Of a stretch of 64,000 nt of DNA, positions 1-64,000 are shown piece after piece. The notes beneath the pieces were generated by a model. It had not been told where the DNA came from. It worked only from the letters and a program-made list of their open reading frames with translations, and did no database searches. The translations under genes were made by a program, and so were the position numbers. Position 1 is the first letter of the stretch. Every line of letters starts with the position of its first letter. The stretch is taken from the IMG/VR virus record IMGVR_UViG_3300009104_000009, positions 19,892-83,891 of that record; one strand, written 5' to 3'. The stretch is from a virus.

Positions 1-963
1 TTCTTTCCTTACCTTAAAGAACATAATATAAAAAATCTTATACATATGGGAGATGTATTTGATAGACGAAAGTTTGTTAATTACAAATCTTTATATGATG
101 CTAAGCATATGTTTTTTGATCCTCTGGCAGAACATAATATAGAATGTCACATGCTAGCAGGTAATCATGATACATTTTATAAAACCACTAATGAAGTAAA
201 CTCTCCGGCACTTTTATTAAAAGAATATTCTAATATTACAACTTATAGTGATCCATGTGAATTAACAAATAGTAATTCAACGTTTGTGATGATGCCGTGG
301 ATATGTAAGGGAAATTATGATGCTGCCGTAGAATTAATTTCAAATACTAAATGTGATATAATGTTTGGTCATTTAGAAATAGATGGCTTTGAAATGATCA
401 GAGGACAATTTTGTGCTGATGGTTTAGATCGTAAATTATTTGATAAATTTGATATGGTCTTTAGCGGACATTTTCATCATAAATCAGATAACGGTACTAT
501 CTATTATCTCGGAAATCCATATCAAACTAATTGGATGGATTTTAAAGATCCACGAGGATTTCATATATTTGATTTTGAAACAAGAGAATTAACATTTGTT
601 GAAAATCCTAATGAAATGTTCCATAAGTATTTTTATAATGATTTAGAATGGACAACAGAGACAGCACAAGAATTAAATTTTGATGCATGGAAAAATTGTT
701 ATATTAAAATAATTGTTGAAAACAAAACTAATCCATATTTGTTTGATGTAATATTAGATAAAATGTATAAAGCTGGAGTAGGAGATGTTACAATTGTTGA
801 ATCCTTTGCTGAGTTAGATAACGAAGAAACTATTATTGATGAGGCGCAAGATACCATGACTATTTTGTCAACATATATAGAACAGATGGAGACTGTGGCA
901 GATAAAAAAAGACTTGATATTTTAATGAGAAACCTATATAATGAATCCTTAACCTTAGAGTAA
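1..963 (+). CDS. gp47: T4 gp47-like recombination endonuclease subunit (Mre11/SbcD metallophosphoesterase), 5' truncated by window edge
   Basis: Motifs GDVFD, GNHD, MFGHLE, FSGHFH. Frame is open from base 1 (FFPYLKEHNIKNLIHMGD). Gene lies upstream of gp46. Confidence 0.93.
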   Translation, partial: FFPYLKEHNIKNLIHMGDVFDRRKFVNYKSLYDAKHMFFDPLAEHNIECHMLAGNHDTFYKTTNEVNSPALLLKEYSNITTYSDPCELTNSNSTFVMMPWICKGNYDAAVELISNTKCDIMFGHLEIDGFEMIRGQFCADGLDRKLFDKFDMVFSGHFHHKSDNGTIYYLGNPYQTNWMDFKDPRGFHIFDFETRELTFVENPNEMFHKYFYNDLEWTTETAQELNFDAWKNCYIKIIVENKTNPYLFDVILDKMYKAGVGDVTIVESFAELDNEETIIDEAQDTMTILSTYIEQMETVADKKRLDILMRNLYNESLTLE

Positions 964-964
964 C

Positions 965-1288
965 ATGGGCGACACTGCAAGTTGGTGGTATAAAGATAGA
1001 CTACCTGAATTACAAAGAGAACTGGAAGCTGAAAAAGATCCGGTAAAAAGAGAAGCGATTAAGAGGAAAATGAGAGGCGATTCAGAACCCACACCTATAA
1101 AAGAAAAAACAGAACAAATTGAACTTGATTTACCTGAGAAACAATTATTTGATTTAATGATTATGGCTCATGAAAATGATATAACGTTAAATCAGCTTGT
1201 TATTCAAGTGCTAACGAATCAACTAAAAGATAATGAATATACATTTGAAAATGGTTCAAAGCCTAAATTTTTAGTTGAGAACGAATGA
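965..1288 (+). CDS. hypothetical protein
   Basis: 107-aa ORF packed between gp47 and gp46 with an ATGA overlap. Confidence 0.7.
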   Translation: MGDTASWWYKDRLPELQRELEAEKDPVKREAIKRKMRGDSEPTPIKEKTEQIELDLPEKQLFDLMIMAHENDITLNQLVIQVLTNQLKDNEYTFENGSKPKFLVENE

Positions 1289-2997
1289 TAACATTTAAAT
1301 CCGTCCGTTACAAAAATTTTTTAAGTAGCGGCAATGTCTTTACTCAGATAGATCTTGATAGATCTAAAACAACTCTTATCATTGGAGAAAACGGAGCGGG
1401 CAAAAGTACTATGCTCGATGCGTTAACGTTTGGATTATTCGGGAAACCATTTCGAAGTGTTAATAAACCTCAATTAGTAAATTCAATTAATGAAAGAGAA
1501 GCGGTTGTTGAGGTTGAATTTTATGTCGGTAAAAAACATATTTTGGTCCGCAGAGGAATTAAGCCAAATATTTTCGAAATAGAAACAGATGGTTCTCAAT
1601 TACAACAAAATGCAAACGTAAGAGATTTTCAAGAATTTTTAGAAAAAAATGTTTTAAAGTTAAATTATAAATCATTTACTCAAATAGTAATTTTAGGAAA
1701 CTCTTCATTTGTTCCTTTCATGCAGTTGAAAGCAGCAGACAGAAGAGATATCATAGAAGACTTGTTAGATATTCAAATATTTTCTTCTATGAATAATGTT
1801 CTTAAAACATATGTATTAGAGAACAAAATAAAAATAGATGAAAATAAATCTTCCAGGGATTTGCTCCAAAATAAAATAGATTTAAAAGAAAATTATATTT
1901 CAAAATTAAAGCATAAAACTAAAACTCTTATAACTGGCTATGAAAAAGATATTACAAAATCTTTAGAAGAAAAAGAATCTCGTTTAACACAAATTAGTGA
2001 ACTTAATAAAACAGTTGAAGATCTTTTAAATGAAGTATCTGATGCTAACGAAGTAACAGAAAAACATGATAAACTTACAGAATATCAACGTTCCATTCTC
2101 AGAAATGTTGATTCCGAACAAAAGAATATCACCTTCTTTGAGTCAAACGATGACTGTCCGACATGTAAGCAGAACATCGACCACGCCTTCAAACACAAAG
2201 AAATTATACAAAAGCAAGAAAAGATCAAAGAATTTAAAAATGCAGTCAATAAAATTGATGGAGAACTTGAATCAACCAGAGCACGATTATCTGCTATACA
2301 ATCAATTCAAGGAAACATACAAAACCATCAAACGTCCATACAAACAATCAATAATGATATAAGTGTAATTGATCAGTATGTTAAAAAACAACAAGATAAT
2401 ATTGAACAGTTAGAACAGGATACTGGTGACATAAAAGAAGAGAAAAAATTATTAAAAGAATACGCAGAAGAATTTAAAGAGATAGAGGCCAAAACAGAAG
2501 AATTGATTGATGAAAAATTTATACATGAAACGGCCAGAAATATCTTGAAAGATGAAGGAATAAAGTCTAGAATAATAAAACAATATTTGCCAATCATGAA
2601 TAAATTGATTAACAAATATTTAACTCAAATGAACTTTTTCGTATCTTTCAATCTTGATGAGAATTTTAACGAAGAAATAAAATCAAGATATAGAGATGAT
2701 TTTACATATGATTCTTTTAGTGAAGGCGAAAAAATGAGAATTGATTTAGCATTATTGTTCACATGGAGAACAGTTGCGAAATTAAAAAATTCAGTTAATA
2801 CTAATTTATTAATATTAGATGAAGTATTTGATAGTTCTTTAGATGGAGAAGGCACTGATGAATTTATGAAGATAGTCAATGAACAAGGAAACAACACAAA
2901 TGTTTTTGTAATTTCTCACAAAGGAGATACCTTATATGACAAATTTAGAGTACATATGAAATTTGAAAAACGAAAAAACTTTAGTGTAATATTATGA
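1285..2997 (+). CDS. gp46: T4 gp46-like recombination ATPase (Rad50/SbcC)
   Basis: Walker A GENGAGKS, CPTC zinc hook within coiled coil, signature FSEGEK, Walker B LILDEVFD, ISH. Confidence 0.96.
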   Translation: MITFKSVRYKNFLSSGNVFTQIDLDRSKTTLIIGENGAGKSTMLDALTFGLFGKPFRSVNKPQLVNSINEREAVVEVEFYVGKKHILVRRGIKPNIFEIETDGSQLQQNANVRDFQEFLEKNVLKLNYKSFTQIVILGNSSFVPFMQLKAADRRDIIEDLLDIQIFSSMNNVLKTYVLENKIKIDENKSSRDLLQNKIDLKENYISKLKHKTKTLITGYEKDITKSLEEKESRLTQISELNKTVEDLLNEVSDANEVTEKHDKLTEYQRSILRNVDSEQKNITFFESNDDCPTCKQNIDHAFKHKEIIQKQEKIKEFKNAVNKIDGELESTRARLSAIQSIQGNIQNHQTSIQTINNDISVIDQYVKKQQDNIEQLEQDTGDIKEEKKLLKEYAEEFKEIEAKTEELIDEKFIHETARNILKDEGIKSRIIKQYLPIMNKLINKYLTQMNFFVSFNLDENFNEEIKSRYRDDFTYDSFSEGEKMRIDLALLFTWRTVAKLKNSVNTNLLILDEVFDSSLDGEGTDEFMKIVNEQGNNTNVFVISHKGDTLYDKFRVHMKFEKRKNFSVIL

Positions 2998-3566
2998 TTA
3001 AACCTTTGTTACCAGAAGGTCATATTGATTTAGAAACAGAAACTATTCCATTTAGTTTCTGGAGTCCTCCTATTAACCCTACTGAATTCCAGGATGAATT
3101 AATAGAAAATATGCAACACTATAAAGGAGCTGGTTTAGCTGCTAATCAATTAGGTTATAAGTATAGTGTTTTTTCTATGAATCACGAAGGAAATAATATG
3201 GTATTGTTTAACCCTCAAATTATTGAAGAGTCTGAAGATTATGTTTGGGAGGTTGAAGGGTGTTTAACATATCCCGGACTGTTCATTAAAATTAAGCGAC
3301 CTAAAAGTTTATCGGCGTCATGGGAAGATGCAAATGGAGAAAATTTTTCAGGTTATTTTTCCGACTTATCCGCTCGGATTTTTCTACATGAGATGACCCA
3401 TATAAAAGGGGAAATTTTTTATGAAGAAGCTAGTCGGTTTCATATACAAAATGGAAGAAGAAAAAGAAGAGCAAATCTTAAAAAAATAAAATACTCGAGT
3501 CCAGCATTATGGCAAAGTCATTTAAACAACAAAAAACAAGAGAGAATTTTAGCAAAGACGTTTTGA
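2994..3566 (+). CDS. def: peptide deformylase
   Basis: Motifs GAGLAANQLG, EGCLT and HEMTH (HExxH). Confidence 0.9.
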   Translation: MIKPLLPEGHIDLETETIPFSFWSPPINPTEFQDELIENMQHYKGAGLAANQLGYKYSVFSMNHEGNNMVLFNPQIIEESEDYVWEVEGCLTYPGLFIKIKRPKSLSASWEDANGENFSGYFSDLSARIFLHEMTHIKGEIFYEEASRFHIQNGRRKRRANLKKIKYSSPALWQSHLNNKKQERILAKTF

Positions 3567-3571
3567 AAAAA

Positions 3572-3679
3572 ATGTCAAAAAAGGAAAGGCGATTCAATAA
3601 GGAATTGGCCAATCAATATGTCGATGATGAAGTCGACGACTTCGAAGAAGAGGAATATGAGTACAGTAACCGAGAGTAA
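3572..3679 (+). CDS. small acidic hypothetical protein (35 aa; not in ORF track)
   Basis: MSKKERRFNKELANQYVDDEVDDFEEEEYEYSNRE fills the gap between def and queD. Confidence 0.45.
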   Translation: MSKKERRFNKELANQYVDDEVDDFEEEEYEYSNRE

Positions 3680-4184
3680 TCAACCCAGAATATACAAATA
3701 TAACAGTACAAAGGAATACGTAGATAAGTTTCCGTGTGCATATAGACAATGGAAAGCAGATAGTCATTGTAATGTTATTCACGGATATAGTTTTAGTATG
3801 AGATTCTTTTTTGGTACTGATCATTTAGATGTTAGAAACTGGGTTGCTGATTATGGTGGTCTGGGAGAACTTAAAAGTTTCTTAGATGAAATATTTGATC
3901 ATACATTGTTAGTAGCAGAAGATGAGCCACACATGGATCTTTATAAACAATTGGAAGCAGCGGGTATAGCAAAACTTACTGTATTACCAAAACTTGGATG
4001 TGAAGGTCTTTCTTCAATGTTATACAAATATATGAATGGAGTGTTTATTCCTGATATGTGGGGGCCAGGTGAAGCGGAAAGACTTTGGTGTTACAGAGTA
4101 GAAGTTCGTGAAACACAAAGTAATATGGCTTGGCGTGAAGGTCATAGAGAATGGAATGAAGATTTATTTAATGTAGACGGATAA
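3657..4184 (+). CDS. queD: 6-carboxytetrahydropterin synthase / PTPS family (QueD-like)
   Basis: SHCNVIHGYS, FDHTLL and EVRET motifs; adjacent to queE. Start at 3657 preferred over 3618. Confidence 0.85.
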   Translation: MSTVTESNQPRIYKYNSTKEYVDKFPCAYRQWKADSHCNVIHGYSFSMRFFFGTDHLDVRNWVADYGGLGELKSFLDEIFDHTLLVAEDEPHMDLYKQLEAAGIAKLTVLPKLGCEGLSSMLYKYMNGVFIPDMWGPGEAERLWCYRVEVRETQSNMAWREGHREWNEDLFNVDG

Positions 4185-4186
4185 AA

Positions 4187-5047
4187 ATGTCAAAAATTAG
4201 ATATTCAGAATACTTTTATAGTATTCAAGGTGAAGGTAGATTTGTAGGTGTACCAAGTGTATTTTTAAGATTGTTTGGATGTAATTTTGAATGTCCGGGA
4301 TTTGGACAGCCCAGAGGACAATTAATTCCACGTGATGATATGCCTTGGAAAAATCTTGACATTAGTCAATACAAAAGCATTGAGGAATTGCCTGTAATGA
4401 AAATAGGATGTGATAGTTCTGCTAGCTGGGCAAAAGAATATATGCATCTAACAACATTTGTAGAACATTTTGCTTTAGCTGAAATGCTAACCGAAATGCT
4501 TCCTGATAATAAATGGTTTTATGAAGAAAACAATCAGGATATTCATTTAGTCATTACAGGTGGTGAACCAATGATGTGGCAAAAACAATTACCAGATTTA
4601 TTGGATCATCCTTTACTTGAAAATATTAAAAATATTACATTTGAAACAAATAGTACATTTGCTTTGACTGATAAGTTTTTTGAATGGTTATATAGATACA
4701 GTTTATATGATCATCACATTACGTGGTCATGCAGTCCAAAATTAAGTATAAGTGGTGAGGATTGGGATAAAGCAATTAAACCTGAAAATTGGGAACAATA
4801 TAAAGAAATTCCTAATTCTCATTTATATTTAAAATTCGTAGTTCAAGATGAACAAGATATCGAAGAAATTAAATCAATAGATTTCGGACCATCTTGGAAG
4901 AATGATATTTATTTAATGCCATGCGGTGGAACAGCTGAAATGTTAGATAACACTAAATTTAATGTTGCAGAAATCGCGATGAAACACGGTTTTAAATATT
5001 CACCCAGATTGCATGTAGATTTATTCGGAAATAAGTGGGGTACTTAA
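4187..5047 (+). CDS. queE: 7-carboxy-7-deazaguanine synthase (radical SAM, QueE-like)
   Basis: SIQGEG, FLRLFGCNFEC...GCDS, ITGGEP, ETN, SPKL, SPRLH. Confidence 0.88.
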   Translation: MSKIRYSEYFYSIQGEGRFVGVPSVFLRLFGCNFECPGFGQPRGQLIPRDDMPWKNLDISQYKSIEELPVMKIGCDSSASWAKEYMHLTTFVEHFALAEMLTEMLPDNKWFYEENNQDIHLVITGGEPMMWQKQLPDLLDHPLLENIKNITFETNSTFALTDKFFEWLYRYSLYDHHITWSCSPKLSISGEDWDKAIKPENWEQYKEIPNSHLYLKFVVQDEQDIEEIKSIDFGPSWKNDIYLMPCGGTAEMLDNTKFNVAEIAMKHGFKYSPRLHVDLFGNKWGT

Positions 5048-5075
5048 TATTATGAATATATAATTTTCCTAAATA

Positions 5076-5477
5076 ATGTATAAGGAGAATTATATGGCTT
5101 CCATTGTTAATATATTTGCAGATCAAGGTTCAGATTATACTTTAACTTTAACCGCCAAAGATGGTGTCGGTAATGTTACTGATTTAACTGGTTATACAGC
5201 TGAAGCATATTTTCAAAAATGGTCTGGTTCAAATAAAGTATATAAATTTACCACAACTATAACAAGTCCTACAACAGGCGCTCTTCAATTAAAATTGTTG
5301 GGATCTGTTTCTGATGATATTCCTTCCGGTCGTTATAATTACGATGTAGTTATTCACAATTCAACATATGATATAACCAGGCGTATAATAGAAGGCCAAT
5401 TACACTTACGACCAACCGCGAGTCCTAAAGGGGCAACTTTACTAGAAACCGGTAACAAATTACTACTTGAAAGTTAA
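5076..5477 (+). CDS. virion structural protein (BppU/baseplate-adaptor-like Ig-fold)
   Basis: DQGSDY..., DLTGYTA, GRYNYDV and IEG pattern; sits at the head of the structural block. Confidence 0.6.
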   Translation: MYKENYMASIVNIFADQGSDYTLTLTAKDGVGNVTDLTGYTAEAYFQKWSGSNKVYKFTTTITSPTTGALQLKLLGSVSDDIPSGRYNYDVVIHNSTYDITRRIIEGQLHLRPTASPKGATLLETGNKLLLES

Positions 5478-5479
5478 AG

Positions 5480-6442
5480 ATGACTTTACTGTACGAAGAT
5501 GGACGACAAGGAGAAGTTAACTTAATTGCATCACGGGATAGCATAGTTCATTTAGGAAATGTTGATTTCGAAAATTTAACAGTTAACTTAAAACCTAAAG
5601 CGGTTGCTGCTGGAGAAAAGGCAGTTGGATTAGGTACCACTAAAGCACCGTTCGGTGATTTATATCTTCAAGGAAACACTCTCACAATATCAACAAAATC
5701 CGTTGGAATAACAGAAATATCTGGAACAGAATATTTGAATTTTGGTTCTAATGTTATGATAGGAACATCTGTTATCACTGGCGATAGATTATTAGCTTTT
5801 CAAGATGAATTAAATACTTCTTCATTAACCGATGTTAATATTGTAGGAATTGCAGACGATAATTGTATACAGTGGGATGCGGATACTTCAAAATGGGTTG
5901 ATGCTGAATATACTCAACCGGAAGATTTAGATCTTTCAGCTAGCCCGATTACAGAATTACTTGATATTCAACCTGATTCTTATCAAGCTGGTCAGATGTG
6001 GCAATATAGTCCGTCAGTTGGTAAATGGAAAGCTTTTAATTCAAACGCACTTGAATGGACAGATTTCAAAGCCACAGGTAGTTTTACAGTTAATTCCGAA
6101 GCAGTATGGACAACAACACGAACAATTCAAATTAATGCGGGAGAGGTTGTATGCGATAGTTTTAGCATAAATACCTATAATTCCGCTAAATATTTTATCT
6201 CCTGCGAAGATTATACTACGGATAATAAAGGTTACTGGGGTGCCCAGGTAACTTTAGTTCATGATGGCGTTTCAGATACTAGTTTCTCAGTTTATAGTGA
6301 AGTAGAATTAGGATCAATTTCAATGTTCCCCGGAATCGCAGCAGATGTATCAGGAGGAAACGTTCGATTAAAAATTACCACTACTTCAGATCAACAAGTA
6401 GTAACTTCTCATCGGACTAGTATAACGAAATATACTTCGTAA
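5480..6442 (+). CDS. virion structural/fibre protein, paralog of 6458-7378
   Basis: T/S/G-rich. Shares ENLTVNLKPKA, APFGDLYLQGNTLTISTKS and SAKY...VHDG...NVRLKITT with the next gene. Confidence 0.7.
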   Translation: MTLLYEDGRQGEVNLIASRDSIVHLGNVDFENLTVNLKPKAVAAGEKAVGLGTTKAPFGDLYLQGNTLTISTKSVGITEISGTEYLNFGSNVMIGTSVITGDRLLAFQDELNTSSLTDVNIVGIADDNCIQWDADTSKWVDAEYTQPEDLDLSASPITELLDIQPDSYQAGQMWQYSPSVGKWKAFNSNALEWTDFKATGSFTVNSEAVWTTTRTIQINAGEVVCDSFSINTYNSAKYFISCEDYTTDNKGYWGAQVTLVHDGVSDTSFSVYSEVELGSISMFPGIAADVSGGNVRLKITTTSDQQVVTSHRTSITKYTS

Positions 6443-6457
6443 CATTTAAGGAATTTA

Positions 6458-7378
6458 ATGGCGCAAGAGTACGCAACCGTACAATTAGGTATAATTGATT
6501 TAGAAAATTTAACAGTTAATTTAAAACCAAAAGCCCCAGAACCCGGACAAAAACCTGCTGGTTTGGGAACTACTGATGCACCTTTCGGTGATTTATATCT
6601 TCAAGGAAATACTCTTACAATATCTACCAAATCAATCGGTATCACAGAACAAGATGGTGTTGAATATTTGGATCTCGGTTCCAATACTAAAATCGGCGCA
6701 ACTACTATTACTGGCGATAGATTATTAGCTTTTAATGATCAATTGAAATTAGGCACGATGACTGATGTTGCTATCGAAGGTGTAGCAAATGGTGATATTT
6801 TAAAATGGAATAAAGCACAAGAAAGATGGGAACCCGGACAAGGCATAACTGCTGATAATTTAGATATATCTAAAAAGACTATCGGTGAATTAAGTGATGT
6901 TACACCATCAGTATATGCAGATGGAATGATGTGGCAATATAATGATTCTTTATCTACGTGGAAAGCCGTTGATACTAGTATGTTAATTTTTACTGATTTT
7001 CAAGTAAAGGGAACATTTACGGTTAATACTGAAGTAACATATTCCACTACTCGAAACTTTACAGTTACTGCTGGCGAGGTTGTTGCAGATAGTTTTGATA
7101 TAAATACTTATCGAACTGCCAAGTACATTGTCTCCTGTGAAGATTATACGGTAGGTGCAAAAGCATACTGGACTGGAGAAATACTTTTAGTTCATGATGG
7201 AACGAATACAAGCCACACAGTATATGGCGAAGTGGAGATAGGGGCGATTTCAATGAGCCCCACTATTGCTTCAGATATAGACGGATCAAACGTTCGATTA
7301 AAAATCACCACTTCTTCAGACCAACAGATGGTAACTAGCCATCGGACAGTGTGTACTAATTATAGTGGTTATTCATGA
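6458..7378 (+). CDS. virion structural/fibre protein, paralog of 5480-6442
   Basis: Colinear similarity to the previous ORF over its full length. Confidence 0.7.
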   Translation: MAQEYATVQLGIIDLENLTVNLKPKAPEPGQKPAGLGTTDAPFGDLYLQGNTLTISTKSIGITEQDGVEYLDLGSNTKIGATTITGDRLLAFNDQLKLGTMTDVAIEGVANGDILKWNKAQERWEPGQGITADNLDISKKTIGELSDVTPSVYADGMMWQYNDSLSTWKAVDTSMLIFTDFQVKGTFTVNTEVTYSTTRNFTVTAGEVVADSFDINTYRTAKYIVSCEDYTVGAKAYWTGEILLVHDGTNTSHTVYGEVEIGAISMSPTIASDIDGSNVRLKITTSSDQQMVTSHRTVCTNYSGYS

Positions 7379-7411
7379 TAACCAATAGTAGAACATTTAA
7401 GGAAATAACCT

Positions 7412-8719
7412 ATGGCACAAGCACAGTTTAGAGTAAGGGGTGGCTTACTATCAGATTCAGATTTAACTCTTAATAATACCCCTACCAATGGATCAGTAGC
7501 AACTGACGGTAAAATTTTACAAATAGACAATAGTTCTAATGTCCATAGCCGCACATTCGCTCAGGTAAAAGGTGATATAGATGCCGGCTTGTTAAATGGA
7601 GTCGTTGCTGGAGATGGTATAGGAGTTACCGCAGTACAGGGTGGTGGAATTGGAACTGATACACAAACGATTTCATTAGATACACCATCCCAAGTAACTA
7701 CTGCTACCACAGATGCGGTCACAGCAGATTCTCATACTCACTCAATTGATCATTCCAATGATACCAGTGGTGCTAGCGCAGCGAAATTATTGTCAGCAAA
7801 TACAACTGGTGGAGTAAAAGTACAAAATCTAGCGGCAGCCGGAGACGCAACGTTTTCCGCGAACGTAACCATTGATGGAAGTTTATTCGTTGATGGTGCC
7901 CTCACATATGTAAATGCAACAAATTTAAGTGTTAGTGATCCTTTAATTACCCTATCAGCAAATGGCGATGCCGTTGCACCAACACACGATCAAGGCCTTA
8001 TGGTCAACAGGGGAACATCAGCAAACACCGCATTTATATGGGATGAATCAGAAGATGAATTTACATTTATTACAACTACTGACGGTGGAACTTCAACAGG
8101 AAGTTTAACTGTTACGACTTATGCTAATGTTAGTTCTTTAGAATATCATGCACGAGGAACAGTTGATGCAACAAGTGGAACTACTGGTACCATCCGAACA
8201 GCTGGTGGTATAGGAGTCGCGCAATCACTTTTTGCCAATGTAGTACACGCAGACGGTACAGCAAATGCTACATCTAATACAACAGGACAATTACTATCAT
8301 CTGGTGGATTAGGAGTTGCAAAAGCGGCCGTGATAGGTGGAGATTTAACTACTTGGACAGATACGTATTCAAAAGATATATCACGAACTTTGACCGCATC
8401 TGCTACTATAGCGGACGGAGCGAACGCTTATTTATTTGAAGTTCCTATAGCCAGTTGGTCAGCAGGTGAATGTGCTTTAAAATTAAAAGCAAGTGCTAAT
8501 GAAACCGAATTTCGTAAGTATCTATTTTGCGAAAGTGGAAGTGGAACAGTAGATAATAACCAATATGGTGGATTAGGCCATGATATTACAGCAACCATAA
8601 CTTTTGAAACAACTGACGGTTCTGGTGGTTCCGGATCATCTCATATTGCAATGAAAGTCGCAAATGCGGATGGGGTCAGTATTACAGCAAAAGTAGAAGC
8701 AACCTTTTATAGTGTATAA
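7412..8719 (+). CDS. tail-fibre-like virion protein
   Basis: G/T/S-rich. Contains NLSVSDPLITL...GLMVNRG...WDES and GGIGVA/GGLGVA fibre repeats. Confidence 0.7.
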   Translation: MAQAQFRVRGGLLSDSDLTLNNTPTNGSVATDGKILQIDNSSNVHSRTFAQVKGDIDAGLLNGVVAGDGIGVTAVQGGGIGTDTQTISLDTPSQVTTATTDAVTADSHTHSIDHSNDTSGASAAKLLSANTTGGVKVQNLAAAGDATFSANVTIDGSLFVDGALTYVNATNLSVSDPLITLSANGDAVAPTHDQGLMVNRGTSANTAFIWDESEDEFTFITTTDGGTSTGSLTVTTYANVSSLEYHARGTVDATSGTTGTIRTAGGIGVAQSLFANVVHADGTANATSNTTGQLLSSGGLGVAKAAVIGGDLTTWTDTYSKDISRTLTASATIADGANAYLFEVPIASWSAGECALKLKASANETEFRKYLFCESGSGTVDNNQYGGLGHDITATITFETTDGSGGSGSSHIAMKVANADGVSITAKVEATFYSV

Positions 8720-8724
8720 ACGAT

Positions 8725-9327
8725 ATGTCAGCAGTACCATTTAAAGCAGCGGGTGGATTGGATGTCGCCGGAGGTGATTTAAAGTTATCTAATATCGGAA
8801 CAGGTACACCAGCCGGTGGTGGAAGAATTCTTTCACTAGCGACAGACGGTACAGCCCATTACAGAACATTTGGTAATTTAAAAGCAAATATAGATGGTGG
8901 TCGATTAGATCAAATTACCGCCGGTAATGGAATGACAGTTACTGCCCTACCAGGTGGTGGTATAGGAGATGATAGTCAAACAGTTACATTAGGAACACCG
9001 GATACATGCACCGTAAGTTCTACAGATGCCGTTACCGCAGGATCACACACTCACGCAATTGGTCATTCTAATGATGTCAGCGGTGCTAGCATGGCAACAT
9101 TGTTATCTGCGAATACGACCGGCGGAGTTAAATTAGAATCTGCTCACGTTGCTACCACGTTAAAATTTACAGATCATGCATCGGCACCCGCAGTAAAAAC
9201 TAATAAGTTATATGCCAATTCTACTTCATTATATTGGGGAACAACTGATTTGCAGGTCGGAAGTGATGCGAATAACCAAGCATTAATGCAAAGTCATGCA
9301 ATTGTAATGGCGATTGCACTAGGATAA
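8725..9327 (+). CDS. virion protein whose N-terminal part is paralogous to 7412-8719
   Basis: Shares HxRTF..K..IDxG, GGGIG.D.Q, TDAVTA.SHTH and LLSANTTGGVK; ends in AIVMAIALG. Confidence 0.65.
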   Translation: MSAVPFKAAGGLDVAGGDLKLSNIGTGTPAGGGRILSLATDGTAHYRTFGNLKANIDGGRLDQITAGNGMTVTALPGGGIGDDSQTVTLGTPDTCTVSSTDAVTAGSHTHAIGHSNDVSGASMATLLSANTTGGVKLESAHVATTLKFTDHASAPAVKTNKLYANSTSLYWGTTDLQVGSDANNQALMQSHAIVMAIALG

Positions 9328-9345
9328 TTTAAAGGATACTTACTC

Positions 9346-9675
9346 ATGGCAAGTGCGTTTAAAAATAGAACATTAAGAGCAGTTGGCACATCTCCTACAG
9401 ATATTGGAGCAGCCGTTGCGGCTAGTACAGAAGTGACTGTAATAGGCTTATCTTTAGCAAATATAACTGGCTCCGGTGCAAAAGCAACTGTTACAATAAA
9501 TGATGGAACAAATACAACTCATATAGTCAAAGATGCAGCTGTCCCTGCCGAAGCTAGTTTAGTAGTGGTCGGAGGAGATATGAAAGTGGTTATGATGACA
9601 GGAGATAAACTTATCGTCACTAGTGATACAGCATCAAGTCTTGACGTCCACATGTCTTATTTGGAGATAACATAA
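9346..9675 (+). CDS. small virion structural protein
   Basis: MASAFKN...VIGLSLAN...SYLEIT, a beta-rich type often found after AIALG-ending phage genes. Confidence 0.6.
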   Translation: MASAFKNRTLRAVGTSPTDIGAAVAASTEVTVIGLSLANITGSGAKATVTINDGTNTTHIVKDAAVPAEASLVVVGGDMKVVMMTGDKLIVTSDTASSLDVHMSYLEIT

Positions 9676-9676
9676 A

Positions 9677-12600
9677 ATGCCTTATATCGGATCAGTACAG
9701 GGAACAACTAAGGATCCGCGCATTCCAGACGCATCCGCAACGACAGGCCACGTTTTAACAAGCGACGGTACTTCTTGGCAAACTCAGGCAGTTCCAACCG
9801 AACTTCCACAGTCCGGAATGACCGCAGATCAAGTTTTAAAATATGATGGTTCAGCTTGGACTTATGGCGAAGGTGGAGGTGGCGGCGGATCAATGAAAGC
9901 TACCGCTTCTGGAACATTATCAAATGGTGATAAAGTAATTCTTCAAAATGACGGAACAGTAAAAAAAGTAGGAGCCGGTGCAGGAACATGGGATGTATCA
10001 GATACACTAGTAGATGATAATAACACCCAAGCTATGTCTCTTCGGTCATGGGCTTTCATTACTTATGATCCAAATAATGTAAATAAATTTGTTATTGCTT
10101 ATGTAGATTCATCTAGTGAGTCTCCCGATCACAAAATAACAATAGAAGTAGGTTCTATATCTGGTACGACCATATCATTTGGATCTCCACAAGAACTTTC
10201 TTCATCAACTTTGAATAGTGGTGCTAGCATTAGTCAAAGAATTGGTGCCCATTTTCATCCTTCAATTGCGAATTTAATAATATTTGCTTGGGGTGATCAA
10301 AACGGTGTACAGGTGGTCGCGGGTGAGGTCGGAGCTTCCTCAATAACCCTTGGAACTCAACGAACCATGTCTCCATCTAGCACAGATAGCAATTCCATGT
10401 ATAGTGTAGATCTTAGTTGGGATAAAGAAGGTTCAATAGCTCGAAGATTTGTATGTATCTATGCACGGTTTCAGCCAGGAAATCCACCGCTCTCTGAAAA
10501 TGGTGAAGAAGTAGGAGTATTTTCAGGAATGGTAAGTTCTGATGCCGGCGCAGATATAACGTCTGATGGTTCAAGTGCTGGACTGGGTACAAATGTTTTA
10601 GTATGGGCCACAAGCGACCCAGCACCACCCGGCGAAGCTGGAATGACGGCACAAAACCCATGCGTAAGATGTGATCCTTTACAAGAAGGAAGATTTGTAA
10701 TAATGTGGACTGAAAATCCGGGAATGCCCGGCGGTACAATGGTTAACGTTTGTTCATTAAACTCCACCACTACAATTACTAAAGAGGCAAATCGTACATT
10801 AAGTTCAGATGGTGGAACAAATGTTAACTGGGTGGAATTTCTTGGTGCAACTTCAGAAATGATTTTCGTGTATAAAAATAACAGTTACCAATCTTGTTTA
10901 CGACATGCTTCATTTAATTTACCTGATAATTTTACTTTTGGAACTGAAAAAATCTTTGATACGAGTACATCTTATTCTCTCGGGCGACCATTAATGTCAC
11001 CGCTTTCCAATACAAAGTTTCATGCTGTTTATTCATATGATAATAAAGTTCATGTAAGAGGATTCGGTATTTCTGGGACCGCTCCCTCCCCTGTAGTAAT
11101 TGCTAATAGTGCCGGAGCATCAGTTGAATTAGATACCGGATGGATAATGAATGATTTATATGCTGCCAGTGATTTGCAATCTACTGAACCAAGAATTATG
11201 GTAGTAGGTAACGCCGGTGGAGCACCATCGAATTATTCTACCTTTACTACAGCAAAAATAGGAACTGAAACACCGGGTTCATCAAATCTTACCGAAGAAA
11301 ATTTTATAGGAATTTCTGACGGAGCATATGCAGATGCCGCCGAAGCAACTATTCAACTCGCAGGAGCAGTTGATGATGCACAATCGGGTCTAACAGTTGG
11401 AGCAACATATTATGTTCAACCCGATGGAACTTTATCTACCACAGCACATGCAGAAACCAAAGTTTTAGCAGGTCAAGCTGTTTCAGCAACAAAATTATTG
11501 ATTGCTGATAGTTTAGCCGAACAAAAAGCACGTGTACAAGCAAATGCTTATGCTATAACTGTTAATACGTACGCTGCGTCTGTTAATACAGCGGCTCATG
11601 CTTATACCGATGCGGAAACACTCACTGTTAATAATTATGCGGCTTCTGTTAACACTGCCGCTCATTCTTATGCTGACACAAAACATGCCGAAGCACTTGC
11701 CGCGGATACGCCTGCAGTAATTGGTGGTCAGGTTGAAGCAACAGCAAATGGTGCAATAACTGACGGGCAATGTTGTATTATTGAATCAGATGGAAAAGTA
11801 ACCGCAGTAGCAAATTCAGGTACAGCACTCGATACCGTTACTTCAGATAATAACGCCGCAGACTTAGGTATAAGATCTCAAGATTCATGGTCTTTTGTAG
11901 ATTATTGTGGTACCGACAATACAAAATTTGCAATAGTATACGAAAATGCAACTGGACAAAAACTTGTCGCAAAAATTGGAACAATAGGCGCCGGAGATGC
12001 CATAACATACGGAACTGCCGTAGATGTTACCGCAGCGATCTCTAATAATACTCAACCAGTAATTAAGTTTCATCCAAAAAAATCAAATTTAATAGGAGTT
12101 TTTTGGGGAGATGAGAACGGAGTATTCTTTAAGTGTGGAACTGTTTCAGGGACAGATATAACTTGGAATGAAACAGGTCAATCTGCTGCCATGGCAGCCG
12201 AAGCAGGATGTAACGGTGGTCAAGGAGCAACTTTTTTTGATTGGGATCCTTTGCATACAACAACTAATAGAGCGGTCCTGTCATACCAATGGACGATTTC
12301 GGAAGGAGATAAAACTTCCAAAATAATTGCTTGTACTTGTGGTGATGACGGAACTTCCATTACTTTCGGATCAGAGGTTGATATACATACTGCCAGTAAT
12401 CAGGCACCTTCAACTCAATTCACTTTAACTATGTCTCCAACCACGGAAGGTAAGGGTTTAGTTTCATATAAACTTAATGATAGTGGTGGTGGAAAAAATC
12501 CAGCTATGAAAATTTTCACAGTATCAGGAACTACTGTTACTCTAGGTTCTGAAATTCATTTGGGATATAATGGAAATGATTACTTCAGAGAGAGTGATGG

Positions 12601-15208
12601 TTCCGTTTATTCAGCATGGAATCCCGCTGTAACAGATCAATTTGTTTTCTCAGGAAGAAAATCTAGTGATCCACGCGTTGCAATTGGAAATGTTTCAGGT
12701 ACTTCAGTAACTTGGGGAGCTTATCTTGAATTTGGATCTGGACAGTCAGAGCCCGCATTTATTCCATTTTTCGGAAATGATGGATCTAATAGATTTTATG
12801 TAGCAGGAACTGTATGGAAGAGTCTCGGAGACAGATATTTAAATGTTGTCGGAATGAATATTAATCAATCAACATATGCAATAACAATGGAAGGATCCAT
12901 GGTTGAATGTCAAGTACATGATTGGATCAATAACAGCGTTGCATGGCCATGGTACGCCACTGCGTCTCCTAATGGAGCAAAATGCTTACTTCAATCACTT
13001 GCTTTAAGTAGTGGAAATGTAATGACTTCTACCGTTGATATTGGCGCTGAGGGTTCAGCAAATCTTACTGAAACTAATTTCATTGGAGTTGCCGCTAATA
13101 CTGTTGCAGATGGTGCTACCGTAACCATTCAAACCGCCGGAGGAGTTTCAGATGCACAATCCGGTTTAACAGTTGGAACAAAATATTATGTTCGAGAAGA
13201 TGGTTCATTAGCTATAACACCGGGAACGCCTTCAGTTCTATTAGGTACCGCGATAGCCGCAACAAAAATTTCAATTGCGGATCCGTTTGCGCTTCCTCCG
13301 GCTGCCGGTGGTGGTGGAGGTGGTGGTGGTCTACTTTCAGCTACTGCTGATGGAGCACTAGCAGACGGTGATAGAGTTATTCTTAAGAGTGATGGAAAAG
13401 TTGCAAAAATTGCAGCTACTTCATCCGGATCCGATTCTGTTACCGATAATGGACAAGACGAATCTACTGGAATAAGACAGGATAGTTGGCCAATGAGAAT
13501 AGCAGCCGACCCTTTTGATGATACTAAATTTGCAATACTTTATACAAATTCCGGTGGTTATCTATCGGCTAAAATTGGTACTGTAACAGCAGGAACAAAT
13601 GCAATTTCATTTGGAACTGAAGCAACATTTGAATTAGCAACTGGTGGTGAAGGCGCTGAAAATCATTGCGAAGCCGAAATTGTATGGAATACAAAAGCTG
13701 CAAATTTATTCGGGGTAGTTTCTGGTAATACAACTGGTCCATGTATAAATTTTGGAACAGTTTCAGGCACAACTATTACCGCAGTAGGTTCAGGTGCTGT
13801 GTTAAAATCACAAGACTGGTCATCAGACGGAAAAATTACTTTGGCTTGGGATAAAAACTATTCCGGAGCAGGTAATAGATTCATTTGTGCTTATACACTT
13901 AATGATCAGATGAGCATGGCAGTTTCTAATACTTATCTACGTTGTGGTACTGTTACCGATGCAGCCGGAAGTTATGCTGTAGGAACTGAGGTAGATGGTT
14001 GGAACAACGGAGGAGGAAGTGATTATCCGCAGTATGGTCATATGCCTATGATAGAAGATCCTGGAACCGAAGGTAAAGGTGTTTTCACGTGGATTGACGG
14101 TAATGATGGTTCAAAACCAAAATGTGCAACTTATAGTTTAAGCGGAACTACTGTTTCTGTGGGAACAACCGCAACAATAGATGCTTCAAATGGTTCATCT
14201 ACATCTTATCTGGATTGGATGCCAGGTACTCAAAATTTTATATTTGGATGGCGTAAAGCATATTATCCAAATTTAATTATAGGTACAGTATCAGGTACTA
14301 CTGTTTCTATGGGAACAGCTTTTGAAGTACATAGCTCACAAGATGAAGCTTATATACCCAAATTTGGATTAAATCCAACAACAAAAGTTTACGGATTTGG
14401 AAATAAAAATCAGCAACTTTACGGCCGCGCATTCACCATATCCGGTACAACTATTTCTAGTTTGCAGGCCGATCCAGGAACTGCTTTATATGGATTGAAT
14501 CAAATGGGGATGCATTATAGAGCCACAGTACAAAAAGATGGTGTATCAGCGGTATTCTATGGTGTAAATGGTAGTAATGCTTCCGATTATAATGTTTTTG
14601 GAACTGCTACAATTGGTGAATCAGGAGCTTCAAATCTCACAGCTTCTAACTTTGTAGGAATTGTTTCCGGAGCAGTCGCAGACGGCGCAACAGCTAATGT
14701 TCAAACGTCTAGTTCAGTTGATGATGCTCAATCTGGATTAACACCCGGTTCCGATTATTACGTACAATCGGACGGTACATTAGCAACAACTCCAGACTCA
14801 ACGCTTGGAGCAATATTGGCTGGTAAAGCAGTGGCTGCTACAAAGTTGTTAATCGCAGATCCACGGCCACCTGAACCCGTTAAACCAGGTGAATTTGAAA
14901 TAGTCGCAGATGGAGCGCTTACTAAAGGAAAACCAGTTATTGTAACTTCCGGTGGAAAAGCAAAAGCAATTAGTAGTAATCTTACCACGGAGAATTTTGT
15001 AGGATTTGCAACAGATACATATGCGGATGGAGCAACAGCTAAAATCTTAACATTCGGAAATGTTGAAGCAAATCAAACCGGCTTAACACCAGGTGAAATG
15101 TATTATGTCCAAAATGATGGGACATTAGCAACAGGATCAGATCCTGGAGTAACAGTTATTGCCGGAACAGCAATTGCCGCTACTAAATTAGTAATTTCTA
15201 GAGGATAA
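9677..15208 (+). CDS. 1843-aa modular virion protein (four repeated decoration-like modules, three with large beta-rich inserts)
   Basis: Four copies of A.ADG.L..GD.VI...DG / NLT..NF.G / QSGLT.G..YYV..DG.L / ATKL.I, joined by poly-Gly linkers. Confidence 0.75.
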   Translation: MPYIGSVQGTTKDPRIPDASATTGHVLTSDGTSWQTQAVPTELPQSGMTADQVLKYDGSAWTYGEGGGGGGSMKATASGTLSNGDKVILQNDGTVKKVGAGAGTWDVSDTLVDDNNTQAMSLRSWAFITYDPNNVNKFVIAYVDSSSESPDHKITIEVGSISGTTISFGSPQELSSSTLNSGASISQRIGAHFHPSIANLIIFAWGDQNGVQVVAGEVGASSITLGTQRTMSPSSTDSNSMYSVDLSWDKEGSIARRFVCIYARFQPGNPPLSENGEEVGVFSGMVSSDAGADITSDGSSAGLGTNVLVWATSDPAPPGEAGMTAQNPCVRCDPLQEGRFVIMWTENPGMPGGTMVNVCSLNSTTTITKEANRTLSSDGGTNVNWVEFLGATSEMIFVYKNNSYQSCLRHASFNLPDNFTFGTEKIFDTSTSYSLGRPLMSPLSNTKFHAVYSYDNKVHVRGFGISGTAPSPVVIANSAGASVELDTGWIMNDLYAASDLQSTEPRIMVVGNAGGAPSNYSTFTTAKIGTETPGSSNLTEENFIGISDGAYADAAEATIQLAGAVDDAQSGLTVGATYYVQPDGTLSTTAHAETKVLAGQAVSATKLLIADSLAEQKARVQANAYAITVNTYAASVNTAAHAYTDAETLTVNNYAASVNTAAHSYADTKHAEALAADTPAVIGGQVEATANGAITDGQCCIIESDGKVTAVANSGTALDTVTSDNNAADLGIRSQDSWSFVDYCGTDNTKFAIVYENATGQKLVAKIGTIGAGDAITYGTAVDVTAAISNNTQPVIKFHPKKSNLIGVFWGDENGVFFKCGTVSGTDITWNETGQSAAMAAEAGCNGGQGATFFDWDPLHTTTNRAVLSYQWTISEGDKTSKIIACTCGDDGTSITFGSEVDIHTASNQAPSTQFTLTMSPTTEGKGLVSYKLNDSGGGKNPAMKIFTVSGTTVTLGSEIHLGYNGNDYFRESDGSVYSAWNPAVTDQFVFSGRKSSDPRVAIGNVSGTSVTWGAYLEFGSGQSEPAFIPFFGNDGSNRFYVAGTVWKSLGDRYLNVVGMNINQSTYAITMEGSMVECQVHDWINNSVAWPWYATASPNGAKCLLQSLALSSGNVMTSTVDIGAEGSANLTETNFIGVAANTVADGATVTIQTAGGVSDAQSGLTVGTKYYVREDGSLAITPGTPSVLLGTAIAATKISIADPFALPPAAGGGGGGGGLLSATADGALADGDRVILKSDGKVAKIAATSSGSDSVTDNGQDESTGIRQDSWPMRIAADPFDDTKFAILYTNSGGYLSAKIGTVTAGTNAISFGTEATFELATGGEGAENHCEAEIVWNTKAANLFGVVSGNTTGPCINFGTVSGTTITAVGSGAVLKSQDWSSDGKITLAWDKNYSGAGNRFICAYTLNDQMSMAVSNTYLRCGTVTDAAGSYAVGTEVDGWNNGGGSDYPQYGHMPMIEDPGTEGKGVFTWIDGNDGSKPKCATYSLSGTTVSVGTTATIDASNGSSTSYLDWMPGTQNFIFGWRKAYYPNLIIGTVSGTTVSMGTAFEVHSSQDEAYIPKFGLNPTTKVYGFGNKNQQLYGRAFTISGTTISSLQADPGTALYGLNQMGMHYRATVQKDGVSAVFYGVNGSNASDYNVFGTATIGESGASNLTASNFVGIVSGAVADGATANVQTSSSVDDAQSGLTPGSDYYVQSDGTLATTPDSTLGAILAGKAVAATKLLIADPRPPEPVKPGEFEIVADGALTKGKPVIVTSGGKAKAISSNLTTENFVGFATDTYADGATAKILTFGNVEANQTGLTPGEMYYVQNDGTLATGSDPGVTVIAGTAIAATKLVISRG
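11558..11677 (+). repeat. 66-nt (22-aa) imperfect tandem repeat within the giant virion protein
   Basis: TVNTYAASVNTAAHAYTD followed by TVNNYAASVNTAAHSYAD. Confidence 0.8.
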
Positions 15209-15230
15209 GCTAAAAAAATTATATAATGTA

Positions 15231-16673
15231 ATGTGTGGATTTTTTGGTATAAGCGATAGATCTCTAATTGATACAGATTTAAATGACGTAAATGAGAGAG
15301 GCGAATTTAGCTTCTCTTATTATGGTCATGACCGGTCATTTTTTCATCAAAGTGTTCTCCCCGTTACTGGAACTTTTCCAGGCCAACAAGTATTTAATGT
15401 AGATGATTATTATTTTACTTACACAGGTGAAATATATAATGCTCCTACAAAAGGTTATGCCAATGATACAGAATGGTTAGCAGAAAAAATAAGAAGACAA
15501 GATTATAATTTTGATGATGTAAACGGCCAATATGCTATTTCTGTTTATGATAAGAAAAATTCCACTATAACACTAATTAGAGATCCTATAGGTCAAGTAC
15601 CTCTTTTTTATTATAATAAAAATTGTTTGATTTTTAGTAATACAATAAAATCTATAGCAACAACTGTTAAAACAAAATTAGATAAGGATTTCCTTAAACG
15701 TTGGCATCAATTACGGCATTATACATTAGATAAAACTCACTATAAAGATATTAAGTTATTTCCTAAAGGTTTAATAATAACTTATAACATGCGCGGTAAA
15801 GCCCTTAAATCGCGCATTATTAAGCCAAAACGAATATATGATGGTAATATATTGAAACTATTAAAAAACATGAAACAACCGTATTTAAGCCATCGAGTTA
15901 ATTGCGGAATAGTTTCAGGCGGAGTAGATAGTTCTATTGTATCGGCTCTTTTTAAAGATAAATTAGATTGTTATGTGACAACGATCAATAAAGATAAATG
16001 CTGGGCTTCAGCCGATGTTGAAAAATATGGATTTCCAGATTCTTTAAAAGAAGTTAAAAATGATGAAAAACAATGGTGTGAAGCCGCAATAGAATATATT
16101 CAAAAATCTTATATGATTCCTTATACGTGGAGTTATGTTGGTTATTATATAATGGGTAAAGCAATGAAGCCTTATGCAAAAGTAATGGTGACAGGTGAAG
16201 GAGCAGATGAAATATTTGGAGGATATGATTTATATAAAAGTAATAAACTTTCCAAATATTCTAAAGTAACTGATGGAAAATTTTTAAATGCTAAATATAA
16301 GCAACAAATCGGAAAACAAATCTCAAAATTTAATAATGTAGCACAAGCAAATAAGTATTTGGATCAAAGATCCTTTCTCCCCTGTGCGGCAATTGGTGCA
16401 AATTTAGCATTAGGAATGAATTGTATAGAAGCCCGGAATCCCTTTTTAGATCATTCTGTATTCTATAATGATGCTTTTATAGAAGATGTTGGAAAAGAAA
16501 GATTAGTAAAAATATTTAAAGATGTATTTGGTTTTGATCCACCAAAAAAACAAGGTTTTTCTGGTTATATGAATGAATTATACAATTACTTTAATAGTTC
16601 ATATGAGGAGATTGATTCAAAAGATATAGGTCTTTGGAAAGATGCTTGTTATCAAATTATGGAAAACACATGA
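15231..16673 (+). CDS. asparagine synthetase B-like glutamine amidotransferase
   Basis: N-terminal MCG (Ntn Cys), GEIYN, RDPIGQVPLFY, SGGVDSS, TGEGADEIFGGY, EARNPFLD. Confidence 0.88.
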   Translation: MCGFFGISDRSLIDTDLNDVNERGEFSFSYYGHDRSFFHQSVLPVTGTFPGQQVFNVDDYYFTYTGEIYNAPTKGYANDTEWLAEKIRRQDYNFDDVNGQYAISVYDKKNSTITLIRDPIGQVPLFYYNKNCLIFSNTIKSIATTVKTKLDKDFLKRWHQLRHYTLDKTHYKDIKLFPKGLIITYNMRGKALKSRIIKPKRIYDGNILKLLKNMKQPYLSHRVNCGIVSGGVDSSIVSALFKDKLDCYVTTINKDKCWASADVEKYGFPDSLKEVKNDEKQWCEAAIEYIQKSYMIPYTWSYVGYYIMGKAMKPYAKVMVTGEGADEIFGGYDLYKSNKLSKYSKVTDGKFLNAKYKQQIGKQISKFNNVAQANKYLDQRSFLPCAAIGANLALGMNCIEARNPFLDHSVFYNDAFIEDVGKERLVKIFKDVFGFDPPKKQGFSGYMNELYNYFNSSYEEIDSKDIGLWKDACYQIMENT

Positions 16674-17338
16674 TAGATTTTTTTGTTGGTTATACACCAG
16701 GTAGAGAAGTCGCTAATAGAAAATGTAGACAATCTTTAGCGCAATTTGGAGTAGTTACTCACGATGTTCCACATTATTGGGTACCTAAAACAAATAATCC
16801 CTTCGCGAGAACTAGATATTTAGTTCCATTAATAGATTATAAAATAGAACATCAATGGGTTGCTTTTGTAGATGATGATTTCTTGTTTTTCAAGAATCCG
16901 TTGTCTTTATATGATAAATTAGATGATAGTAAAATATTATATGTTGCTAAACACCCTGAATATGTATCTGTAACTACTGTGAAAATGGCAGGGAAGGAAA
17001 AACGTAAAGGTTGGCGAAATATTAATTATCCTAGAAAGAATTGGTCTAGTTTAATGATATTTAATAAAGAGGTATTTCCTTTAACAGTTGAGGAAATTTT
17101 TCATTCTCCTATGAGTTACCTACACCAGTTAGAATGGGCCGGCTCAGAGGAAAATATAGGATCCATTCCTTTGGAATGGAATTGGTTGGTTGGGGAAGAA
17201 CATTGCCCTGACCGTAAAGATATTAATGCCGCTCATTTCACTTTAGGTGGTCCTTGGTATGAAGAGTGGCCAAAGTCAATTTATGATAAACCATGGTTAG
17301 AAATGGAAGAATATGATTACAGTAAAGATTGGTCATAA
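16670..17338 (+). CDS. glycosyltransferase (GT-A fold)
   Basis: F..TRYLVP, FVDDDF (DxD), YPRKNWSS, EWNWLVGE, HFTLGGPW. ATGA overlap gives start 16670. Confidence 0.8.
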   Translation: MIDFFVGYTPGREVANRKCRQSLAQFGVVTHDVPHYWVPKTNNPFARTRYLVPLIDYKIEHQWVAFVDDDFLFFKNPLSLYDKLDDSKILYVAKHPEYVSVTTVKMAGKEKRKGWRNINYPRKNWSSLMIFNKEVFPLTVEEIFHSPMSYLHQLEWAGSEENIGSIPLEWNWLVGEEHCPDRKDINAAHFTLGGPWYEEWPKSIYDKPWLEMEEYDYSKDWS

Positions 17339-17555
17339 GGATTCGGACCAGCGAAATATTATTAAAGCCTTACAAAAATTGAAACAAATAGTATCTCGAG
17401 AAGGCACTCTTAATGAGATAAAAAAACGAAGATATTTTCAAAAACCTTCAATGAAAAAAAGGATAAAACGTGAGGAAGCAGAAAGGCAGCGGATAAAGGA
17501 TTTTCGCAAAGAACTTAAACAGGTCGAAAGGCTAGAACAACAAATGTGGGGATAA
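17313..17555 (+). CDS. rpsU: phage-encoded ribosomal protein bS21
   Basis: V.I....NIIKALQKLKQ...EG.LNEIKKRRYFQKPS.KKR.K matches the bS21 signature. Confidence 0.88.
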   Translation: MITVKIGHKDSDQRNIIKALQKLKQIVSREGTLNEIKKRRYFQKPSMKKRIKREEAERQRIKDFRKELKQVERLEQQMWG

Positions 17556-17739
17556 ACATTTGAATTATACAGACAAACTAGAAAAAAATCCAAAAAATAA
17601 AAGAAGGTATAGAGATAGTCTTATGAGTTATGTAATGACTCAATTACCTTTAGATCACGAAAAAACCATTGCATTATTTGCGGATAGGGCTCTTCTTGAG
17701 GCCTATCAAAATGGACTACAGGATGGTCGCAAATAAAAC

Positions 17740-17768
17740 TTGATTTATTATATAATTTAGTATATAAT
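17740..17768 (+). promoter_or_regulatory. sigma70-type promoter
   Basis: TTGATT-N17-TATAAT upstream of the ORF at 17793. Confidence 0.7.
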
Positions 17769-17792
17769 AAAAACTTTAAATTTAAATATATT

Positions 17793-18041
17793 ATGCCAGT
17801 TAGACCAACACAGAGTTATTGGCAATCTAACATTCCTCCCGAATACGCAGATTCCAGACACTCATATACAACAGAAATTTTATATCATTTTACATGCGGC
17901 TCTTGCCAGGAATGGTGGAGTTACGCGCATTCTCCAAGTAAAATGGAAATGGATTTAACCCTCCCAGATAATGAAAAATTCTGGTGTCCTCATTGTGGAC
18001 ATTCTCAAACCTTAAAAATAAAAACAGGATTTCCGATATGA
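17793..18041 (+). CDS. zinc-ribbon protein
   Basis: CGSC...CPHC. Confidence 0.7.
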   Translation: MPVRPTQSYWQSNIPPEYADSRHSYTTEILYHFTCGSCQEWWSYAHSPSKMEMDLTLPDNEKFWCPHCGHSQTLKIKTGFPI

Positions 18042-18394
18042 ATGAAACGCATGACGCCGCATTATCCAAGGCGGTTTTCGAACATGAGATAAAAGTAATT
18101 AAATTAACTACCGGAGAAGAGTTAGTTTCTAAAGTTAGAGATTTAGATGATAAATATGAATTAATAGAAGCTATTCAGTTTCGTTGGGGTTTTGAATATG
18201 ATGCAGATATGGGCCGTAATGTTGAAAGATTACAACCTACACCATTTCCTACCAACGCTAATTTAGGTAGATATGAAATAGATAAGAAATTTGTAATGGT
18301 TATGGCTAGTCCTCGAACCGATGCACTCGGAGTTTATCATACATTTGTTGCCTCATTATTAAACTATAATGCCCAGCCTAATCCAGAGGCATAA
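18038..18394 (+). CDS. conserved T4-like hypothetical protein (Sm-like fold suspected)
   Basis: IKVIKLTTGEELVS motif; ATGA overlap start. Confidence 0.6.
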   Translation: MNETHDAALSKAVFEHEIKVIKLTTGEELVSKVRDLDDKYELIEAIQFRWGFEYDADMGRNVERLQPTPFPTNANLGRYEIDKKFVMVMASPRTDALGVYHTFVASLLNYNAQPNPEA

Positions 18395-18420
18395 TTTCAT
18401 AAATAAATTGAAAGGCGATT

Positions 18421-18801
18421 ATGGCATATTCAAAAAAGGTAGTGGACCACTATGAACAACCGAGAAATGTGGGTTCTCTTAATTCCTCTGACAATAGTGT
18501 TGGTACTGGTCTTGTTGGAGCGCCTGAATGTGGCGATGTAATGAAACTTCAAATTGAAGTTAAAGATAATAAAATCGTTGATGCAAAATTTAAAACATTT
18601 GGGTGTGGCTCTGCTATAGCGGCGTCGTCATTAGCAACGGAATGGGTTAAAGGTCAATCTATTGATGAAGCTATGACAGTTAGCAATGTAGAAATTGTTG
18701 AAGAATTATCACTCCCACCAGTAAAAATTCACTGTTCAGTTCTTGCGGAAGATGCTATTAAAGCAGCAATTGCAGATTATAAGGAAAAGCAGGCACTATG
18801 A
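18421..18801 (+). CDS. iscU: Fe-S cluster scaffold IscU
   Basis: YSKKVVDHYEQPRNVG, GAPECGDVMKLQI, FKTFGCGSAIA, LPPVKIHC. Preceded by CATAAATA at 18398. Confidence 0.97.
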   Translation: MAYSKKVVDHYEQPRNVGSLNSSDNSVGTGLVGAPECGDVMKLQIEVKDNKIVDAKFKTFGCGSAIAASSLATEWVKGQSIDEAMTVSNVEIVEELSLPPVKIHCSVLAEDAIKAAIADYKEKQAL

Positions 18802-19997
18802 AAAAATTTAAAGAATATTTTAAACCAGTTCAGGAAAAAGAAGAACTTAAAGAAGAAGTTCTTGAAGAGGCTGTTTATTGGCAAGTATTAATTCCTGGTA
18901 TATCAACTCCTGTTTTTATTGAAGGACCTGCAAAGTCAGGTATTAAAATGGAATTGAGAACGCAATTAAAACCGGAAGCTTGGAAGAATCTAATCATTAA
19001 TAGAATCACGAAGCCTCAAATACGAAAAATATATAGGGATATGGCGAAAGATCCCGAAATGTATGATGATGCATCAGATGGTGTTAGTGAAGCTCTTGAA
19101 GAATCTACTGCATCATATGCAAAGTCTTTGGAAAAGATTGCTAGAGATAGACAATTAAAGATGCTCTCTAAATCTGAAAGACAAAATTTACTTAAAATAG
19201 CGGCACTCTTAGATAAAGAAAAAAAAGAAGAAGTTGAATTTGATGAGGGTATTATGGATACTGCGGGATTTCATAATTATCCAAAAAGAAATAAAGTGGG
19301 AGATGAAATAGAAAAAATTGCAAGTAAAGGTGGAACAGATAAATTCAACCTTTCAAAAGTTGCTTCTGAATTACAGAAGGGTAGAATCCCACATAAGTTT
19401 ATTAAAAAACTCAGTCCAAAAGGTAAGAAAGCAGTTCATGATATTATGAAAGATTTTGGATGGAAAGAATTACCAGAAGATAATGAAGTAAATGAAGTTC
19501 CGTTCGTCCCGTTAGCTTTAGGAGCTGCGAGAATAGGTGGAGCAATCTTAAAAGGTGTAGGGCGCGGAGCAGGCAGAATCGGCACAGCCGGAGCAGGATT
19601 TGGTTTAGGGCAAGCAGCGAATGCAATATCAAAAATACCAAGCTCTGTAGGTAAGGCAGTCGCAGGTGGTGTTGCAGCAGGGGCTACAAAAGCGGCAATT
19701 AGTCATCATTTATCAAATAAGGCTAAAGAGAAAGCAAAAAAAGATAAAGAAAAAAAAGAAGAGAGTAGAGAACCTAGAATTCATATGAAAGCAATTGATG
19801 AGAAAATGGCTGATAAGTATAAAGCAATGAATAAAGCCGGTGATCAGATAATGAAACTCGCAAAAAAGTATAAATCATTTGATTTAACGAGTATCGCTTC
19901 TGAATTAAGAAAAGGCAAAATTCCAAAAATTAATAAGTTAAAACCGAATGATTTTAAAGAAGTAGGTGCAATTTACGATAAACTGGGGTTGAGATAA
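18798..19997 (+). CDS. probable internal head protein (capsid-targeting-like N-terminus, modular)
   Basis: Starts MKKFKEYF. E-bounded modules, with an internal repeat NKxGD.I.K.A....ASEL.KG.IP. Confidence 0.55.
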   Translation: MKKFKEYFKPVQEKEELKEEVLEEAVYWQVLIPGISTPVFIEGPAKSGIKMELRTQLKPEAWKNLIINRITKPQIRKIYRDMAKDPEMYDDASDGVSEALEESTASYAKSLEKIARDRQLKMLSKSERQNLLKIAALLDKEKKEEVEFDEGIMDTAGFHNYPKRNKVGDEIEKIASKGGTDKFNLSKVASELQKGRIPHKFIKKLSPKGKKAVHDIMKDFGWKELPEDNEVNEVPFVPLALGAARIGGAILKGVGRGAGRIGTAGAGFGLGQAANAISKIPSSVGKAVAGGVAAGATKAAISHHLSNKAKEKAKKDKEKKEESREPRIHMKAIDEKMADKYKAMNKAGDQIMKLAKKYKSFDLTSIASELRKGKIPKINKLKPNDFKEVGAIYDKLGLR

Positions 19998-20371
19998 TGA
20001 AATCATTTCGAACATTTATAAAAGTTGAAGGTTTAAATCATGATCGTTATATGAGATCTCATGGTAAAAAAGCCAAAGGTACAGGAAAGTGGGCATTTAC
20101 CACTAAGAGAATGGGTGATGTAGATATGGGTAATGATAAAGAGTTTTGGACGTCAGGCCCAAATCAATCTTTATCTAAAGCCGCTAAAGATGCTCAAAAA
20201 GCTTTACACACAAAAGATGTTTATGTAATGGAAAAATTAGGTAAAGATTCTACTATGGGCGATTATATTGATGATTTTAAAAAATCTGATGCACCACAAT
20301 TTAAGGGTAGATCTAAAGAAAAACGAAAGCAAATGGCTATTGCTGCCAAATTATCCGCAGACGAGAAATGA
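19997..20371 (+). CDS. probable internal head protein
   Basis: Starts MKSFRTFIKVE; contains YIDDFKKSDAPQFKGRSKEKRKQMAIAAKL. Confidence 0.55.
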   Translation: MKSFRTFIKVEGLNHDRYMRSHGKKAKGTGKWAFTTKRMGDVDMGNDKEFWTSGPNQSLSKAAKDAQKALHTKDVYVMEKLGKDSTMGDYIDDFKKSDAPQFKGRSKEKRKQMAIAAKLSADEK

Positions 20372-20731
20372 ATGATATCGTTTACAGAGAGGGCCGCCAA
20401 CGTGGTACTCAAGATTATGGGCGAACAAAATGTTAGTCAAGAGACGTTTTGCAGAATAGGTGTAAAAGGTGGCGGATGTTCGGGATTTACTTATACTGTA
20501 GATTTTGATAGTAGAAAAAGTAAATTTGATTTAGAATTTGAAAGCCACGGGCTCACTTGCGTGGTAGATAAAAAAAGTCATTTATATATAAAAGGAACAG
20601 AAATAGATTGGTCTAATGATTTAAATGATCGCGGACTAAAGTTTAATAACCCATCTGCGAAAGGCAGTTGTGGTTGTAGAACATCATTTATGCACGAGGG
20701 AATGAATGCAGGAACACCAAGTTGGATGTGA
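20372..20731 (+). CDS. iscA: A-type Fe-S carrier (IscA/HesB family)
   Basis: RIGVKGGGCSGFTY and FNNPSAKGSCGCRTSF. Confidence 0.93.
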   Translation: MISFTERAANVVLKIMGEQNVSQETFCRIGVKGGGCSGFTYTVDFDSRKSKFDLEFESHGLTCVVDKKSHLYIKGTEIDWSNDLNDRGLKFNNPSAKGSCGCRTSFMHEGMNAGTPSWM

Positions 20732-21107
20732 ACTTAAAATAACATTAAAAGCAGCAGTTGAATTTAAACAAATGTGTATTGCTGAAGATAAGCATTGGGT
20801 GGATTCATATTTAAGAGTAGGTGCCAAAGAAGGTGGTTGCTCAGGTTGGAAATATAGTTTAGATTACGAAGATACAGTTGACCCTACAGATGCGGTTTTT
20901 GAGCAACACGGAGTTAAAATGGTTGTTGATAATGAGTTGCTAAATAATATAATGGGTGATGTTGAAGTAGATTATAAAATAGGAAATTTAGTTGAGCAGG
21001 GTTTTGTATTTAATCGCCTCAAATTCGGACATCAATGTGGTTGTGGAGAAAGCTTTACACCACTTAAAGATATGAAAAACGGTAAAGAACAATTAGGCTG
21101 GCAATGA
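20706..21107 (+). CDS. second A-type Fe-S carrier (IscA/HesB family)
   Basis: LRVGAKEGGCSGWKY and CGCGESF. Confidence 0.88.
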   Translation: MQEHQVGCELKITLKAAVEFKQMCIAEDKHWVDSYLRVGAKEGGCSGWKYSLDYEDTVDPTDAVFEQHGVKMVVDNELLNNIMGDVEVDYKIGNLVEQGFVFNRLKFGHQCGCGESFTPLKDMKNGKEQLGWQ

Positions 21108-21340
21108 GAATAACTAATAAAGCAACGGCTCAAAGGCCACTTGGGGTTTACAGAGGCCCAAATATAGTAAATCCAGCAGAAGAAAAACAAAAAGCTGATG
21201 CTGTCGCTGGTAACACTGAAGTGAGACATTTTAAGTGTTCTTCTTGTAATTTGCCTTTTTCTCAAAATATGCCGCCCGGTTCTGAAAAACACCAATCTAA
21301 AATAATATGCCCTAATTGTTATACTGAACAGGTTGGATAA
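21104..21340 (+). CDS. zinc-ribbon protein
   Basis: CSSC...CPNC. Confidence 0.6.
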   Translation: MRITNKATAQRPLGVYRGPNIVNPAEEKQKADAVAGNTEVRHFKCSSCNLPFSQNMPPGSEKHQSKIICPNCYTEQVG

Positions 21341-21351
21341 AAAATGTAATA

Positions 21352-22002
21352 ATGTATTTTATGCACGTGATTGAGGGTAATTCTATATCTGAAGAATATG
21401 CCCGTGAAGGTAATAAACATTTCAAACAAGAATTCAATATTGATCTAGAATTCTTTCCCGCATGTTCACCCGGAATGTTGTCTCCGGAGTTACGTTTTCA
21501 AAAATATAAAGTATCGACTCACGGTCGTAAATTTAAACGTGAGATTCATGAGACGGAAAAAGCTTGTTTTTGTACTCATTTTGAATTATGGAAGAGGTGT
21601 GCAAAACTGGGAAGGTCAATAGTTTGTTTTGAACATGATGCTCGTAAAAATCCCGATATAGAGGATTATTACGATTTAAAATTTAAATTTGAAAGATTTG
21701 TATCAAAAGGTAGTGATTATAAAAAAGATGATGGAATAGCGATTCTAGGCCAACCGCCATGTACGGCATATATGATGTCACCTGAATTTGCCGAAAGTAT
21801 TGTAAAGGCAGTTTATAAGTACATGGAATTAAATGATGGTTTAAATATGCAAGCAGATACATTTTTAATGTATTATATAGAATTAAAAAACGGACATGAA
21901 CCGGTAAGAAGAACAGTATTTAAGCAATCTAAAGAATATGGTCAAATTATAGATCACGGGCCTAAAGATGAGGCTCTTCTCAATGAACCTATAAATAAAT
22001 AA
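21352..22002 (+). CDS. glycosyltransferase family 25-like
   Basis: EKACFCTHFELWKRC...FEHDA, TAYMMSP and AD motifs. Confidence 0.75.
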   Translation: MYFMHVIEGNSISEEYAREGNKHFKQEFNIDLEFFPACSPGMLSPELRFQKYKVSTHGRKFKREIHETEKACFCTHFELWKRCAKLGRSIVCFEHDARKNPDIEDYYDLKFKFERFVSKGSDYKKDDGIAILGQPPCTAYMMSPEFAESIVKAVYKYMELNDGLNMQADTFLMYYIELKNGHEPVRRTVFKQSKEYGQIIDHGPKDEALLNEPINK

Positions 22003-22013
22003 AGGATGGAAGC

Positions 22014-22580
22014 ATGAGAAAAATTCTAATTTTAATATTTGTGTTAATTCTTTCTTCTGCGAAATTTTCAATGAGCCAAGAACAGAATCCGTGGTTCAAA
22101 GGATTTCCAGGAATATTAGAAAAAGAAAAGTGGTCAACCCAGCTTTTATACGATACAACAAATGCGTGTTTTCAAGGAACTTTAAAATGGATAGTGATAA
22201 CACATCCGGGCCTTATAGGACAAGCACCGACACCGTGGGCCCAACGACAAATGTTAACTCATTGTTTTTGTGTGTTAGATAAAATTAGACGTGAACATAA
22301 TGCTGAACAATATAAAGCAAAAGTCTTTGATCAATCATGGGCTGGCCAATTATTCATGGGTAAAGCGATAGAATGTGTATCTGAATATAAAACTCTTCCT
22401 CAATTCTTTGCAATGGAGGATAATAAAACACGAGAAGATTTAGATAGACTTAAAAATAACTTAAAAAATCTAGATAATGAAACTTTAGTGCCACTGGTAC
22501 CGGAAGATTCACAAGAAGAGTCACCAGACCAAAAACAGAAAGAATCAGAAGAGGTACCGGAAACAATTTTTCAAGGATAA
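22014..22580 (+). CDS. exported hypothetical protein
   Basis: N-terminal hydrophobic signal and HCFCVLD; TATAAATA at 21990. Confidence 0.65.
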   Translation: MRKILILIFVLILSSAKFSMSQEQNPWFKGFPGILEKEKWSTQLLYDTTNACFQGTLKWIVITHPGLIGQAPTPWAQRQMLTHCFCVLDKIRREHNAEQYKAKVFDQSWAGQLFMGKAIECVSEYKTLPQFFAMEDNKTREDLDRLKNNLKNLDNETLVPLVPEDSQEESPDQKQKESEEVPETIFQG

Positions 22581-22583
22581 TAC

Positions 22584-23708
22584 ATGAAAAGCTTCAAACA
22601 CATGAGTTTGATGTGTTTTGTTTTGTTATTGTTATCTTTTGGATGTAGTAATTCTACTTTTTTAAATAAACCATCAACTCAAACAGATAATGAACTGGTT
22701 GAAGTTAAAAATACATCAAACTTTCAATCGATAGTAGAAAGGGCCAAGCAGGCTATAGTTCTGCTTTCTACAAGTGCCAATATAGACCCAACTACAGATC
22801 CTACTAAAAACGGATTATGTGCTGGAGTTGCTATCGATGATAAAGGACATATTCTCACAAATTATCATTGTGTTCATAAACAAAATTTTATTAAATTAAT
22901 CTATTATAATGAAAATGATTATGATATGTATGATGTCAATGTAATCGGATTAGATCCATTAGCGGATTTAGCATTACTTGAAGTCATAGGAGATGTGAAA
23001 CCAAAATCTTATGTTAAAATATCTGAAGACACTCCTAATATAAAAGAAGGAGATGAAGTATATGCAATGGGCCATCCAATGGGAATGGCTTGGACTTTAA
23101 CTAAAGGGATTATTTCTAGTAACGAAAGATATGCAAGGCATCCTTATATTAAAGTACTGCAAACCGACGCAGCTATCAATAAGGGCAATTCCGGAGGACC
23201 TCTTTTAAATATGAAAGGTGAAATTATAGGAATTAATGCGATGATTTTGTCCAGAGGAGCTGGAAGTAGTGGAGTAGGGTTAGCAATTAGGGGAGATATT
23301 GTATTAAAATCTGTAGAATCTATGCTAGCTATAGGTAAAGTTGAAAGACCAGCAGTTGGAGTAACGATTATGAGTTTACTCGGTCTTAAAGCCAGAGATA
23401 AAATAATAAAAGAATTTCCTGATCGCAAATCAGAATATATTCCAAATACTTTAGGTTTGTATATAAAACCAGATGGCGGAGTCCCGGAACCGTTAAAACC
23501 ACATGATACAATTATTGGAGTAAACGGTGTTCCAACAAATGATGGATTAAAATTTTCTGATGAATTAGGAAAATATGAGGTTGGGGATACAATTACAATA
23601 TTAATTATTCGAAAACGAGCACTTCGCGAAGTGTCGGTAACATTAAAGGCATTGCCAGTGGATGTGGAAAAATTGTATCCTAAAAATCCAATGCAGATAA
23701 GACCTTAG
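22584..23708 (+). CDS. HtrA/DegP-family serine protease with PDZ domain, probable lipoprotein
   Basis: LTNYHCV, DLALL, QTDAAINKGNSGGPL; lipobox-like SFGC; C-terminal PDZ-like region. Confidence 0.92.
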   Translation: MKSFKHMSLMCFVLLLLSFGCSNSTFLNKPSTQTDNELVEVKNTSNFQSIVERAKQAIVLLSTSANIDPTTDPTKNGLCAGVAIDDKGHILTNYHCVHKQNFIKLIYYNENDYDMYDVNVIGLDPLADLALLEVIGDVKPKSYVKISEDTPNIKEGDEVYAMGHPMGMAWTLTKGIISSNERYARHPYIKVLQTDAAINKGNSGGPLLNMKGEIIGINAMILSRGAGSSGVGLAIRGDIVLKSVESMLAIGKVERPAVGVTIMSLLGLKARDKIIKEFPDRKSEYIPNTLGLYIKPDGGVPEPLKPHDTIIGVNGVPTNDGLKFSDELGKYEVGDTITILIIRKRALREVSVTLKALPVDVEKLYPKNPMQIRP

Positions 23709-23756
23709 AAAGATTCTCTTGAATAAATATAACATAAATTAACTTTGAGGTGAATT

Positions 23757-25214
23757 ATGGAATCTTTTAAAAAGTTTATAGTTGAAGCAACATTTAGTGC
23801 TAAATCTATACAACCAGTTGTTGATAGGATAAGGGCCGTCTTAGAAAGAAAAGCCGGCCTATCCTTTTATCAATATGGCGGTGAAGGTGTTGGTCAACAG
23901 TTTCAAAAAGCTAAAACCGGCGCAGGTGTAGGTATTTTATTTCTTATTGGTGATAAGGGAAAGGCTATCAGATTAAACTGGGAAAAGAAAAATGCTAAGC
24001 AAACCAGTATCACTTCTTGTGATTATTGGGATAGTTGGAATATAGATTTTCCTTGGCCTACACGAACCGTTCACGGTTTACATCATCTTAATTCTATTCA
24101 ACTAGTAGACACCCTTTCAAATTTTATTAAATCCCCAAAAGCTCGAGAACTTAAAATTACAATTAATGAAGCTTCTGGTGAATTAGATCTTGCTAGCGTT
24201 GCAAGAGCTGCTTATCATGAATTAGGTAGTTCCGAAGTTAAAGTATCTGAATTAAAAGATATATCTCGCCGATTAGGAAAAAAAGTAAATCAATATCAGT
24301 TATCAAAATTACCTAGAGGAAAACGCGGGACTGTTAATATAACAATGTTATTAGATACTGATGTAGGTGAAAAAGAAACTGTTCAAGATGATCCATCTCA
24401 AAAGAAAATAGAAGCTGCTGCAGATAAAGTTCCAGTAGATGAGTTATTTAAAGATTTATCCGATTTAGTTGACCTAGTTATTAGAGATGCTCGACCAGCT
24501 CTTTTGATAACAGGTGGCGGAGGAACAGGAAAATCCTTTACTGTGAAAGAACGTATAAAGAAAGCTGGAATAACAAAAGCAGATTATAAAATTAGTAAAG
24601 GCGCAACATCGGTATTTGGATTATATACTGAATTTTTTATGGCGAGAAAAGGAAAATTAATTGTATTTGACGATAATGATGATGTATTTAAAGATATGAC
24701 CTCCCAAAATCTTTTAAAAGCTGCTTTGGATAGTTATGATGAAAGAGAGATATCGTGGTCTTCAAAATCAACTGTACCAATTGATCAATCTTTACCTCGT
24801 GCTGCAATCATACAAATTGAAGATGGAATTGAACAAAATTTGGTAGCAGGCGGAGATCCAGAAACTGGTAAGTTACCACGATTACCGAACACTTTTGAAT
24901 TTAATGGTAGAGTTATTTTTATATCAAATCTTCCAAAAGATAAAATACCTCAACCTGTTATATCAAGATCTTTAACTATTGATATTTCATTATCTCCCGG
25001 AGAATTAATGGAAAGAATGGAAGCAGTGGTTCCAGTTATTGCTAAAGAAACAGGTGTATCGGAAGGCCAGGCGGAAATGGTATTGAGAAAATTAAAAGAG
25101 TTAGCGGAAGCAAAGAAAATATCTCAACCCACAATGAGAACTTTACCTGCCGCAATAAATATTATGAAATCAGGAATGCCTAGATGGGAAACCTTATTGA
25201 AATATGCTGCATGA
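23757..25214 (+). CDS. AAA-family P-loop ATPase with capsid-targeting-like N-terminus
   Basis: GGGGTGKS, LIVFDDND, NLLKAALDS, IFISN; starts MESFKKFIVEA. Confidence 0.8.
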   Translation: MESFKKFIVEATFSAKSIQPVVDRIRAVLERKAGLSFYQYGGEGVGQQFQKAKTGAGVGILFLIGDKGKAIRLNWEKKNAKQTSITSCDYWDSWNIDFPWPTRTVHGLHHLNSIQLVDTLSNFIKSPKARELKITINEASGELDLASVARAAYHELGSSEVKVSELKDISRRLGKKVNQYQLSKLPRGKRGTVNITMLLDTDVGEKETVQDDPSQKKIEAAADKVPVDELFKDLSDLVDLVIRDARPALLITGGGGTGKSFTVKERIKKAGITKADYKISKGATSVFGLYTEFFMARKGKLIVFDDNDDVFKDMTSQNLLKAALDSYDEREISWSSKSTVPIDQSLPRAAIIQIEDGIEQNLVAGGDPETGKLPRLPNTFEFNGRVIFISNLPKDKIPQPVISRSLTIDISLSPGELMERMEAVVPVIAKETGVSEGQAEMVLRKLKELAEAKKISQPTMRTLPAAINIMKSGMPRWETLLKYAA

Positions 25215-25340
25215 AGGATTGGATTGCTAGAAAACTTCAAGAATTAAGAGGTCCCGCAAAAGTAATTCCCTTCCCTTTGAAAGATGAGAATATATATAGA
25301 TTACGAAATTCTCAATTAGATAATAATACAGAGAAACGCG

Positions 25341-25553
25341 ATGAACATATCGAGGTATCCTGAACTAGAACAACACACTGATTTTCTAGCCCAATCACGA
25401 CAATATCAAATTAGAATATTTAAAAAAACCGGTAATTTTGTGGTTTTAGATGAGGATGGAGATTTCGTAGTGGTAAATAGAAGTGAAGCAGAATGGGTTT
25501 CGTCCATTATGCTAGAAAACCTTATGGAGCACAATGAAGTCATGGTCTCTTGA
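25341..25553 (+). CDS. hypothetical protein
   Basis: 70-aa ORF overlapping the next gene. Confidence 0.55.
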   Translation: MNISRYPELEQHTDFLAQSRQYQIRIFKKTGNFVVLDEDGDFVVVNRSEAEWVSSIMLENLMEHNEVMVS

Positions 25554-26160
25554 TAAAGATTTAGCGTCAAGCTGTTTAGAAACTCTCGAAGGAATTAAAG
25601 ATTGGAAAACTTTTGAGAGAAATAATAGTTTAATGTTTGAATACTATGATTGGGAACAGCACGACGACCTTAGAGAAGTTTATAATCAACTTCATTCACA
25701 ACGTACAATTAAAAATTTAGAAGAGGAAACTAATACTAGTGGATTATTATTTGATCCGTTAGGTGTTGGTGAGGGTATATCTAAAATGGTTAAAGGGTGT
25801 AAACTCGATCCTCATATAGATTTTAATTGGAATAACAGAGTTAAACTAAACAGGGTTTTTAGTTTAATTGTTTATCTTGGATATTGTAAAGGAGGTGAAT
25901 TTCAAATCTGGGATAAAGAAAGAAAAAATATTATGTGGAATCATACGCCGGATCATAATACATCAGTATTATTTAAAAATAATGATTCGGTTCCACATAG
26001 TGTAACTGAAATAACAAATGGCACCAGATATGCTATAAGACAATTTTATTATCAAAGTAATAGCACTCCTATCGAAGACCCTCATCAATCTTTATATTAT
26101 TATGACGGTGAAAAAGCTTATAACATTGAAAAGAAAATGCCTACAAATTCTATAGATTAA
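25534..26160 (+). CDS. 2OG-Fe(II) oxygenase
   Basis: HID...GGEFQIW...HSV...R triad. Confidence 0.85.
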   Translation: MKSWSLDKDLASSCLETLEGIKDWKTFERNNSLMFEYYDWEQHDDLREVYNQLHSQRTIKNLEEETNTSGLLFDPLGVGEGISKMVKGCKLDPHIDFNWNNRVKLNRVFSLIVYLGYCKGGEFQIWDKERKNIMWNHTPDHNTSVLFKNNDSVPHSVTEITNGTRYAIRQFYYQSNSTPIEDPHQSLYYYDGEKAYNIEKKMPTNSID

Positions 26161-26161
26161 T

Positions 26162-26542
26162 ATGAACGCTGAAGAAGAAGAGATAGCTATACAAAAAGCT
26201 ATCGAAGACGGAATTCCTATAATAAATGTCGGACAGGAAGAAGATTATCAAATCGCCTTAGAAGTGTGGGGGAAATTTAAAGTTGTTTATCCAGATGGAA
26301 GAGAAGAGATTGTAGAAGGAAAGCATGCTTTTTGTACATGCGGTCTTTCTAGAACTAAACCATATTGTGATCAAACACATCAATGTTTTAGATCCGACCC
26401 AAGTGATCCAAGTAGATCTAAAGAAGTAAAATGGGAATTTTTAACAAATAAAGAACGACACGATATAATGAACGGCATAAAAATTGACCATCTCAAAATT
26501 AAAGCTAGAGATGATGATCCCACATTTGATAGAGAAGCATGA
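26162..26542 (+). CDS. CDGSH (NEET-type) iron-sulfur domain protein
   Basis: FCTCGLSRTKPYCDQTH. Confidence 0.85.
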   Translation: MNAEEEEIAIQKAIEDGIPIINVGQEEDYQIALEVWGKFKVVYPDGREEIVEGKHAFCTCGLSRTKPYCDQTHQCFRSDPSDPSRSKEVKWEFLTNKERHDIMNGIKIDHLKIKARDDDPTFDREA

Positions 26543-27363
26543 TATATCTTTTTGGTGATAGTTTTGTAGAGAATGAACCCGCAGAAAGTTTAGGAGTTGA
26601 GGAGCATGAACGTTGGTATCAAATGCTTTCCAGTAACCTCAATGAAGAACATAAGAATTATGGTAAATGCGGTGAAGGTCCCTCAGCATCGTTGAAAAAA
26701 TTTCATCGACTTTACGAGGACCATAAATTCAAAGAAAATGATAAATTTGTATTTGTATTATCAAGTCCATATAGAATCCCATGGACCTGGCTTAAAGACG
26801 AATCGCATGCCTCTCAGGTATATGAGGATTGGCAGGAAGATAAAGATATTCGAGAGCGTTATCCCGACTTCAAGTCTAAGCGAGATTCTGCTTGTAAGAT
26901 TCGTTGGGCAAAATGTGTAAATGCAATTTATGATAGCATGCGCGATGAATTCGATCATTTAAATTTAAAGAATATTTCATATCTTTCTACTATATCTAAA
27001 CAGAATAATTGGCAGATGATTGTTTTTCGAGTATGGGGAATGAATCCTAATCCCTATAGTAAAGTATATGAAGAAAATTTATTTGATTTTTCAATACTTA
27101 ATGATGATTTATTTTATTTTTATCCAATTCCATTATATGAACATTCAAAAAAAGAATGGGTTGATGAATCATTAGAATTTCAAGGAACTCTTAATCATTT
27201 TACTTATCGTAATCATATAATATTGAGTAATATTATGATAAACCATTTTAAGAAAACAGATTTGCCTACTAAATTTCATGAGCATTTTATTCGCGGTGTA
27301 AAAAATGTAGAAAGACGTTATGCTGAAGATCCAAATCAATTAGTAGACTTTATATACGAATGA
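26539..27363 (+). CDS. SGNH/GDSL-like protein
   Basis: LFGDSF at the N-terminus and NHF near the C-terminus; paralog of 28853. Confidence 0.6.
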   Translation: MIYLFGDSFVENEPAESLGVEEHERWYQMLSSNLNEEHKNYGKCGEGPSASLKKFHRLYEDHKFKENDKFVFVLSSPYRIPWTWLKDESHASQVYEDWQEDKDIRERYPDFKSKRDSACKIRWAKCVNAIYDSMRDEFDHLNLKNISYLSTISKQNNWQMIVFRVWGMNPNPYSKVYEENLFDFSILNDDLFYFYPIPLYEHSKKEWVDESLEFQGTLNHFTYRNHIILSNIMINHFKKTDLPTKFHEHFIRGVKNVERRYAEDPNQLVDFIYE

Positions 27364-28259
27364 AATTTATAATTGAACCACCCACCGTTAACGATCCAGA
27401 TTTAACACCTTTATTAGATATAGAGGGCCCGATAGAAGTATATGATGTATTCGAAGTAGATAGAGAACCGATTATTACATTTTTAGAAACATTGCCTAAT
27501 GAAGTAACTTATTATACCGCCGATGGGAATTTGAAAAGTGATAAACTCAAAATAATATACGATCCTTATTCTTTTTTGACTGAGATCAGTCAGCGCAGTA
27601 GAGACGTATATTATCATAAGCCTGTTATACATGGTCCTATAAAATATAATTTTATTAGTTTATGTTCGGCACCTAGAAAACATAAGTATGATTTGTTAGA
27701 TAACTTCTATACTAATAAATATTTTATATATTCGAATTATCCTTATTCTATGGTTAATGAAACAGATTATAAGTGGCATCCGAATAAGCCCTTGAAAGAA
27801 TATAAGGGTAAGAACGGATTTTCTAATTTAGACATAAAAAGTCTTACGGAAATAGAATCTGATCATCACGGATTTCAAGAATTGGTCCCCGTTGAATATT
27901 ATCAATCTAATTGTGATTTGGTATTAGAATCAACAGTTGAGACTCTTTTTATTACAGAAAAGACATGGAAACCCATAGTATATAAAAAACCATTTTTGGT
28001 TTGGGGTGGAAGTGGAATTCATGCTAAGTTAAAAGATTTAGGTTTTAAATTATTTGAAGAATTGTTTAATTATAATTTTGACAAATTTAGAAATAATAAA
28101 AAGCGATTAGATAAGTTGTGTGAGACAGTAAAACCTTACATGAATATGGAACCTAGTACATTAGAACATTCTATAAAATTATCTATTAAAGATAAAATAG
28201 AATATAATTATAATCTTTATTGTGAAAAATTTAATGTGGAACAAAGTAGAAGAATTTGA
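27360..28259 (+). CDS. glycosyltransferase-like protein (TEKT family)
   Basis: ESTVETLFITEKTWKPI..KKPFLVWG...LGFKLF..F.Y.FD. Confidence 0.6.
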   Translation: MKFIIEPPTVNDPDLTPLLDIEGPIEVYDVFEVDREPIITFLETLPNEVTYYTADGNLKSDKLKIIYDPYSFLTEISQRSRDVYYHKPVIHGPIKYNFISLCSAPRKHKYDLLDNFYTNKYFIYSNYPYSMVNETDYKWHPNKPLKEYKGKNGFSNLDIKSLTEIESDHHGFQELVPVEYYQSNCDLVLESTVETLFITEKTWKPIVYKKPFLVWGGSGIHAKLKDLGFKLFEELFNYNFDKFRNNKKRLDKLCETVKPYMNMEPSTLEHSIKLSIKDKIEYNYNLYCEKFNVEQSRRI

Positions 28260-28860
28260 AAAATTAATTGCTGAGTTTGCAGGATCTAAGTACGCCATAG
28301 CAACAGATAGTTGTACTAACGCAATTTTCATATCAGCATTATGGAATAAAAAAACTAAGCCATTTGACATATATAATAATATAGCTGAGGTACCCAAACA
28401 AACATATGTGAGTGTCCCTCAAGCTCTTCGACAAGCTGGATATAGGTTGAAATTTAAAGATATTAAATGGAAAGGATATTATCCAATAGAGCCGTTAAAT
28501 ATTGTTGATGGTGCTTGTCGATTCACTAGGGATATGTATTTTCCGGGAAGTTATCATTGTCTCAGTTTTCATCATAGAAAAACAATATCTACTGTTAGAG
28601 GGGGTATGATATTAACAGATGATAAGGATTTTGTTAAATGGGCACGACCGATGATTTATATGGGTCGAAATAAAGATGTTAAATATGTAGATGATGAACT
28701 TATGGCAGATGGTTATAACATGTATATGACACCTGAGACAGCCGAACTAGGATTATTTAAATTTGATATGTTTATGAGAGGAGAACAAAAAGTAGAAGAT
28801 ATAGATATAGCTGATAGTAATCATTATAAAGATATTAGTATTTTAAATTGGAATGATTGA
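28234..28860 (+). CDS. DegT/DnrJ/StrS-family PLP aminotransferase (short form)
   Basis: FEKLIAEFAGSKYAIATDSCTNA, VDGA, SFHHRKTIS..RGGMILT. Confidence 0.85.
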   Translation: MWNKVEEFEKLIAEFAGSKYAIATDSCTNAIFISALWNKKTKPFDIYNNIAEVPKQTYVSVPQALRQAGYRLKFKDIKWKGYYPIEPLNIVDGACRFTRDMYFPGSYHCLSFHHRKTISTVRGGMILTDDKDFVKWARPMIYMGRNKDVKYVDDELMADGYNMYMTPETAELGLFKFDMFMRGEQKVEDIDIADSNHYKDISILNWND

Positions 28861-29662
28861 TATATACGGAGACAGTTTCGCAGATCCTAATTGGAAAATA
28901 GGAATGCCGGTTCACGAATCGGTTGATACAAATTTTACATCATGGTATGAAAGATTAGGAGATGAACCGATGCATCGAGGAAGAAATTTTGCTAAGTCTG
29001 CAACAGGGCCTCATTATTCGTTTCGCGAGTTATATAAACGTTATAAGAAATATACAAAAGATGATCATATAATTTTTATTATTTCAGGTCGCGATAGAAT
29101 TCATTTTCATGTACCGAGAGAATTTCAACGGGAAGATAGATACCAACAAATTTGTCCAGAAGACGTTTTTTGGGATGAACGTAAAAATCAAACTACTCTT
29201 CCGGATTTGTTTCGAAAAAATTCAAAGAATGCCGAGATTCCTCTTACAGCGTGGTATGAGAAGTATAGATTACACATGGATTATGCTTATAAAACATTTA
29301 AAGCAGAAATAGATAATTCGACTGTCAAATGTGAATCTTTTCTCTATATGATATCTAGAATTCAACAATGTAAAGTAACCGTATTTTTATTACATGCTAA
29401 TGATTCGTATATGGGTGATAGGTTAAATGATGATTTATTTTATTTGCATAACTATAGCCTATTGAGGGCTAGTAATGAAGAATTTATTAATTATAAAGAA
29501 AATAGATTTCCAAGATGGGAACTAAGACAGAACCATCTTTCAAAAGAAAATCATGATGTGATGGAAGAAATTATTCGGACAAGAACTTTTAAACCATTCA
29601 AGAAAAACTTTGTAGATCCAACACCATTCGAACAAGACGAAGAAAGATTTATATATGATTAA
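28853..29662 (+). CDS. SGNH/GDSL-like protein
   Basis: IYGDSFAD...NHLS..NH; paralog of 26539. Confidence 0.6.
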   Translation: MIDIYGDSFADPNWKIGMPVHESVDTNFTSWYERLGDEPMHRGRNFAKSATGPHYSFRELYKRYKKYTKDDHIIFIISGRDRIHFHVPREFQREDRYQQICPEDVFWDERKNQTTLPDLFRKNSKNAEIPLTAWYEKYRLHMDYAYKTFKAEIDNSTVKCESFLYMISRIQQCKVTVFLLHANDSYMGDRLNDDLFYLHNYSLLRASNEEFINYKENRFPRWELRQNHLSKENHDVMEEIIRTRTFKPFKKNFVDPTPFEQDEERFIYD

Positions 29663-30356
29663 GATAATCAGATATGATGTAAAGAAATATAATTTTAGGA
29701 AATGGTTTGAAGACTGCTTAGGTCGACTTGAAGATATACATTTAAATCATGATATCAAACCAGTGACATATAGTACTGCTGGAGGAATACATCTACCTGA
29801 AGAAGATACACAATATGGATTGATTGAAAAACTCTTTAAAGAGGTTGTAAATAAAGCATATGCTTTTAGACATATGTGGTGGGATTTTCAGAAAGAAGTA
29901 ATTAAACCGTACTTCGGTGAAGACACAGTTATTCAACGCTTACCATCAGTAAAAATATTTCCATCTGGATATGATTGGAAGTTTGTTGAAAAAACTACAA
30001 AGGTAAATGGTAGAAAAGCTAATTTACATTATGAAATGGATCACCCTTTTCATCATCCAGAGTTTGAGACAAATTTTATAGTGCCGTTAATAGATATGGA
30101 TGAAGATAACGGTATATTTGTAGATGGAGAAATGTGCGCTTGCAATGAAGGTCAGGTATTAGTATTTGATCAATTATTACATGGTGGATATGTTTATAAT
30201 AGATCTCCCAATACTAGAGTTTCTATAGATTTTAAAGCATGCGCGTATAGTCAATATGATAGAGAGGTGCTCACTGATATAAAAGTAAGAAAAAGAGGTG
30301 AGTGGACAACACAAAAAGAATTATTTAAAATTGGTAATTATTATAGTATGGTATGA
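29655..30356 (+). CDS. StrG-like cupin/oxygenase-fold protein
   Basis: IQRLPSVKI, HPEFETNFIVPL, LHG..YN....TRVSIDF. Confidence 0.55.
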   Translation: MIKIIRYDVKKYNFRKWFEDCLGRLEDIHLNHDIKPVTYSTAGGIHLPEEDTQYGLIEKLFKEVVNKAYAFRHMWWDFQKEVIKPYFGEDTVIQRLPSVKIFPSGYDWKFVEKTTKVNGRKANLHYEMDHPFHHPEFETNFIVPLIDMDEDNGIFVDGEMCACNEGQVLVFDQLLHGGYVYNRSPNTRVSIDFKACAYSQYDREVLTDIKVRKRGEWTTQKELFKIGNYYSMV

Positions 30357-31363
30357 TTGTAAGGTATGATGATTCATTTGTATTACCTGATGATGATGTA
30401 ATATTAATAGATTATGAAGTTGATAGGTCACAATTCTTTGAAGAATTATGTGGTCAATATAATAAAAAATATAAACTAACTTATATCAGTCCCGACTGTA
30501 AAATAAGATATTATAATGAGAATATTGAATGCTTATCTTATCCTTTTGTAGTATGGGATATATCTTTCCCAGAAATATTAAATCCAGACGTTAAATATAA
30601 TTTCATATCTCTTAATAGTTCTCCAAAATCCTTTAGATTATTGTTAATTGCTGATCTGAGGAAATATGATTATTTTGAATATTCATTCTTTCCATATCCT
30701 CATGTACAAAATATAGAACCAGGATTTAATTTTGGTCCGAAGATACCAGAAATACAGAAACGTCTTAAAACAGAAATTATTCAGCCCAGAGTTTTAACAG
30801 AAAATAATGGCTTCCCTTTAAAGTTCGAATCTTTTGAAGAAAAAGATTTAGATAGATCCAAATGGTATTTAAATAACACAGTGCCGTTAGAATATTATGA
30901 AAGTAATATTGATATTGTAACAGAATCGTATATTAAAAACGGAATATATTTTACAGAAAAAACTTTAAAGGCTCTCTCAAACAAGAAACCGTTTTTAATC
31001 TTAGGAGATCAACATATAAACAAAGCATTAAAACATTTAGGCTTTGAAATATTTGAGGAATTGTTTGATTATGAATTTGACGAACAAGCTGATTTTCTTA
31101 TCAGATATAAGAAGATGAAAGAACAAATCTTACGATATATAAATGAGGATCCAATAAAAATACGACAGATTATTAAAGGAATAGGCAGCCCGTGGAATAT
31201 AAAAGATAAGTTAGATCATAACTATGAGTTATTAAAAAAGATCCAGAGAGAAAGAGAAACCTTATTTGTAGATTTATGGGGTAGTGAAGAAGAGCGGACA
31301 ATTTCTGATAATGAATTACTTGATATACTAAGAAGTAAACAAAATGAATATACAATCAAATAA
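30353..31363 (+). CDS. glycosyltransferase-like protein (TEKT family)
   Basis: IVTESY...YFTEKTLKAL..KKPFLILG...LGFEIF..LFDYEFD. Confidence 0.6.
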   Translation: MIVRYDDSFVLPDDDVILIDYEVDRSQFFEELCGQYNKKYKLTYISPDCKIRYYNENIECLSYPFVVWDISFPEILNPDVKYNFISLNSSPKSFRLLLIADLRKYDYFEYSFFPYPHVQNIEPGFNFGPKIPEIQKRLKTEIIQPRVLTENNGFPLKFESFEEKDLDRSKWYLNNTVPLEYYESNIDIVTESYIKNGIYFTEKTLKALSNKKPFLILGDQHINKALKHLGFEIFEELFDYEFDEQADFLIRYKKMKEQILRYINEDPIKIRQIIKGIGSPWNIKDKLDHNYELLKKIQRERETLFVDLWGSEEERTISDNELLDILRSKQNEYTIK

Positions 31364-32396
31364 TGGTTGGGATCCGCTAAAAGAAGTAATAGTTGGTGAC
31401 GCATCTAATGCTATAATTCCTTCATTTGAATTATCCATGAAAAATTTCATGTATGCAAATTTAAGTGAAGAGCAAATTAATTCTATAACAGGTCCATATG
31501 ATAAGCAAGTTATAGAAGAAACTAATGAGGACTTGGAATTATTATGTAGAGTTTTAGAAAGTCAGGATATAAAAGTTTATAGACCAAAAAAGATTAATCA
31601 TAAAAGAAGGTCTATGACTCCTCATTGGATTGCGCAGGGGTGGTGTACTTATTGTCCGCGTGATATATTTTTAGTACTAAATGATTGTATAATTGAAACG
31701 CCCAATGTTATGCGTAGCCGATATTTTGAGATGCATGCATATAGACATATTTTGAATCAATGTAAAGGTAAATGGTTCTCCGCGCCTAGGCCTCAGTTAT
31801 TAGATGAATCATTTAATTTTGATGATTTATCAAAACCAACATTGATGAATAAAGAAGCTCTTTTTGATGCTCCAAATGTTGTAAGAATGGGTAGAGACTT
31901 AATATATCAAGTGAGTAATAGCGGTAATGAAAAAGGAGGTGAATGGCTCCAATCAATGTTTCCGGAATATAAAATACATATAGAAAGAGAATCATATTCA
32001 GGAGCTCATTTTGATAGCACGGTGATACCATTAAGACCTGGATTAGTATTATTAAACGGTCAACGATGCACTCCAAAAAATTATCCGAAGATATTTAAGA
32101 ATTGGGATAAAATATTCTTTACTGATATAGTAGATCAAGGTATCCCAAGTGCCGGCGGATCATCCAATGCCAGTGCAGCTATCTCATCACCTGCAATAGG
32201 ATTAAACTTATTAAGTATTAATGAAAAAGTATGTATTGTAGATGAAAATCAACTTCCTCTTATTACGAAATTAAGAGATCACAACATTGATGCAATCCCT
32301 ATGCGTTTAAGACATGCAAAAACTTTAGGCGGAGGCTTTCATTGTGTAACATTAGATTTAAACAGAACTGGTACTTTACAACAGTATGACTTCTAA
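31344..32396 (+). CDS. amidinotransferase (glycine / inosamine-phosphate StrB1-like)
   Basis: WDPLKEVIVG, YCPRD, FDAPN, HFDST, LGGGFHCVTLD catalytic motifs. Confidence 0.92.
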   Translation: MNIQSNNGWDPLKEVIVGDASNAIIPSFELSMKNFMYANLSEEQINSITGPYDKQVIEETNEDLELLCRVLESQDIKVYRPKKINHKRRSMTPHWIAQGWCTYCPRDIFLVLNDCIIETPNVMRSRYFEMHAYRHILNQCKGKWFSAPRPQLLDESFNFDDLSKPTLMNKEALFDAPNVVRMGRDLIYQVSNSGNEKGGEWLQSMFPEYKIHIERESYSGAHFDSTVIPLRPGLVLLNGQRCTPKNYPKIFKNWDKIFFTDIVDQGIPSAGGSSNASAAISSPAIGLNLLSINEKVCIVDENQLPLITKLRDHNIDAIPMRLRHAKTLGGGFHCVTLDLNRTGTLQQYDF

Positions 32397-34182
32397 ACGT
32401 ATTGCGTTCGTAGAACTCTCACATATTTTTACTAATCAGATTAAATTACCCTATTCTACGGGTTGTATCTGGAGTTATTGTAAAACTGATAAAGAGATTA
32501 CCGATAGTTACTCTTTTGATGTTCATGATTGGATATATGTTCTAGATGAAAATTTAGATATCAATAAAACTGCTAAACAATTATCAAAATGTGATGTTGT
32601 AGGTATTTCGTATTTTGTATGGAATACTCATGTTAGTGATAAGTTAGCTAAACAAATAAGATACATAAATCCTAAGTGTGTGATCATATATGGTGGATTA
32701 GGTATACCAAAATACGGTCGATGCGAAAAGTTTCTCAAAGACAGGCCTTATATCGACGTTATAGTACATAATGAAGGCGAGATAGTATTTAAGAATATAT
32801 TGAAAGCTTTACATCGAAAAGAGGATTTAAGAAATGTTAAAGGAATCACAACACCTTTCTTTTCAACACCCTTAGAAGAAAGAGTAAAAGATATATCATC
32901 TATGCCTAGTCCATATCTTGATGGATTATTTGATGATCTCCTAGCAATTAAAAATCATTCATATGAGTGGGAGAGTTTAGTAGAATTAGAACGAGGTTGT
33001 CCTTATACATGCACATTCTGCGAAGTTGGAGATAGGCATTGGACGAAGATATTTAAACAGGATTATAATAAGTTAGTAAGAGAAATTGATTGGGTATCAG
33101 ATAAGAAGATAGAGTATCTACATCTAATTGATAATAACTTTGGTATGTATAAAGAGCAAAAAGTTATATCCGACTTACTTATAGATAAGTATAAATTGAC
33201 TGGTTATCCTAATGCTCTTAATATAACGTGGGCAAAGCATAAGAAACCATTCTTATTTGATATAGCAGAAGATTTATGGAAGGTAGGGCTCAATAAGAGT
33301 GTTACGATCGCTCTACAGTCGATGAATTCTTCTACATTAAAAGCGATCGAAAGAGCAAATGAAAATACTAATTTAAGAGAGGTATTAGCAAATTTAAAAT
33401 GGAGAGGTATGCCTGCTTATATAGAAACTATTCTCGGCCTACCAGAGGAATCATTAGATAGTTTTAAAGAAGGAATATATAGATTGATTGACGATATAAA
33501 TTATCATAATTATATCGGCATATATGTAATGGTTGCATTACCTAATACTCCATTTGGCGATCCTGAATATCTCAAAAAATATAATGTACAAATAAAGCAA
33601 ACATCCCCCGCATTTTTTCATCATGAAAATCCCCCAGATCAATTATTAGAAGAAGTCAATAACGTAGTCGTTGGATCTAACAGTATGACATTTGATGATT
33701 ACTTAGAAGCAACAGGGTGGAAGTGGTTTATGATATCTCTACATTTTTTAGGATGGCTTAGAATATTAGCATTAGAATTAAAAAATAATCATAACATATC
33801 AATGAGAGAGTTTTATAACGGATTATTCGAATGGTTTATTAATAATGATCAAACATTATTGTATAGAGAATATACAATTACAATGAGAATGTTAAAGAAA
33901 GTGTTTAATAGAGAGATTCCATGGGGTCGTAAAGTATCGGATGTTTCTAATATATACTGGGAGTATGAAGAAGCCACAGCAATACACATTGCTAAAGAAA
34001 AGAATCGTTTCTATGGAGAGATAGAAGATTATTTAAAAGAAGAATATGGATTTAATTATTCTATAACAACGAATCAATATAACAAGATGAAAGACCCTTA
34101 CGAAGTCTATAACGGCGATTTAGAAAAATGGGCTCGTGAATGCATGTGGTGGGGTCGAAGAGCGGAGAGGTTTTTCGTATGA
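32386..34182 (+). CDS. B12-binding radical SAM enzyme
   Basis: LPYSTG, SYFVWN, GG, EGE (B12 domain), followed by RGCPYTCTFC, DNNFG and ILGLPEE. Confidence 0.9.
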   Translation: MTSKRIAFVELSHIFTNQIKLPYSTGCIWSYCKTDKEITDSYSFDVHDWIYVLDENLDINKTAKQLSKCDVVGISYFVWNTHVSDKLAKQIRYINPKCVIIYGGLGIPKYGRCEKFLKDRPYIDVIVHNEGEIVFKNILKALHRKEDLRNVKGITTPFFSTPLEERVKDISSMPSPYLDGLFDDLLAIKNHSYEWESLVELERGCPYTCTFCEVGDRHWTKIFKQDYNKLVREIDWVSDKKIEYLHLIDNNFGMYKEQKVISDLLIDKYKLTGYPNALNITWAKHKKPFLFDIAEDLWKVGLNKSVTIALQSMNSSTLKAIERANENTNLREVLANLKWRGMPAYIETILGLPEESLDSFKEGIYRLIDDINYHNYIGIYVMVALPNTPFGDPEYLKKYNVQIKQTSPAFFHHENPPDQLLEEVNNVVVGSNSMTFDDYLEATGWKWFMISLHFLGWLRILALELKNNHNISMREFYNGLFEWFINNDQTLLYREYTITMRMLKKVFNREIPWGRKVSDVSNIYWEYEEATAIHIAKEKNRFYGEIEDYLKEEYGFNYSITTNQYNKMKDPYEVYNGDLEKWARECMWWGRRAERFFV

Positions 34183-35393
34183 GAGAATGGATACATCTAT
34201 CACATGGTGAGCGCGTATTTAAGGACTCAGAATATTTTCGAGAAGATGAGTGGAATACTTCACAACCAAATTGGGAAGATACGCTTGAATTATTATCGAA
34301 AAAAACAGATAAACGTATATGCATATGGAATGCGAATGAAGCAGGTGGTTATTATCCACATCAGGGAGTTAGTGAAGGCGTACACGATAAGTTATTATAT
34401 TTGATACATTCAAATATTCATCCCGAAAATGCTCCTAACACGTGGTATGTTAGTTGTGATTTAAATTTGCCTCAAAATTATTCTGAATGGCATAATCATT
34501 TTTATTCTAGTAGTCCACAAATTAATGTAAAGCCTTATCCATTTGCTGCAGTTAACTGTTTCTTTTCTCGATATAGAAAATACGATCATTGGACCATCCC
34601 TGATCATTCTAAAAAATATAAATTAATATGTTTAGTCAATCAACCCAAAATAAATAGAATATTAACTTTGAGAGAATTAGCAGGTAGAGAAGGATTTATA
34701 TATTCATTTAAGGTTGTTGAAATTGGAGAATTACATCATGATGGTTCTAATGATACATCGTATTTTGAAAAATTAGTTAACAAATGGAAAGGTTACGGTA
34801 GAGCTCCGTGGAAATGGTCAGACTGTGGTAATTTAGTACATCTTTTTTCGGACACAGAGCAATGTGATAATCAATCGCCTCGAGATTTTAGTAATGAAAA
34901 TTTTGATCAATTTAAACAAATTAGAATGACTGATGCATTTCATTTACCAAAACAAGATAACGATCTCGATGATTACCATGATTTTTTTGTGCCTTTGGAA
35001 TGGATGGAATCTCATGTTGAATTGATTCATGAATCTTATTGTACGCGCGGTTTTATGTGGAGTGATAAGGTGTGTAAAGTAATATGGTATTTAAAGCCTT
35101 TTCTCGTAGTAGGATGTCAGGGATGGTATAAGCACTTCGAAGATCTTGGATTTAAATTATATGATGAAATATTTGATTATAGTTTTGATAAAATTAAACC
35201 GTATAATGAAAGATGGAAAGCAATATTAGAAGAATGCGATAAAGTTTTAAATATGTCACATAAAGAATTAATCCAGAAAACACAAGATATACGAGAAAAA
35301 ATGATTTTTAATAAAGAACTAATGGAAAAGAAGAATGTGAATATGGATGTGTTTAGCATTGCCGAAATAATAGATAATGACCATTATATATAA
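34179..35393 (+). CDS. glycosyltransferase-like protein (TEKT-family variant)
   Basis: IHES...WSDKVCK...KPFLVVG...LGFKLYDEIFDYSFD; ATGA overlap start. Confidence 0.55.
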   Translation: MREWIHLSHGERVFKDSEYFREDEWNTSQPNWEDTLELLSKKTDKRICIWNANEAGGYYPHQGVSEGVHDKLLYLIHSNIHPENAPNTWYVSCDLNLPQNYSEWHNHFYSSSPQINVKPYPFAAVNCFFSRYRKYDHWTIPDHSKKYKLICLVNQPKINRILTLRELAGREGFIYSFKVVEIGELHHDGSNDTSYFEKLVNKWKGYGRAPWKWSDCGNLVHLFSDTEQCDNQSPRDFSNENFDQFKQIRMTDAFHLPKQDNDLDDYHDFFVPLEWMESHVELIHESYCTRGFMWSDKVCKVIWYLKPFLVVGCQGWYKHFEDLGFKLYDEIFDYSFDKIKPYNERWKAILEECDKVLNMSHKELIQKTQDIREKMIFNKELMEKKNVNMDVFSIAEIIDNDHYI

Positions 35394-35868
35394 ACCTGAG
35401 ATGAAGCTAATTCGCATGGATGAAATGGATGAAATGAATGACAGGGAAAAGGTAAGACGAGATTTACGTTATGCTATGGAAACACAATTTCGTTATAAAT
35501 TTTATAATTCAATAGAATTTCCCTTTCTTCCTGCTATGGGAATAAAACATGTTTTACAAGGATTTGAAGCTCCACCGGAAGTAGGATTTATTGGAATGTT
35601 ACATCTTTGGTGGGGCCCAGAAGATTCCGGTATTGTATATGATAATCCGCGATCAGGTACTGTTGTACCTAAAGGAACATGGCATGCTGAATGGTTTGAT
35701 AATCCGGAAGATGCAATTGAAGTAGCAGTACAGATACAACAAGAAAAAAATTATGATGAAGTTAAACTCATAGAGATTCATATGCAACATCTTAGAGATG
35801 CCGTAAAGAAGAGAAAACTGCTAGAACAACCAGAGAAAAAAGAAAAGAAAGACATAGTCTACAATTAA
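35377..35868 (+). CDS. hypothetical protein
   Basis: 163-aa ORF within the operon. Confidence 0.6.
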   Translation: MTIIYKPEMKLIRMDEMDEMNDREKVRRDLRYAMETQFRYKFYNSIEFPFLPAMGIKHVLQGFEAPPEVGFIGMLHLWWGPEDSGIVYDNPRSGTVVPKGTWHAEWFDNPEDAIEVAVQIQQEKNYDEVKLIEIHMQHLRDAVKKRKLLEQPEKKEKKDIVYN

Positions 35869-35878
35869 TAAATATAGT

Positions 35879-36175
35879 ATGTACAAACCGCTTCCACACA
35901 ATATTACAATTAAAGAATCTCCCATTGAAGGCTTAGGCCTTTTCGCAACAGAAAAAATTACAGCACAAACATTGATTGGAATCACTCATCACGCTGATGA
36001 GCGAGCGGAAGATGGGTGGATTAGAACTCCTTTAGGCGGCTTTGGAAATCATTCGGACGATCCCAACTGCTTCAAACTTTTAATGGACCCCAAAACTTTT
36101 TGGATTGGAGCTAATCGAGATATTAAACCTGGAGAAGAACTGACGTGGAGCTATACATTATATAAATGTGACTAA
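35879..36175 (+). CDS. SET-domain protein (lysine methyltransferase fold)
   Basis: SPIEGLGLFA, GNHSDDPNC, DIKPGEELTWSY. Confidence 0.88.
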   Translation: MYKPLPHNITIKESPIEGLGLFATEKITAQTLIGITHHADERAEDGWIRTPLGGFGNHSDDPNCFKLLMDPKTFWIGANRDIKPGEELTWSYTLYKCD

Positions 36176-36698
36176 ACATTTATACGGAGAAAAGAAGATG
36201 CCGATACACAAGCATTTACTTGTCCGCGCAGAAGTAAAGCGCCCGATCACAGAAGAAAAAGAAATTAAAAAATGGTTAAAAAAATTAGTAAATAAAATTG
36301 ATATGAAAATCATTAAGGGTCCTTTCGCAGGCTACGTTCATAAGGATGGAAACCGCGGATTGACAGGCGCCGTAATGATAGAAACAAGTCATATATCAAT
36401 ACATATTTGGGATGAACCAGACCCAGCATTAGTACAATTTGATGTTTATTCATGCGCGGAATATTCTACTAATGAAGTTTTAGCAGAACTTATAATAATG
36501 GAACCAGTTAAAGTTGAACACATGCTTATAGATAGAGATAGTAAACCAGAGGACATTAAACCAGGTCTTTATGGTAGTTGTTTTAAAATGACAAATCATT
36601 CAGTTTCTGAACACAAATCACATCCAAAAATACAAAAATATGATGATGAAGAGCGAAAAGAAATAATCAGAAAAGGTTATATATCTAGTTACGAATAA
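36168..36698 (+). CDS. speD: S-adenosylmethionine decarboxylase proenzyme
   Basis: IETSHISIHIW (autocleavage site) and DVYSC. Confidence 0.85.
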   Translation: MTKHLYGEKKMPIHKHLLVRAEVKRPITEEKEIKKWLKKLVNKIDMKIIKGPFAGYVHKDGNRGLTGAVMIETSHISIHIWDEPDPALVQFDVYSCAEYSTNEVLAELIIMEPVKVEHMLIDRDSKPEDIKPGLYGSCFKMTNHSVSEHKSHPKIQKYDDEERKEIIRKGYISSYE

Positions 36699-36709
36699 AG
36701 GAGAATAGT

Positions 36710-36904
36710 ATGGAATCTTGGAGTATAATTGATATTAAAAATATGTCAACAACAGAAATGAGACAATTGATGGCTCAGTTACAAAAAGAAATTAGTTTTA
36801 GAGAGGGGATTGGTGAAGAGATAAGAGCTCAGAAAGATCCTCAATTTTTATCAGAGGCTGGGTTACACACAGCTGAAGACGACGATCCAGTGGCGGGAAT
36901 ATGA
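36710..36904 (+). CDS. hypothetical protein
   Basis: SD sequence AAGGAG upstream. Confidence 0.6.
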   Translation: MESWSIIDIKNMSTTEMRQLMAQLQKEISFREGIGEEIRAQKDPQFLSEAGLHTAEDDDPVAGI

Positions 36905-37010
36905 AAAAAACCAGACATGAAGGTGATGAAGGTACGGTGGCTTTTTGGTTATATATGAAGGCATTGTATAAAGATTAGATTATACTAAATATAGAAAAGA
37001 AAGGTTTTAC

Positions 37011-37643
37011 ATGGCACGAATAAAATCGAAGTCTACACATATCGGTAGAGAACACTCTCGCAAAGAGAAACATCACGAACCAAAATCAGATATTGGTTTG
37101 ATGTTTGATAGATTTGCTAGCGCTGCTGAAAAAGCAGAAGAAATGGTTGAGGACGTTAAACAAAAACCCGTTGATGCAATTGAAGAAGCTCAAGATGTTG
37201 CTACAAGACTTTCAGTTGAATTACCGGATCGTATAAGAGAAGCTCAAGAGTTAGCAGATGCTCATATTGCTGCCGCACAAGCAGAAGCGGATAAAGTAAA
37301 AGAATTAGCAATCGCCGGAGTTAAAGAGGCTCAAGCGAGAGCAAAGGAAATTGAAAGAGTCGCTGCAGAAGATGCACATGCCAGAGCAGTTAAAATCAGA
37401 AAACAGTTTGTTAATGCTAAGAATTGGGAAGGAAAAGCAGTTCTCCCTAATTATAATGAGAAAAAAGCTACGGTAGAAGGTAATGCTGATAAAGCCCATG
37501 AAGAAGCAAAACGAATGCGCTCAGAAGAATCAGAAATAAAAGCATTACACGAAACACATAAAGTCGCAGCAGAAAGTGCCGCAAAAGCTGCCGAGCAAGC
37601 TGCCAAAAAAGTTGAACAAATGCTCCAAAAACTCGGAAGGTAA
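37011..37643 (+). CDS. Ala/Glu/Lys-rich coiled-coil protein
   Basis: Heptad-rich sequence; ACTAAATA late-promoter-like motif upstream. Confidence 0.65.
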   Translation: MARIKSKSTHIGREHSRKEKHHEPKSDIGLMFDRFASAAEKAEEMVEDVKQKPVDAIEEAQDVATRLSVELPDRIREAQELADAHIAAAQAEADKVKELAIAGVKEAQARAKEIERVAAEDAHARAVKIRKQFVNAKNWEGKAVLPNYNEKKATVEGNADKAHEEAKRMRSEESEIKALHETHKVAAESAAKAAEQAAKKVEQMLQKLGR

Positions 37644-37645
37644 TT

Positions 37646-38482
37646 ATGTCAGAAAATCTTCAAGAAAAACCCGCATTTTGCGATATACCTGGCGGTCCTA
37701 GGGATCCAAATCTTAAAGCACGATGTGCAAAGCCTGATGCTCCCGCCGCGCCTAAAAAACCTGCTGACATTAGATCTAAAGCTCTAACGGACACGGAAAA
37801 GAAAAGAAAAAGAATACAGAGTTTGGGTCTTACACATGAAAGTGAAAAGAAAGAATCTTTCAAGCAATTCAAAGATAGAATTACATTGGAAGCAAATTTA
37901 AATGATTACGTTAAAAAATATAAAATGAAAATGGGTGATAAAACTTCTACAGTAGATAAAGATAAATGGGTTGAAGGTATTGGTGGATTAACTAAGAGAG
38001 AGCAAGCAACCCTAAAACGTGTATTACAAGGACATACCAGAGAAGGTGTAAAGGAAGACGCTGAATTTGCTGATGAGTTAGAATTAGTAGAATTAGCTCC
38101 GGTAATAGGTCTTGCAATAAGGGGTGCCGCGGCTGCTACAAAAACACCGATTAGACGAGCAATTACGAAGCATGTAGTAAAAAAAGCAGTAAACAAAGCA
38201 ACCTCACCTCCTCCACCTTCAAATAATGAAGAAGTAGTAAATGAGAGTAAGGAACTTCAAGCTAAGATGGCGTTAGATGATGCAAAGATTAAGTATAAAG
38301 TAGAAGATGGTAAGATATATGTGGATAAAAAAGATCTTATGAAAGCTGAAAAGACCGTAGCAAAATCATTTAGAGTTAAGCCTAGAAACTTAGATGGGAA
38401 AAAATATCCCGCATTATATTATCACGGCGGAAGTTTAGGCATATGGAATAAGAAAAGACCTATAACAGGAATGGGTAGATGA
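37646..38482 (+). CDS. probable internal head protein (modular)
   Basis: Internal ESFKQFKDRITLEA motif and E-bounded basic modules. Confidence 0.5.
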   Translation: MSENLQEKPAFCDIPGGPRDPNLKARCAKPDAPAAPKKPADIRSKALTDTEKKRKRIQSLGLTHESEKKESFKQFKDRITLEANLNDYVKKYKMKMGDKTSTVDKDKWVEGIGGLTKREQATLKRVLQGHTREGVKEDAEFADELELVELAPVIGLAIRGAAAATKTPIRRAITKHVVKKAVNKATSPPPPSNNEEVVNESKELQAKMALDDAKIKYKVEDGKIYVDKKDLMKAEKTVAKSFRVKPRNLDGKKYPALYYHGGSLGIWNKKRPITGMGR

Positions 38483-38976
38483 GAACGTTTATAGAACATG
38501 TAATAATTGAACAAGAATTACGTATGGATAGAGAATTGCAAAATATTCTTATGATTCATGCTAAAGATTATAAATTATTCAGAGAAGGTAAACAGGAACT
38601 ATCAGAGTTACCTCATTTGTATAATGATTTAGTAAAACATTGGCAGACAGATATGCCGTACGGAGTAACAAAAGCCCGTGAGGGTGACCCCTATGAATGG
38701 ATTGCGAACAAATTGAATAGTATTGAAGAACACGGTGAGCCAATGCCAAAGTCATTAGTTCACAATTGAGCTACACACGTTAAACATCCAAGTTTGGGTG
38801 ATGAAGAATTAGAAGTAATAAGTCACAGTTTAGATGAAGATGGTAGAATAGAACAATACAGAGTTAAACCGCCACGCAATGCTCAAATTGGTTCAACAGT
38901 AGTTCTGCAAGCAGAAGAAGTTACTGTAACTAGAGAGCACAGTCACAAACACAAGGTAAAACCCAAAATTAAATAA
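38479..38976 (+). CDS. putative selenoprotein (165 aa, Sec97) with capsid-targeting-like N-terminus; joins ORF-track 38479-38769 and 38794-38976
   Basis: The TGA at 38767-38769 is followed by an open frame (ATHVKHPSLGDEELEVISHSLDEDGRIEQYRV...) and a SECIS-like hairpin at 38785-38800. Confidence 0.7.
38785..38800 (+). promoter_or_regulatory. SECIS-like hairpin
   Basis: CAUCCA-AGUU-UGGGUG begins 15 nt after the UGA, with the loop G at +23. Confidence 0.65.
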
Positions 38977-38980
38977 TGAA

Positions 38981-39151
38981 ATGAAGACTTTTAAAGAATT
39001 TGGAGCATTCTTCGATGCAACTTTGTCGCAAGATGAAAAAGAGGACATTCCCGTTTTTTCAGATGAGAAGCTTTCAGACACTTCTTACGCAGCCAAAGTT
39101 CGACCAGCTTATAAAGACAAGCAAAAGAAGAAGCAAGTCGATAAATCTTAA
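38981..39151 (+). CDS. small internal head protein candidate (56 aa; not in ORF track)
   Basis: Starts MKTFKEF, close to the T4 capsid-targeting sequence MKTYQEF. Confidence 0.6.
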   Translation: MKTFKEFGAFFDATLSQDEKEDIPVFSDEKLSDTSYAAKVRPAYKDKQKKKQVDKS

Positions 39152-39170
39152 TATATATCATAAATTTTGA

Positions 39171-39710
39171 ATGGATTTATTAAAACATACATACAGCAAT
39201 CTATCCCCTTATAAAAATCACGAGCAAAAATTATATAAGAAGGGCGACAACTGGTATAAAGAAGTCCGTGAAGGATATTTCGATGATTTTGATATTGAAG
39301 CCTTACGTACATATATCGAAGTATATGATTTTATAGACCCTCCAATAACATTGGAATTGGAAGACGGTGTTTTTAAATATGAATGTAGAGACTTATCTAA
39401 GACACATAAACAACTCATAGATATCCCATATAATCGTCAAATCAAAATTCTCGGTAAATTGTTATCAGAGGTAATGCATTCTTTTTTAGAGTTCTCTGAA
39501 GCAAGAGGGAAAGTAGATATTCCAACGCCCAGTAATCCAACAGGAAAAAAAATTTTTTGTCACAGAGACTTAGCTTTTCATAATATCTATGTCGCTGGTG
39601 ATGATATTAAACTAATAGATATTGATTCGTTTATGTGGACTAACAGAGGCGATTTCAAATCCTACTATCAATATACTCTTTTAAGATTGGCACAGCATTT
39701 TGATCACTAA
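39171..39710 (+). CDS. protein-kinase-like phosphotransferase (APH/choline kinase type)
   Basis: CHRDLAFHNIYV...IKLIDID. Confidence 0.7.
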   Translation: MDLLKHTYSNLSPYKNHEQKLYKKGDNWYKEVREGYFDDFDIEALRTYIEVYDFIDPPITLELEDGVFKYECRDLSKTHKQLIDIPYNRQIKILGKLLSEVMHSFLEFSEARGKVDIPTPSNPTGKKIFCHRDLAFHNIYVAGDDIKLIDIDSFMWTNRGDFKSYYQYTLLRLAQHFDH

Positions 39711-40830
39711 ACCTTGCCTAGCACCTTTTAACTCAATTTTTCATAATTATGATGGTGCTACTTCTGTATGCTGTCACAGACCTGTTGAGATCACAGGTAA
39801 GACCCTACACGAGAGCATGCACGATGAGAAACTACAAGCAATAAGAAGAAGTTTCGCTAAAGGAGAGACACCTCCAGAGTGTCGGTTATGTCCTAAGCAG
39901 ATGAGAGAGTATCATACTGAGAATATCTCTAAGAATATTAAAAGTATTTCATTAGAAAATAAGTTCACTCCAGTAGCTGTAGATTTCTTCTGGTCTAATA
40001 AGTGTAATTTCGCATGCTTAGGGTGTGATAGTTATAAGAGCTCAACAATTGATAAGAATTTTAGAGAGATATATGAGATAATAGATCATCAGAGGCCTGT
40101 TCCTAATATAGGATATGATAAGCAAGAGAGATTTGATTATATACTAGAAAATTCCGACAGTATTAGAATAATGCATTTATCGAGTTCCGGAGAACCATGG
40201 ATTGAAGATAATATCTATGAGTTATTAGAGCTCTTAGTAGAGCATAAGTTATTTAACATTGAAATAGCGACCCATACTAATGGAAGTATATTGAATTATA
40301 AGAATAAGAGTATGATTGATATATTAGATAATTGGAATGGTAACGCAACTGTTATAATGAGTAATGACGGTACAGGAAAAAGAGGAGAGTATGTCAGATA
40401 TGGTTATAAAGATAAAATGTGGTTAAGGACGTATAATAAACTAAAAGAATCTAGCATTAACGTATATGTTCACTACTGTATGAACTTATTCAATATAATG
40501 TATCTCAGAGAAGATGCAGAATGGTTTAAAGAGAATTGTGATGATACTGATATACTCTTAAGATATTGGGAATGGCCTTCTTTATTAACGTCTAAGTTTT
40601 TAAAATATTGGGGTGATTTGTATGACGAATCAATTGATTCATTCAATAGCGCGAAATCCTATTATAAGGATTCGGAGTATGCTGAAGATTACCTAAATAC
40701 TATAGGGAGAGGAAATAATTTTAAAGATGATGTTTCGCGATTTAGTTCATTTATACAGAAGATAGATGAAAAAAGAAATACTGATTTTGTAAAAACTTTT
40801 CCAAAGTTGAATGAGATTGTTTTATGGTAG
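39700..40830 (+). CDS. radical SAM protein with N-terminal SPASM/twitch-like Cys cluster
   Basis: C.APF...VCC...ECRLC; CNFACLGC; SGEP; TNG. Confidence 0.85.
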   Translation: MITKPCLAPFNSIFHNYDGATSVCCHRPVEITGKTLHESMHDEKLQAIRRSFAKGETPPECRLCPKQMREYHTENISKNIKSISLENKFTPVAVDFFWSNKCNFACLGCDSYKSSTIDKNFREIYEIIDHQRPVPNIGYDKQERFDYILENSDSIRIMHLSSSGEPWIEDNIYELLELLVEHKLFNIEIATHTNGSILNYKNKSMIDILDNWNGNATVIMSNDGTGKRGEYVRYGYKDKMWLRTYNKLKESSINVYVHYCMNLFNIMYLREDAEWFKENCDDTDILLRYWEWPSLLTSKFLKYWGDLYDESIDSFNSAKSYYKDSEYAEDYLNTIGRGNNFKDDVSRFSSFIQKIDEKRNTDFVKTFPKLNEIVLW

Positions 40831-41504
40831 ATAATTTAAAAGAGATTATTCACAAATCTCAAATATGTCAAAGAAATTGGGATTTGAGTGAAGAGATCCC
40901 TCAAGAGCATGTTGATTTAATTGTAGAAGCAGTTACACAAAGCCCCACCCGTCAAAATATCCCGTTCTATAATGTAGATGTTGTTACAGACAGATCTTTA
41001 ATCAACAGTATCCATAATAATTCTGCTTTTTTTAAAATTAAACCAGGTATGGAGTTATCAGAATATTCTCACGCTGTCGTTAGGGGTTCAGATGTAGAGA
41101 AGGATGAAGATGGTGTTATCACAAAAACTAATCCTCAAGTGCTAGCTCCCTTATTACTTGTTTTTAGTGCTAATGAAGAGACTTATTACGATAATCAGTT
41201 ACGACATGGTAAAGACTCTGCGGAACGTGTTAAGTGGGAAAAAGACGTAAGCCTTTCTATAGGCGTAGCATCTGGATTTGCAAAACTAATATCTACACAA
41301 TTAGGATATGTAAGTGGTTTTTGCGCTTGTTATGGTGAAGAAATAGATAAACTAATAGGATCTTCGGTACGGTTATTTCTTGGGATAGGAAAGCCTGATA
41401 AAAACAAGAAATATACAGAGAGTCATATTGAGGAATTTGAATATCCCAGCTTTAAAGATGTAAAGAGATTAAAACCTGTAAAAGTAGAGTGGCATAATGG
41501 CTAA
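40824..41504 (+). CDS. nitroreductase-family protein
   Basis: SQICQRNWD, SPTRQN, SIGVASG...LGYVSGFCAC, LGIG; paralog of 59021. Confidence 0.78.
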   Translation: MVDNLKEIIHKSQICQRNWDLSEEIPQEHVDLIVEAVTQSPTRQNIPFYNVDVVTDRSLINSIHNNSAFFKIKPGMELSEYSHAVVRGSDVEKDEDGVITKTNPQVLAPLLLVFSANEETYYDNQLRHGKDSAERVKWEKDVSLSIGVASGFAKLISTQLGYVSGFCACYGEEIDKLIGSSVRLFLGIGKPDKNKKYTESHIEEFEYPSFKDVKRLKPVKVEWHNG

Positions 41505-41730
41505 ATGGAAAATCAGATATTGTAGTTCTTGAAACTACAAACCGAACGCAGAAAGTCTTTCTGCTGAAATGAAAAAATTAGGTTATGACGTTGAAATTGA
41601 ACAAGGAGATACTGGACAATTTGAGCTATTTAAATGGTCCACCACATTGTGGATGTCATTTATGAAAGGTGGACATGGAAAGTTCTTTGGAATACAGGAA
41701 GTGACGGAGGCATTAACTAATACGGAGTAA
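41497..41730 (+). CDS. Rdx / SelW-SelT-SelH family selenoprotein (77 aa, CSSU; missing from ORF track)
   Basis: MAKWKIRYCSS-UGA-NYKPNAESLSAEMKKLGYDVEIEQGDTGQFELF...GKF. This is the Rdx IxYCxxU.Y...A..L and GxFE(V/L) pattern, and the gene exactly fills an intergenic gap. Confidence 0.9.
41548..41564 (+). promoter_or_regulatory. SECIS-like hairpin
   Basis: GCAGAA-AGUCU-UUCUGC begins 15 nt after the UGA (41530-41532), with the loop G at +23. Confidence 0.8.
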
Positions 41731-41732
41731 AT

Positions 41733-42161
41733 ATGGTTTTTGGACTTGGAGATCAAGAAGAACAGAGAACTAAAGAATTATTTGTAAGTAAGAATTTTAA
41801 ATCACATTCAGGATTAGACTTAACATGGAAAATAGAGATGGACGCGTTAATGGATTCCGAATGGTTTACGATCAAGAAAATGATCATGGAGATAACACCT
41901 CCTTTTAGAGAAGCAGTCGGTATTCCACGTGGTGGAGTTAAGCTCGGCAATCTTCTCAACGAACACGCAACAGGGAAAAAAGAAGATCCTATTTGTATAG
42001 TAGATGATGTATTAACTACAGGTGAGTCAATGGAAGAATTTTTAACACAATATCAACGTAATCGCGAACCATTTACAGCGATCGGTTGGGTAGTATTTGC
42101 GAGAACACAATGTCCGTCATGGGTAAACGCGGTATTTCAAATGCCATATTTAGCTGTATAG
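41733..42161 (+). CDS. pyrE: orotate phosphoribosyltransferase-like (PRTase type I)
   Basis: FKSHSG, GIPRGG, IVDDVLTTGES PRPP-binding loop; near pyrD and pyrF. Confidence 0.7.
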   Translation: MVFGLGDQEEQRTKELFVSKNFKSHSGLDLTWKIEMDALMDSEWFTIKKMIMEITPPFREAVGIPRGGVKLGNLLNEHATGKKEDPICIVDDVLTTGESMEEFLTQYQRNREPFTAIGWVVFARTQCPSWVNAVFQMPYLAV

Positions 42162-42529
42162 TATTAATGATTACCAGTTGTACTATGTGGAAGCATATTC
42201 AAGATAGTAGTGATTATTTAGAAACTGGATATATGCCATGTCCAGAAGGCGAGAAGTGCTTAGACTTGACATCAAGAATGGGTGGATTAGAAGGAGATAT
42301 TTTTAAAACACTACCACCCATAAAAGGTTGGAAACAAATGGGATGCGTGCATTCTAAGCAAATAGATTATGAGATGAAAGAAGAATTTATGTATTGTGAA
42401 TATTGTAATGGAAAACATCAGATGTGGATGATATATGATTATGACTGGGAGGGTAAATACGGAGTTCCAGATTGGTATCCTCATACACCAGATAATACAG
42501 AATGCGGCGATCCACCATTTATTAAATGA
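42086..42529 (+). CDS. hypothetical (lipo)protein; start uncertain
   Basis: Hydrophobic stretch followed by ITSC; Cys-rich. Confidence 0.5.
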   Translation: MGSICENTMSVMGKRGISNAIFSCIVLMITSCTMWKHIQDSSDYLETGYMPCPEGEKCLDLTSRMGGLEGDIFKTLPPIKGWKQMGCVHSKQIDYEMKEEFMYCEYCNGKHQMWMIYDYDWEGKYGVPDWYPHTPDNTECGDPPFIK

Positions 42530-43221
42530 AAATATATATCGCGGCTCCATTCGGGAACTATATACGAATCAAAAATACTATTAGTGTCAAGGGAACTTTC
42601 ACGTTAAAGCGTCGTCGTGGTCTCATTCTTCAAATCTTAAAAACTCTACGATATAGCTTTAAAGACAAGTGTTGGTATAATAGCTTAGGACTTAGAAATC
42701 CAGGAATTACAAAAGGCATTCACAGAATAAAAAAAGACGACTATATATCTATCGCTGCTGTAGAACCAGGTGATTGGATTGAACTAGATAAACATATTCC
42801 TCAACAGGTTCCAATTGAACTCAATATTTCATGTCCTAACATAACTCACTTCGATGACTACATCAGAGATATACACATATATGCTAAGCGCAATCCGATT
42901 GTTAAAATATCAGCAGAAACCAACTTCGCGGAAATAGACAGATTAATAGATATGGGCTTCGCTAGATTCCATTGTTGTAACACACTCAAAACAGATAAGG
43001 GAGCTCAAAGCGGTAAGGTATTACAAGAATATGTATTTGAGAAAATCAAGTATATAAAGAACAAAAATCGACATATCGAGTGCATAGCAGGAGGAGGAAT
43101 AGATTCGATAGATGATATGATGTATTACGCTACGTTAGGAGTTCAGGGATTTTCACTAGGATCTGTTTGTTTTAATCCATTTAAATTACGTAAAATTCTC
43201 CTTGATTTTTTCGGAAAATAA
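42526..43221 (+). CDS. pyrD: dihydroorotate dehydrogenase-like protein
   Basis: NSLGLRNPG, ELNISCPN, VKI, NT, SG, IAGGGI. Confidence 0.85.
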   Translation: MKIYIAAPFGNYIRIKNTISVKGTFTLKRRRGLILQILKTLRYSFKDKCWYNSLGLRNPGITKGIHRIKKDDYISIAAVEPGDWIELDKHIPQQVPIELNISCPNITHFDDYIRDIHIYAKRNPIVKISAETNFAEIDRLIDMGFARFHCCNTLKTDKGAQSGKVLQEYVFEKIKYIKNKNRHIECIAGGGIDSIDDMMYYATLGVQGFSLGSVCFNPFKLRKILLDFFGK

Positions 43222-43230
43222 TCGTATAAT
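43202..43230 (+). promoter_or_regulatory. sigma70-type promoter
   Basis: TTGATT-N17-TATAAT upstream of 43240. Confidence 0.7.
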
Positions 43231-43239
43231 AACTTCATT

Positions 43240-43653
43240 ATGAGATCGAACAAGTGGAATATTAGTTGGCAGGTTGCTCGAGTCAGAGCAAAGAAAATTA
43301 AAGACATTCAGATGAGAGTGGATTTCATGCACGAGTGGTTGCTGATTCACAATTATAGAGTTAATATCGATAGGATAGCAAATTGGTTACGAATGTCTAT
43401 AATGAGTGCTAACTATGAATCAAAAGAGATTTATAAAAAAGCTTTTCGCAGGCTCTTAGAAGTGCAGAATCTCGAAGAAGGAGATATGCCGAACGATGTG
43501 AAAGCTTACGTGCGCGATCCGATAATAGAAGACGTTCTCAAAGATCTAGAACAACGAACATACAGTTTTCAATTTAAAAAACTGCCACCAGGACACTATG
43601 AATTTATTAAAAGGATAAAAGATGTACTCGGCCCAAATCAAACAATCAATTGA
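43240..43653 (+). CDS. hypothetical protein
   Basis: ORF immediately downstream of the promoter. Confidence 0.6.
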   Translation: MRSNKWNISWQVARVRAKKIKDIQMRVDFMHEWLLIHNYRVNIDRIANWLRMSIMSANYESKEIYKKAFRRLLEVQNLEEGDMPNDVKAYVRDPIIEDVLKDLEQRTYSFQFKKLPPGHYEFIKRIKDVLGPNQTIN

Positions 43654-43969
43654 AAAACTAGCACAGACAACATCTGATGCATTTGACATAATCATGTATA
43701 GGATGCTAGACGCACCGGAAAAACCGTCTCAGGATGACTTGATGGCGATGATTATGGGTGCTAAAGAATTACACGAATCGCACTGCATGCGTGTGATGGA
43801 GACTATCAAAGAATGGCCTGGAAAGTCCGCAAGGAATATATTAGCGACTACGCCGGTGAAGGAAGACAAGAAATATACAGACGAAATCGAAGAGGAAATG
43901 TTCTCTAAGCCGCTTAAAAAGATGCCTATAGATAAGGCTGAACAAGCAATCGACTATCAGTCTATATGA
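43622..43969 (+). CDS. hypothetical protein
   Basis: 115-aa ORF overlapping its neighbours. Confidence 0.6.
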   Translation: MYSAQIKQSIEKLAQTTSDAFDIIMYRMLDAPEKPSQDDLMAMIMGAKELHESHCMRVMETIKEWPGKSARNILATTPVKEDKKYTDEIEEEMFSKPLKKMPIDKAEQAIDYQSI

Positions 43970-44655
43970 AATTAATTCTATCATTAGAACAACCAAAGCA
44001 CTTTCTAGTAGCAGAAAAAATACAAGACTATGTAGATGGATGGAAAATAAATCACATAGGATATAGCATAGCAGATCGCGAACGCTCTCACGACTGGTGG
44101 GCTAGATTAGAACGCTATAGACTAGCTAGAAAGAAGGAACTATTCGTCGACTTCAAGCTTTGGGACACACCAAACACGATGAAAATGGTCTTAGAACACG
44201 TCCTCAGAATGGGCGCAACAATGACCACTATAAGTACGTACAACAATCCCGCAGCTTTAGAAGCAGTCTCCGAATTCAAGGATGACATCAAACTACTAGG
44301 AGTTACATATCTCACATCTTGGTCAGATCAGGAACAGTACAACGTGACACGCGATATGGAACCCATTATGTGGAGAAGAGCTATAGAGAGAATGCTAGAA
44401 TATAAATTCGCAGGAGTTATTTCAAGTGCTCACGATATTCATTACATTAGACAGTGGGGAGATCCGGACAAAAAACTACTAAACATCTGTCCAGGAATAA
44501 CAGTAGAAACACCAGATGGATTACCGTTCCATTCAGGTCAAGTTCGCACAACTAGCATTCAGGAAGCAAAATCACTAGGAGCAGATTATATAGTATTAGG
44601 ACGAGCAGTAACAGAAAGCCATGATCCAGAATTGACAATCAAAGCCATGTTATGA
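43966..44655 (+). CDS. pyrF: orotidine-5'-phosphate decarboxylase
   Basis: FVDFKLWDTPNT (DxKxxD), VTYLTS, CPGI, GQVR, GADYIVLGRAV. Confidence 0.92.
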   Translation: MKLILSLEQPKHFLVAEKIQDYVDGWKINHIGYSIADRERSHDWWARLERYRLARKKELFVDFKLWDTPNTMKMVLEHVLRMGATMTTISTYNNPAALEAVSEFKDDIKLLGVTYLTSWSDQEQYNVTRDMEPIMWRRAIERMLEYKFAGVISSAHDIHYIRQWGDPDKKLLNICPGITVETPDGLPFHSGQVRTTSIQEAKSLGADYIVLGRAVTESHDPELTIKAML

Positions 44656-44915
44656 TGAATCCTTTTCGCATTGTTTGGGAACTAATAGAGTTCGCAATAC
44701 AAGCGTTATTTCTCTATATACTCGCAATAATCATAGTAATAGGCGTCTTAGTATATGGTATCGCTAGTCTAGAAAACAAGGCAGAAAAGATCATATATAA
44801 GGACAGAATAATAATAGAGCAAATGACCGTTCCAGCAGAACCCGAACCAATACCACCAGCATGCGAACGCATTGCCGGATGCCGAGTTTTAGAAGACGGA
44901 TCAATTGAATACTAG
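44652..44915 (+). CDS. membrane protein
   Basis: One hydrophobic TM segment. Confidence 0.6.
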   Translation: MMNPFRIVWELIEFAIQALFLYILAIIIVIGVLVYGIASLENKAEKIIYKDRIIIEQMTVPAEPEPIPPACERIAGCRVLEDGSIEY

Positions 44916-45203
44916 AACTCATAACCACCATTAATAGGAGTAATACAATGGAATGTATAGACTTAGTTAATAAAGTACAAGAAATCTATTCCCCTCAACC
45001 AATAGTAATATTCCTACTATTCGGACTTATATTCATGGGAGGAATGATGTTCGAAATGTGTAGAATAAGCGAATCAACCCATAATAAAAAACAACAATGA
45101 AACCATGGTTTAATACAGCATTAATACTCATGCTTACGTTAATATGGATAGCAATAGGGATACAACTGCACCAGAGATTAAGTCATCTAGAATCTCTTAT
45201 ATT

Positions 45204-45446
45204 ATGAAGAAGTATATACACGTAAATCAGGGAAACATTAAAGGTAATCTAAAGACACGTAGAACCGGAAGAAATAAGGAACTCATGCCAGTGATTACTA
45301 TTAAAGAAGGAAAGAAGAATGAATACTGTAATGCAGTCTCTATACTAGGACCATCAAAAGTAATATATGGACACGATAAACCCCTGTTATCTTGTGGTGC
45401 TAGAGTAATAATAGAGACTGAAGCAGAGATAAAAATATTGGAGTAA
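45204..45446 (+). CDS. conserved phage hypothetical protein
   Basis: IHVNQ..I..N...PVITIK...GPSKVIY...PLLSCGARV; start 45204 preferred. Confidence 0.65.
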   Translation: MKKYIHVNQGNIKGNLKTRRTGRNKELMPVITIKEGKKNEYCNAVSILGPSKVIYGHDKPLLSCGARVIIETEAEIKILE

Positions 45447-45904
45447 ACAATGATTTGGATAGAATTACCTGTATTAATCATACCAATAGCTATAGTAGTA
45501 TGGTCATATGTAGTGATAACGTATAGTGGATGGGGAAGTTGAATAGTAATAGGGTAAAAATCGACCCCGTTTAAAAACGGTTAATTAATATGGTTTAAGT
45601 GAGTGATAAGGCGCATTAATGTCTGTAGAGAGTGGATATAAACGGCGCCTCGCGCAGCAAACGCAAATTTTTTTAAAACGCGCCAAAAATTTCTATATAA
45701 AAGCACACTTTTAATTCGCGATAGAATTAATCAATAAAAGTACACAATTAACTCTATATAGAATCAAAGCCGTTATGAATCGCGATATACAAAAACAGAG
45801 ACTCACTGTGCGAGAGCAATGTGCTCGGGAGAGGGTGGGGAAGCAACGGCAGCAGGGTCTCGTTTCGCGAGCAGGTTTCTGTGAAAAAAATAAAAAAAGA
45901 TTTG

Positions 45905-45988
45905 CAATGATTTCAGCGGGTTAGCGTTAACGCGTTGTTATTATTACGAAACAAAACCGTTGACATTTCTCTCTCGTTGTGATATAAT
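45905..45988 (+). promoter_or_regulatory. strong early promoter with conserved upstream element (copy 1)
   Basis: TTGACA-N17-TATAAT at 45960-45988; upstream block shared with 54215-54298. Confidence 0.85.
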
Positions 45989-46012
45989 ATATATAAAGAA
46001 ATTGAGAAAATC

Positions 46013-46396
46013 ATGAAACAATCGAGAGAGAATATTATGGGAAATGCAGTTCACGTTACTACGGCAGTAAGAGAAAACTACGGCGCACACGACTGGGATG
46101 GCGTCGGTGAATGTCCGCAGTATTGGAAGTGCAAAGGTGGTGATGACTACATCATCATTGACGCCCCTTCGGTTGATGATGCCGTTGATTTCGTATATAG
46201 TTATATTGTAGGGGATCCTAGCGTATACGTTGAGGAGACCATTTTAGGTGGCGTTGAAGTCGCTGCCGATTTCAAGACGGAACTGGAGGAGTATGCTTCC
46301 GAGAGTTTCGCAACTCGCGTCGAATGGTCTAAACGATTCGACAAGTTTCCAACCAATAAACTTTCAACATATAATATAAATTATGAAGCCGCTTGA
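46013..46396 (+). CDS. early hypothetical protein
   Basis: RENYGAHDWDGVGECPQYWKCKGG motif; likely start at the ATG after the GAGAGAG motif. Confidence 0.7.
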   Translation: MKQSRENIMGNAVHVTTAVRENYGAHDWDGVGECPQYWKCKGGDDYIIIDAPSVDDAVDFVYSYIVGDPSVYVEETILGGVEVAADFKTELEEYASESFATRVEWSKRFDKFPTNKLSTYNINYEAA

Positions 46397-46634
46397 ACCG
46401 CTAGCAGAATCACAAAGTCACTGTAATGAATTCGGTGAAAAAATCGTCAATGAAATCACACAGTTAGAAGCAGACATAGCAGCTTGGAAAGCATCAGACC
46501 GGACAGACATAGCTCTCTATAATACACTAGAAAAAACCATAGAGAAGCTGTCCGGCGCTGTAGAGATATATGAACAGGACGTAGCAGAACACGAATACTT
46601 AATTAACGTACATGACGGCGAGCTACTCAACTAG
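46383..46634 (+). CDS. hypothetical protein
   Basis: 83-aa ORF followed by a strong hairpin. Confidence 0.55.
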   Translation: MKPLEPLAESQSHCNEFGEKIVNEITQLEADIAAWKASDRTDIALYNTLEKTIEKLSGAVEIYEQDVAEHEYLINVHDGELLN

Positions 46635-46643
46635 CTGCCGCAA

Positions 46644-46686
46644 CAGGTGCAACGCGCTTCCATCTCTCTCGCCGCCGTTGCACCTG
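46644..46686 (+). terminator. 11-bp hairpin (terminator or sRNA) with CATCTCTCTC loop
   Basis: Perfect stem CAGGTGCAACG/CGTTGCACCTG. Confidence 0.5.
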
Positions 46687-46700
46687 CCTTATTAACTAAG

Positions 46701-46807
46701 AGAGATATTGCTAAGCGCCTATACGATAGAACAGGACTGATCGTAATCAGCTGTTACGGATATAGGTGTTATGTGAGCTGAGATGATATATGGTGCGCTT
46801 AATCTCT
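46701..46807. ncRNA. candidate structured RNA A
   Basis: Nested stems AGAGAT/ATCTCT, TAAGCGC/GCGCTTA, AACAG/CTGTT, CTGAT/ATCAG; no ORF. Confidence 0.5.
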
Positions 46808-46820
46808 ATGGACATATTAT

Positions 46821-46966
46821 AGGCTCAGCTCATGCTACTATATATAATAGACATGGCGGTCTTAGGCTTGCGAGAAATGCAGGAAGTCACATCAGACGTA
46901 CCTATAATAGACCGCCACCCGATTAGGGCGCCTGGAGTGTCGTTCCAGCGGCACGCGTCCTGACCT
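46821..46966. ncRNA. candidate structured RNA B
   Basis: Closing stem AGG.TCAG/CTGACCT; internal TGGCGGTCT/AGACCGCCA and CTGGA/TCCAG. Confidence 0.5.
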
Positions 46967-46980
46967 TTGAATAGAGATAT

Positions 46981-47103
46981 AGGAGCAGGAGACAATTGTA
47001 TTACTGTCTGCAACACTAGACTACAAGCTACGGCCTAACACTTAGTGGCTGAGGTGGTCCCGGGTATTACCTTAGTAGAGACGTGTCTTTTTATCCTGCT
47101 CCT
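46981..47103. ncRNA. candidate structured RNA C
   Basis: Perfect 10-bp closing stem AGGAGCAGGA/TCCTGCTCCT, extended by GACA/TGTC. Confidence 0.5.
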
Positions 47104-47390
47104 TCTAACAGCATATAATAGTACACAGTTAGCAGTTGATAGTATGAGTGATTAATAGTACACCCCCCACCTGAAATACAGTGTCGAGGAAATCGCCCGA
47201 CCCTATAGGCTTAGCATCGAGAGTATACCTAAGCCGTAAACAAAAATTTTTTTACTATATGATTATCACCGCATTCGAGTCTACTCTTCCACATACCAGA
47301 GCAGGTCCTAGTAGTACAGAGCAAGACATAGCGGTCTTTCAAATACCGTTTCCTCAAGGGGACCGGGTCTCGGAAAAAAAATTTTTTTCC

Positions 47391-47419
47391 TTGATTTTTT
47401 AGCCTAAACGAGTTATAAT
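47391..47419 (+). promoter_or_regulatory. sigma70-type promoter
   Basis: TTGATT-N17-TATAAT upstream of 47470. Confidence 0.7.
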
Positions 47420-47469
47420 AATATATGTTTTAACTTAACACAACCAGATAATACTAACGAAGACAGATC

Positions 47470-48258
47470 ATGGCAAAAGCGAAATTATATAAGTTTAATA
47501 ATTCCAAATATACGATGAGAGAACTAGCAGAGCTATTCGAGCTTTCGTATTGCAGGATGAGCAACTTAATGAATCAATTTAAAGGTAATGCAGACGCAGT
47601 GTTTGCCGATAGGCAAACTGGTGACGGTTCTAAATCCGGTAAGTCACCGAAACGTTTCAATGTAGGAAAAGGAACGCTTCTGAGTGTTGCTGAAATAGCG
47701 GCAAAGACCGGATATAGTAAAGCTGCGATTAGCGGTAAGATTAAGCGCGGAATAAAAGGGAGCACACTCCTAGAGAAGAAGAGAGTAAAACCATTGTATG
47801 CTATAGAGTTGAAAGAAGAGGGAAGCGTTGTGAAGAAACTCCCTAACACGGTAAGAGCGGATAAGAATCGCATAGGTCGTGTAGCTGTAACCGATATAGA
47901 TGACAAGTTACAGATTAGAAACGCAATGGAGGACTATGTAGCAAATGGAGGCACTATAGAGAAAGTGTCATCAGATGGAACTGTGAAAGGTAACAGTTGG
48001 AAAGCACAAGCAAAGAGAAGTTGGAAGAAGCGTGTAGCTACAAGCAAGAGGCCACTAACAGTAGTCACAGATGAACGGGGAGAGATTAAAGGCGGGAAGA
48101 TGAAACCAATAGATGTAGATGATTTCATAGCTACCTTGGAAGCGGAAAGAGATCAACGGAAAGCTGCCCAAGAGTTGATGGGTTTAGAAGGGGTAGCGGA
48201 TAGTATAGACTATGTAGAGAAGATAGAGAAGGATGGGATCTTGCGAACTGATTACTGA
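47470..48258 (+). CDS. basic protein with two HTH-like segments
   Basis: TMRELAELFELSY and SVAEIAAKTGYSKAAI. Confidence 0.6.
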   Translation: MAKAKLYKFNNSKYTMRELAELFELSYCRMSNLMNQFKGNADAVFADRQTGDGSKSGKSPKRFNVGKGTLLSVAEIAAKTGYSKAAISGKIKRGIKGSTLLEKKRVKPLYAIELKEEGSVVKKLPNTVRADKNRIGRVAVTDIDDKLQIRNAMEDYVANGGTIEKVSSDGTVKGNSWKAQAKRSWKKRVATSKRPLTVVTDERGEIKGGKMKPIDVDDFIATLEAERDQRKAAQELMGLEGVADSIDYVEKIEKDGILRTDY

Positions 48259-48628
48259 TCCAGAAATTGGTCTATTCGATGGAGAGAAAAAAACCGTCGC
48301 GCGGAAGGGGGCTTCGCCCCCTAAGTCTCTAATAAATAATCAGCCTACGGCTAAAGGAGTAGAGAGTTTGGGTAATTGGATGAAACGCGCGCTGGCCGCG
48401 TGTGGGATAGTTGAGGTTCCTGTTAGTGTTAGATCGGAACTAGTAAATGATAGAAGAAGTCATTGTGCTTTGTTGGTGACTTATCCTTCTGGAAGAATGA
48501 GAGGTTGGATCTTTAATAGCGTGAAAGATGTCCGCGAGTTTGAAGAAGAAAATTCTGAGTGTAAATGCTTGCGAATGGAAAGAGTTCCGACTGAATGGTA
48601 TAATGGGGTAAATGACTCTAAGGGCTGA
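48233..48628 (+). CDS. hypothetical protein
   Basis: 131-aa ORF. Confidence 0.45.
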   Translation: MGSCELITDPEIGLFDGEKKTVARKGASPPKSLINNQPTAKGVESLGNWMKRALAACGIVEVPVSVRSELVNDRRSHCALLVTYPSGRMRGWIFNSVKDVREFEEENSECKCLRMERVPTEWYNGVNDSKG

Positions 48629-48630
48629 AA

Positions 48631-48753
48631 AGGGGGGCGGACCCGAGTACGGACCCGGTGAGATCTACCTAAATGAAGTTAAGAGGACTATCAATAAGGC
48701 CCGCAGGTTACGCGCCGCAGGGATGAAGATAGGATAGTTTAGGCTCTTCCCCA
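48631..48753 (+). ncRNA. candidate ncRNA ending in CCA directly before tRNA-Asn
   Basis: GC-rich; starts GGGGGG and ends TTCCCCA; stems CCTAAA/TTTAGG and ACTATC/GATAGT. Confidence 0.4.
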
Positions 48754-48758
48754 TTTAT

Positions 48759-48833
48759 TGCCTAGTAGTTCAGAGGTAGAACGTCTGACTGTTAATCAGA
48801 ATGTCGCTGGTTCGATCCCAGCCTAGGCAGCCA
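48759..48833 (+). tRNA. tRNA-Asn(GTT)
   Basis: Acceptor TGCCTAG/CTAGGCA, anticodon arm TCTGA-CTGTTAA-TCAGA, GGTTCGA T-loop, encoded CCA. Confidence 0.95.
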
Positions 48834-48846
48834 ATCTAAATATAGT

Positions 48847-49194
48847 ATGGGAAACTTTTTAGGAAAATTACTTGAAGCTATATTAGATTTCATCTGGCAG
48901 ATGCTCTGGAAGAAAGGTGAGAAGAAGAATAGAAAGAAGTCTCTAAAGCAATTTTGGAAAGATCATAAAGCGGAGGAGAAAAAGAAAGCAGATGATTTAT
49001 GGGCTCTTCCGTTCAAGGAAAAAGTTAAACGAAGTTTTAGTTTTATGTTCTGGTTAATATTTTGGGGGATTGCGATTGGAGTTATATTTGGTTTTCTTGC
49101 GGTATATGCTCCGGTAGTATTTAAGTGGGTCTTATTAGTTATAGATGGGTCATGGATATCTGAACTAAGAGAACCTGGATCACAATGGAAATAG
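48847..49194 (+). CDS. membrane protein
   Basis: Hydrophobic TM segment with a basic N-region. Confidence 0.6.
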   Translation: MGNFLGKLLEAILDFIWQMLWKKGEKKNRKKSLKQFWKDHKAEEKKKADDLWALPFKEKVKRSFSFMFWLIFWGIAIGVIFGFLAVYAPVVFKWVLLVIDGSWISELREPGSQWK

Positions 49195-49200
49195 GAGATT

Positions 49201-49383
49201 ATGAGTATAGAGATTATTTTGTTTATAGTAGGTTATGTGGTTAGTTTTTTATTCGGTTATTCTATTGCATGGCAAAGGGCAACGGGAGTGATTGCTAGTA
49301 AGACAGTAGACATGTTAGAAGCTCAAGGATATTTAAAGACTAAGAAGGTAGGCAATGAAACTGAAATAGTAAAGGTTCAATGA
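49201..49383 (+). CDS. small membrane protein
   Basis: SD sequence AGGAG; one TM helix. Confidence 0.6.
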   Translation: MSIEIILFIVGYVVSFLFGYSIAWQRATGVIASKTVDMLEAQGYLKTKKVGNETEIVKVQ

Positions 49384-50342
49384 AAATTATCGCAGGTAAT
49401 TCAAATAAGGATTTAGCTTTATCAATTGCTCAATATTGTAAACAACCATTATGTGAAATAGAATTAGTTAAATTTGCTGACAATGAAGTGTCATGTATGA
49501 TCAAAGAGAATGTGCGTGGCGAAGATGTATTCATTATTCAGAGTACGTGTAATCCTGCTAATGATCATTTAATGGAGATGTTGGTATTAATAGATGCTTG
49601 TAGGAGAGCATCAGTTAAAAGTGTAACAGCGGTGATTCCTTATTTCGGTTATGCAAGACAAGATAGAAAACCTGTTTCCAGAACACCTATAACATCTAAA
49701 TTAGTAGCTAAGATGTTAGAAGCGGCAGGTGCTGATAGAATAGTAACAATGGATTTACATGCCGGACAGATACAAGGGTTCTTTAATATTCCGGTGGATG
49801 ATTTAAGTTCAAAGCCTTTGTTCGTAGAGGACCTGAAAGCTGGAAGAGAATGGGGTGATATTGAACAAGTAATAATTTCTCCGGATGCTGGTGGAGTTGC
49901 TAGAGCAAGAAAGGTTGCAAAGAAATTAGATCTGGAAATAGCGATCATTGATAAACGTAGAGAAAAAGCTAATCAAGTTGCATCAATGAATGTTATTGGA
50001 GATGTAGAAGGAAAGAGATGTGTTATTGTTGATGATATAATTGATACAGGTGGAACACTTATTCAAGCAGCAGAAGCATTATTAGAAAGAGGTGCTGAAT
50101 CTGTTGAAGCATATATAACACATGGAGTTTTAAGTAAAGGTGGAAAACAAAGAATAGAAGAATCTGAAGCTATAACTAAATTAGTAATAACAGATACAAT
50201 ACCAAATAGTGAATCGTGGATTAATCCTGAAAGACAATTACCAGCTATACAAGCAGTAAGGATATTACCAGTGGCACCTGTATTTGCTGAAGCGATTAGA
50301 AGAATAAATCATAATGAATCAATTTCGATATTATTTGAATGA
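49380..50342 (+). CDS. prs: ribose-phosphate pyrophosphokinase
   Basis: FADNEV, PYFGYARQDRK, DLHAGQIQGFF, SPDAGG, VDDIIDTGGT. Confidence 0.97.
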   Translation: MKIIAGNSNKDLALSIAQYCKQPLCEIELVKFADNEVSCMIKENVRGEDVFIIQSTCNPANDHLMEMLVLIDACRRASVKSVTAVIPYFGYARQDRKPVSRTPITSKLVAKMLEAAGADRIVTMDLHAGQIQGFFNIPVDDLSSKPLFVEDLKAGREWGDIEQVIISPDAGGVARARKVAKKLDLEIAIIDKRREKANQVASMNVIGDVEGKRCVIVDDIIDTGGTLIQAAEALLERGAESVEAYITHGVLSKGGKQRIEESEAITKLVITDTIPNSESWINPERQLPAIQAVRILPVAPVFAEAIRRINHNESISILFE

Positions 50343-51700
50343 ATCCTAAAACACATCCGACATATTGTCACTATCCATTTAAAGCCATGACTTTTAAGAA
50401 GTGGTCTAAGGATGGTAAGAGACCTATTAATGTTACACCTTGCTGTATGATGATGAATCCTGTAGAGCAAGAAGATGAGGAACCGGATAAGCATTATAAT
50501 ATGGGGCTTACCGAAGATGTGTTAAAGGGAAAGAATCCTTTAGAAATATTTAATTCGGAACCATATGAAAAGCTAAGAAATGATTTATCAAATGGTATAA
50601 AGAATGAAGCATGTACTGTTTGCTGGAAACAAGAAGAAGACGGTTTAGAATCATTTAGACAATGTTCTGATTTATATGGTGGTTCTGAAGGTTTATTTGA
50701 GTTTGACATAACCCTTTCTAACCTATGCAATTTAGCGTGTAGAATGTGCAATATGGGAAGTTCTCACCAAATAGGTAAGGATATAAAGGAATTGATCAAG
50801 ACAGGTTATTATGATGACTTTCAGGAGGCTAGCAATAGAGCAATGCCACAAGAGAAAGGTGTTGTATATGATTCTTCTTCAAATGATGTTATTGATTGGT
50901 TGATGAATAATACTCATCAGATAACAATGTTGAAAGCATCTGGTGGAGAACCTTTTTACGATAGAAGAGTTATAAAGGTATTAGAAAAATATGCTAAAGA
51001 TGGAACTGCAAAGAATACAACATTAAAGTTTCATACTAATGCTACTCAGTTTACACCCGAGTTAGCAAATTTATTAAATGAATTTAAAAGTCAAAATCAT
51101 ACGTTTAGTATAGATGGTACAGGTAAGGTTTATAATTATATTCGACATCTATCTGATTGGGATAAATTAAATGAGAGTCTAGATAATTATTTCAGTACAT
51201 GTACTAATATCGACAATCAATATTTTAATATGGTATTGTCTGGTCTTAATGTTTTAAATGCGGCTGACTATATAGAATGGGTTTGTAATAAATGTGAATA
51301 TTATAATGTTCCTAATTACTATATACATTTTTCAGAAATTTTTCCATATAATAGAGGAACAGCAGTTAGGAATGTATATAATCATTTGTTAGAAAAAGCT
51401 CTAGATAGAATTATAGAAATTATAGATGATGGTATAGCGTATGTTGCTCCTTCAGATACAGTTCAAGCTACTATAAGGGGCAAAGAATATAAAGCATGGT
51501 ATAGATTTGATTTACATAATCTAGTAGCACAAATACAAAACGGTATAAAGTTTGGTAATGGTACCTTTAAAAAATTAAAAGTAGAAACTGTTCTCCTAGA
51601 TCATGTTAGAGATCAGTGGTATGGGGATTACTTAGATAGAGACTTAACCGATCACTTAATTAAAGAGATTGTTATGCATCCCGATATACCGACGTTTTAA
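50339..51700 (+). CDS. radical SAM protein with SPASM/twitch-like Cys cluster
   Basis: YCHYPF, PCC, ACTVCW, CNLACRMC, SGGEPF, HTN, SIDG. Confidence 0.88.
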   Translation: MNPKTHPTYCHYPFKAMTFKKWSKDGKRPINVTPCCMMMNPVEQEDEEPDKHYNMGLTEDVLKGKNPLEIFNSEPYEKLRNDLSNGIKNEACTVCWKQEEDGLESFRQCSDLYGGSEGLFEFDITLSNLCNLACRMCNMGSSHQIGKDIKELIKTGYYDDFQEASNRAMPQEKGVVYDSSSNDVIDWLMNNTHQITMLKASGGEPFYDRRVIKVLEKYAKDGTAKNTTLKFHTNATQFTPELANLLNEFKSQNHTFSIDGTGKVYNYIRHLSDWDKLNESLDNYFSTCTNIDNQYFNMVLSGLNVLNAADYIEWVCNKCEYYNVPNYYIHFSEIFPYNRGTAVRNVYNHLLEKALDRIIEIIDDGIAYVAPSDTVQATIRGKEYKAWYRFDLHNLVAQIQNGIKFGNGTFKKLKVETVLLDHVRDQWYGDYLDRDLTDHLIKEIVMHPDIPTF

Positions 51701-51706
51701 AGAGAT

Positions 51707-51846
51707 TAAGAGATGTTGTTGTGTAGTGCGATCAGATGACTACTGATCAATAGCTACCGCGGCCGATTTCGTCACCGGCTCATTGAAATTGGTTCACAGA
51801 AAGGGCTTTATATCAAACCCTAGAATTGGTGGAATTGCATCTCTTA
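51707..51846 (+). ncRNA. candidate multi-branched structured RNA at the head of the tRNA cluster
   Basis: 9-bp closing stem TAAGAGATG/CATCTCTTA; internal GATCAG/CTGATC, GCCG/CGGC and AGGG/CCCT hairpins. Confidence 0.55.
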
Positions 51847-51852
51847 TATTTT

Positions 51853-51938
51853 GGGGAGGCTGTGCAAGTGGTGAGCTCAACAGACTGTAAATCTGCCGTC
51901 TAACGACTGTGGCGGTTCAACTCCGTCCCTCCCCACCA
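51853..51938 (+). tRNA. tRNA-Tyr(GTA)
   Basis: Acceptor GGGGAGG/CCTCCCC, CAGA-CTGTAAA-TCTG, long variable arm, CCA. Confidence 0.93.
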
Positions 51939-51955
51939 TTGTAGCTAAAATAAAA

Positions 51956-52029
51956 GCGAGTGTCGTATAATGGTATTACCTTAGGCTTCCAACCTAATGA
52001 CGCGGGTTCGATTCCTGTCACTCGCTCCA
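51956..52029 (+). tRNA. tRNA-Gly(TCC)
   Basis: GCGAGTG/CACTCGC, TTAGG-CTTCCAA-CCTAA, GGTTCGA, CCA. Confidence 0.95.
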
Positions 52030-52034
52030 GTATT

Positions 52035-52112
52035 GGTCCCATCGTCTAGTTAGGCCTAGGACGCCGGCTTGTCACGCCGGTAACATGGGTTCGAATCCCA
52101 TTGGGACCGCCA
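52035..52112 (+). tRNA. tRNA-Asp(GTC)
   Basis: GGTCCCA/TGGGACC, CCGGC-TTGTCAC-GCCGG, GGTTCGAATCC, CCA. Confidence 0.95.
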
Positions 52113-52124
52113 TAAAGATATAGT

Positions 52125-52898
52125 ATGGAATATAATTTAAAAAATAGAAATCAAATACCAAAAGATTATGAATGTTGTTATAATTGTTATTACATGTCCT
52201 GGATGGTTGCTATAGGTCAAGGAGTAAGATGTGGTAATATGAAAAATCAATATAGGATTTTTCGACCAGAAAGTAAAAAATTAAAATTGCCGGTGATTCC
52301 CGGCGTTGCTGAAAAATGCGAACACTTTTCAAATATTAGGAGGAAGATGAATTTGCGTTCCGATATGGGTGATGAACGTACAATGCCTATTCGTCATGAT
52401 ATAGATGTAAATAGAATTTTGGAAGAAATAAAAGTTGTTGGAGAAAGTTGGAAAGAAGATGACAAATGTCAAATAATGATACAAGGAGTAGAAGGTAAAG
52501 AAGATGATTATTATTTTGGTTCCAGAGAATTTACAGAAGTAGCAATTGCTGGATATGCAGAATGGGATTTTAAGGTTCCTTTATTTCCAGAAATGGAATA
52601 TACTAATAGTTTGTTAAAGGAATTGAAAATGTTTCGATCTCGATTAATGATGTTAAAACCGAAAACATGTTTATCGTGGCATAATGATCCTAGTATGAGA
52701 ATTCATATTCCTTTAACTGGAGACACGGATAGTTTCCATCTTATAGAAAATGCAGAAGGTACAAAAACAGTATATCATATATATCCAGGAGAGGTACATC
52801 TAATGAATACAGAAGTATTTCATTCTGGAATTAATTTATCTAGAAAGGTTAGCAGAATACATATTGTAGGATGTGTTGATGTAGATGAAGATTATTGA
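52125..52898 (+). CDS. Asp/Asn beta-hydroxylase-like 2OG-Fe(II) oxygenase with Cys-rich N-terminal extension
   Basis: RSRLM...SWHND...RIHIPL...HSGIN...RIHIV; N-terminal CCYNC..C..C. Confidence 0.75.
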   Translation: MEYNLKNRNQIPKDYECCYNCYYMSWMVAIGQGVRCGNMKNQYRIFRPESKKLKLPVIPGVAEKCEHFSNIRRKMNLRSDMGDERTMPIRHDIDVNRILEEIKVVGESWKEDDKCQIMIQGVEGKEDDYYFGSREFTEVAIAGYAEWDFKVPLFPEMEYTNSLLKELKMFRSRLMMLKPKTCLSWHNDPSMRIHIPLTGDTDSFHLIENAEGTKTVYHIYPGEVHLMNTEVFHSGINLSRKVSRIHIVGCVDVDEDY

Positions 52899-53607
52899 TA
52901 AGTTTTGGACTCATAGAGGTTTTGGAACTGGCTTTGGGGATCTTATAAATCATTTATCATATGAATATAAGCAAGCCAAAGAACCAACAACCATAAGATG
53001 GTATTTACAGCCTCGAACGAACAGACAAATTCAAAGAGTTGTAAATTTTTTAAAACCCAATTCTTTTATTAAACATGAGTTCGGTGAGTATACTGAAAAA
53101 GAAGTGATACCATATAGTCAGCAAGACCATGAATATTGGGATGCCAATATATTACATAATCCCAGTAATGAAAAATATTGTGCTTTATGGTTATATGTAA
53201 AACATTATTCATCATCTCCTCACCATCAAGACAAAGTTGTAAGTCATTTTGAATTACAAAGATTGATTACAAAACTTAAATCTAAAAATTATAAAGTTGT
53301 GTTGATCCCCAATTTAAAAAATTCTGGAGGAGAAACATTATTTAATATCGATTATAATTTTGATCAATATAGTATATTGATTCAAACGATTTTAAGAAAT
53401 TGCACTTTCAGTATATGCTCTGAAGGTGGTCTAGCTCATTTATCTAGATTAATGAAAGTTCCTACTATATGTTATTTTGATCAAACGATGGCTTGGAAAG
53501 GCCATAACTTTGATCTCAGAAAATTTTGGACAGGAGATTTATATAGACCCTGTAACGATTTAATGCAATTTGAACAATTGGCTTCAGAAATATGTTACAT
53601 CAATTAA
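52885..53607 (+). CDS. glycosyltransferase-like protein
   Basis: GFGDLI and SEGGLAHL (GT-B heptosyltransferase-like). Confidence 0.55.
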   Translation: MKIIDKFWTHRGFGTGFGDLINHLSYEYKQAKEPTTIRWYLQPRTNRQIQRVVNFLKPNSFIKHEFGEYTEKEVIPYSQQDHEYWDANILHNPSNEKYCALWLYVKHYSSSPHHQDKVVSHFELQRLITKLKSKNYKVVLIPNLKNSGGETLFNIDYNFDQYSILIQTILRNCTFSICSEGGLAHLSRLMKVPTICYFDQTMAWKGHNFDLRKFWTGDLYRPCNDLMQFEQLASEICYIN

Positions 53608-54128
53608 CCGGATTTATAGACGACGATTTGTGCCAGAGTTTTACAACTTATGCACTAAGAGAGAGATTACATAATTTTAAATCATATGGAAAAGAAATGC
53701 CAGATACGCACGGCGTATACAAAGACAAGTTTGCTCAAGCTTGTATGTATTCTTTGCACGGTCGCGTACAAAAATATTTTAAAGATGAAATATTCCCCTC
53801 ATATGCTTATTATATTGTTTATGAGAATGGACATGAATTAAAAAAACACAAGGATAAAGATGTTTGCGAAATTACTCTCACTATACATACTGGTCACCTT
53901 TACGGCGATAGCTATAAAGGGACTGTATGGCCTATATATGTCGATGGCACTCCCATTCATGTAAATGTCGGCGAAGCATTGATGTACGAACAAAAAAAAG
54001 AACACAAGCCTGTGCATTGGAGAAAACCATTTGAAGGCGTATATCAAGTGCAGCTCCTTCTCCATTATGTTTCAGGATCTAAAGATAAAATCCCATATCC
54101 CATCAAAGAATTGATCGATTCGGCTTGA
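53592..54128 (+). CDS. 2OG-Fe(II) oxygenase
   Basis: LKKHKDK..CEITLT, WPIYV, GEALMY, HWRKPF, QLLLHYV. Confidence 0.8.
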   Translation: MLHQLTGFIDDDLCQSFTTYALRERLHNFKSYGKEMPDTHGVYKDKFAQACMYSLHGRVQKYFKDEIFPSYAYYIVYENGHELKKHKDKDVCEITLTIHTGHLYGDSYKGTVWPIYVDGTPIHVNVGEALMYEQKKEHKPVHWRKPFEGVYQVQLLLHYVSGSKDKIPYPIKELIDSA

Positions 54129-54214
54129 TCGATCGAATTATTTTCAATTTTGTTTACCAACAATTTCAATGAGATAGAGGTATCTGGTTGAAATCATTGA
54201 TAATCTTTTTTCAC

Positions 54215-54298
54215 CAATGATTTCAATACGATACTAGTATCCTATTGTTATCATTGCGAAACAAAACCGTTGCTTTTTTTGTCTAGATCAGTTATAAT
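54215..54298 (+). promoter_or_regulatory. early promoter with conserved upstream element (copy 2)
   Basis: TTGCTT-N17-TATAAT. A 28-nt block matches 45935-45962 with 2 mismatches. Confidence 0.8.
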
Positions 54299-54309
54299 AT
54301 AATTAAGAA

Positions 54310-54513
54310 ATGAAACAAATGCCCTTAATTCGAGAGAGATATATGGAAGATAATAGCTGGTTAGTAGGAGATGTTGTCGTAGTTGATTCACGCGAAGGTG
54401 TTGGTGAAATAACCAAGAAGAGTGAAACAGCTGATGGTGAGTATACTTATATGGTTGCTTATAAAGATGGAAGTGCCGTATGGGTTTCATGCGAAGATAT
54501 TTGCTTCGCTTAA
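54310..54513 (+). CDS. small SH3-like early protein
   Basis: VGDVVVV...GVGEI...YMV.Y.DGS.VWV. Confidence 0.55.
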   Translation: MKQMPLIRERYMEDNSWLVGDVVVVDSREGVGEITKKSETADGEYTYMVAYKDGSAVWVSCEDICFA

Positions 54514-54628
54514 TTTAATTATGGAGAGAGATATGATTACAGAGATCATTAGATTTTGTGGGACGGTTGTAATGTTTGTTGCAATGTATTTTTCAATTGT
54601 TTTAATATTTGCTTTATAGAGAGAGATC

Positions 54629-55057
54629 ATGAGAAAATTAACTTTATTATTTTTAGCATCAGCAATCGGTGCAAGCGTATTACACGCCAGTAAATTTAAA
54701 GTAGGTGACGAAGTACCATTCGGTGGAAAAGTTCTTATAGTAACTGCCATAGATGAAAATGGCGAACCACTTTTCAAAACAAAAGAACCTGTCGTTGTTA
54801 AAAAGGAATCAGGTTTTATTACAAAAGCTGTAAACCTTCTATTCACTTCCGAAGAGGAAGAGAAGGAATTGAGGGAAGAGTTAGATGATCAAACAAATGA
54901 TTTTCTATCTATTTTAAGAAATGAATTAAAGAGACAAGGTAAAGAACCTTGTGACACTTGTTATACAATGATGGAACCAGATGATCCTAGGATCCCTAAA
55001 GATTATTGTATTAGTTTAACTGGTTGTGCACCAGGTACAAACATGTATGGAGAGTAA
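54629..55057 (+). CDS. exported hypothetical protein
   Basis: Signal peptide; GAGAGAG upstream. Confidence 0.6.
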   Translation: MRKLTLLFLASAIGASVLHASKFKVGDEVPFGGKVLIVTAIDENGEPLFKTKEPVVVKKESGFITKAVNLLFTSEEEEKELREELDDQTNDFLSILRNELKRQGKEPCDTCYTMMEPDDPRIPKDYCISLTGCAPGTNMYGE

Positions 55058-55473
55058 TGGTTAGACCAAATTATAACCCGGAAGAAGTCAAAAAATATAT
55101 AACTTATCTTTGGAGTCAAGGTATGGTAGATATGTTAGCTGAAAAAGTTGCTAATGAAGGAATTGATGATCAACACATTGATCATGTAGAAGCAGAAGAA
55201 CAAATGGAATTGGAACGTGAAAGGGAACGTGATCGAAAACAATTCGAAATGTTTAACGATCCTGATTGGAATTGGTCAGGGTTAAGGTAATAATATTAGG
55301 TGAGAGATGTTTAAATATATTTTTTTAGGAATGTTATTAGGATACGCGTTCAGTTTTGTTAGTCCGGAATTTAATAATTTTATGTTTAACAATTTTATAA
55401 GTGTATGTAGATGGTTAGAAGTCCCAGAATCGATATGGATTTGGATGGACAAATATATATTTTATGGTAGGAT

Positions 55474-55761
55474 ATGATAGATGGATGTGACATATTAGAT
55501 ATTTCTCAAACGACTAGTATTTTTTGTAATCGATTAAGTGAAACTGGTGGAGATGTAGTTGAGTTCATTAACCCACCGGTTTTATATACAGCAAATTTAA
55601 TTACAGAATCAGATGTGAATCCAGAAATAACATTATTTGCCGGAATGGCTTTAATGTGTACAACATGGCCTGTAGCATTTGCACATGTGTGTATTCCAAT
55701 AGGCGTAGGTGTTGTTTACAATTGGTTCGAACAAGTTTTTAATTTATGGGGTTGGATATGA
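55474..55761 (+). CDS. membrane hypothetical protein
   Basis: Hydrophobic C-terminal half. Confidence 0.5.
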   Translation: MIDGCDILDISQTTSIFCNRLSETGGDVVEFINPPVLYTANLITESDVNPEITLFAGMALMCTTWPVAFAHVCIPIGVGVVYNWFEQVFNLWGWI

Positions 55762-55872
55762 GTCCGTTTAGACCAAATAGTAGTAGGGTAGATAAGTTAG
55801 AAAATCAAGTGGTAAATCTTAGACAACGAGTAGCAGAGTTGGAACGAGATTTAACATATCTTTATAAACATT

Positions 55873-56235
55873 ATGTGGAGAGAGAAAATGAGAACAGCAA
55901 TCGTTGAGATATTAGATGAAGGTGAAATAGTTTTAGGTTCTCGTACCAGAGGTCGATTCATGGTACGAAAAATGGAAGATGATGTCGAAATGGGTGGAGA
56001 ATTTTTTAAGACATCCGAAGATGCCGACAGAGCAGTTACTGCTTGGTCTGGTTTACATTATTTGAATAATGTAGTTATTGATTTAAGTTTAAATAGACCA
56101 TTACATGAACTTGAAGATTCATATTGGGAATTTATTGAACTAACTGAAGGTGAAGATTCAGCTGTATGGAGTAAACCTATTCAGAATGATTTTTCTGCAC
56201 TTGAAGGTTACCTTATGAGACAAGATAGGTTATAA
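55873..56235 (+). CDS. hypothetical protein
   Basis: Likely starts at MRTAIV after GGAGAGAG. Confidence 0.6.
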   Translation: MWREKMRTAIVEILDEGEIVLGSRTRGRFMVRKMEDDVEMGGEFFKTSEDADRAVTAWSGLHYLNNVVIDLSLNRPLHELEDSYWEFIELTEGEDSAVWSKPIQNDFSALEGYLMRQDRL

Positions 56236-56414
56236 TATGAAAGTAAAAAAGAAAAAGCGAAGTATAAGGGATATTATAATCCCTCCTCAATTACGAACCG
56301 CTGACCTGAGTGAAAGAAGGGCTATCGGGCATCCAACGGATCTTTTAGGGAATGAAATAGAGACTCCCAAAGATCGGGTTGCAAGATGGAATTACGAAAT
56401 AAAATATAATTAAT

Positions 56415-56726
56415 ATGAAACAATATATTTGTCCGGGAGTTACGGTAGAATATGAAGATGATATTCCAGTTAACCCAATTCGCGGTGTAAATAAAACATC
56501 AATTGCACCACCGCCACCAGAACCATATCGAAGAAAATCTTCTTTAGATGAAGTACCAGATAATTTTGTAGAACGTATTATGAAAGGTTCTGGAGGTAGT
56601 AGTAGAGTAAAAGAATCGAAAGAAGTAAGGATACCAGATGGATTTTGTATTGCTCCAGCATATAATAAAGGCGCATATCAAGTTGTCCCGCGGAATGATA
56701 CAGATGCTTATACTAATAGAAAATAA
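56415..56726 (+). CDS. conserved T4-like hypothetical protein
   Basis: IAPAYNKGAYQVV motif. Confidence 0.65.
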   Translation: MKQYICPGVTVEYEDDIPVNPIRGVNKTSIAPPPPEPYRRKSSLDEVPDNFVERIMKGSGGSSRVKESKEVRIPDGFCIAPAYNKGAYQVVPRNDTDAYTNRK

Positions 56727-56728
56727 AT

Positions 56729-57139
56729 ATGAATATAAAACTTGGACAGCCAGGTAGAAAGAATCGTGCTTTTAATATCCATATTGATGACTTTGATGTT
56801 TGGAGTTTGGATGACACACTTGCTAATATCATTCATCCTGCTCTTATTCGTTTGAAGAGTCGTATAAAGCATTTCGGATATCCTACTCCATATGAAGAAA
56901 CAGATATATTTGCTCAGCATGATATTCAAGGTTCATTTGAATTTATTGATTGGGATGCCGAGTCAAAATATTGGGAATCTCTTTGGATGCAAAGACTTGA
57001 TAAGATGATTGATGCATTCGATCTTATTAAAAATAAATTTGAATTAGATCATTGCGCAACCGATTGGGATGATTATGGTAGAAGGGTTGATGAAGGATTA
57101 GAATTATTTTCAAAATATTACGAACACTTATGGGATTAA
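56729..57139 (+). CDS. conserved T4-like hypothetical protein
   Basis: DVWSLDDTLANII.P.L..LK...LDKMI.AF...EGLELF.KYY..LWD. Confidence 0.7.
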   Translation: MNIKLGQPGRKNRAFNIHIDDFDVWSLDDTLANIIHPALIRLKSRIKHFGYPTPYEETDIFAQHDIQGSFEFIDWDAESKYWESLWMQRLDKMIDAFDLIKNKFELDHCATDWDDYGRRVDEGLELFSKYYEHLWD

Positions 57140-57426
57140 AAATGACACCAGTAGAAATTTTTGAATATAAACAAAGATGGTTACCTAACGGCTATAGTAT
57201 CAATGTTCATTCTGATTGGGATATACATGCTAGGCATTGGGTAAAAGAGAAGTTTGAAAAACACGAATGGATGTGGAAAGAATATACAGCCGTATATCAA
57301 AGTACATATCACTTTGAATGTTTTGATCACGCCAAAGCTTTTTTTGAATATCTGGATACTGAACATCCTCGATGTACTAAAGAATTTTTGGATAGTTGGG
57401 AAGTTAAACCTAAAGATTTAAGTTAA
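57130..57426 (+). CDS. hypothetical protein
   Basis: MTPVEIFEYKQRW... Confidence 0.6.
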   Translation: MGLKMTPVEIFEYKQRWLPNGYSINVHSDWDIHARHWVKEKFEKHEWMWKEYTAVYQSTYHFECFDHAKAFFEYLDTEHPRCTKEFLDSWEVKPKDLS

Positions 57427-58014
57427 ATGACATATCAAGATAAATCAAAAGAAACAGAAGCCTTAGCAGTCGAATCAGAATTATCTGAAAGAGGGTTTCA
57501 TATGTTTATGGGTGATGTAACTCAAGAAACAATGAAGCCTTTAATAGAATGGATTATTGCTGAAAATTTTAATCGGGGTAGAGAGTCAAAGAAAAAGAAA
57601 GAATTAACTTTAGGAATATGTTCTCCTGGAGGTGATTTAAATGCTTGCTTTGCTTTAGTAGATGTAATGAAAGGTTCCCAAATTCCAATTCGAACTATAG
57701 GCATGGGAATGATTGCGTCTTGTGGATTGTTAATGTTTATTTCCGGAGAACAGGGTAGGAGAATATTAACACCCAATACCTCCATTCTTTCTCATCAATA
57801 TTCTTGGGGAACTTATGGAAAAGAACATGAATTATTCGCTCAAGTAAAAGAATATGATTTAACCACCGAAAGAATAATTAATCACTATAAAAAATGTACT
57901 GGACTATCTGAAAAAGATATTCGAGAATTTCTATTACCACCACATGATGTTTGGTTGTCTGCTAAAGAGGCAAGAAAATTAGGATTATGTGATCACATTA
58001 AATCAACATATTAA
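57427..58014 (+). CDS. clpP: ClpP-family protease subunit
   Basis: ICSPGG, G.IASCG (catalytic Ser), ILSHQ, D.WLSA.EA..LGLCD. Confidence 0.88.
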   Translation: MTYQDKSKETEALAVESELSERGFHMFMGDVTQETMKPLIEWIIAENFNRGRESKKKKELTLGICSPGGDLNACFALVDVMKGSQIPIRTIGMGMIASCGLLMFISGEQGRRILTPNTSILSHQYSWGTYGKEHELFAQVKEYDLTTERIINHYKKCTGLSEKDIREFLLPPHDVWLSAKEARKLGLCDHIKSTY

Positions 58015-58394
58015 GGTTATATGAAAAGTAAGCAGTTTGGTAAAAGAGACCGACAGGAAGGTGCTATAAAAAGAACTGAAGCACAATTAGCAGTTTACGA
58101 ACAAAAGCTCGTAAATGATAAAGATAATAAAGATCTTAAAAAGAAGATCGAACGATCTAAGAAGACGATCGAAAACACTAAAAAGAATTTAAAAATATAA
58201 TGGGATTAGAAGCGGCAATTATACCCTTTATACCATGGCTAACAGAGGCGTGGCTATGGAGCAAATCAGTATACATCGCAGTGATATCCAGTACAATATA
58301 CCACTGGGATAAGCCTAACTATTTTTGTGAAAAGGTAAACTCACAAGGATACGATATAGGCGGAGTATTTTATTGTTTATAATAAAGGGATAAC

Positions 58395-58571
58395 ATGGAA
58401 GTAGAGTATTGCATTCAATGTGGGGAAGCTACTCCATATAAAAAAACAGATCATGTAGATGCTAGAAAAGGTTATATTGAAGGGTCTGGTCAACTTTGTA
58501 TTGATTGTCATGCGGAAATATACTGGGATTCAGAAGAAAAGCCGGATAGTGGTTATTGGTTAGATGGGTGA
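58395..58571 (+). CDS. small zinc-finger protein (not in ORF track)
   Basis: CIQCG...RKGYIEGSGQLCIDC. Confidence 0.65.
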   Translation: MEVEYCIQCGEATPYKKTDHVDARKGYIEGSGQLCIDCHAEIYWDSEEKPDSGYWLDG

Positions 58572-58920
58572 AAAGAATATAGTATGGAAAGGTGAATTTG
58601 AAATAGATCTCGTTAAACAAGATAGTTTAACGGTAATGCGTCATCATGCAGCCCAACAAATAAAAAAATTACAAGAGCATGCGGACCTTTTAGTTGATCA
58701 AGTAAAAGAAATTGTTGAAAGAGTGAAGTTAGCAGAGAAGATATCAACTGCAGAGTATGGGTTTAAACCTGTACACTTAAAAGAATATTATCTATATGAA
58801 AAAGATGATAGGCTGGTATTAACATTAATATCACCAGAGGAATGGAAAACAGAATCACCATATGGAAAGTGTGTTGCTAAAGTAAGACAGTTAGGAGATT
58901 CAACATGGGAAAAATTATAA
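58564..58920 (+). CDS. DUF2452-like protein
   Basis: A.YGFKPV....YYLY....LTLISPEEW...D.TWE. Confidence 0.6.
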   Translation: MGEKNIVWKGEFEIDLVKQDSLTVMRHHAAQQIKKLQEHADLLVDQVKEIVERVKLAEKISTAEYGFKPVHLKEYYLYEKDDRLVLTLISPEEWKTESPYGKCVAKVRQLGDSTWEKL

Positions 58921-59020
58921 TAGGAATATTAATAATAATATTAGCCAGTCTTCCTATAACTTGTATGACCTTAATAACTGATTCCTACGATGTTCCGATT
59001 AATTTTTATGTAAGATAGAT

Positions 59021-59662
59021 ATGATCGATATACTCAGAGCATCTGAAACAGCCGGTAAATGCCAGCGAAACTGGTCTCCAGAACCGGTTGAAGAATCTGA
59101 TATAAAAACTATTGTTGATTCTTGTATGAATATGCCAACTAAACAAAACGTAACAATGTATGAGTTGTGCGTTATAACTGATAAGGATACAAGAGAACAA
59201 TTATATGACACATCTTATGTTCCTGAATTACGTTTGCATCCAGCAGGTAGCCGCGGCCAGTGGCGTAATGGTCAAATGCTTGCGCCATTGTTATTCATGT
59301 GGTTTTTTACAAGTTATGAAAATTCAAGGCGAAATCAACCTGAGGAAGTTTTCGATGATTCAACTATTCATACTGATCAAACATGTTTGAATGCTGGTAT
59401 AAGTATGGGTGCTGCCGCGTTAGCTGCTACTCAACTCGGATATAGTGTAGGATTTAATTGTTGTACCGGCAACGAAGAAGCCTGGCATGAGATGGCAAAA
59501 AAGTATAATAATGATATCGGACCGTTTATTTGCGCATTAGGTATAGGGAAACCTATTCCAAGTAAAGCAAGAAATATTGTGATTAAAAATAAACACCTCG
59601 AATCTGATCTAATAGTTTCAACTGAAGCCCATAGAAAACAAAAACTAGTTCATTATATATAA
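59021..59662 (+). CDS. nitroreductase-family protein
   Basis: CQRNW, PTKQN, AGISMG...LGYSVGFNCC, LGIG. Confidence 0.78.
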   Translation: MIDILRASETAGKCQRNWSPEPVEESDIKTIVDSCMNMPTKQNVTMYELCVITDKDTREQLYDTSYVPELRLHPAGSRGQWRNGQMLAPLLFMWFFTSYENSRRNQPEEVFDDSTIHTDQTCLNAGISMGAAALAATQLGYSVGFNCCTGNEEAWHEMAKKYNNDIGPFICALGIGKPIPSKARNIVIKNKHLESDLIVSTEAHRKQKLVHYI

Positions 59663-59665
59663 ATA
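59658..59665 (+). promoter_or_regulatory. T4-type late promoter
   Basis: TATAAATA upstream of a GGAGG SD and the ATG at 59682. Confidence 0.7.
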
Positions 59666-59681
59666 GTTTAGAGGAGGTGTT

Positions 59682-59855
59682 ATGTCGAAATTTTATAATC
59701 CTAGTGAATATGATATTACAGGATTTGGTAACAATAGAAGGTATGTGCGAATTACGGATGAAGAAAAACGTAAACGTGCTGCTAAAAAGAATAAGAAAAC
59801 CAAGAAACGAAAAGAACACATCCACAAGAATTGGGATAAAGACTTGTGGGATTAA
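59682..59855 (+). CDS. small basic protein (57 aa; replaces ORF-track 59677-59889)
   Basis: GAGGAGGT SD; MSKFYNPSEYDITGFGNNRRY...KDLWD. Confidence 0.65.
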   Translation: MSKFYNPSEYDITGFGNNRRYVRITDEEKRKRAAKKNKKTKKRKEHIHKNWDKDLWD

Positions 59856-59866
59856 CGGAGAAAGTT

Positions 59867-59953
59867 ATGTGCGAAAACGAACATTGTAAAGCAGAAAATT
59901 GTACTTGCGATCCTTGTGAATGTACACCAGAACATTGCTGTGATTGCGATTAG
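59867..59953 (+). CDS. metallothionein-like peptide (28 aa, 9 Cys, 2 His; not in ORF track)
   Basis: GGAG SD; MCENEHCKAENCTCDPCECTPEHCCDCD. Confidence 0.7.
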   Translation: MCENEHCKAENCTCDPCECTPEHCCDCD

Positions 59954-59962
59954 TGGGAATGA

Positions 59963-60103
59963 ATGGCAAAACCAAAAAAGTTAGCTAGTATAGAAAGAAA
60001 AAATCCTACACCAAAAAGAACTAGTATAGGTAGGTCTAATAAGTCCAGACCAAAGAACAAGCACAAGAGAAGTGCGTGGAAGAAATATCGTGGTCAAGGA
60101 TGA
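59963..60103 (+). CDS. small basic T4-like protein ending KKYRGQG (not in ORF track)
   Basis: PKRTSIG...KNKHKR...KKYRGQG. Confidence 0.7.
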   Translation: MAKPKKLASIERKNPTPKRTSIGRSNKSRPKNKHKRSAWKKYRGQG

Positions 60104-60229
60104 TGAAGGAAAACATTATTATATACCCCCTAATAGTAGAAAAGATTTTTATATTGAAACTGTATTAAGATATAAAACTTCTGATGGGTATACAGGCAGT
60201 ATAGTAAAAATTAGATCAAAAAAGGACAA

Positions 60230-60595
60230 ATGAAATATGCTTTTGATATAGATGGTACTATTTGTACTAATAGAGATACTGTAAGAAAAGAAACCGGTGA
60301 TGAAAATATATCATATCTAGATATGGAACCGTTTCAAGAACGTATCGATTATATAAATTCATTATATGATGAAGGGCATTATATTTTAATGTGGACCGGT
60401 AGAGGATGTGAAAGTTATAAGGAGAACCCGGAATATTGGAAACCCGATACAGAAAAACAATTAAAAGAATGGGGTCTTAAATATCACGAGTTAATCGTAG
60501 GGATGAAACCATTTTTTGATGTTTATATCTGTGATAAGTCTTATAATTCAGAAGCATGGTTCCCTATTATGAAATTAGTTAATGATAAAGATTAA
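60230..60595 (+). CDS. HAD-superfamily phosphatase-like protein
   Basis: FDIDGTIC, WTGRG, KP..D.YICDK. Confidence 0.8.
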   Translation: MKYAFDIDGTICTNRDTVRKETGDENISYLDMEPFQERIDYINSLYDEGHYILMWTGRGCESYKENPEYWKPDTEKQLKEWGLKYHELIVGMKPFFDVYICDKSYNSEAWFPIMKLVNDKD

Positions 60596-60601
60596 AGGTT
60601 G

Positions 60602-60609
60602 TATAAATA
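60602..60609 (+). promoter_or_regulatory. T4-type late promoter
   Basis: TATAAATA upstream of the core-protein gene. Confidence 0.7.
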
Positions 60610-60658
60610 TACCATATAACGCCAAATATAACTGACAATTATTTAACGGAGTGTAACG

Positions 60659-61588
60659 ATGTCGGAAGTAGATGTTAAAGAAACAGTAGATAATGAAGAA
60701 CAGATTGAAAAAGCTCCCGCGGAAGAACTGGTAGAATTAATTCTATCCGGTGAGTTACACGCGGCTAATCAGAAGTTTAATTCTATTGTAGAAGCTAAAG
60801 TAATCGAGAAAATCGAAGAAGAAAAGCATAAAATTTCTCAAACATTATTTGCAGAAGATGATGATGAAGAGGAAGGTGAAGACGACGATGATGAAAAGAA
60901 AAAAGATAAAGATGAAGTCGATGAAGCCAAAGCTAAAGTAAAAGAAGATGATGAAGAAGATAGTGATGACGACGATGAAGATAGTGATGACGACGATGAA
61001 GATGAAGATCCCGTTGGAGATCCTAAAAAAGCTGATGAAGGAAAAATTCCACCCCAGTTTCTAAAAAAAGGAAAAGGGGATGATGACGATGATTCCGAAG
61101 AAGACGATAAGGATGAAAAAGAACCTGTCGATGAAATTTCAAAGGGTCTCGCGCAACGTGCAGCACAGAAGGCAAGTGATCGCCATGCTAGCGCAGTGAG
61201 CTCTCAACTGAGAGGTGACGATTCCGCAAGAGTGAAAAGGAGCTTGGCAAAAAGCGGAAGGCAAGATGACAAATTCAGTGCATATGCCGCACACAAGTCC
61301 CAAGGTAGCTCAATAGATGACCCTGGTAAAGAAAAAGGTGTTGGAAGTCGAACAAAAGATCCAAAACGTAAAAAAGAATTAATAGATAAGGCCTCTGCTA
61401 AAGCTGCAAAAGCAGCAAACAAATTCGCAAAAAAGCGAATACGAGACGACGAGAGCGGAGATTATTTTAAAGATGAAGTATCTCCGGAGACTTCTTTCGA
61501 TCCAGGTGAAGCAAGTGCTAACGTAGAACTTCCTAAAGATTCTTTTGTGGCTCAAGTAGCAGCACATCTAAGCGGACAACGTCTATAA
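60659..61588 (+). CDS. acidic prohead core protein (gp67-like N-terminal domain with extensions)
   Basis: LVELILSGEL..A.QKF..IVEAKV...IEEEK..I.Q.LF followed by a D/E tract; late promoter upstream. Confidence 0.6.
   Translation: MSEVDVKETVDNEEQIEKAPAEELVELILSGELHAANQKFNSIVEAKVIEKIEEEKHKISQTLFAEDDDEEEGEDDDDEKKKDKDEVDEAKAKVKEDDEEDSDDDDEDSDDDDEDEDPVGDPKKADEGKIPPQFLKKGKGDDDDDSEEDDKDEKEPVDEISKGLAQRAAQKASDRHASAVSSQLRGDDSARVKRSLAKSGRQDDKFSAYAAHKSQGSSIDDPGKEKGVGSRTKDPKRKKELIDKASAKAAKAANKFAKKRIRDDESGDYFKDEVSPETSFDPGEASANVELPKDSFVAQVAAHLSGQRL
60956..61003 (+). repeat. 21-nt tandem repeat (EDSDDDD x2)
   Basis: GAAGATAGTGATGACGACGAT occurs twice in tandem. Confidence 0.85.
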
Positions 61589-61594
61589 GGTAGA

Positions 61595-61795
61595 ATGAAC
61601 ATTTGGGTAGAGTATTTTAGAGTTATAGATAACAGTAAAAATACTCATGCCCAAATGAGAGAGCAAGCCAAGTGGGTTGAACCAGACCCTAAAGATGTTA
61701 ATAAAAGGTTTTGCCAAAGTAGAGATGATGCTGTAAGGTTCGCGAATAGTATGCAAGAACAAGGGTATCATGCAACGATAAAAACAGATAGGTGA
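61595..61795 (+). CDS. hypothetical protein
   Basis: 66-aa ORF within the operon. Confidence 0.6.
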   Translation: MNIWVEYFRVIDNSKNTHAQMREQAKWVEPDPKDVNKRFCQSRDDAVRFANSMQEQGYHATIKTDR

Positions 61796-61796
61796 A

Positions 61797-62045
61797 ATGA
61801 ATATTCAATTAGATAATGTTCTAGTGAGACATCAATCAGTTCCCGATTGCGATTGGTGTGATAAGTCAAAAGATTTGTTAAATCAAAAAGGTATCAAATA
61901 TACAATCATAGATAGCGATAAAAAGTTTTTTGGTAGACTTATGCAACATACTAAGAGTAAAAAAGTCCCCCAAATAATTTTAAATGGTGAATATATTGGT
62001 GACTATAACGATCTCCTAGAACATTTTAACTCAGAAGAAGTATAA
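61797..62045 (+). CDS. glutaredoxin
   Basis: CDWC, VPQI, YIGDY. Confidence 0.88.
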   Translation: MNIQLDNVLVRHQSVPDCDWCDKSKDLLNQKGIKYTIIDSDKKFFGRLMQHTKSKKVPQIILNGEYIGDYNDLLEHFNSEEV

Positions 62046-62054
62046 TTCGTAAAC

Positions 62055-62774
62055 GTGATTACAATCATATGTTCTCTTTTTAAAGGGGCTAATCACGGTC
62101 TACCTCATTCAGCGGATATATATTCACCCGAAGATGCGGATAAGTTAGCCCGTGGATTAAAAAGAAATATAACTGTACCTTATGAATTGGTATGCTTAGT
62201 CGATGAAGATTATAAATTTGAAGAATCGATTTGGTCTATCCCCTTCCTTGAACCTGATGCACCAGGTTGGTCTCTCCTAGCAGAATTTTATAGACCCGAC
62301 ATTACAACAAATCGTAGAATGACCATTGGTTTAGATACGATCATTTGTTCTAACATAGATGACATTCTTTCTTTTCCTTTAGATATTGGATTATTAACAG
62401 ACCCGGTAGCTGGTGTAGGAATAGTACAAACAGATGAGGTATGTAATGCTATAAGTATGGTTAGTGATAAAACATCTAATTATATTTGGGATGTTTGGAC
62501 TAATAAAAGAGAATGGGTTTTAGAACATTGTAGATTAGCTCCATGGGATACTCCATCAGAATTATCAATGATGAGGAAATTATTTAATGCTGATGGGAAA
62601 TGTCCTAGGATAGATATAGGTTTTCCTAATAGAATTATTAGTTATAAAAGTCATTTAATGAAGAATCCTGACTTATTAAGAACTGCGAGTATGGTATATT
62701 TTCACGGTAAGCCCAAAATACATCAGCTATTACCAAAACAATTTAATGTAGAGTTATTGAAACATTGGATTTAA
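62055..62774 (+). CDS. glycosyltransferase-like protein (GT-A)
   Basis: LKRN....YELVCLVD, GLDTII..NIDD, YFHGKPK. Confidence 0.65.
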   Translation: MITIICSLFKGANHGLPHSADIYSPEDADKLARGLKRNITVPYELVCLVDEDYKFEESIWSIPFLEPDAPGWSLLAEFYRPDITTNRRMTIGLDTIICSNIDDILSFPLDIGLLTDPVAGVGIVQTDEVCNAISMVSDKTSNYIWDVWTNKREWVLEHCRLAPWDTPSELSMMRKLFNADGKCPRIDIGFPNRIISYKSHLMKNPDLLRTASMVYFHGKPKIHQLLPKQFNVELLKHWI

Positions 62775-62832
62775 GCACAATCATAAATAGACTAGTAAAG
62801 TATTATTTGTAAACGAAACAGTTAGGATAACA

Positions 62833-64000
62833 ATGGCTAAAGAAGAAGTAGAAGTAAAGAAAAAAGCGAGCGTAGGTAATGAAGATGTGGGCGCAAGTGC
62901 TGGAGCTGAAGCTCATGCCGGGGCCGAAGTAACAGATTCAAGTGTTAGTGCTGAAGCTGGTGTTAGTGCTGGAGCAGAAGCTCACGCAGGGACAACTGTA
63001 GGTGGTGTAGACATGGAAGCTGAAGCGCATGTTGAAGCAGAAGCTCATGCTGAGGCTAGTGCCGAAGTAACAGATACAGATGTGGTTGCATCAGCAGAAG
63101 TTGGTGCAAGTGTAGAAGCCGGAGTAGAGGCAGGAATAGGACATACAGAAAATGTTGATCTCGGTGGTGTAACTGATATTGACGTTGGAGCAGAAACTTC
63201 AGTAGGCGCAACTGCAGAAGCACATATGGGCGCAGAAGCAGGAGGCCAAGTTGGACTTCATGGCGCAGAGGGACATGCCGGTGCAGAAATTGGAGCGAGT
63301 GTAGGAGTAGAATCAGAATCATCCGTTCAAGTAGGGGCCGCTGAAGCAACAGGAAGCGCAGGAGTAAATGTTGGATTACAAGCTGGCGCTGAAGTTGGTG
63401 GTGGAGCAACTTTCGATGAAGGACATCTTACAATGGGAATCGAAGGTGATGTAGCATTACTTGCTGGTGTTGAGTTAGATTTAGAAGTTGATATTGATAC
63501 TAATGAATTAGCATCTGAAGCAAAGGATGTCGCTGAAGCAATCGCAAAGACAAAAGAAGCTCAAGCTGTGGCCGAAGCTGTAGGTAAAGCCGCGGATGAA
63601 GCATATGATGCGGTAGCCAAAGAAGCAGAAGCCGCAGTATCAGTTGCGGAGAATTTATTAAAACAATCCACGGCGGAAAAAGCTAATGCCGCGGTACAAA
63701 AGATCGCAACAGAAAAAGCAAAAGAAGCGGAGGCGTTAGCTAAAGAAAGAGCGAAAGCGATCGCTAAAGCCGCCGAAGAAGGAAGGAAGAGAGTAGAGGA
63801 AGAAGCACGTAAAGAAAAAGAAGCCGCCGAGGCCGCAATTAAAGCCGCGCAAGATGAATATGAAAGAGAAGCCGCTAAAAGAGCCGCCGCCGCAAAAGAA
63901 GAAGCGCGACGACTTCAAGAAGAAGCTGACGAGAGAGCACGTCAAGCCGCGGAGAAACTTCATGCGGAACAAGTAGCGGCCGCAGAAGCCGCAAGGAAAG
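62833..64000 (+). CDS. large late protein with alternating Ala/Gly beta-strand domain and coiled coil; runs off the window end (not in ORF track)
   Basis: CATAAATA at 62782 and an AGGA SD. Reads MAKEEVEVKKKASVGNEDVGASAGAEAHAGAEV..., then EAK-rich helices, with no stop before 64000. Confidence 0.8.
   Translation, partial: MAKEEVEVKKKASVGNEDVGASAGAEAHAGAEVTDSSVSAEAGVSAGAEAHAGTTVGGVDMEAEAHVEAEAHAEASAEVTDTDVVASAEVGASVEAGVEAGIGHTENVDLGGVTDIDVGAETSVGATAEAHMGAEAGGQVGLHGAEGHAGAEIGASVGVESESSVQVGAAEATGSAGVNVGLQAGAEVGGGATFDEGHLTMGIEGDVALLAGVELDLEVDIDTNELASEAKDVAEAIAKTKEAQAVAEAVGKAADEAYDAVAKEAEAAVSVAENLLKQSTAEKANAAVQKIATEKAKEAEALAKERAKAIAKAAEEGRKRVEEEARKEKEAAEAAIKAAQDEYEREAAKRAAAAKEEARRLQEEADERARQAAEKLHAEQVAAAEAARK

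What the first reader, a model, noticed from the sequence alone, without database searches (positions are those of the whole stretch)
38479..41730. Phage selenoprotein system: two in-frame UGA genes with the same SECIS geometry
Seen in sequence: two unrelated genes about 2.8 kb apart each have an in-frame TGA followed by an open frame. In both, a 15-nt unstructured spacer (gctacacacgttaaa; aactacaaaccgaac) precedes a 6-7-bp hairpin, and AAGU falls at +21..+24 with G at +23. Established: bacterial Sec insertion needs a hairpin just 3' of the UGA with an apical G(U), read by SelB. TGA is an ordinary stop elsewhere in this window (many ATGA overlaps), so this is site-specific recoding rather than a changed genetic code. 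Inference: the phage uses a Sec-competent host's SelA/SelB/SelD/tRNA-Sec, since none is visible here. That constrains the host range and means standard gene callers miss these genes.
Basis: partly seen in the sequence, partly recalled or inferred. Interest (0 to 1): 0.93.

Follow-up and report, generated by a model that had tools for sequence, protein, structure and literature searches.

The report
Two selenoprotein genes in marine phage
An uncultured marine T4-like phage carries two small genes whose internal UGA "stop" is almost certainly read as selenocysteine by the host's machinery: one is a SelW-type redox protein, the other founds a phage-only selenoprotein family, and I found no published report of selenoproteins encoded by viruses of bacteria.

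Summary
Both observations hold, and the selenocysteine (Sec) reading is well supported by comparison, though not by experiment.

- **Site 2 (41497-41730):** a 77-aa Rdx/SelW-family protein with a YCSSU (CxxU) motif. Seventeen related viral loci keep TGA at this codon, plus a hairpin with a GUC/GGC loop.
- **Site 1 (38479-38976):** a 165-aa protein with a conserved H-x-U-A-T-H motif. 58 viral or metagenome loci (40 distinct sequences, window included) all keep TGA there. Cyanophage-type homologues have Cys at that column. Many downstream halves have no start codon at all. The hairpin survives with four different sequences, always with GU in the loop.
- **Shared geometry:** in both sites the stem starts at nt 19 and G26-U27 sit in the loop (U of UGA = 1).
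- **Not a changed code:** TGA ends 32 of 88 long ORFs.
- **No Sec machinery in the phage:** no tRNA-Sec, selA, selB or selD in this 84-kb record. A complete 134.5-kb relative has no tRNA-Sec, selB or selD, so the host must supply them. The host is unknown.
- **Earlier notes:** this scan had already noted SelW-like phage selenoproteins on other DNA. The site-1 family had only first-reader notes on this same genome.

The parts
38479..38976 (+). Selenoprotein gene 1 (165 aa with Sec97). It has a CTS-like leader, a widespread phage N-terminal domain (MPYG..KAR.GDPYEW), and a His-rich H-N-U-A-T-H small beta-barrel module with a basic tail.
   Evidence: Read-through translation. The same in-frame TGA is present in L018, L098-L101, L103 and L112-L163. 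Cys homologues align at the TGA column. AF2 model of the module: pLDDT 79.8, five strands.
38479..38511 (+). N-terminal leader MRTFIEHVIIE, which resembles the T4 capsid targeting sequence MKTYQEFIAE.
   Evidence: Sequence. The T4 CTS is quoted from PMC8442874. Stand-alone relatives start MKT[FY]xE[FM]. The packaging role is an inference.
38767..38769 (+). UGA read as Sec (residue 97).
   Evidence: TGA in all 58 related loci, never TGG, TGT, TAA or TAG. The terminal stops of the same genes vary.
38785..38800 (+). SECIS-like hairpin 1: CAUCCA-AGUU-UGGGUG, nt 19-34 from the U of UGA, with G26 U27 in the loop.
   Evidence: Fold. In the closest relatives the only stem change is U21/C21, which keeps its pair with G32. 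Third positions of the hairpin codons CCA, AGT and TTG are frozen in 20 sequences, while spacer third positions vary. Other family branches have different hairpins with GU loops.
41497..41730 (+). Selenoprotein gene 2: 77-aa Rdx/SelW-like protein, YCSSU motif, Sec12. Its ATG overlaps the end of the upstream gene.
   Evidence: Pfam PF10262 at 31 bits, above the 22.6 cut-off. NCBIfam SelT/W/H models E 3e-10 and 2.6e-5. AF2 pLDDT 87.4, and the best PDB matches are SelW-related proteins with TM 0.65-0.75. 17 viral loci carry the same TGA.
41530..41532 (+). UGA read as Sec (residue 12, CxxU).
   Evidence: TGA in 17 of 17 related loci. The terminal stops of these genes are TAA, TGA or TAG.
41548..41564 (+). 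SECIS-like hairpin 2: GCAGAAA-GUC-UUUCUGC, nt 19-35 from the U of UGA, with G26 U27 in the loop.
   Evidence: Fold. 96.9% of cells are paired in 14 sequences, against 35-68% when the partner is slid; there are G-U/G-C exchanges and one compensatory pair. Contigs of relatives align only over 41530-41573.

Best explanation
The window belongs to an uncultured marine T4-like phage that encodes two selenoproteins. In each gene one UGA is recoded to selenocysteine by the bacterial mechanism: a hairpin inside the coding sequence, starting 15 nt after the UGA and showing G-U in its apical loop, would recruit the host's SelB carrying Sec-tRNA(Sec) to the ribosome.

Gene 2 is a SelW/Rdx-type thioredoxin-fold protein with a CxxU redox motif. 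Gene 1 carries a phage-specific small beta-barrel module in which Sec, three invariant His, one Gly and one Tyr are conserved. Relatives in cyanophages have Cys at that position. Sec there most likely serves as a redox or metal-binding residue.

The phage carries no Sec machinery of its own, so it depends on a Sec-competent host.

Shown here: the conserved TGA, the conserved frames, the Cys/Sec pairing, the conserved or rebuilt hairpins, and family and fold membership of gene 2. Inferred: that Sec is actually inserted, that SelB reads these hairpins, and the biochemical role of either protein.
For: **Site 2**
- Pfam Rdx hit above the cut-off, covering the CxxU.
- The predicted fold matches solved SelW-related proteins (2fa8, 2p0g, 3dex; TM 0.65-0.75).
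- 17 of 17 viral relatives keep TGA after KYC[GSV]S, with conserved protein sequence on both sides.
- Their true stops vary.
- The helix is 96.9% paired.

**Site 1**
- TGA in all 58 related loci.
- The motif K-[AS]-[IL]-x-H-[DN]-U-A-T-H straddles the TGA even where the upstream part is only 23 residues (L103).
- In 12 of the 40 distinct sequences the downstream part (61-147 codons) has no ATG, GTG or TTG at all.
- Cys occupies the column in P0025, P0027, P0032, P0036, P0041, P0053, P0054 and P0057. Those Cys forms sit in Prochlorococcus and Synechococcus myophages.
- Spacer codons vary at third positions while hairpin codons are frozen.
- Four different hairpin sequences all keep a GU loop.

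**Both sites**
- Identical placement: stem from nt 19, G26 U27 in the loop.
- TGA is a normal stop in 32 of 88 ORFs.
- No suppressor tRNA or tRNA-Sec in the window or record.
- The same DNA is present in marine metagenome runs from three or more studies. Nucleotide-level matches from relatives pile up exactly on UGA + 44 nt.
Against: - There is no direct evidence of selenium incorporation.
- The host is unknown, so the presence of selA, selB, selC and selD in it is untested.
- The hairpins are short (6-7 bp), not more stable than shuffled sequence, and not rarer than chance as a bare pattern.
- Covariation at site 2 is weak: one compensatory pair, and 134 of 500 shuffles reach the observed score.
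- No Rfam model matches.
- P0002 is below the curated cut-offs of the NCBIfam SelT/W/H models.
- The loop G lies 3 nt further from the UGA than in E. coli fdhF (from memory).
- The record is only 46% complete, so phage-borne Sec genes cannot be excluded for this phage itself.
Confidence: 0.86

Rival explanations
1. The UGA is read through without selenium. The downstream hairpin stimulates ordinary stop-codon read-through by a near-cognate tRNA (Trp, Cys or Arg). This would give a short and a long product; at site 1, an N-domain protein alone plus a minor fusion to the beta-barrel module.
For: - A stop followed by a hairpin is also the layout of programmed read-through.
- At site 1 the 96-aa product ending at the UGA resembles stand-alone forms of the N-domain that end nearby (L019-L021).
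- No Sec machinery is seen in the phage.
Against: - The UGA sits at a column that is Cys in homologues, and at the second redox position of a CxxU/CxxC motif. Residue identity therefore matters.
- In stand-alone relatives the pre-UGA part is only 23 residues, and at site 2 only 11. A short product makes no sense there.
- The fixed hairpin distance and the GU loop fit SelB-type elements.
Confidence: 0.06
2. TGA is decoded as tryptophan (code 4-like), either generally or late in infection through a phage suppressor tRNA. Some database gene calls imply this by placing W at this position.
For: - Twelve or more database proteins of the site-1 family carry W at the column.
- Phages with recoded stop codons are known (from my own knowledge).
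Against: - All 52 fetched loci of those 'W' relatives have TGA, not TGG. The W is therefore a caller's choice of code.
- TGA terminates 32 of 88 long ORFs here, many in ATGA overlaps.
- The four tRNAs in the window are Asn, Tyr, Gly and Asp.
- No natural homologue has a TGG codon there, while Cys homologues exist.
Confidence: 0.03
3. The TGAs are true stops. The downstream frames are separate small genes, or decaying remnants, that happen to lie in the same frame. Alternatively the TGAs are sequencing errors.
For: - Standard ORF calling gives separate pieces: 38479-38769 and 38794-38976, and 41569-41730.
- Database callers report only the C-terminal pieces of the SelW-like gene.
Against: - Protein conservation runs straight across the TGA.
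- The codons between the TGA and any possible start evolve by synonymous changes in that frame.
- Many relatives have no start codon downstream.
- The stop is always TGA, while real stops vary.
- Independent assemblies agree.
Confidence: 0.02

Closest known systems
[quoted passage not shown]
   Same: - CxxU motif after the first strand.
- About 75-aa thioredoxin-like fold.
- In-frame UGA followed at once by a coding-region hairpin.
- Gene callers truncate it.
   Different: - Encoded by a T4-like phage rather than a cell.
- Divergent: below the NCBIfam cut-offs, and no close cellular relative was found.
- It forms its own viral clade, 17 loci, with a strongly conserved Y-C-x-S-U-N-Y-[KR]-P..A-E-S-L-S-A stretch.
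E. coli fdhF-type bacterial SECIS read by SelB
   Same: - The hairpin lies in the coding sequence just 3' of the UGA.
- G-U is exposed in the apical loop.
- Some branches of the site-1 family even have the fdhF loop GGUC (L140-L163).
- The site-2 stem GCAG...CUGC resembles the fdhF upper stem (from memory).
   Different: - The loop G is at nt 26 rather than 23 (U of UGA = 1).
- No bulged U.
- The stem is only 6-7 bp.
- The SelB that would read it is unknown.
- No Rfam model matches.
Poxvirus selenoproteins (molluscum contagiosum GPx1-like, fowlpox GPx4-like; PMC8310308)
   Same: A virus-encoded selenoprotein that relies wholly on the host's Sec machinery.
   Different: - Those are captured eukaryotic glutathione peroxidases with eukaryote-type SECIS.
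- Here the viruses infect bacteria, the signal is the bacterial in-frame type, and one of the two families has no cellular counterpart.
Cys-containing domain of cyanomyophage proteins (PHROG phrog_22379 / phrog_11470, function unknown; e.g. P-HM1/P-HM2 'possible cytitidyltransferase', S-ShM2, S-RIM14 hypothetical proteins)
   Same: Homologous module with invariant His-x-Cys/Sec, His, Gly, Tyr and His.
   Different: - Cys instead of Sec.
- Found in phages of Prochlorococcus and Synechococcus.
- Often part of longer proteins.
- The match of the window's protein to phrog_22379 is weak (E 5e-4).
T4 internal proteins (IPI/II/III) with the capsid targeting sequence MKTYQEFIAE (PMC8442874, PMC3012670)
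   Same: - Leader of type M-[KR]-T-[FY]-x-E-[FH], with a hydrophobic-x-Glu site about 10 residues in.
- Small and diverse, with a basic tail.
- At least five such leaders occur in this phage.
   Different: - No sequence similarity beyond the leader.
- Packaging and cleavage are untested.
- More distant branches of the Sec family lack this leader.

Membership tests
Bacterial-type selenoprotein gene (Sec-UGA plus in-frame SECIS) | In-frame UGA conserved in homologues, with protein conservation on both sides | tested here: met
   Site 2: 17 of 17 loci. Site 1: 58 of 58 loci, 40 distinct sequences with the window.
Bacterial-type selenoprotein gene (Sec-UGA plus in-frame SECIS) | Cys-containing homologues align Cys with the UGA | tested here: met
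   Site 1: Cys in eight representative clusters. Site 2: the CxxU aligns with the CxxC of Rdx-family structures and models.
Bacterial-type selenoprotein gene (Sec-UGA plus in-frame SECIS) | Hairpin immediately 3' of the UGA with G(U) in the apical loop, kept in relatives | tested here: met
   The hairpin is rebuilt with four different sequences at site 1. As a bare pattern it is not rarer than chance.
Bacterial-type selenoprotein gene (Sec-UGA plus in-frame SECIS) | tRNA-Sec, SelA, SelB and SelD available in the translating cell | not testable with these tools
   Absent from the 84-kb record. Related viral records, including a complete 134.5-kb one, were searched for tRNA-Sec, selB and selD and lack them. 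The host is unidentified.
Bacterial-type selenoprotein gene (Sec-UGA plus in-frame SECIS) | Selenium actually incorporated at the UGA | not testable with these tools
   Needs 75Se labelling or mass spectrometry.
Rdx / SelW-SelT-SelH family (PF10262) | Match to the family model above its curated cut-off | tested here: met
   Pfam 31 bits against 22.6, residues 5-68.
Rdx / SelW-SelT-SelH family (PF10262) | CxxU/CxxC motif between strand 1 and helix 1, and a thioredoxin-like beta-alpha-beta-beta-beta-alpha fold | tested here: met
   YCSSU at residues 8-12. The AF2 model (pLDDT 87.4) has the element order E-H-E-E-E-H. The top Foldseek hits are SelW-related proteins 2oka, 3dex, 2fa8 and 2p0g, TM up to 0.75. 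This is a predicted structure, not a solved one.
NCBIfam TIGR02174 (CXXU_selWTH) / NF041051 | Score above the curated cut-off | tested here: not met
   24.4 against 34.2 bits, and 40.1 against 88 bits, although the E-values are significant. This is a divergent branch, not a member of these narrower models.
Reassigned genetic code (TGA = Trp, table 4) | TGA not used as a stop, and a tRNA reading UGA | tested here: not met
   TGA ends 32 of 88 long ORFs. No such tRNA is present.
T4-type internal (capsid-targeted) proteins | N-terminal capsid targeting sequence of about 10 residues ending in a hydrophobic-x-Glu protease site | tested here: inconclusive
   MRTFIEHVIIE and MKT[FY]xE[FM] compared with the T4 sequence MKTYQEFIAE. 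This is likeness of a short motif only.
T4-type internal (capsid-targeted) proteins | Presence in the virion and cleavage by the prohead protease | not testable with these tools
   Needs virion proteomics.

The most novel reading that the evidence does not exclude
A broad clade of marine T4-like phages has its own small 'selenoproteome' made with the host's Sec machinery. One member, the His-rich H-x-U-A-T-H beta-barrel with a T4-like capsid-targeting leader and a poly-Lys tail, would be packaged in the head and injected with the DNA. There its Sec/His centre would act as a redox or metal site early in infection. Cys-for-Sec replacement in cyanophages would then track whether the host can make Sec, so the codon would be a readable marker of host range.
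Probability: 0.25. Interest if true: 0.88.

Novelty: new variant of a known kind. Interest (0 to 1): 0.78.

Why it matters
- **Literature:** a 2021 recoding review (PMC8310308) names only two viruses with a selenoprotein gene, both poxviruses. The bacterial selenoprotein resources I checked do not mention phages. My searches found no report of a selenoprotein encoded by a virus of bacteria.
- **Scale:** these genes are not oddities of one contig. 17 and 58 related loci in marine viromes keep the codon and the hairpin.
- **Annotation:** standard gene callers truncate or split these genes, or wrongly switch to code 4. Viral annotation is therefore wrong in the same way at every such locus.
- **Host range:** the phages must infect Sec-competent hosts, which is a testable constraint on host assignment for an abundant uncultured group.
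- **New family:** the site-1 family is a selenoprotein family without a cellular counterpart and with an unusual His-rich setting for Sec. It differs from the new families of the GOS survey (GOS_A and GOS_B by sequence, GOS_C by its described Trx-like UxxC), and its motifs are absent from the parts of that survey's datasets that are held.
- **Tools:** short phage SECIS elements could also be useful parts for Sec incorporation systems.

Tried and rejected
Related DNA came from the search for related loci instead.
- blastn (distant) of the whole stretch against 50,697 GenBank phages: no match.
- tblastn of either Sec protein against the same phages: no match.
- First viral scan with the single SelW-like protein: nothing confirmed. 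The alignment-based scan worked.
- P0001 has no relative inside the SelW loci L001-L017, so the two genes are not a conserved pair.
- The genome-contig scan gave one hit only, on a 2.2-kb contig binned to a Nitrososphaerales MAG. This gives no host information.
- L104 and L105 from the metagenome scan are chance matches of HPSLGEEEL in an unrelated enzyme.
- Rfam at a permissive threshold: no SECIS family, only two chance snoRNA rows.
- The bare geometry pattern is not above chance. Single-sequence folding z-scores are unremarkable.
- Fold of the site-1 module: only generic SH3/KOW/Tudor-like barrels (Foldseek E at least 0.23; VIA Z at most 5.0). No functional lead.
- No Pfam or NCBIfam family for P0001.
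- No RNA holder was listed among the sequencing runs, so nothing can be said about expression.
- The strings UATH, UASH, HPSLG, EEYYV and similar are absent from the GOS 2008 supplementary datasets as held. Dataset S1 was cut when stored.
- Host identification was not achieved. The closest cultured phages by gp46 are Methylophilales phage Melnitz (49.6% aa) and cyanomyophages (about 47%).

Full report
**What the window is.** The window is bases 19892-83891 of an 83,891-nt IMG/VR virus record that CheckV rates 46% complete.
- GC content is about 30-41%, and all long ORFs lie on the + strand.
- It has four tRNAs: Asn, Tyr, Gly and Asp.
- It has a T4 gp46-type recombination nuclease. The closest cultured relatives by that protein are Methylophilales phage Melnitz (49.6% aa) and cyanomyophages (about 47%).
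- Near-identical DNA is held by nine marine metagenome runs from three studies.

So this is an uncultured marine T4-like phage.

**The observation.**
- Site 1: ATG at 38479, TGA at 38767, and an open frame to TAA at 38974-38976, giving 165 aa on read-through.
- Site 2: ATG at 41497, which overlaps the end of the upstream gene. TGA is at 41530, and the frame is open to TAA at 41728-41730, giving 77 aa.
- Both TGAs are followed by a 15-nt spacer and then a 6- or 7-bp hairpin. With the U of UGA as nt 1, the stem starts at nt 19 and G26-U27 lie in the loop in both.
- TGA is a normal stop in 32 of 88 long ORFs.

As a bare pattern this geometry is not rarer than chance: 4 hits against 4.7 in shuffles. 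The hairpins are also not unusually stable. The case therefore rests on comparison with relatives.

**Site 2 is a SelW/Rdx-type selenoprotein.**
- The read-through protein begins MAKWKIRYCSSU. It matches Pfam Rdx above the curated cut-off (31 against 22.6 bits, residues 5-68).
- It matches the NCBIfam SelT/SelW/SelH models significantly, but below their cut-offs.
- An AlphaFold model built on 14 phage sequences (pLDDT 87.4) has the beta-alpha-beta-beta-beta-alpha order. Its best PDB matches are bacterial SelW-related proteins (2oka, 3dex, 2fa8, 2p0g; TM 0.65-0.75) and MIEN1.
- A profile search of PDB sequences aligns the CxxU with their CxxC.
- Database gene callers report only the 51-58-aa C-terminal piece.
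- In IMG/VR, 17 loci encode relatives at 44-64% identity. All 17 have TGA after KYC[GSV]S, followed by N-Y-[KR]-P-x-A-E-S-L-S-A.
- The true stops of these same genes are TAA, TGA or TAG.
- The hairpin GCAGAAA-GUC-UUUCUGC is 96.9% paired over 14 sequences, against 35-68% when the 3' partner is slid. It shows G-U/G-C exchanges and one compensatory pair. The covariation score itself is not beyond the shuffles.

**Site 1 founds a phage-only selenoprotein family.** No Pfam or NCBIfam family matches it.
- The N-terminal ~80 residues (motif MPYG..KAR.GDPYEW) form a widespread phage domain, with 256 viral loci. It usually carries other C-terminal tails, or none.
- The part around the TGA is a separate module. 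The motif K-[AS]-[IL]-x-H-[DN]-U-A-T-H-[VI]-x-H-P-S-L-G straddles the TGA in L018, L098-L101 and L103. In L103 only 23 residues precede the TGA.
- A profile of the module, searched against 1.84 billion representatives, found 46 relatives.
- At the TGA column, eight relatives have Cys and twelve have 'W'.
- I fetched 52 viral loci of the 'W' group. Every one has TGA and none has TGG. The W is therefore an artefact of callers switching to code 4.
- The Cys forms map to Prochlorococcus and Synechococcus myophages (P-HM1/2, MED4-213, S-ShM2, S-RIM14) and to PHROGs of unknown function.
- Across 40 distinct sequences the internal stop is always TGA, while terminal stops vary. In 12 of them the downstream 61-147 codons hold no ATG, GTG or TTG at all, so they cannot be separate genes.
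- In the 20 closest sequences, the spacer codons after the TGA vary almost only at third positions. The hairpin codons CCA, AGT and TTG are frozen.
- More distant branches encode different amino acids there, yet still form a hairpin with GU in the loop. The four forms are:
  - CAUCCA-AGUU-UGGGUG
  - CACCCA-GGUC-UGGGUG
  - GCUCCUC-CGUUU-GGGGAGU
  - GCACC-GGUC-GGUGC
- Contigs of relatives in four marine runs align to the window only over 38761-38801 and 41530-41573. This produces depth spikes exactly on the two UGA-hairpin stretches.
- Contigs from three further studies span the sites with no listed difference at either TGA, which rules out an assembly error.

**What the site-1 protein may do.** The module models as a five-strand small beta-barrel (pLDDT 79.8). 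It has only generic SH3/KOW/Tudor likeness.
- The invariant columns are His-2, Sec/Cys, a His in H-S-L, a Gly, a Tyr and a His in H-x-H near the C-terminus. A poly-Lys tail follows.
- This pattern suggests a metal or redox centre. That is inference only.
- The window's protein starts MRTFIEHVIIE, and the stand-alone relatives start MKT[FY]xE[FM]. The next gene starts MKTFKEF, and three further ORFs start with similar leaders.
- The T4 capsid targeting sequence is MKTYQEFIAE (PMC8442874). T4 internal proteins are diverse apart from that leader (PMC3012670).
- A virion-packaged, injected selenoprotein is therefore a reasonable hypothesis but is untested.

**Source of the Sec machinery.**
- The 84-kb record has no tRNA-Sec, selA, selB or selD.
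- The below-threshold tRNA-Sec hits here and in relatives fall on ordinary tRNA genes; those checked in relatives with ARAGORN are tRNA-Tyr.
- A 100%-complete 134.5-kb relative that carries the SelW-like gene has no tRNA-Sec, selB or selD. Partial records of up to eight others also lack those searched for.
- Bacterial Sec insertion needs a SECIS immediately downstream of the UGA, plus SelA, SelB, tRNA-Sec and SelD (PMC12013277). The host must therefore provide these factors.
- The host is not identified.
- The Cys versions sit in phages of Prochlorococcus and Synechococcus. This fits host dependence if those cyanobacteria lack Sec, which I recall but did not test.

**Rivals.**
- Sec-independent read-through (0.06) does not explain why the codon sits at a Cys / CxxC column, nor why the pre-UGA pieces are 11-23 residues long.
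- TGA = Trp (0.03) is contradicted by the use of TGA as a stop, the lack of a matching tRNA, and the absence of any TGG homologue.
- True stops or sequencing errors (0.02) are contradicted by all the comparative data.

[quoted passage not shown] Three things are new.
- The carrier is a virus of bacteria. A 2021 recoding review names only two poxviruses with a selenoprotein gene (PMC8310308). A marine trace-element survey reports few or no viral sequences in the selenoprotein families it examined (PMC9402790). The bacterial selenoprotein tools and databases I checked do not mention phages. Five literature searches found no such report.
- The site-1 family is a selenoprotein family with no cellular counterpart. 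It differs from GOS_A and GOS_B by sequence and from GOS_C by its described Trx-like UxxC.
- The scale: 75 related loci in total.

Earlier notes of this scan already reported SelW-like phage selenoproteins on other genomes. First-reader notes on this same genome proposed the HxU family and the capsid-targeting leaders. I tested those proposals here. I rate this a new variant of a known kind, with interest 0.78.

Noticed in passing
window 38981-39151: The gene right after selenoprotein gene 1 encodes a 56-aa protein that starts MKTFKEF, very like the T4 capsid targeting sequence, and ends in a Lys-rich tail. It has no PHROG match.
   Followed up: partly
window 18798, 19997, 23757 (ORF starts): Three more ORFs begin with T4-CTS-like leaders: MKKFKEYF, MKSFRTFIKVE and MESFKKFIVEA. 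The phage seems to have a family of candidate capsid-targeted proteins (lead from earlier first-reader notes).
   Followed up: partly
window 38479-38730, and loci L019-L097: The N-terminal domain of gene 1 (DLYDALY..MPYG..KAR.GDPYEW) is a very widespread phage domain, with 256 viral loci. It is fused to many unrelated C-terminal tails. In L019-L021 the gene ends at about residue 82 of the query, without the Sec module.
   Followed up: partly
database proteins P0006, P0007, P0012-P0024: Public gene calls for this family put W at the Sec codon, which means the callers used genetic code 4 on these AT-rich contigs. This annotation error recurs across the database and hides the selenoproteins.
   Followed up: yes
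L164 (JAKUSK010000076.1, 2,240 nt): The only hit for the phage SelW-like gene in 185,579 species genomes is a 2.2-kb contig binned into a Nitrososphaerales MAG from Station ALOHA. It is probably a mis-binned phage fragment.
   Followed up: no
window 39700-40830 and 50339-51700: Two radical SAM proteins. The first also has a weak SPASM-domain match at its N-terminus. They lie between and after the two selenoprotein genes.
   Followed up: no
window 36168-36698: An ORF matches the PHROG for S-adenosylmethionine decarboxylase (E 2e-17). It is a possible polyamine auxiliary metabolic gene.
   Followed up: no
window 38697-38805 and 41531-41639: In four marine metagenome runs the summed contig depth spikes two- to twenty-fold on these two bins. 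Short contigs from other phages match only the UGA-hairpin stretches. One of them reads ...R-Y-C-V-A-UGA, a further CxxU variant.
   Followed up: partly
L018, L098-L100 (downstream of the Sec module): In the closest relatives the Sec protein runs on for about 55 more residues, a Lys/Arg-rich tail ending MSMKKRRAIGNM. The window's gene stops earlier, and L101 has an intermediate form. The C-terminus is being remodelled.
   Followed up: no

Follow-up and report, generated by a model that had tools for sequence, protein, structure and literature searches.

A candidate selenoprotein family of marine T4-like phages with an in-frame UGA codon and cysteine-bearing homologues in cyanophages

In the window analysed here, i.e., the whole 64,000-nucleotide stretch of IMG/VR record IMGVR_UViG_3300009104_000009 (positions 19,892 to 83,891), which comes from an uncultured marine T4-like phage, two short open reading frames follow each other in the same frame with a UGA codon between them. 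The question raised by this locus is whether it holds two genes, a gene broken by mutation, or one gene in which the UGA is translated and, if so, with which amino acid. A preliminary description of the DNA had proposed a selenoprotein of a new family that is packaged in the capsid. The core of this proposal was supported, namely one recoded gene in which UGA stands for selenocysteine (Sec) and a family outside the known ones, as its homologues are single proteins with cysteine; the head-gene neighbourhood that was also proposed was not found.

One reading frame across a conserved UGA

The ATG at 38479 shares the letters ATGA with the stop of the upstream ORF. The first ORF (38479-38769) is closed by the TGA following codon 96 (..SLVHN), and beyond it the same frame is free of stops up to the TAA at 38974-38976, giving a fused product of 165 aa with U at residue 97 (Table 1), as supposed when the ORF caller was said to have split one gene. 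Within the next 60 codons after the TGA, 4-9 stops were found in the non-coding frames against zero in frame 0. The sole start-like codon 3' of the TGA is the TTG used by the ORF callers, which is indeed buried in the hairpin and lacks a Shine-Dalgarno (SD) sequence. The His-rich surroundings of the UGA (HN-U-ATHVKH, SHSL, HSHKH) are also as originally described.

Table 1. Positions of the features of the two recoded genes, numbered from the first letter of the window
Feature	Position	Strand	Remarks
Whole recoded gene	38479-38976	+	165 sense codons, UGA as codon 97, then TAA
Putative leader MRTFIEHVIIE	38479-38511	+	Resembles T4 capsid-targeting sequence (predicted function); I-I-E at residues 9-11
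N-terminal helical domain, residues about 20-84 (LY.AL...MPYGV.KAR.GDPYEW)	38536-38730	+	Relatives; AF2
Sec domain, residues 95-158, predicted five-stranded SH3/KOW-like beta-barrel	38761-38952	+	Alignment A5; AF2 pLDDT 79
In-frame UGA, probably read as selenocysteine (U97)	38767-38769	+	TGA in all relatives checked; Cys aligned in distant homologues
UGA-hairpin spacer, 15 nt	38770-38784	+	Also codes A-T-H-V-K
SECIS-like hairpin CAUCCA-AGUU-UGGGUG	38785-38800	+	6-bp stem; loop AGUU starting 21 nt after UGA
TTG taken by ORF callers as 'second gene' start, very probably not real	38794-38796	+	3' arm of hairpin; no SD
Basic C-terminal tail KHKVKPKIK	38953-38973	+	Relatives finish in Lys runs
Rdx/SelW-like gene with C-S-S-U	41497-41730	+	TGA at 41530-41532; PF10262; 2.7 kb downstream of first gene

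The TGA was found at the same codon in all relatives having the C-terminal part (16/16, with 64-77% aa identity). Two scans of IMG/VR, whose sets overlap, added 55 further loci: TGA was present in 24/24 loci of the domain family retrieved with a pattern permitting any TGN, and in 31/31 loci retrieved solely by protein motifs 3' of the hairpin. Purifying selection was evident on both sides of the codon, dN/dS being 0.08 upstream of the TGA and 0.20 downstream of it. The codons of the spacer differ synonymously among the relatives (ACA/ACC/ACT, CAC/CAT and GTT/GTG/GTC), which argues that the spacer is translated; over the 8 codons from the TGA to the TTG, changes were synonymous-only or conservative. 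The downstream frame is thus a translated one.

In public gene calls, hundreds of contigs carry the N-terminal part as a 'hypothetical protein' of 96 or 90 aa, and one call (P0009) is a 75-aa piece beginning at the TTG. A few full-length public calls show W at the site; the underlying DNA is TGA, and these calls are therefore code-4 miscalls. No longer fused forms of residues 84-165 were found in a search for them, and neither blastn nor tblastn with the gene gave a match among cultured phages. Recoding is needed in only two genes of the genome, with no genome-wide reassignment of TGA and no suppressor tRNA found.

The profile search with the region around residue 97, which had been suggested as a check, returned 13 Cys-bearing representatives with 18 copies of the domain, all reading H-x-C-A-(T/S/K), in single continuous proteins. 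E values reached down to 1e-12 for the forms with W (TGA); among the Cys forms the best value was 2.5e-7. In the cultured T4-like cyanophage P-HM1 the codon at the Sec column is TGT. The Sec/Cys column is invariant in the 34-sequence alignment A5, and phrog_22379 matched residues 84-131, a range spanning the UGA, at an E value of 5e-4. The motif H-x-C-A-x-H-V, named in the preliminary description for related T4-like phage domains, does occur in T4-like cyanophages, in the form H-x-C-A-(T/S/K)-H-V.

The cyanophage proteins (PHROGs 22379, 11470 and 764) hold the same domain with common His, Cys, Gly and Tyr columns. They differ in having Cys at the site, no hairpin, often a second Cys (G-x-G-x-C), a length of 190-1000 aa and often two or three copies of the domain. 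Cyanobacteria were reported to be without the Sec trait in one genome survey (PMC1794560), and the Cys in the cyanophage homologues fits this report. The P-HM1 protein PHM1_163 is annotated as 'possible cytitidyltransferase', a label that is accompanied by no Pfam match.

A SECIS-like hairpin and a second recoded gene

In the members with TGA, a hairpin begins 15 nt past the UGA and carries G-U at loop positions 2-3 in every clade, with the loops AGUU, AGUUU or GGUC depending on the clade. According to the bacterial SECIS (bSECIS) consensus, the loop has 3-9 nt, the stem 4-16 bp and the UGA-loop distance is 16-37 nt, with G within the first two loop positions followed by G/U and an energy cut-off of -7.5 kcal/mol (PMC13188914). 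The hairpin of the window agrees with the geometry (loop AGUU, 6 bp, 21 nt); its energy, -6.4 to -7.2 kcal/mol, lies above the cut-off, and the relatives range from -5.4 to -10.6 kcal/mol. A fixed SECIS-like rule was passed by 25/28 unique family sequences, compared with 29/3267 (0.9%) of genomic TGA trinucleotides, and the hairpin cells were paired in 88.5% as against 18-55% in slid controls.

Hairpin nucleotides were unchanged at synonymous sites among the relatives, and in the IMG/VR set this invariance is partly imposed by the pattern scan itself. The energy of the window hairpin was not distinguished from that of shuffles (z 0.6 and -0.6). Strict covariation of the stem, which is near-invariant, was not significant, with 84/500 shuffles matching the observed score. 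The stem changes that do occur include U.G to C-G in 11/26 sequences and a seventh pair, which 7 sequences have as U-A and 2 as G-C; in the L189 clade the stem is re-registered. The stretch H-P-(S/G/Q)-(L/F)-G, by which the hairpin is encoded, was present in none of the Cys copies.

Further downstream, a second gene contains an in-frame TGA within a C-x-x-U motif (Table 1). Its product matched the Pfam family PF10262 at 31 bits (cut-off 22.6). Here too a hairpin (41548-41564, loop AGUC) starts 15 nt after the UGA, with a folding z-score of -2.2, and in the relative L091 the TGA is kept and an A-U pair of the stem is replaced by G-C in a compensatory change. A tblastn search with the Rdx protein gave no match.

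Genes of the decoding machinery were also sought. No tRNA-Sec above the cut-off was detected in 7 phage records (about 500 kb), and selB and selD were absent from the two phage records searched. A scan of genome contigs for a link to a host gave just three unrelated MAG matches, all to the N-domain.

Since the TGA is conserved, the frame behind it is under selection, the homologues have Cys, the hairpin is present and a second gene has CxxU, Sec insertion by the host SelB is considered the best reading. It is likely that 38479-38976 constitutes a single gene in which the host SelB system inserts selenocysteine at the UGA of codon 97, and the product would accordingly contain selenium.

The strongest competitor, unlikely in our judgement, is that the UGA is read through by a standard tRNA, either a near-cognate tRNA-Trp or a phage suppressor tRNA, so as to yield short and long isoforms as in Qbeta A1, the hairpin acting as a stimulator. 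The 96-aa N-terminal part is a complete domain and is encoded as a free-standing gene without the C-terminal part in L002-4 and L096-98, and callers that translate TGA as W obtain an intact protein. However, all distant homologues have an invariant Cys opposite this codon, which suggests that the inserted residue itself matters, the other recoded gene encodes the C-x-x-U typical of Rdx/SelW proteins, and the G-U kept in the loop is common to SelB-type SECIS elements. A tRNA with anticodon UCA was absent from the 84 kb analysed; these represent 46% of the genome, and a suppressor tRNA could sit in the remainder. Moreover, many members of the family are mini-proteins with just 23 codons 5' of the TGA, for which a short isoform would make no sense.

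The same mini-proteins have no start 3' of the TGA, so that for them it is impossible to postulate two genes, i.e., a 96-aa protein ending at the TGA and a 60-aa protein made from the TTG at 38794 by termination-reinitiation. This arrangement is what ORF callers and the public annotation give, and the TTG is kept in most relatives; yet it lies in a stem without an SD, is replaced by CTG in the L216 clade and by TTT in the L189 clade with the frame kept, and the codons between TGA and TTG hold the invariant A98, T99, H100 and H103, which are domain residues in the Cys homologues. As these homologues are continuous single proteins, a pair of genes is regarded as very improbable. Another possibility is that the gene is broken or wrongly assembled, the TGA having arisen from TGT, TGC or TGG in a decaying gene; this would require only one substitution from Cys or Trp codons, and the contig is metagenomic. 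The same TGA nevertheless recurs in independent assemblies from many samples, including clades with identity as low as about 35%, and with purifying selection on both of its sides this explanation can practically be dismissed.

Domains of the product and possible packaging

With UGA read as selenocysteine, the product was compared with known selenoproteins. The Rdx/SelW-type features are absent from it: there is neither CxxU/UxxC nor a thioredoxin-like fold, and the motif is H-N-U-A-T-H, which corresponds to no known redox motif. This accords with the preliminary description, which had noted no CxxU motif and no known family; no Pfam match was obtained, and for the Sec domain an SH3-like barrel is predicted, a fold that offers no clue to function. 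In a fold search against the PDB the C-terminal domain retrieved only generic SH3, KOW and Tudor barrels (Z at most 5, a weak match), and the whole protein retrieved nothing. The structure matches of the Sec domain in BFVD are the cyanophage family, with probability 1.0. The H-x-U-A proteins thus most likely constitute a new family of selenoproteins, one for which Pfam has no entry. An identity with the 'hypothetical proteins GOS_A-C' was considered and could not be established, as none of four motifs (HPSLG, ATHIKH, ATHVKH and CATHV) occurs in the supplements of the GOS selenoproteome.

The residues invariant in A5 are H95, U/C97, A98, G107, H116, G122, Y127 and H156. Three His and Sec/Cys (H95, U97, H116 and H156) are therefore fixed together, from which the selenol may be viewed as most likely a ligand or a nucleophile in a metal or redox centre. 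A metal-binding or redox role, as originally suggested, would fit this pattern.

The N-terminal domain was modelled by AF2 as helices at residues 18-85 (pLDDT 81-90) and belongs to no Pfam or PHROG family. The same module also occurs inside proteins of 300-1300 aa in many marine and freshwater phages. PHROG scans of these large proteins gave one weak match to a 'virion structural protein', which lies outside the domain and is insufficient for assigning a role.

The N-terminus MRTFIEHVIIE resembles the leader of T4, which we take to be MKTYQEFIAE, and the match is to be read against that presumed sequence. The T4 leader has 10 residues, of which the fourth and the seventh are determinants, and a gp21 cleavage site L/I-x-E (PMC9026906). 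In MRTFIEHVIIE these two positions are occupied by F and H, and I-I-E, which fits L/I-x-E, is at residues 9-11 rather than 8-10. Across residues 1-15 the AF2 pLDDT was <50. Starts of the type M-(K/R/E)-(S/T/K)-(F/Y) were found in 6/154 ORFs, where about 0.5 would be expected (a roughly 12-fold excess). A gp21-type prohead protease (PF03420, 113 bits) is encoded in the same genome at G000:11623-12075, flanked by homologues of gp20, gp22 and gp23. The gene itself is not situated among head-protein-like genes as had been stated, its neighbours being enzyme-like or without family matches; the T4-like head module of this record is located upstream, at a distance of about 43 kb. The leader, the gp21 protease gene and the excess of leader-like starts suggest that the product may be packaged in the capsid through the leader and injected.

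Experiments have placed T4-GC190 ('cytitidyltransferase') among the virion proteins of cyanophages. It was rejected as a link to the virion: neither GC190 nor GC534 of S-PM2 contains the H-x-C-A domain, which in P-HM1 is encoded by a separate gene, PHM1_163. Among virion proteomics data, no cyanophage dataset was linked to the Sec/Cys domain. The T4 late-promoter motif TATAAATA was not found near the gene, and scans for sigma-70 promoters and terminators gave results at background level.

Proposed mechanism and comparison with known systems

In the proposed mechanism, the UGA would be decoded by the tRNA-Sec and SelA/SelD of the host, which is assumed to be Sec-competent, together with SelB, which would bind the hairpin that begins 15 nt after the codon. 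The product would consist of a short T4-type leader, the helical N-domain (the GDPYEW module), a flexible linker and a small SH3-like beta-barrel with H-N-U-A-T-H in its first strand. At the UGA, RF2 would compete with SelB, and because of this competition the 96-aa N-domain alone could also be a product. The domain occurs with Cys in T4-like cyanophages and, on this reading, with Sec in related marine T4-like phages that infect other hosts.

A wider scenario can be put forward only tentatively, and we consider it more doubtful than probable. According to it, the phage would exploit the host Sec machinery to produce capsid cargo, namely a His3-Sec metallo- or redox protein that bears the leader, is packed into the head as in T4 and enters the cell along with the DNA. 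Depending on selenium, the UGA would switch production between the 96-aa protein and the full selenoprotein, and this gene and the SelW-like one would together form a small phage 'selenoproteome' of abundant ocean viruses.

If a selenoprotein family is indeed carried by phages, they would tap the UGA-recoding system of their hosts, and selenium would be added to the trace elements that shape the interplay of ocean viruses and hosts. Many 'truncated hypothetical proteins' in marine viromes, such as the widespread N-terminal part, would be explained. A Sec/Cys switch that follows the capability of the host, with Cys in cyanophages, could serve as a new marker for host prediction, and a non-thioredoxin His3-Sec site would be an addition to selenoprotein chemistry.

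The putative cargo may be compared with IPI-III and Alt of T4 (PMC9026906; PMC3012670). Apparently common to both are a putative leader of the M-(K/R)-T-(F/Y)-x-E type, an L/I-x-E site, a gp21-type protease, small basic products and the presence of the leader in several genes of the genome. The homology is limited to the leader, and packaging and ejection are predictions in the present case. As for decoding, the closest likeness is to bacterial genes whose SECIS lies within the ORF and is recognised by SelB, with E. coli fdhF as the prototype (PMC13188914). The UGA, the short hairpin within the coding sequence, the G-U loop and the Cys at the Sec position of homologues are shared; in contrast to those genes, the present one is phage-borne and outside the known families, its hairpin is weaker than -7.5 kcal/mol and the machinery would be supplied by the host.

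In the reviews and databases searched, selenoproteins were named for cells and two poxviruses only, and for no bacteriophage. The glutathione peroxidases of molluscum contagiosum and fowlpox viruses are likewise virus-encoded and dependent on the Sec machinery of the host, and in fowlpox virus the SECIS is also inside the coding region (PMC8310308). However, the poxviruses are viruses of eukaryotes, and their genes combine a eukaryotic SECIS with a captured cellular enzyme of known function, whereas the gene described here combines a bacterial-type element with a family specific to phages.

The reading frame across the UGA

The ORF whose ATG (38479) overlaps the stop of the ORF upstream runs for 96 codons to TGA 38767-38769, and the same frame then remains open up to TAA 38974-38976. 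Read through, 38479-38976 yields a 165-aa protein; the recoded codon is number 97, and its surroundings read ..SLVHN-U-ATHVKHPSLG... The sole start-like codon downstream of the TGA is TTG 38794, which lies in the 3' arm of a hairpin and has no Shine-Dalgarno sequence. The preliminary description had stated that ORF callers split this gene, and public calls show the same division: the N-terminal part appears in hundreds of contigs as 'hypothetical proteins' of 96 or 90 aa, one call (P0009) is a 75-aa piece starting at the TTG, and a few calls are full-length with W at the UGA site.

Features in the window and their coordinates
Feature	Position	Remarks
N-domain	38536-38730	LYDALYDYY..MPYGV.KARDGDPYEW; also at loci L005-L080, L099-L160
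Hairpin	38785-38800	CAUCCA-AGUU-UGGGUG; 6-bp stem, loop AGUU
Next ORF, 56 aa	38981-39151	begins MKTFKEF, more like the T4 capsid-targeting leader than any other start in the window
Rdx/SelW-like ORF	41497-41730	C-S-S-U; TGA 41530; reads MAKWKIRYCSSU..
Radical-SAM genes	32386-34182, 39700-40830, 50339-51700	near the selenoprotein genes; one with B12-binding domain
S-adenosylmethionine decarboxylase-like ORF	36168-36698	near the selenoprotein genes
DegP-like trypsin/PDZ protease	22584-23708	lipoprotein-type signal peptide (MKSFKHMSLMCFVLLLLSFGC)
Second, weaker trypsin-like ORF	18798-19997	

Relatives' DNA was taken from IMG/VR and JGI metagenomes, and the 16 loci with the C-terminal part represent 10 distinct sequences of 64-77% aa identity. 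The TGA falls at exactly codon 97 in all 16, and AAT TGA GCT and CCA AGT TTG GGT are invariant among them, with the codons between the UGA context and the hairpin differing synonymously (ACA/ACC/ACT, CAC/CAT, GTT/GTG/GTC). The dN/dS of the N-terminal part is 0.08 and that of the 38 codons directly beyond the TGA 0.20; all relatives keep frame 0 free of stops there for 60 codons, with 4-9 stops in the other frames. Based on the synonymous drift, the dN/dS and the open frame, the stretch beyond the TGA is translated in frame. Two separate genes divided at the TGA are very unlikely, since this translation also covers the 8 codons between the TGA and the TTG, and a gene broken at the TGA is very unlikely too, since the sequence past it is translated with a dN/dS of 0.20 and the other frames closed. 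The earlier observation of one gene running through the TGA is confirmed, with purifying selection on either side of it. There was also no sign of a general reassignment of TGA, as genes stop at TAA, TAG and TGA with ATG starts directly after, and no tRNA reading UGA was found in the 84-kb record.

An IMG/VR search with a DNA pattern allowing any base at the third position of the recoded codon retrieved 24 loci, all with TGA, and a second retrieval, which relied solely on protein motifs encoded past the hairpin (G-x-IEEYY and the H-x-H..KKK tail), gave TGA in 31 of 31. Among the Sec forms are many mini-proteins (85-92 aa), in which an ATG preceded by a Shine-Dalgarno sequence is followed by just 23 codons, the UGA and 63-68 codons without a start; such genes are meaningless unless the UGA is decoded.

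The hairpin and the cysteine homologues

The hairpin begins 15 nt, and its loop 21 nt, past the UGA. In the bacterial SECIS consensus the stem has 4-16 bp and the loop 3-9 nt; one of the first two loop bases is G, in most cases with G or U next to it, the UGA-to-loop distance is 16-37 nt and the energy <= -7.5 kcal/mol (PMC13188914). The hairpin of the window fits this geometry but, at -6.4 to -7.2 kcal/mol, does not quite reach the energy cut-off; its energy is not separable from that of shuffled sequence, and stability is therefore not counted as support. Under a fixed rule (5 or more pairs in a row, a loop of 4-5 nt reading N-G-U, loop start 18-25 nt past the UGA), 25 of 28 distinct family sequences passed, versus 29 of the 3267 TGA trinucleotides in the 84-kb record (0.9%), and both in-frame TGAs of the record passed with the loop exactly at 21 nt.

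Among the relatives the synonymous sites of the twelve bases CCA AGT TTG GGT are frozen and the adjoining codons drift. One clade (L216-219) has CAC CCA GGU CUG GGU G with loop GGUC, a different sequence of the same design, and another (L189-195) has CAU CCU CAG UUU GGG GAG, in which the stem has moved by one base and the loop is AGUUU; loop positions 2-3 are always G-U. Across 26 distinct sequences the stem is paired in 88.5% of cells, versus 18-55% with the partner slid. Three pairs are fixed, one varies on one side (U.G in 15, C-G in 11), and double changes occur only in the optional seventh pair (U-A in 7, G-C in 2), so that strict covariation is weak, the observed score being reached by 84 of 500 shuffles. 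The invariance of the hairpin in the IMG/VR set is also partly due to the search pattern behind the 24 loci.

The preliminary description had proposed to look for Cys at the UGA column. A profile of the C-terminal part (alignment A2) was run against 1.84 billion representatives, and 22 proteins align across the site: 13 carry Cys (18 domain copies, always H-x-C-A-(T/S/K)-(H)-V), 8 carry W, always followed by a ..HPSLGE-like sequence, and the remaining one is P0009. A true Trp in the W forms was rejected, as the DNA has TGA for each traceable one (P0011-, P0017-, P0024- and P0025-like). The motif H-x-C-A-x-H-V, which the preliminary description had named for T4-like phage domains, is indeed present in the cultured T4-like cyanophages P-HM1, P-HM2, P-SSM7, MED4-213, S-ShM2, S-RIM14, S-SSM2 and S-CAM3, and the Cys codon of P-HM1 PHM1_163 is TGT. 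In the alignment of 34 Sec and Cys sequences, H95, U/C97, A98, G107, H116, G122, Y127 and H156 are invariant. The pairing of a conserved UGA with invariant Cys classically marks selenocysteine. The hairpin-encoding stretch H-P-(S/G/Q)-(L/F)-G occurs in none of the Cys forms, and the P-HM1 nucleotide sequence has a different predicted fold.

Two public annotations look wrong. PHM1_163 (P-HM1 142290-143597) is annotated 'possible cytitidyltransferase' and has no cytidylyltransferase domain, and S-PM2p144 (S-PM2 106558-106833) carries the label NrdB / 'ribonucleotide reductase alpha subunit', although its 92 aa form an SH3-like piece with homology to the PHM1_163 N-terminus.

A second probable selenoprotein gene and the phage

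The Rdx/SelW-like ORF matches Pfam Rdx (PF10262; SelW/SelT/SelH family) with 31 bits (cut-off 22.6) and lies between a nitroreductase-like gene and the next gene. Its hairpin, GCAGAA-AGUC-UUUCUGC (z -2.2), starts 15 nt past the UGA as in the recoded gene, and a relative (L091) keeps gene, TGA and hairpin, an A-U pair of the stem being replaced there by G-C as a compensatory change. C-x-x-U SelW-like proteins are the most abundant selenoproteins in marine metagenomes (PMC2398784); no homologue of this one was found in cultured phages. Sec decoding in this phage-host pair becomes much likelier given that a textbook selenoprotein of equal spacing and like loop type lies in the same operon-like stretch, and selenocysteine is the best explanation of UGA-97 and probably the correct one. 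The stretch around the two genes is unusually enzyme-rich for a T4-like phage.

By analogy with general bacterial Sec insertion, the mRNA would be read to UGA-97 during infection, where host SelB with Sec-tRNA-Sec would bind the hairpin before the ribosome melts it and deliver Sec, and translation would proceed into the barrel. If RF2 won at this codon, the 96-aa N-domain would be released, and the ratio of N-domain to full-length protein might be set by selenium supply.

The source record, with 83,891 bp and an estimated completeness of 46%, is a T4-like myovirus. In the 20 kb that precede the window, size and gene order suggest a run of gp17, gp18, gp19, gp20, gp22 and gp23, set around a gp21-type protease that its family match confirms (PF03420, 113 bits); gp23 is ~66% identical to cyanomyoviruses, OM43 phage Melnitz and Stenotrophomonas phage DLP6, and gp46 47-50% identical to Melnitz and cyanomyoviruses. 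A relative's record of 79 kb (G001, IMGVR_UViG_3300031804_000498, locus L001) is classed 'provirus' by IMG/VR; it has T4-like genes (gp21 protease) and is collinear with this phage, and the label is probably a misclassification. Scanning 185,579 species genomes linked the phage to no host. The host would have to supply the Sec system, since seven phage fragments (~500 kb in total) contained no tRNA-Sec above cut-off, and the two phage records searched for selB and selD had neither. The Sec trait was not found in cyanobacteria in a genome survey (PMC1794560), with which the use of Cys by the cyanophage homologues and of Sec by their relatives outside the cyanophages is correlated.

Domains, possible packaging and known selenoproteins

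For the whole protein AlphaFold2 predicted that residues 18-85 form a helical N-domain (pLDDT 81-90), joined by a floppy linker (85-92) to a barrel; on the family alignment the latter is five-stranded (residues about 93-158, pLDDT 79). PDB matches of the barrel model are generic SH3/KOW/Tudor only (best Z 5.0, rmsd 3.2 over 57 residues), and BFVD matches are the cyanophage family of the same domain. No Pfam family covers the Sec/Cys domain; PHROGs 22379, 11470 and 764 do, with no experimentally based function label, and the 'cytidyltransferase' label is unsupported. The predicted Sec lies in the first strand (H-N-U-A-T-H-V-K-H). From the strand order of such barrels, rather than coordinates, H95 and U97 should come close to H116 and H156, the respective ends of strands 2 and 5, as a putative His3-Sec/Cys metal or redox centre. 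The Lys-rich tail of all members suggests nucleic-acid contact.

The N-domain, without a Pfam or PHROG family, is a widespread module within 300-1300-aa proteins of marine and freshwater phages, and in some podovirus-like contigs lies just upstream of a terminase-like gene. The gene is a fusion of two modules, because relatives L002-4 and L096-98 lack the C-terminal part and end a few codons past the N-domain; with the Sec barrel behind a complete N-domain, it resembles an ordinary 96-aa ORF.

In T4 internal proteins the first 10 residues target the prohead, positions 4 and 7 being important, and gp21 cuts the leader after L/I-x-E (PMC9026906). The protein of the window begins MRTFIEHVIIE, and the 56-aa ORF behind it is conserved behind the homologous gene in L093. 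A start of the type M-(K/R/E)-(S/T/K)-(F/Y) occurs in 6 of 154 ORFs of the record, versus ~0.5 expected. The mini-proteins (L164-L187, e.g. L164:1897-2163:-) begin MKT(F/Y)xE(F/M)xxD and end in poly-Lys; they have Asp at position 10, where in T4 IPIII this residue prevents leader cleavage and leaves targeting intact (PMC9026906). No virion proteomics was found for the Sec/Cys domain, and the neighbours of the gene are not head genes, contrary to the preliminary description. Capsid packaging, to which the leader and the presence of the gp21 protease point, may have slightly less than an even chance.

The reviews and databases searched list cellular selenoproteins and poxvirus glutathione peroxidases only: 'phage' is absent from a 2026 review, BSepDB and deep-Sep, a viral recoding review names two poxviruses only, and the family's motifs were not found in the GOS supplements. 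Relative to this literature the family is new, and the window contributes the fused form of N-domain and Sec barrel and, from the same phage, a second selenoprotein that is SelW-like.

What the first reader, a model, noticed from the sequence alone, without database searches (positions are those of the whole stretch)
41497..41730. Unannotated Rdx/SelW-type selenoprotein (CSSU) between a nitroreductase and pyrE
The sequence reads IRYCSS-U-NYKPNAESL...GDTGQFELF, the canonical Rdx-family CxxU thioredoxin-like pattern. The gene overlaps the upstream stop and ends 2 nt before the next start, filling the gap exactly. The hairpin loop AGUCU resembles the E. coli fdhF SECIS loop. Inference: a redox helper for the neighbouring radical SAM and nitroreductase genes or for nucleotide synthesis.
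Basis: partly seen in the sequence, partly recalled or inferred. Interest (0 to 1): 0.8.

Follow-up and report, generated by a model that had tools for sequence, protein, structure and literature searches.

The report
Selenoprotein gene in a marine phage
An uncultured marine T4-like phage carries a small SelW-type redox-protein gene whose internal UGA "stop" is almost certainly read as selenocysteine by the host's machinery, and I found no paper that reports a selenoprotein encoded by a virus of bacteria.

Summary
Window 41497-41730 (+) reads MAKWKIRYCSSU... if the TGA at 41530-41532 is decoded. The 77-residue product passes Pfam's Rdx threshold. It folds as a beta-alpha-beta-beta-beta-alpha thioredoxin-like domain, and its best structural matches are bacterial SelW-related proteins.

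TGA is an ordinary stop in this genome (30 of 80 ORFs). Yet 96 of 100 related gene copies from marine viral and metagenomic contigs keep TGA at this codon. Three have CGA, one has TTA, and none has a Cys codon.

A 17-nt hairpin (GCAGAAAGUCUUUCUGC) lies 15 nt after the UGA. It is kept in nearly all copies and is under synonymous-codon constraint. It has decayed in the one paralog that lost the TGA. A second, unrelated in-frame-UGA gene (38479-38976) carries a hairpin at the same spacing.

The contig is a T4-like myovirus with no tRNA-Sec, so decoding must rely on a Sec-competent bacterial host, which remains unidentified.

Those neighbours are not conserved beside the gene, and the "nitroreductase" label has no family support.

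This scan has already reported the same kind of gene on at least six other phage genomes. I found no published description.

The parts
41497..41730 (+). SelW-like (Rdx family) selenoprotein gene, 77 codons plus TAA, motif C9-S-S-U12
   Evidence: Translation. Pfam PF10262 scores 31 bits, above the gathering score of 22.6. The AF2 model has pLDDT 88.6 with a b-a-b-b-b-a order. The Foldseek top hits are bacterial SelW-related structures. 61 distinct Sec-containing homologues were found.
41530..41532 (+). In-frame UGA read as selenocysteine (U12)
   Evidence: TGA is kept in 96 of 100 homologous copies, with 0 Cys codons. It aligns with the second Cys of CxxC in MIEN1 and in the Vibrio SelW-related protein 2p0g. 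TGA is otherwise a normal stop in this genome.
41548..41564 (+). SECIS-like hairpin GCAGAAA-GUC-UUUCUGC, 15 nt after the UGA; the loop G is at +23
   Evidence: Fold. 96.9% of cells are paired across 14 diverse loci. Synonymous constraint on its codons. Mean -7.4 kcal/mol over 42 distinct variants; decayed (-3.0) in the TTA paralog of L077. A register-shifted variant with compensating changes exists.
41520..41540 (+). Possible second hairpin UUGUAGUU-CUUGA-AACUACAA that holds the UGA in its loop (function unproven)
   Evidence: Predicted in the MFE fold. 93.8% of cells are paired. However, the 5' arm is all G/U, so any transition in the 3' arm keeps pairing. The Gly codon GGA, which breaks one pair, occurs in 8 of 64 copies. 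This is therefore no real covariation evidence.
38479..38976 (+). Second, unrelated candidate selenoprotein gene of the same phage. UGA at 38767-38769 (..LVHNU..); hairpin CAUCCA-AGUU-UGGGUG at 38785-38800, also 15 nt after the UGA
   Evidence: The descriptor scan finds only these two genes on the coding strand of the 84-kb record. The L029 homologue keeps the UGA and the hairpin, with a U.G to C-G change.

Best explanation
This is a real phage gene for a 77-residue SelW-like (Rdx-family) selenoprotein.

Shown or strongly supported by comparison:
- The ribosome starts at the ATG at 41497.
- At UGA 41530-41532 the mRNA hairpin 15 nt downstream (41548-41564, G in the apical loop at +23) has the position and shape of a bacterial SECIS.
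- The codon and the hairpin are conserved together.
- The product has the Rdx fold, with C-x-x-U in the loop between strand 1 and helix 1.

Inferred:
- The hairpin recruits the host's SelB.GTP.Sec-tRNA(Sec), so selenocysteine is inserted instead of termination.
- The phage brings no tRNA-Sec of its own, so it depends on a host that has selA, selB, selC and selD.
- The protein acts as a thiol/selenol oxidoreductase during infection. Its substrate is unknown. The complete lack of Cys forms suggests that selenium chemistry itself is required.
For: - Pfam Rdx hit above threshold, and sub-threshold hits to NCBIfam SelT/W/H models.
- The AF2 model has pLDDT 88.6. The 11 best PDB fold matches are all bacterial SelW-related proteins, with TM 0.64-0.69.
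- Of 100 gene copies, 96 have TGA, 3 CGA, 1 TTA and 0 a Cys codon, at 44-70% protein identity.
- The frame upstream of the UGA is under purifying selection. I, Y, C and G are invariant while their codons vary.
- 23 of 61 distinct genes have no ATG at +13. In 18 of these the first possible start codon of any kind lies 33 or more codons after U, so most of the conserved protein could not be made without reading the UGA.
- Hairpin: 96.9% paired. Leu is CTT in 57 of 63 copies, against five Leu codons in the TGQFELF block. Ser is AGT in 56 of 56. Synonymous diversity is 0-0.21, against 0.53-0.79 for the same amino acids elsewhere.
- The hairpin is lost in the TTA paralog.
- The UGA-to-loop distance is 22 nt, inside the 16-37 nt range given for bacterial SECIS (PMC10778597).
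- A second gene carries a hairpin with the same geometry. A descriptor scan gave 70 coding-strand hits (67 SelW, 2 of the second family, 1 other) against 7 on the non-coding strand.
- TGA is a normal stop in this genome.
- The record has T4-type terminase, sheath, portal, scaffold and major head genes.
Against: - There is no direct evidence of selenium incorporation.
- The host is unknown, so the presence of its Sec machinery is assumed.
- The hairpin shows little true both-sides covariation. The columns are too conserved, and shuffles reach the observed scores in 70-176 of 500 trials.
- The fold energy alone is only modestly unusual (z = -2.07).
- No Rfam SECIS family matches.
- The protein falls below both NCBIfam cut-offs.
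- The cultured phage with the closest gp46 infects OM43, and this marine T4-like group also carries S21 like the SAR11 myophages. A preprint reports that 135 Pelagibacter genomes lack selC, so SAR11 would be an unsuitable host.
Confidence: 0.85

Rival explanations
1. The UGA is read through, but not as selenocysteine. It would be decoded by near-cognate tRNA (Trp or Cys) or by a phage suppressor tRNA encoded in the unsequenced half of the genome. The product would be a CxxW or CxxC protein.
For: The record is only about 46% complete. Some database gene calls print W at this position. Leaky UGA decoding is known in bacteria (my own knowledge).
Against: The codon sits exactly at the Sec/Cys redox position of the Rdx family. 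A conserved hairpin with SECIS geometry follows it. TGA terminates 30 of 80 ORFs here. A related record rated 100% complete (134.5 kb) has no tRNA-Sec, and its best near-hit is an ordinary tRNA-Tyr. The W-containing calls all come from contigs of 0.5-1.3 kb, probably called with another genetic code. If Cys were acceptable, TGT or TGC should appear among 100 copies, and none does.
Confidence: 0.06
2. The UGA terminates translation. The locus would be a decayed or split gene, and only a downstream ORF (41569-41730, 53 aa) or nothing at all would be expressed.
For: Gene callers annotate only the 51-58 aa downstream pieces. The window has an ATG 13 codons after the UGA.
Against: The 11 codons before the UGA keep their amino acids while their codons vary across 61 distinct genes. 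23 of 61 genes have no ATG at +13, and in 18 of these the first possible start codon of any kind lies 33 or more codons after U. Shine-Dalgarno-like GGAG motifs precede the upstream ATG in many loci. A pseudogene would not keep TGA in 96% of copies at 44-70% identity.
Confidence: 0.03
3. The machinery is not a bacterial host's. Either the virus infects marine Nitrososphaerales archaea, or the phage carries its own Sec machinery in the missing part of the genome.
For: The only hit among 185,579 species genomes is a 2.2-kb contig binned in a Nitrososphaerales MAG from Station ALOHA. The window's record is incomplete.
Against: The record has a T4-type structural module. Its major head protein is 66% identical, and its gp46 47-50% identical, to those of phages of Synechococcus, Prochlorococcus, OM43 and Stenotrophomonas. 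That MAG has no tRNA-Sec above threshold, and a 2.2-kb contig is easily mis-binned. An in-ORF hairpin directly after the UGA is the bacterial layout, whereas archaeal SECIS lie in UTRs (PMC10778597). The 100%-complete relative has no tRNA-Sec.
Confidence: 0.04

Closest known systems
Bacterial SelW-like selenoproteins (Rdx family: Pfam PF10262; NCBIfam TIGR02174 CXXU_selWTH and NF041051 SelTWH_Campy). Solved Cys-form relatives: 2fa8, 2p0g, 3dex, 2oka, 2obk, 2ojl.
   Same: - About 75 residues, with a b-a-b-b-b-a thioredoxin-like fold.
- C-x-x-U between strand 1 and helix 1, followed by [NG]-Y-x-P-x-A and a G-x-F-E motif.
- In-ORF SECIS hairpin.
- Strong preference for Sec over Cys. The GOS survey counted 427 Sec and 56 Cys forms and ranked this the most abundant marine selenoprotein family (PMC2398784).
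   Different: - Encoded by T4-like phages.
- Forms its own clade, separated from bacterial-type sequences by a long, well-supported branch (100/96).
- Has TGQFELF and S-[FY]-M-K..G-K-F-F in place of the bacterial GG-x-FEV and FSK..GRFP motifs.
- Scores below both NCBIfam cut-offs.
- No Cys form among 100 copies.
Bacterial in-ORF SECIS elements (type case E. coli fdhF; the 5/6-bp 'apical' hairpins of Epsilonproteobacteria described in PMC4607533)
   Same: A short hairpin lies a few nucleotides after the UGA, inside the ORF. It has a G(U) in the apical loop, and the UGA-to-loop distance (22 nt) is within the 16-37 nt range.
   Different: The spacer is 15 nt, against 11 nt for the minimal fdhF element, and there is no bulged U (the fdhF details are from my own memory and were not checked here). 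No Rfam model matches. Binding to any SelB is untested.
Selenoproteins of eukaryotic viruses (glutathione peroxidase homologues of molluscum contagiosum virus and fowlpox virus; from my own knowledge and the review PMC6769590 listed)
   Same: A virus encodes a selenoprotein and relies on the host's Sec-insertion machinery.
   Different: Those are GPx enzymes with eukaryotic 3'-UTR-type SECIS in poxviruses. This is an Rdx-family protein with a bacterial-type in-ORF hairpin in a tailed phage.

Membership tests
Rdx / SelW-SelT-SelH family (Pfam PF10262) | Profile match above Pfam's gathering score | tested here: met
   31 bits against 22.6, E = 3.1e-7, residues 5-68 on profile positions 3-67 of 74.
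Rdx / SelW-SelT-SelH family (Pfam PF10262) | CxxC or CxxU redox motif in the loop between strand 1 and helix 1 of a thioredoxin-like b-a-b-b-b-a fold | tested here: met
   The AF2 model gives E3-8, H15-28, E31-36, E41-47, E52-59 and H66-76, with C9..U12 in the loop. U aligns with the second Cys of MIEN1 and 2p0g. The Foldseek top 11 hits are SelW-related structures.
NCBIfam TIGR02174 CXXU_selWTH / NF041051 SelTWH_Campy | Score above the curated cut-off | tested here: not met
   TIGR02174 scores 24.4 bits against 34.2. NF041051 scores 40.1 bits against 88. The protein is a divergent relative, not a member of these narrower models.
Bacterial-type selenoprotein gene | In-frame UGA conserved across homologues at a redox-active Cys/Sec position | tested here: met
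   96 of 100 copies have TGA. Bacterial-type relatives have C, or U read as W, at the same column.
Bacterial-type selenoprotein gene | SECIS hairpin inside the ORF, with the apical loop 16-37 nt after the UGA and a G in the loop | tested here: met
   15-nt spacer, 7-bp stem and GUC loop, with the G at +23. It is conserved and under synonymous constraint. The criterion is taken from PMC10778597.
Bacterial-type selenoprotein gene | Sec machinery (selA, selB, selC, selD) available in the cell where the gene is expressed | not testable with these tools
   The host is unknown. No tRNA-Sec is present in this record or in four related records, one of them rated complete.
Bacterial-type selenoprotein gene | Selenium demonstrated in the protein | not testable with these tools
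   This needs 75Se labelling or mass spectrometry.

The most novel reading that the evidence does not exclude
Marine T4-like phages carry a small 'selenoproteome' of their own: at least two unrelated gene families in this genome whose SECIS hairpins share one design (15-nt spacer, 6-7-bp stem, (A)GU loop) tuned to the host's SelB. [quoted passage not shown] Selenium use in the sea would be partly a phage trait, and the shared SECIS design could serve as a host-range marker.
Probability: 0.4. Interest if true: 0.85.

Novelty: new variant of a known kind. Interest (0 to 1): 0.78.

Why it matters
Selenoproteins are known from cells and from a few poxviruses. Five full-text searches found no paper that describes one encoded by a phage. 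A 2021 survey of marine trace-element proteins states that the selenoprotein families it examined lack viral sequences or have very few (PMC9402790).

A phage that pays the cost of inefficient UGA recoding, and never swaps Sec for Cys, implies a function that needs selenium chemistry during infection.

The finding also has practical consequences:
- Standard gene callers cut these genes. Only 51-58 aa fragments are in the databases.
- Hosts of this phage group should be limited to Sec-competent bacteria, which is a testable constraint on host assignment.
- It offers a compact natural UGA-plus-hairpin module for study.

Tried and rejected
- **Phage database searches:** DNA and protein searches of the INPHARED phage collection with the locus and the protein found nothing.
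- **First viral-contig scan:** A scan with the single protein failed. It worked only with an alignment.
- The DNA behind the database fragments P0002-P0004 and the Sec-less form P0008 could not be read.
- **Rfam:** It gave no SECIS match at gathering or relaxed thresholds.
- **Shuffle-based covariation test:** It was uninformative because the hairpin columns are nearly invariant. I relied instead on synonymous-codon constraint and on the decayed paralog.
- **Hairpin enclosing the UGA (41520-41540):** I considered it as part of the signal and set it aside as unproven. Its G/U-only 5' arm pairs with any transition in the 3' arm.
- **TGA-recoded genome:** Rejected, because TGA ends 30 of 80 ORFs.
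- **Host inference:** It failed by every route tried. Cluster members carry no taxonomy. The single genome hit is a short contig in an archaeal MAG without tRNA-Sec. The hallmark proteins are equidistant from cyanophages, OM43 phage Melnitz and a Stenotrophomonas phage.
- **Neighbour ORFs:** I ran no further search on them, because they are not syntenic with the gene elsewhere.

Full report
**1. Observation**

Window 41497-41730 (+) is open except for one TGA at 41530-41532. Read with TGA=U, it gives MAKWKIRYCSSUNYKPNAESLSAEMKKLGYDVEIEQGDTGQFELFKWSTTLWMSFMKGGHGKFFGIQEVTEALTNTE.
- The ATG overlaps the stop of the upstream ORF (40824-41504).
- The TAA ends 2 nt before the next ATG at 41733.
Its energy is -7.3 kcal/mol, z = -2.07 against shuffles.

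**2. What genome this is**

The window is bases 19892-83891 of an 83,891-nt IMG/VR virus record rated 46% complete.
- All long ORFs lie on one strand, and G+C is 35%.
- The 20 kb before the window encode large terminase, tail sheath, portal, scaffold and major head protein, in the T4 order.
- The major head protein is 66% identical to those of Prochlorococcus and Synechococcus myophages, the OM43 phage Melnitz and a Stenotrophomonas phage.
- The gp46-like nuclease is 47-50% identical to those of the cyanomyophages and Melnitz.

It is therefore a marine T4-like myovirus of a lineage with no cultured member.

TGA ends 30 of 80 ORFs of 80 or more codons, often in ATGA overlaps, so the genome is not TGA-recoded. 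The record has four tRNAs (Asn, Tyr, Gly, Asp) and no tRNA-Sec. Four related records, one rated 100% complete at 134.5 kb, also lack tRNA-Sec. The sub-threshold matches I checked with ARAGORN are ordinary tRNAs.

**3. The protein**

- Pfam Rdx (PF10262) matches at 31 bits, above its 22.6-bit threshold.
- The narrower NCBIfam models match below their cut-offs: NF041051 at 40.1 against 88, and TIGR02174 at 24.4 against 34.2.
- A family profile aligns the C-x-x-U with the CxxC of human MIEN1 and of the Vibrio SelW-related protein 2p0g.
- An AlphaFold2 model built on 56 sequences has mean pLDDT 88.6. Its order is strand-loop(CxxU)-helix-strand-strand-strand-helix.
- Its 11 best Foldseek matches in the PDB are all bacterial SelW-related proteins: 2fa8, 3dex, 2p0g, 2oka, 2obk and 2ojl, with TM 0.64-0.69.

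Membership in the Rdx family is therefore met. Membership in the two narrower NCBIfam models is not.

**4. Relatives**

Database proteins related to the query are only 51-58 aa fragments that start after the UGA. This shows that gene callers cut the gene.

Scans with family alignments found 17 viral contigs, 80 marine metagenome contigs (of 150 confirmed) and one contig in a genome collection.
- Among 100 gene copies, the codon is TGA in 96, CGA in 3 and TTA in 1. It is never TGT or TGC.
- 61 distinct Sec-containing proteins result. The 14 diverse copies aligned are 47-63% identical to the window's protein.
- The residues before the UGA (I-K-Y-C-G/S-S) are kept while their codons vary.
- 23 of 61 genes have no ATG at +13. 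In 18 of these the first possible start codon of any kind lies 33 or more codons after U, so most of the conserved protein could not be made from a downstream start.
- Many copies have GGAG-type motifs before the upstream ATG.

In a maximum-likelihood tree, the phage-context proteins plus five metagenome proteins form one clade. A 100/96 branch separates it from 14 bacterial-type SelW-like sequences. Three Sec-less derivatives (P0008, P0012, P0024) fall inside or next to that clade on long branches. They lost the U to deletion or to other residues, not to Cys.

**5. The RNA signal**

Across 14 diverse loci the 7-bp stem is paired in 96.9% of cells. The changes are G-C to G.U, A-U to G.U and one double change. 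Because the columns are nearly invariant, the shuffle control is uninformative. Stronger evidence comes from five other sources.

- **Codon choice.** The Leu in the stem is CTT in 57 of 63 copies, whereas the invariant Leu of TGQFELF uses five codons about evenly. The stem Ser is AGT in 56 of 56. Pairwise synonymous diversity is 0, 0, 0.16 and 0.21 for the stem codons E, S, L and S. For Leu elsewhere it is 0.53-0.79, and for Ser elsewhere 0.58-0.69.
- **A compensated variant.** The variant GCGACAAGUUUGUCCGC combines a Leu codon switch (CTT to TTG) with a Glu-to-Thr replacement. It refolds in a shifted register with an AGUU loop.
- **Fold energies.** Over 42 distinct variants the mean energy is -7.4 kcal/mol, and the loop G sits at +23 in nearly all.
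- **A natural control.** Contig L077 holds two paralogs. The copy with TGA has the hairpin. In the copy with TTA the hairpin is destroyed (-3.0 kcal/mol).
- **Position.** The UGA-to-loop distance of 22 nt lies in the 16-37 nt range given for bacterial SECIS (PMC10778597). Short 5/6-bp hairpins of this kind are described for epsilonproteobacterial SelW, SelD and Fdh genes (PMC4607533).

A second possible hairpin encloses the UGA (41520-41540). It is also mostly paired, but its G/U-only arm makes that uninformative.

**6. A second gene with the same signal**

I checked it.
- It has one in-frame UGA (38767-38769, ..LVHNU..).
- After exactly 15 nt comes the hairpin CAUCCA-AGUU-UGGGUG.

I then scanned for a simple descriptor: a TGA open on both sides, a 12-19 nt spacer, a stem of 6 bp or more, and GU early in the loop.
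- On the coding strand of the 84-kb record it finds only these two genes.
- A narrower version (13-17 nt spacer) run over 494 kb of related loci finds 70 coding-strand hits: 67 SelW, 2 of this second family and 1 other. The non-coding strand gives 7.
- In L029 the two genes lie about 1 kb apart, and the second family's stem shows a U.G to C-G change.

Two unrelated genes with one hairpin design fit recognition by one SelB.

**7. Context and function**

- None of 98 other loci keeps the radical SAM gene, ORF 40824-41504 or ORF 41733-42161 near the SelW-like gene.
- ORF 40824-41504 matches no family at all.
- ORF 41733-42161 has only a sub-threshold phosphoribosyltransferase signal.

Elsewhere the commonest neighbours are a ribosomal protein S21 gene directly downstream (18 loci), a glutaredoxin (22 loci) and an S-adenosylmethionine decarboxylase domain protein. 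The gene sits in a variable accessory region.

I infer a thiol/selenol oxidoreductase role from the fold and the motif. The substrate is unknown, as it is for bacterial SelW-like proteins.

**8. Host**

The host is unresolved.
- The only genome-collection hit is a 2.2-kb contig in a Nitrososphaerales MAG that has no tRNA-Sec above threshold. I read it as a mis-binned viral contig.
- A preprint reports that 135 complete Pelagibacter genomes lack selC, while Actinomarina carries full Sec machinery and an uncharacterised 78-aa selenoprotein family. The first point argues against SAR11 as host. The second is an untested lead.

**9. Literature**

The GOS study ranks SelW-like as the most abundant marine selenoprotein family, with 427 Sec and 56 Cys forms, and does not mention phages. 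A 2021 survey says the selenoprotein families it examined lack viral sequences or have very few. Five full-text searches found no report of a phage-encoded selenoprotein.

This scan has already reported the same kind of gene on at least six other phage genomes, and on this genome in another window. My conclusions rest on my own tests.

**10. Verdict**

This is a genuine SelW-like selenoprotein gene with a bacterial-type SECIS in a T4-like marine phage (confidence 0.85). It is a new, phage-borne and Sec-obligate variant of a known family. The proposed functional tie to the adjacent genes is not supported.

Noticed in passing
window 38479-38976: A second candidate selenoprotein with no family match (..LVHNU.., UGA at 38767). 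Its hairpin CAUCCA-AGUU-UGGGUG starts exactly 15 nt after the UGA. A homologue in L029 keeps both features and lies about 1 kb upstream of that phage's SelW-like gene.
   Followed up: partly
L077:1757-1987 and L077:2519-2833: Two SelW-like paralogs lie about 0.6 kb apart on one contig. One has TGA and an intact hairpin. The other has TTA (Leu), and its hairpin has decayed. The database cluster P0008 (8 members on 18 contigs) resembles the Sec-less copy.
   Followed up: partly
L047:1238-1471 and 17 other loci: A ribosomal protein S21 gene (PF01165) sits directly downstream of the SelW-like gene in 18 loci. A glutaredoxin gene (e.g. L060:2318-2557) lies within about 0.5 kb in 22 loci. An AdoMet decarboxylase domain protein is at L101:414-941.
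   Followed up: partly
L027 (JAKUSK010000076.1, 2240 nt): A contig that carries this phage-type SelW gene is binned in a Nitrososphaerales archaeon MAG from Station ALOHA. It is probably viral DNA mis-binned into the MAG.
   Followed up: partly
window 32386-34182, 39700-40830, 50339-51700: Three radical SAM genes are present: one with a B12-binding domain, and one that also gives a sub-threshold match to the SPASM domain. An asparagine synthase-like gene lies at 15231-16673. This is an unusual metabolic load for a T4-like phage.
   Followed up: no
window 41733-42161 and 42086-42529: Two same-strand ORFs overlap by 76 nt. The second starts at a TTG, so its true start is probably further downstream, or the pair hides a frameshift. 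Homologues of the second ORF occur in four related loci.
   Followed up: no
L089, L090, L093: Three metagenome copies have CGA (Arg) in place of TGA, with the hairpin intact (-8.5 kcal/mol). This is either a recent loss of Sec or a sequence variant. The database protein P0007 shows the same R.
   Followed up: no
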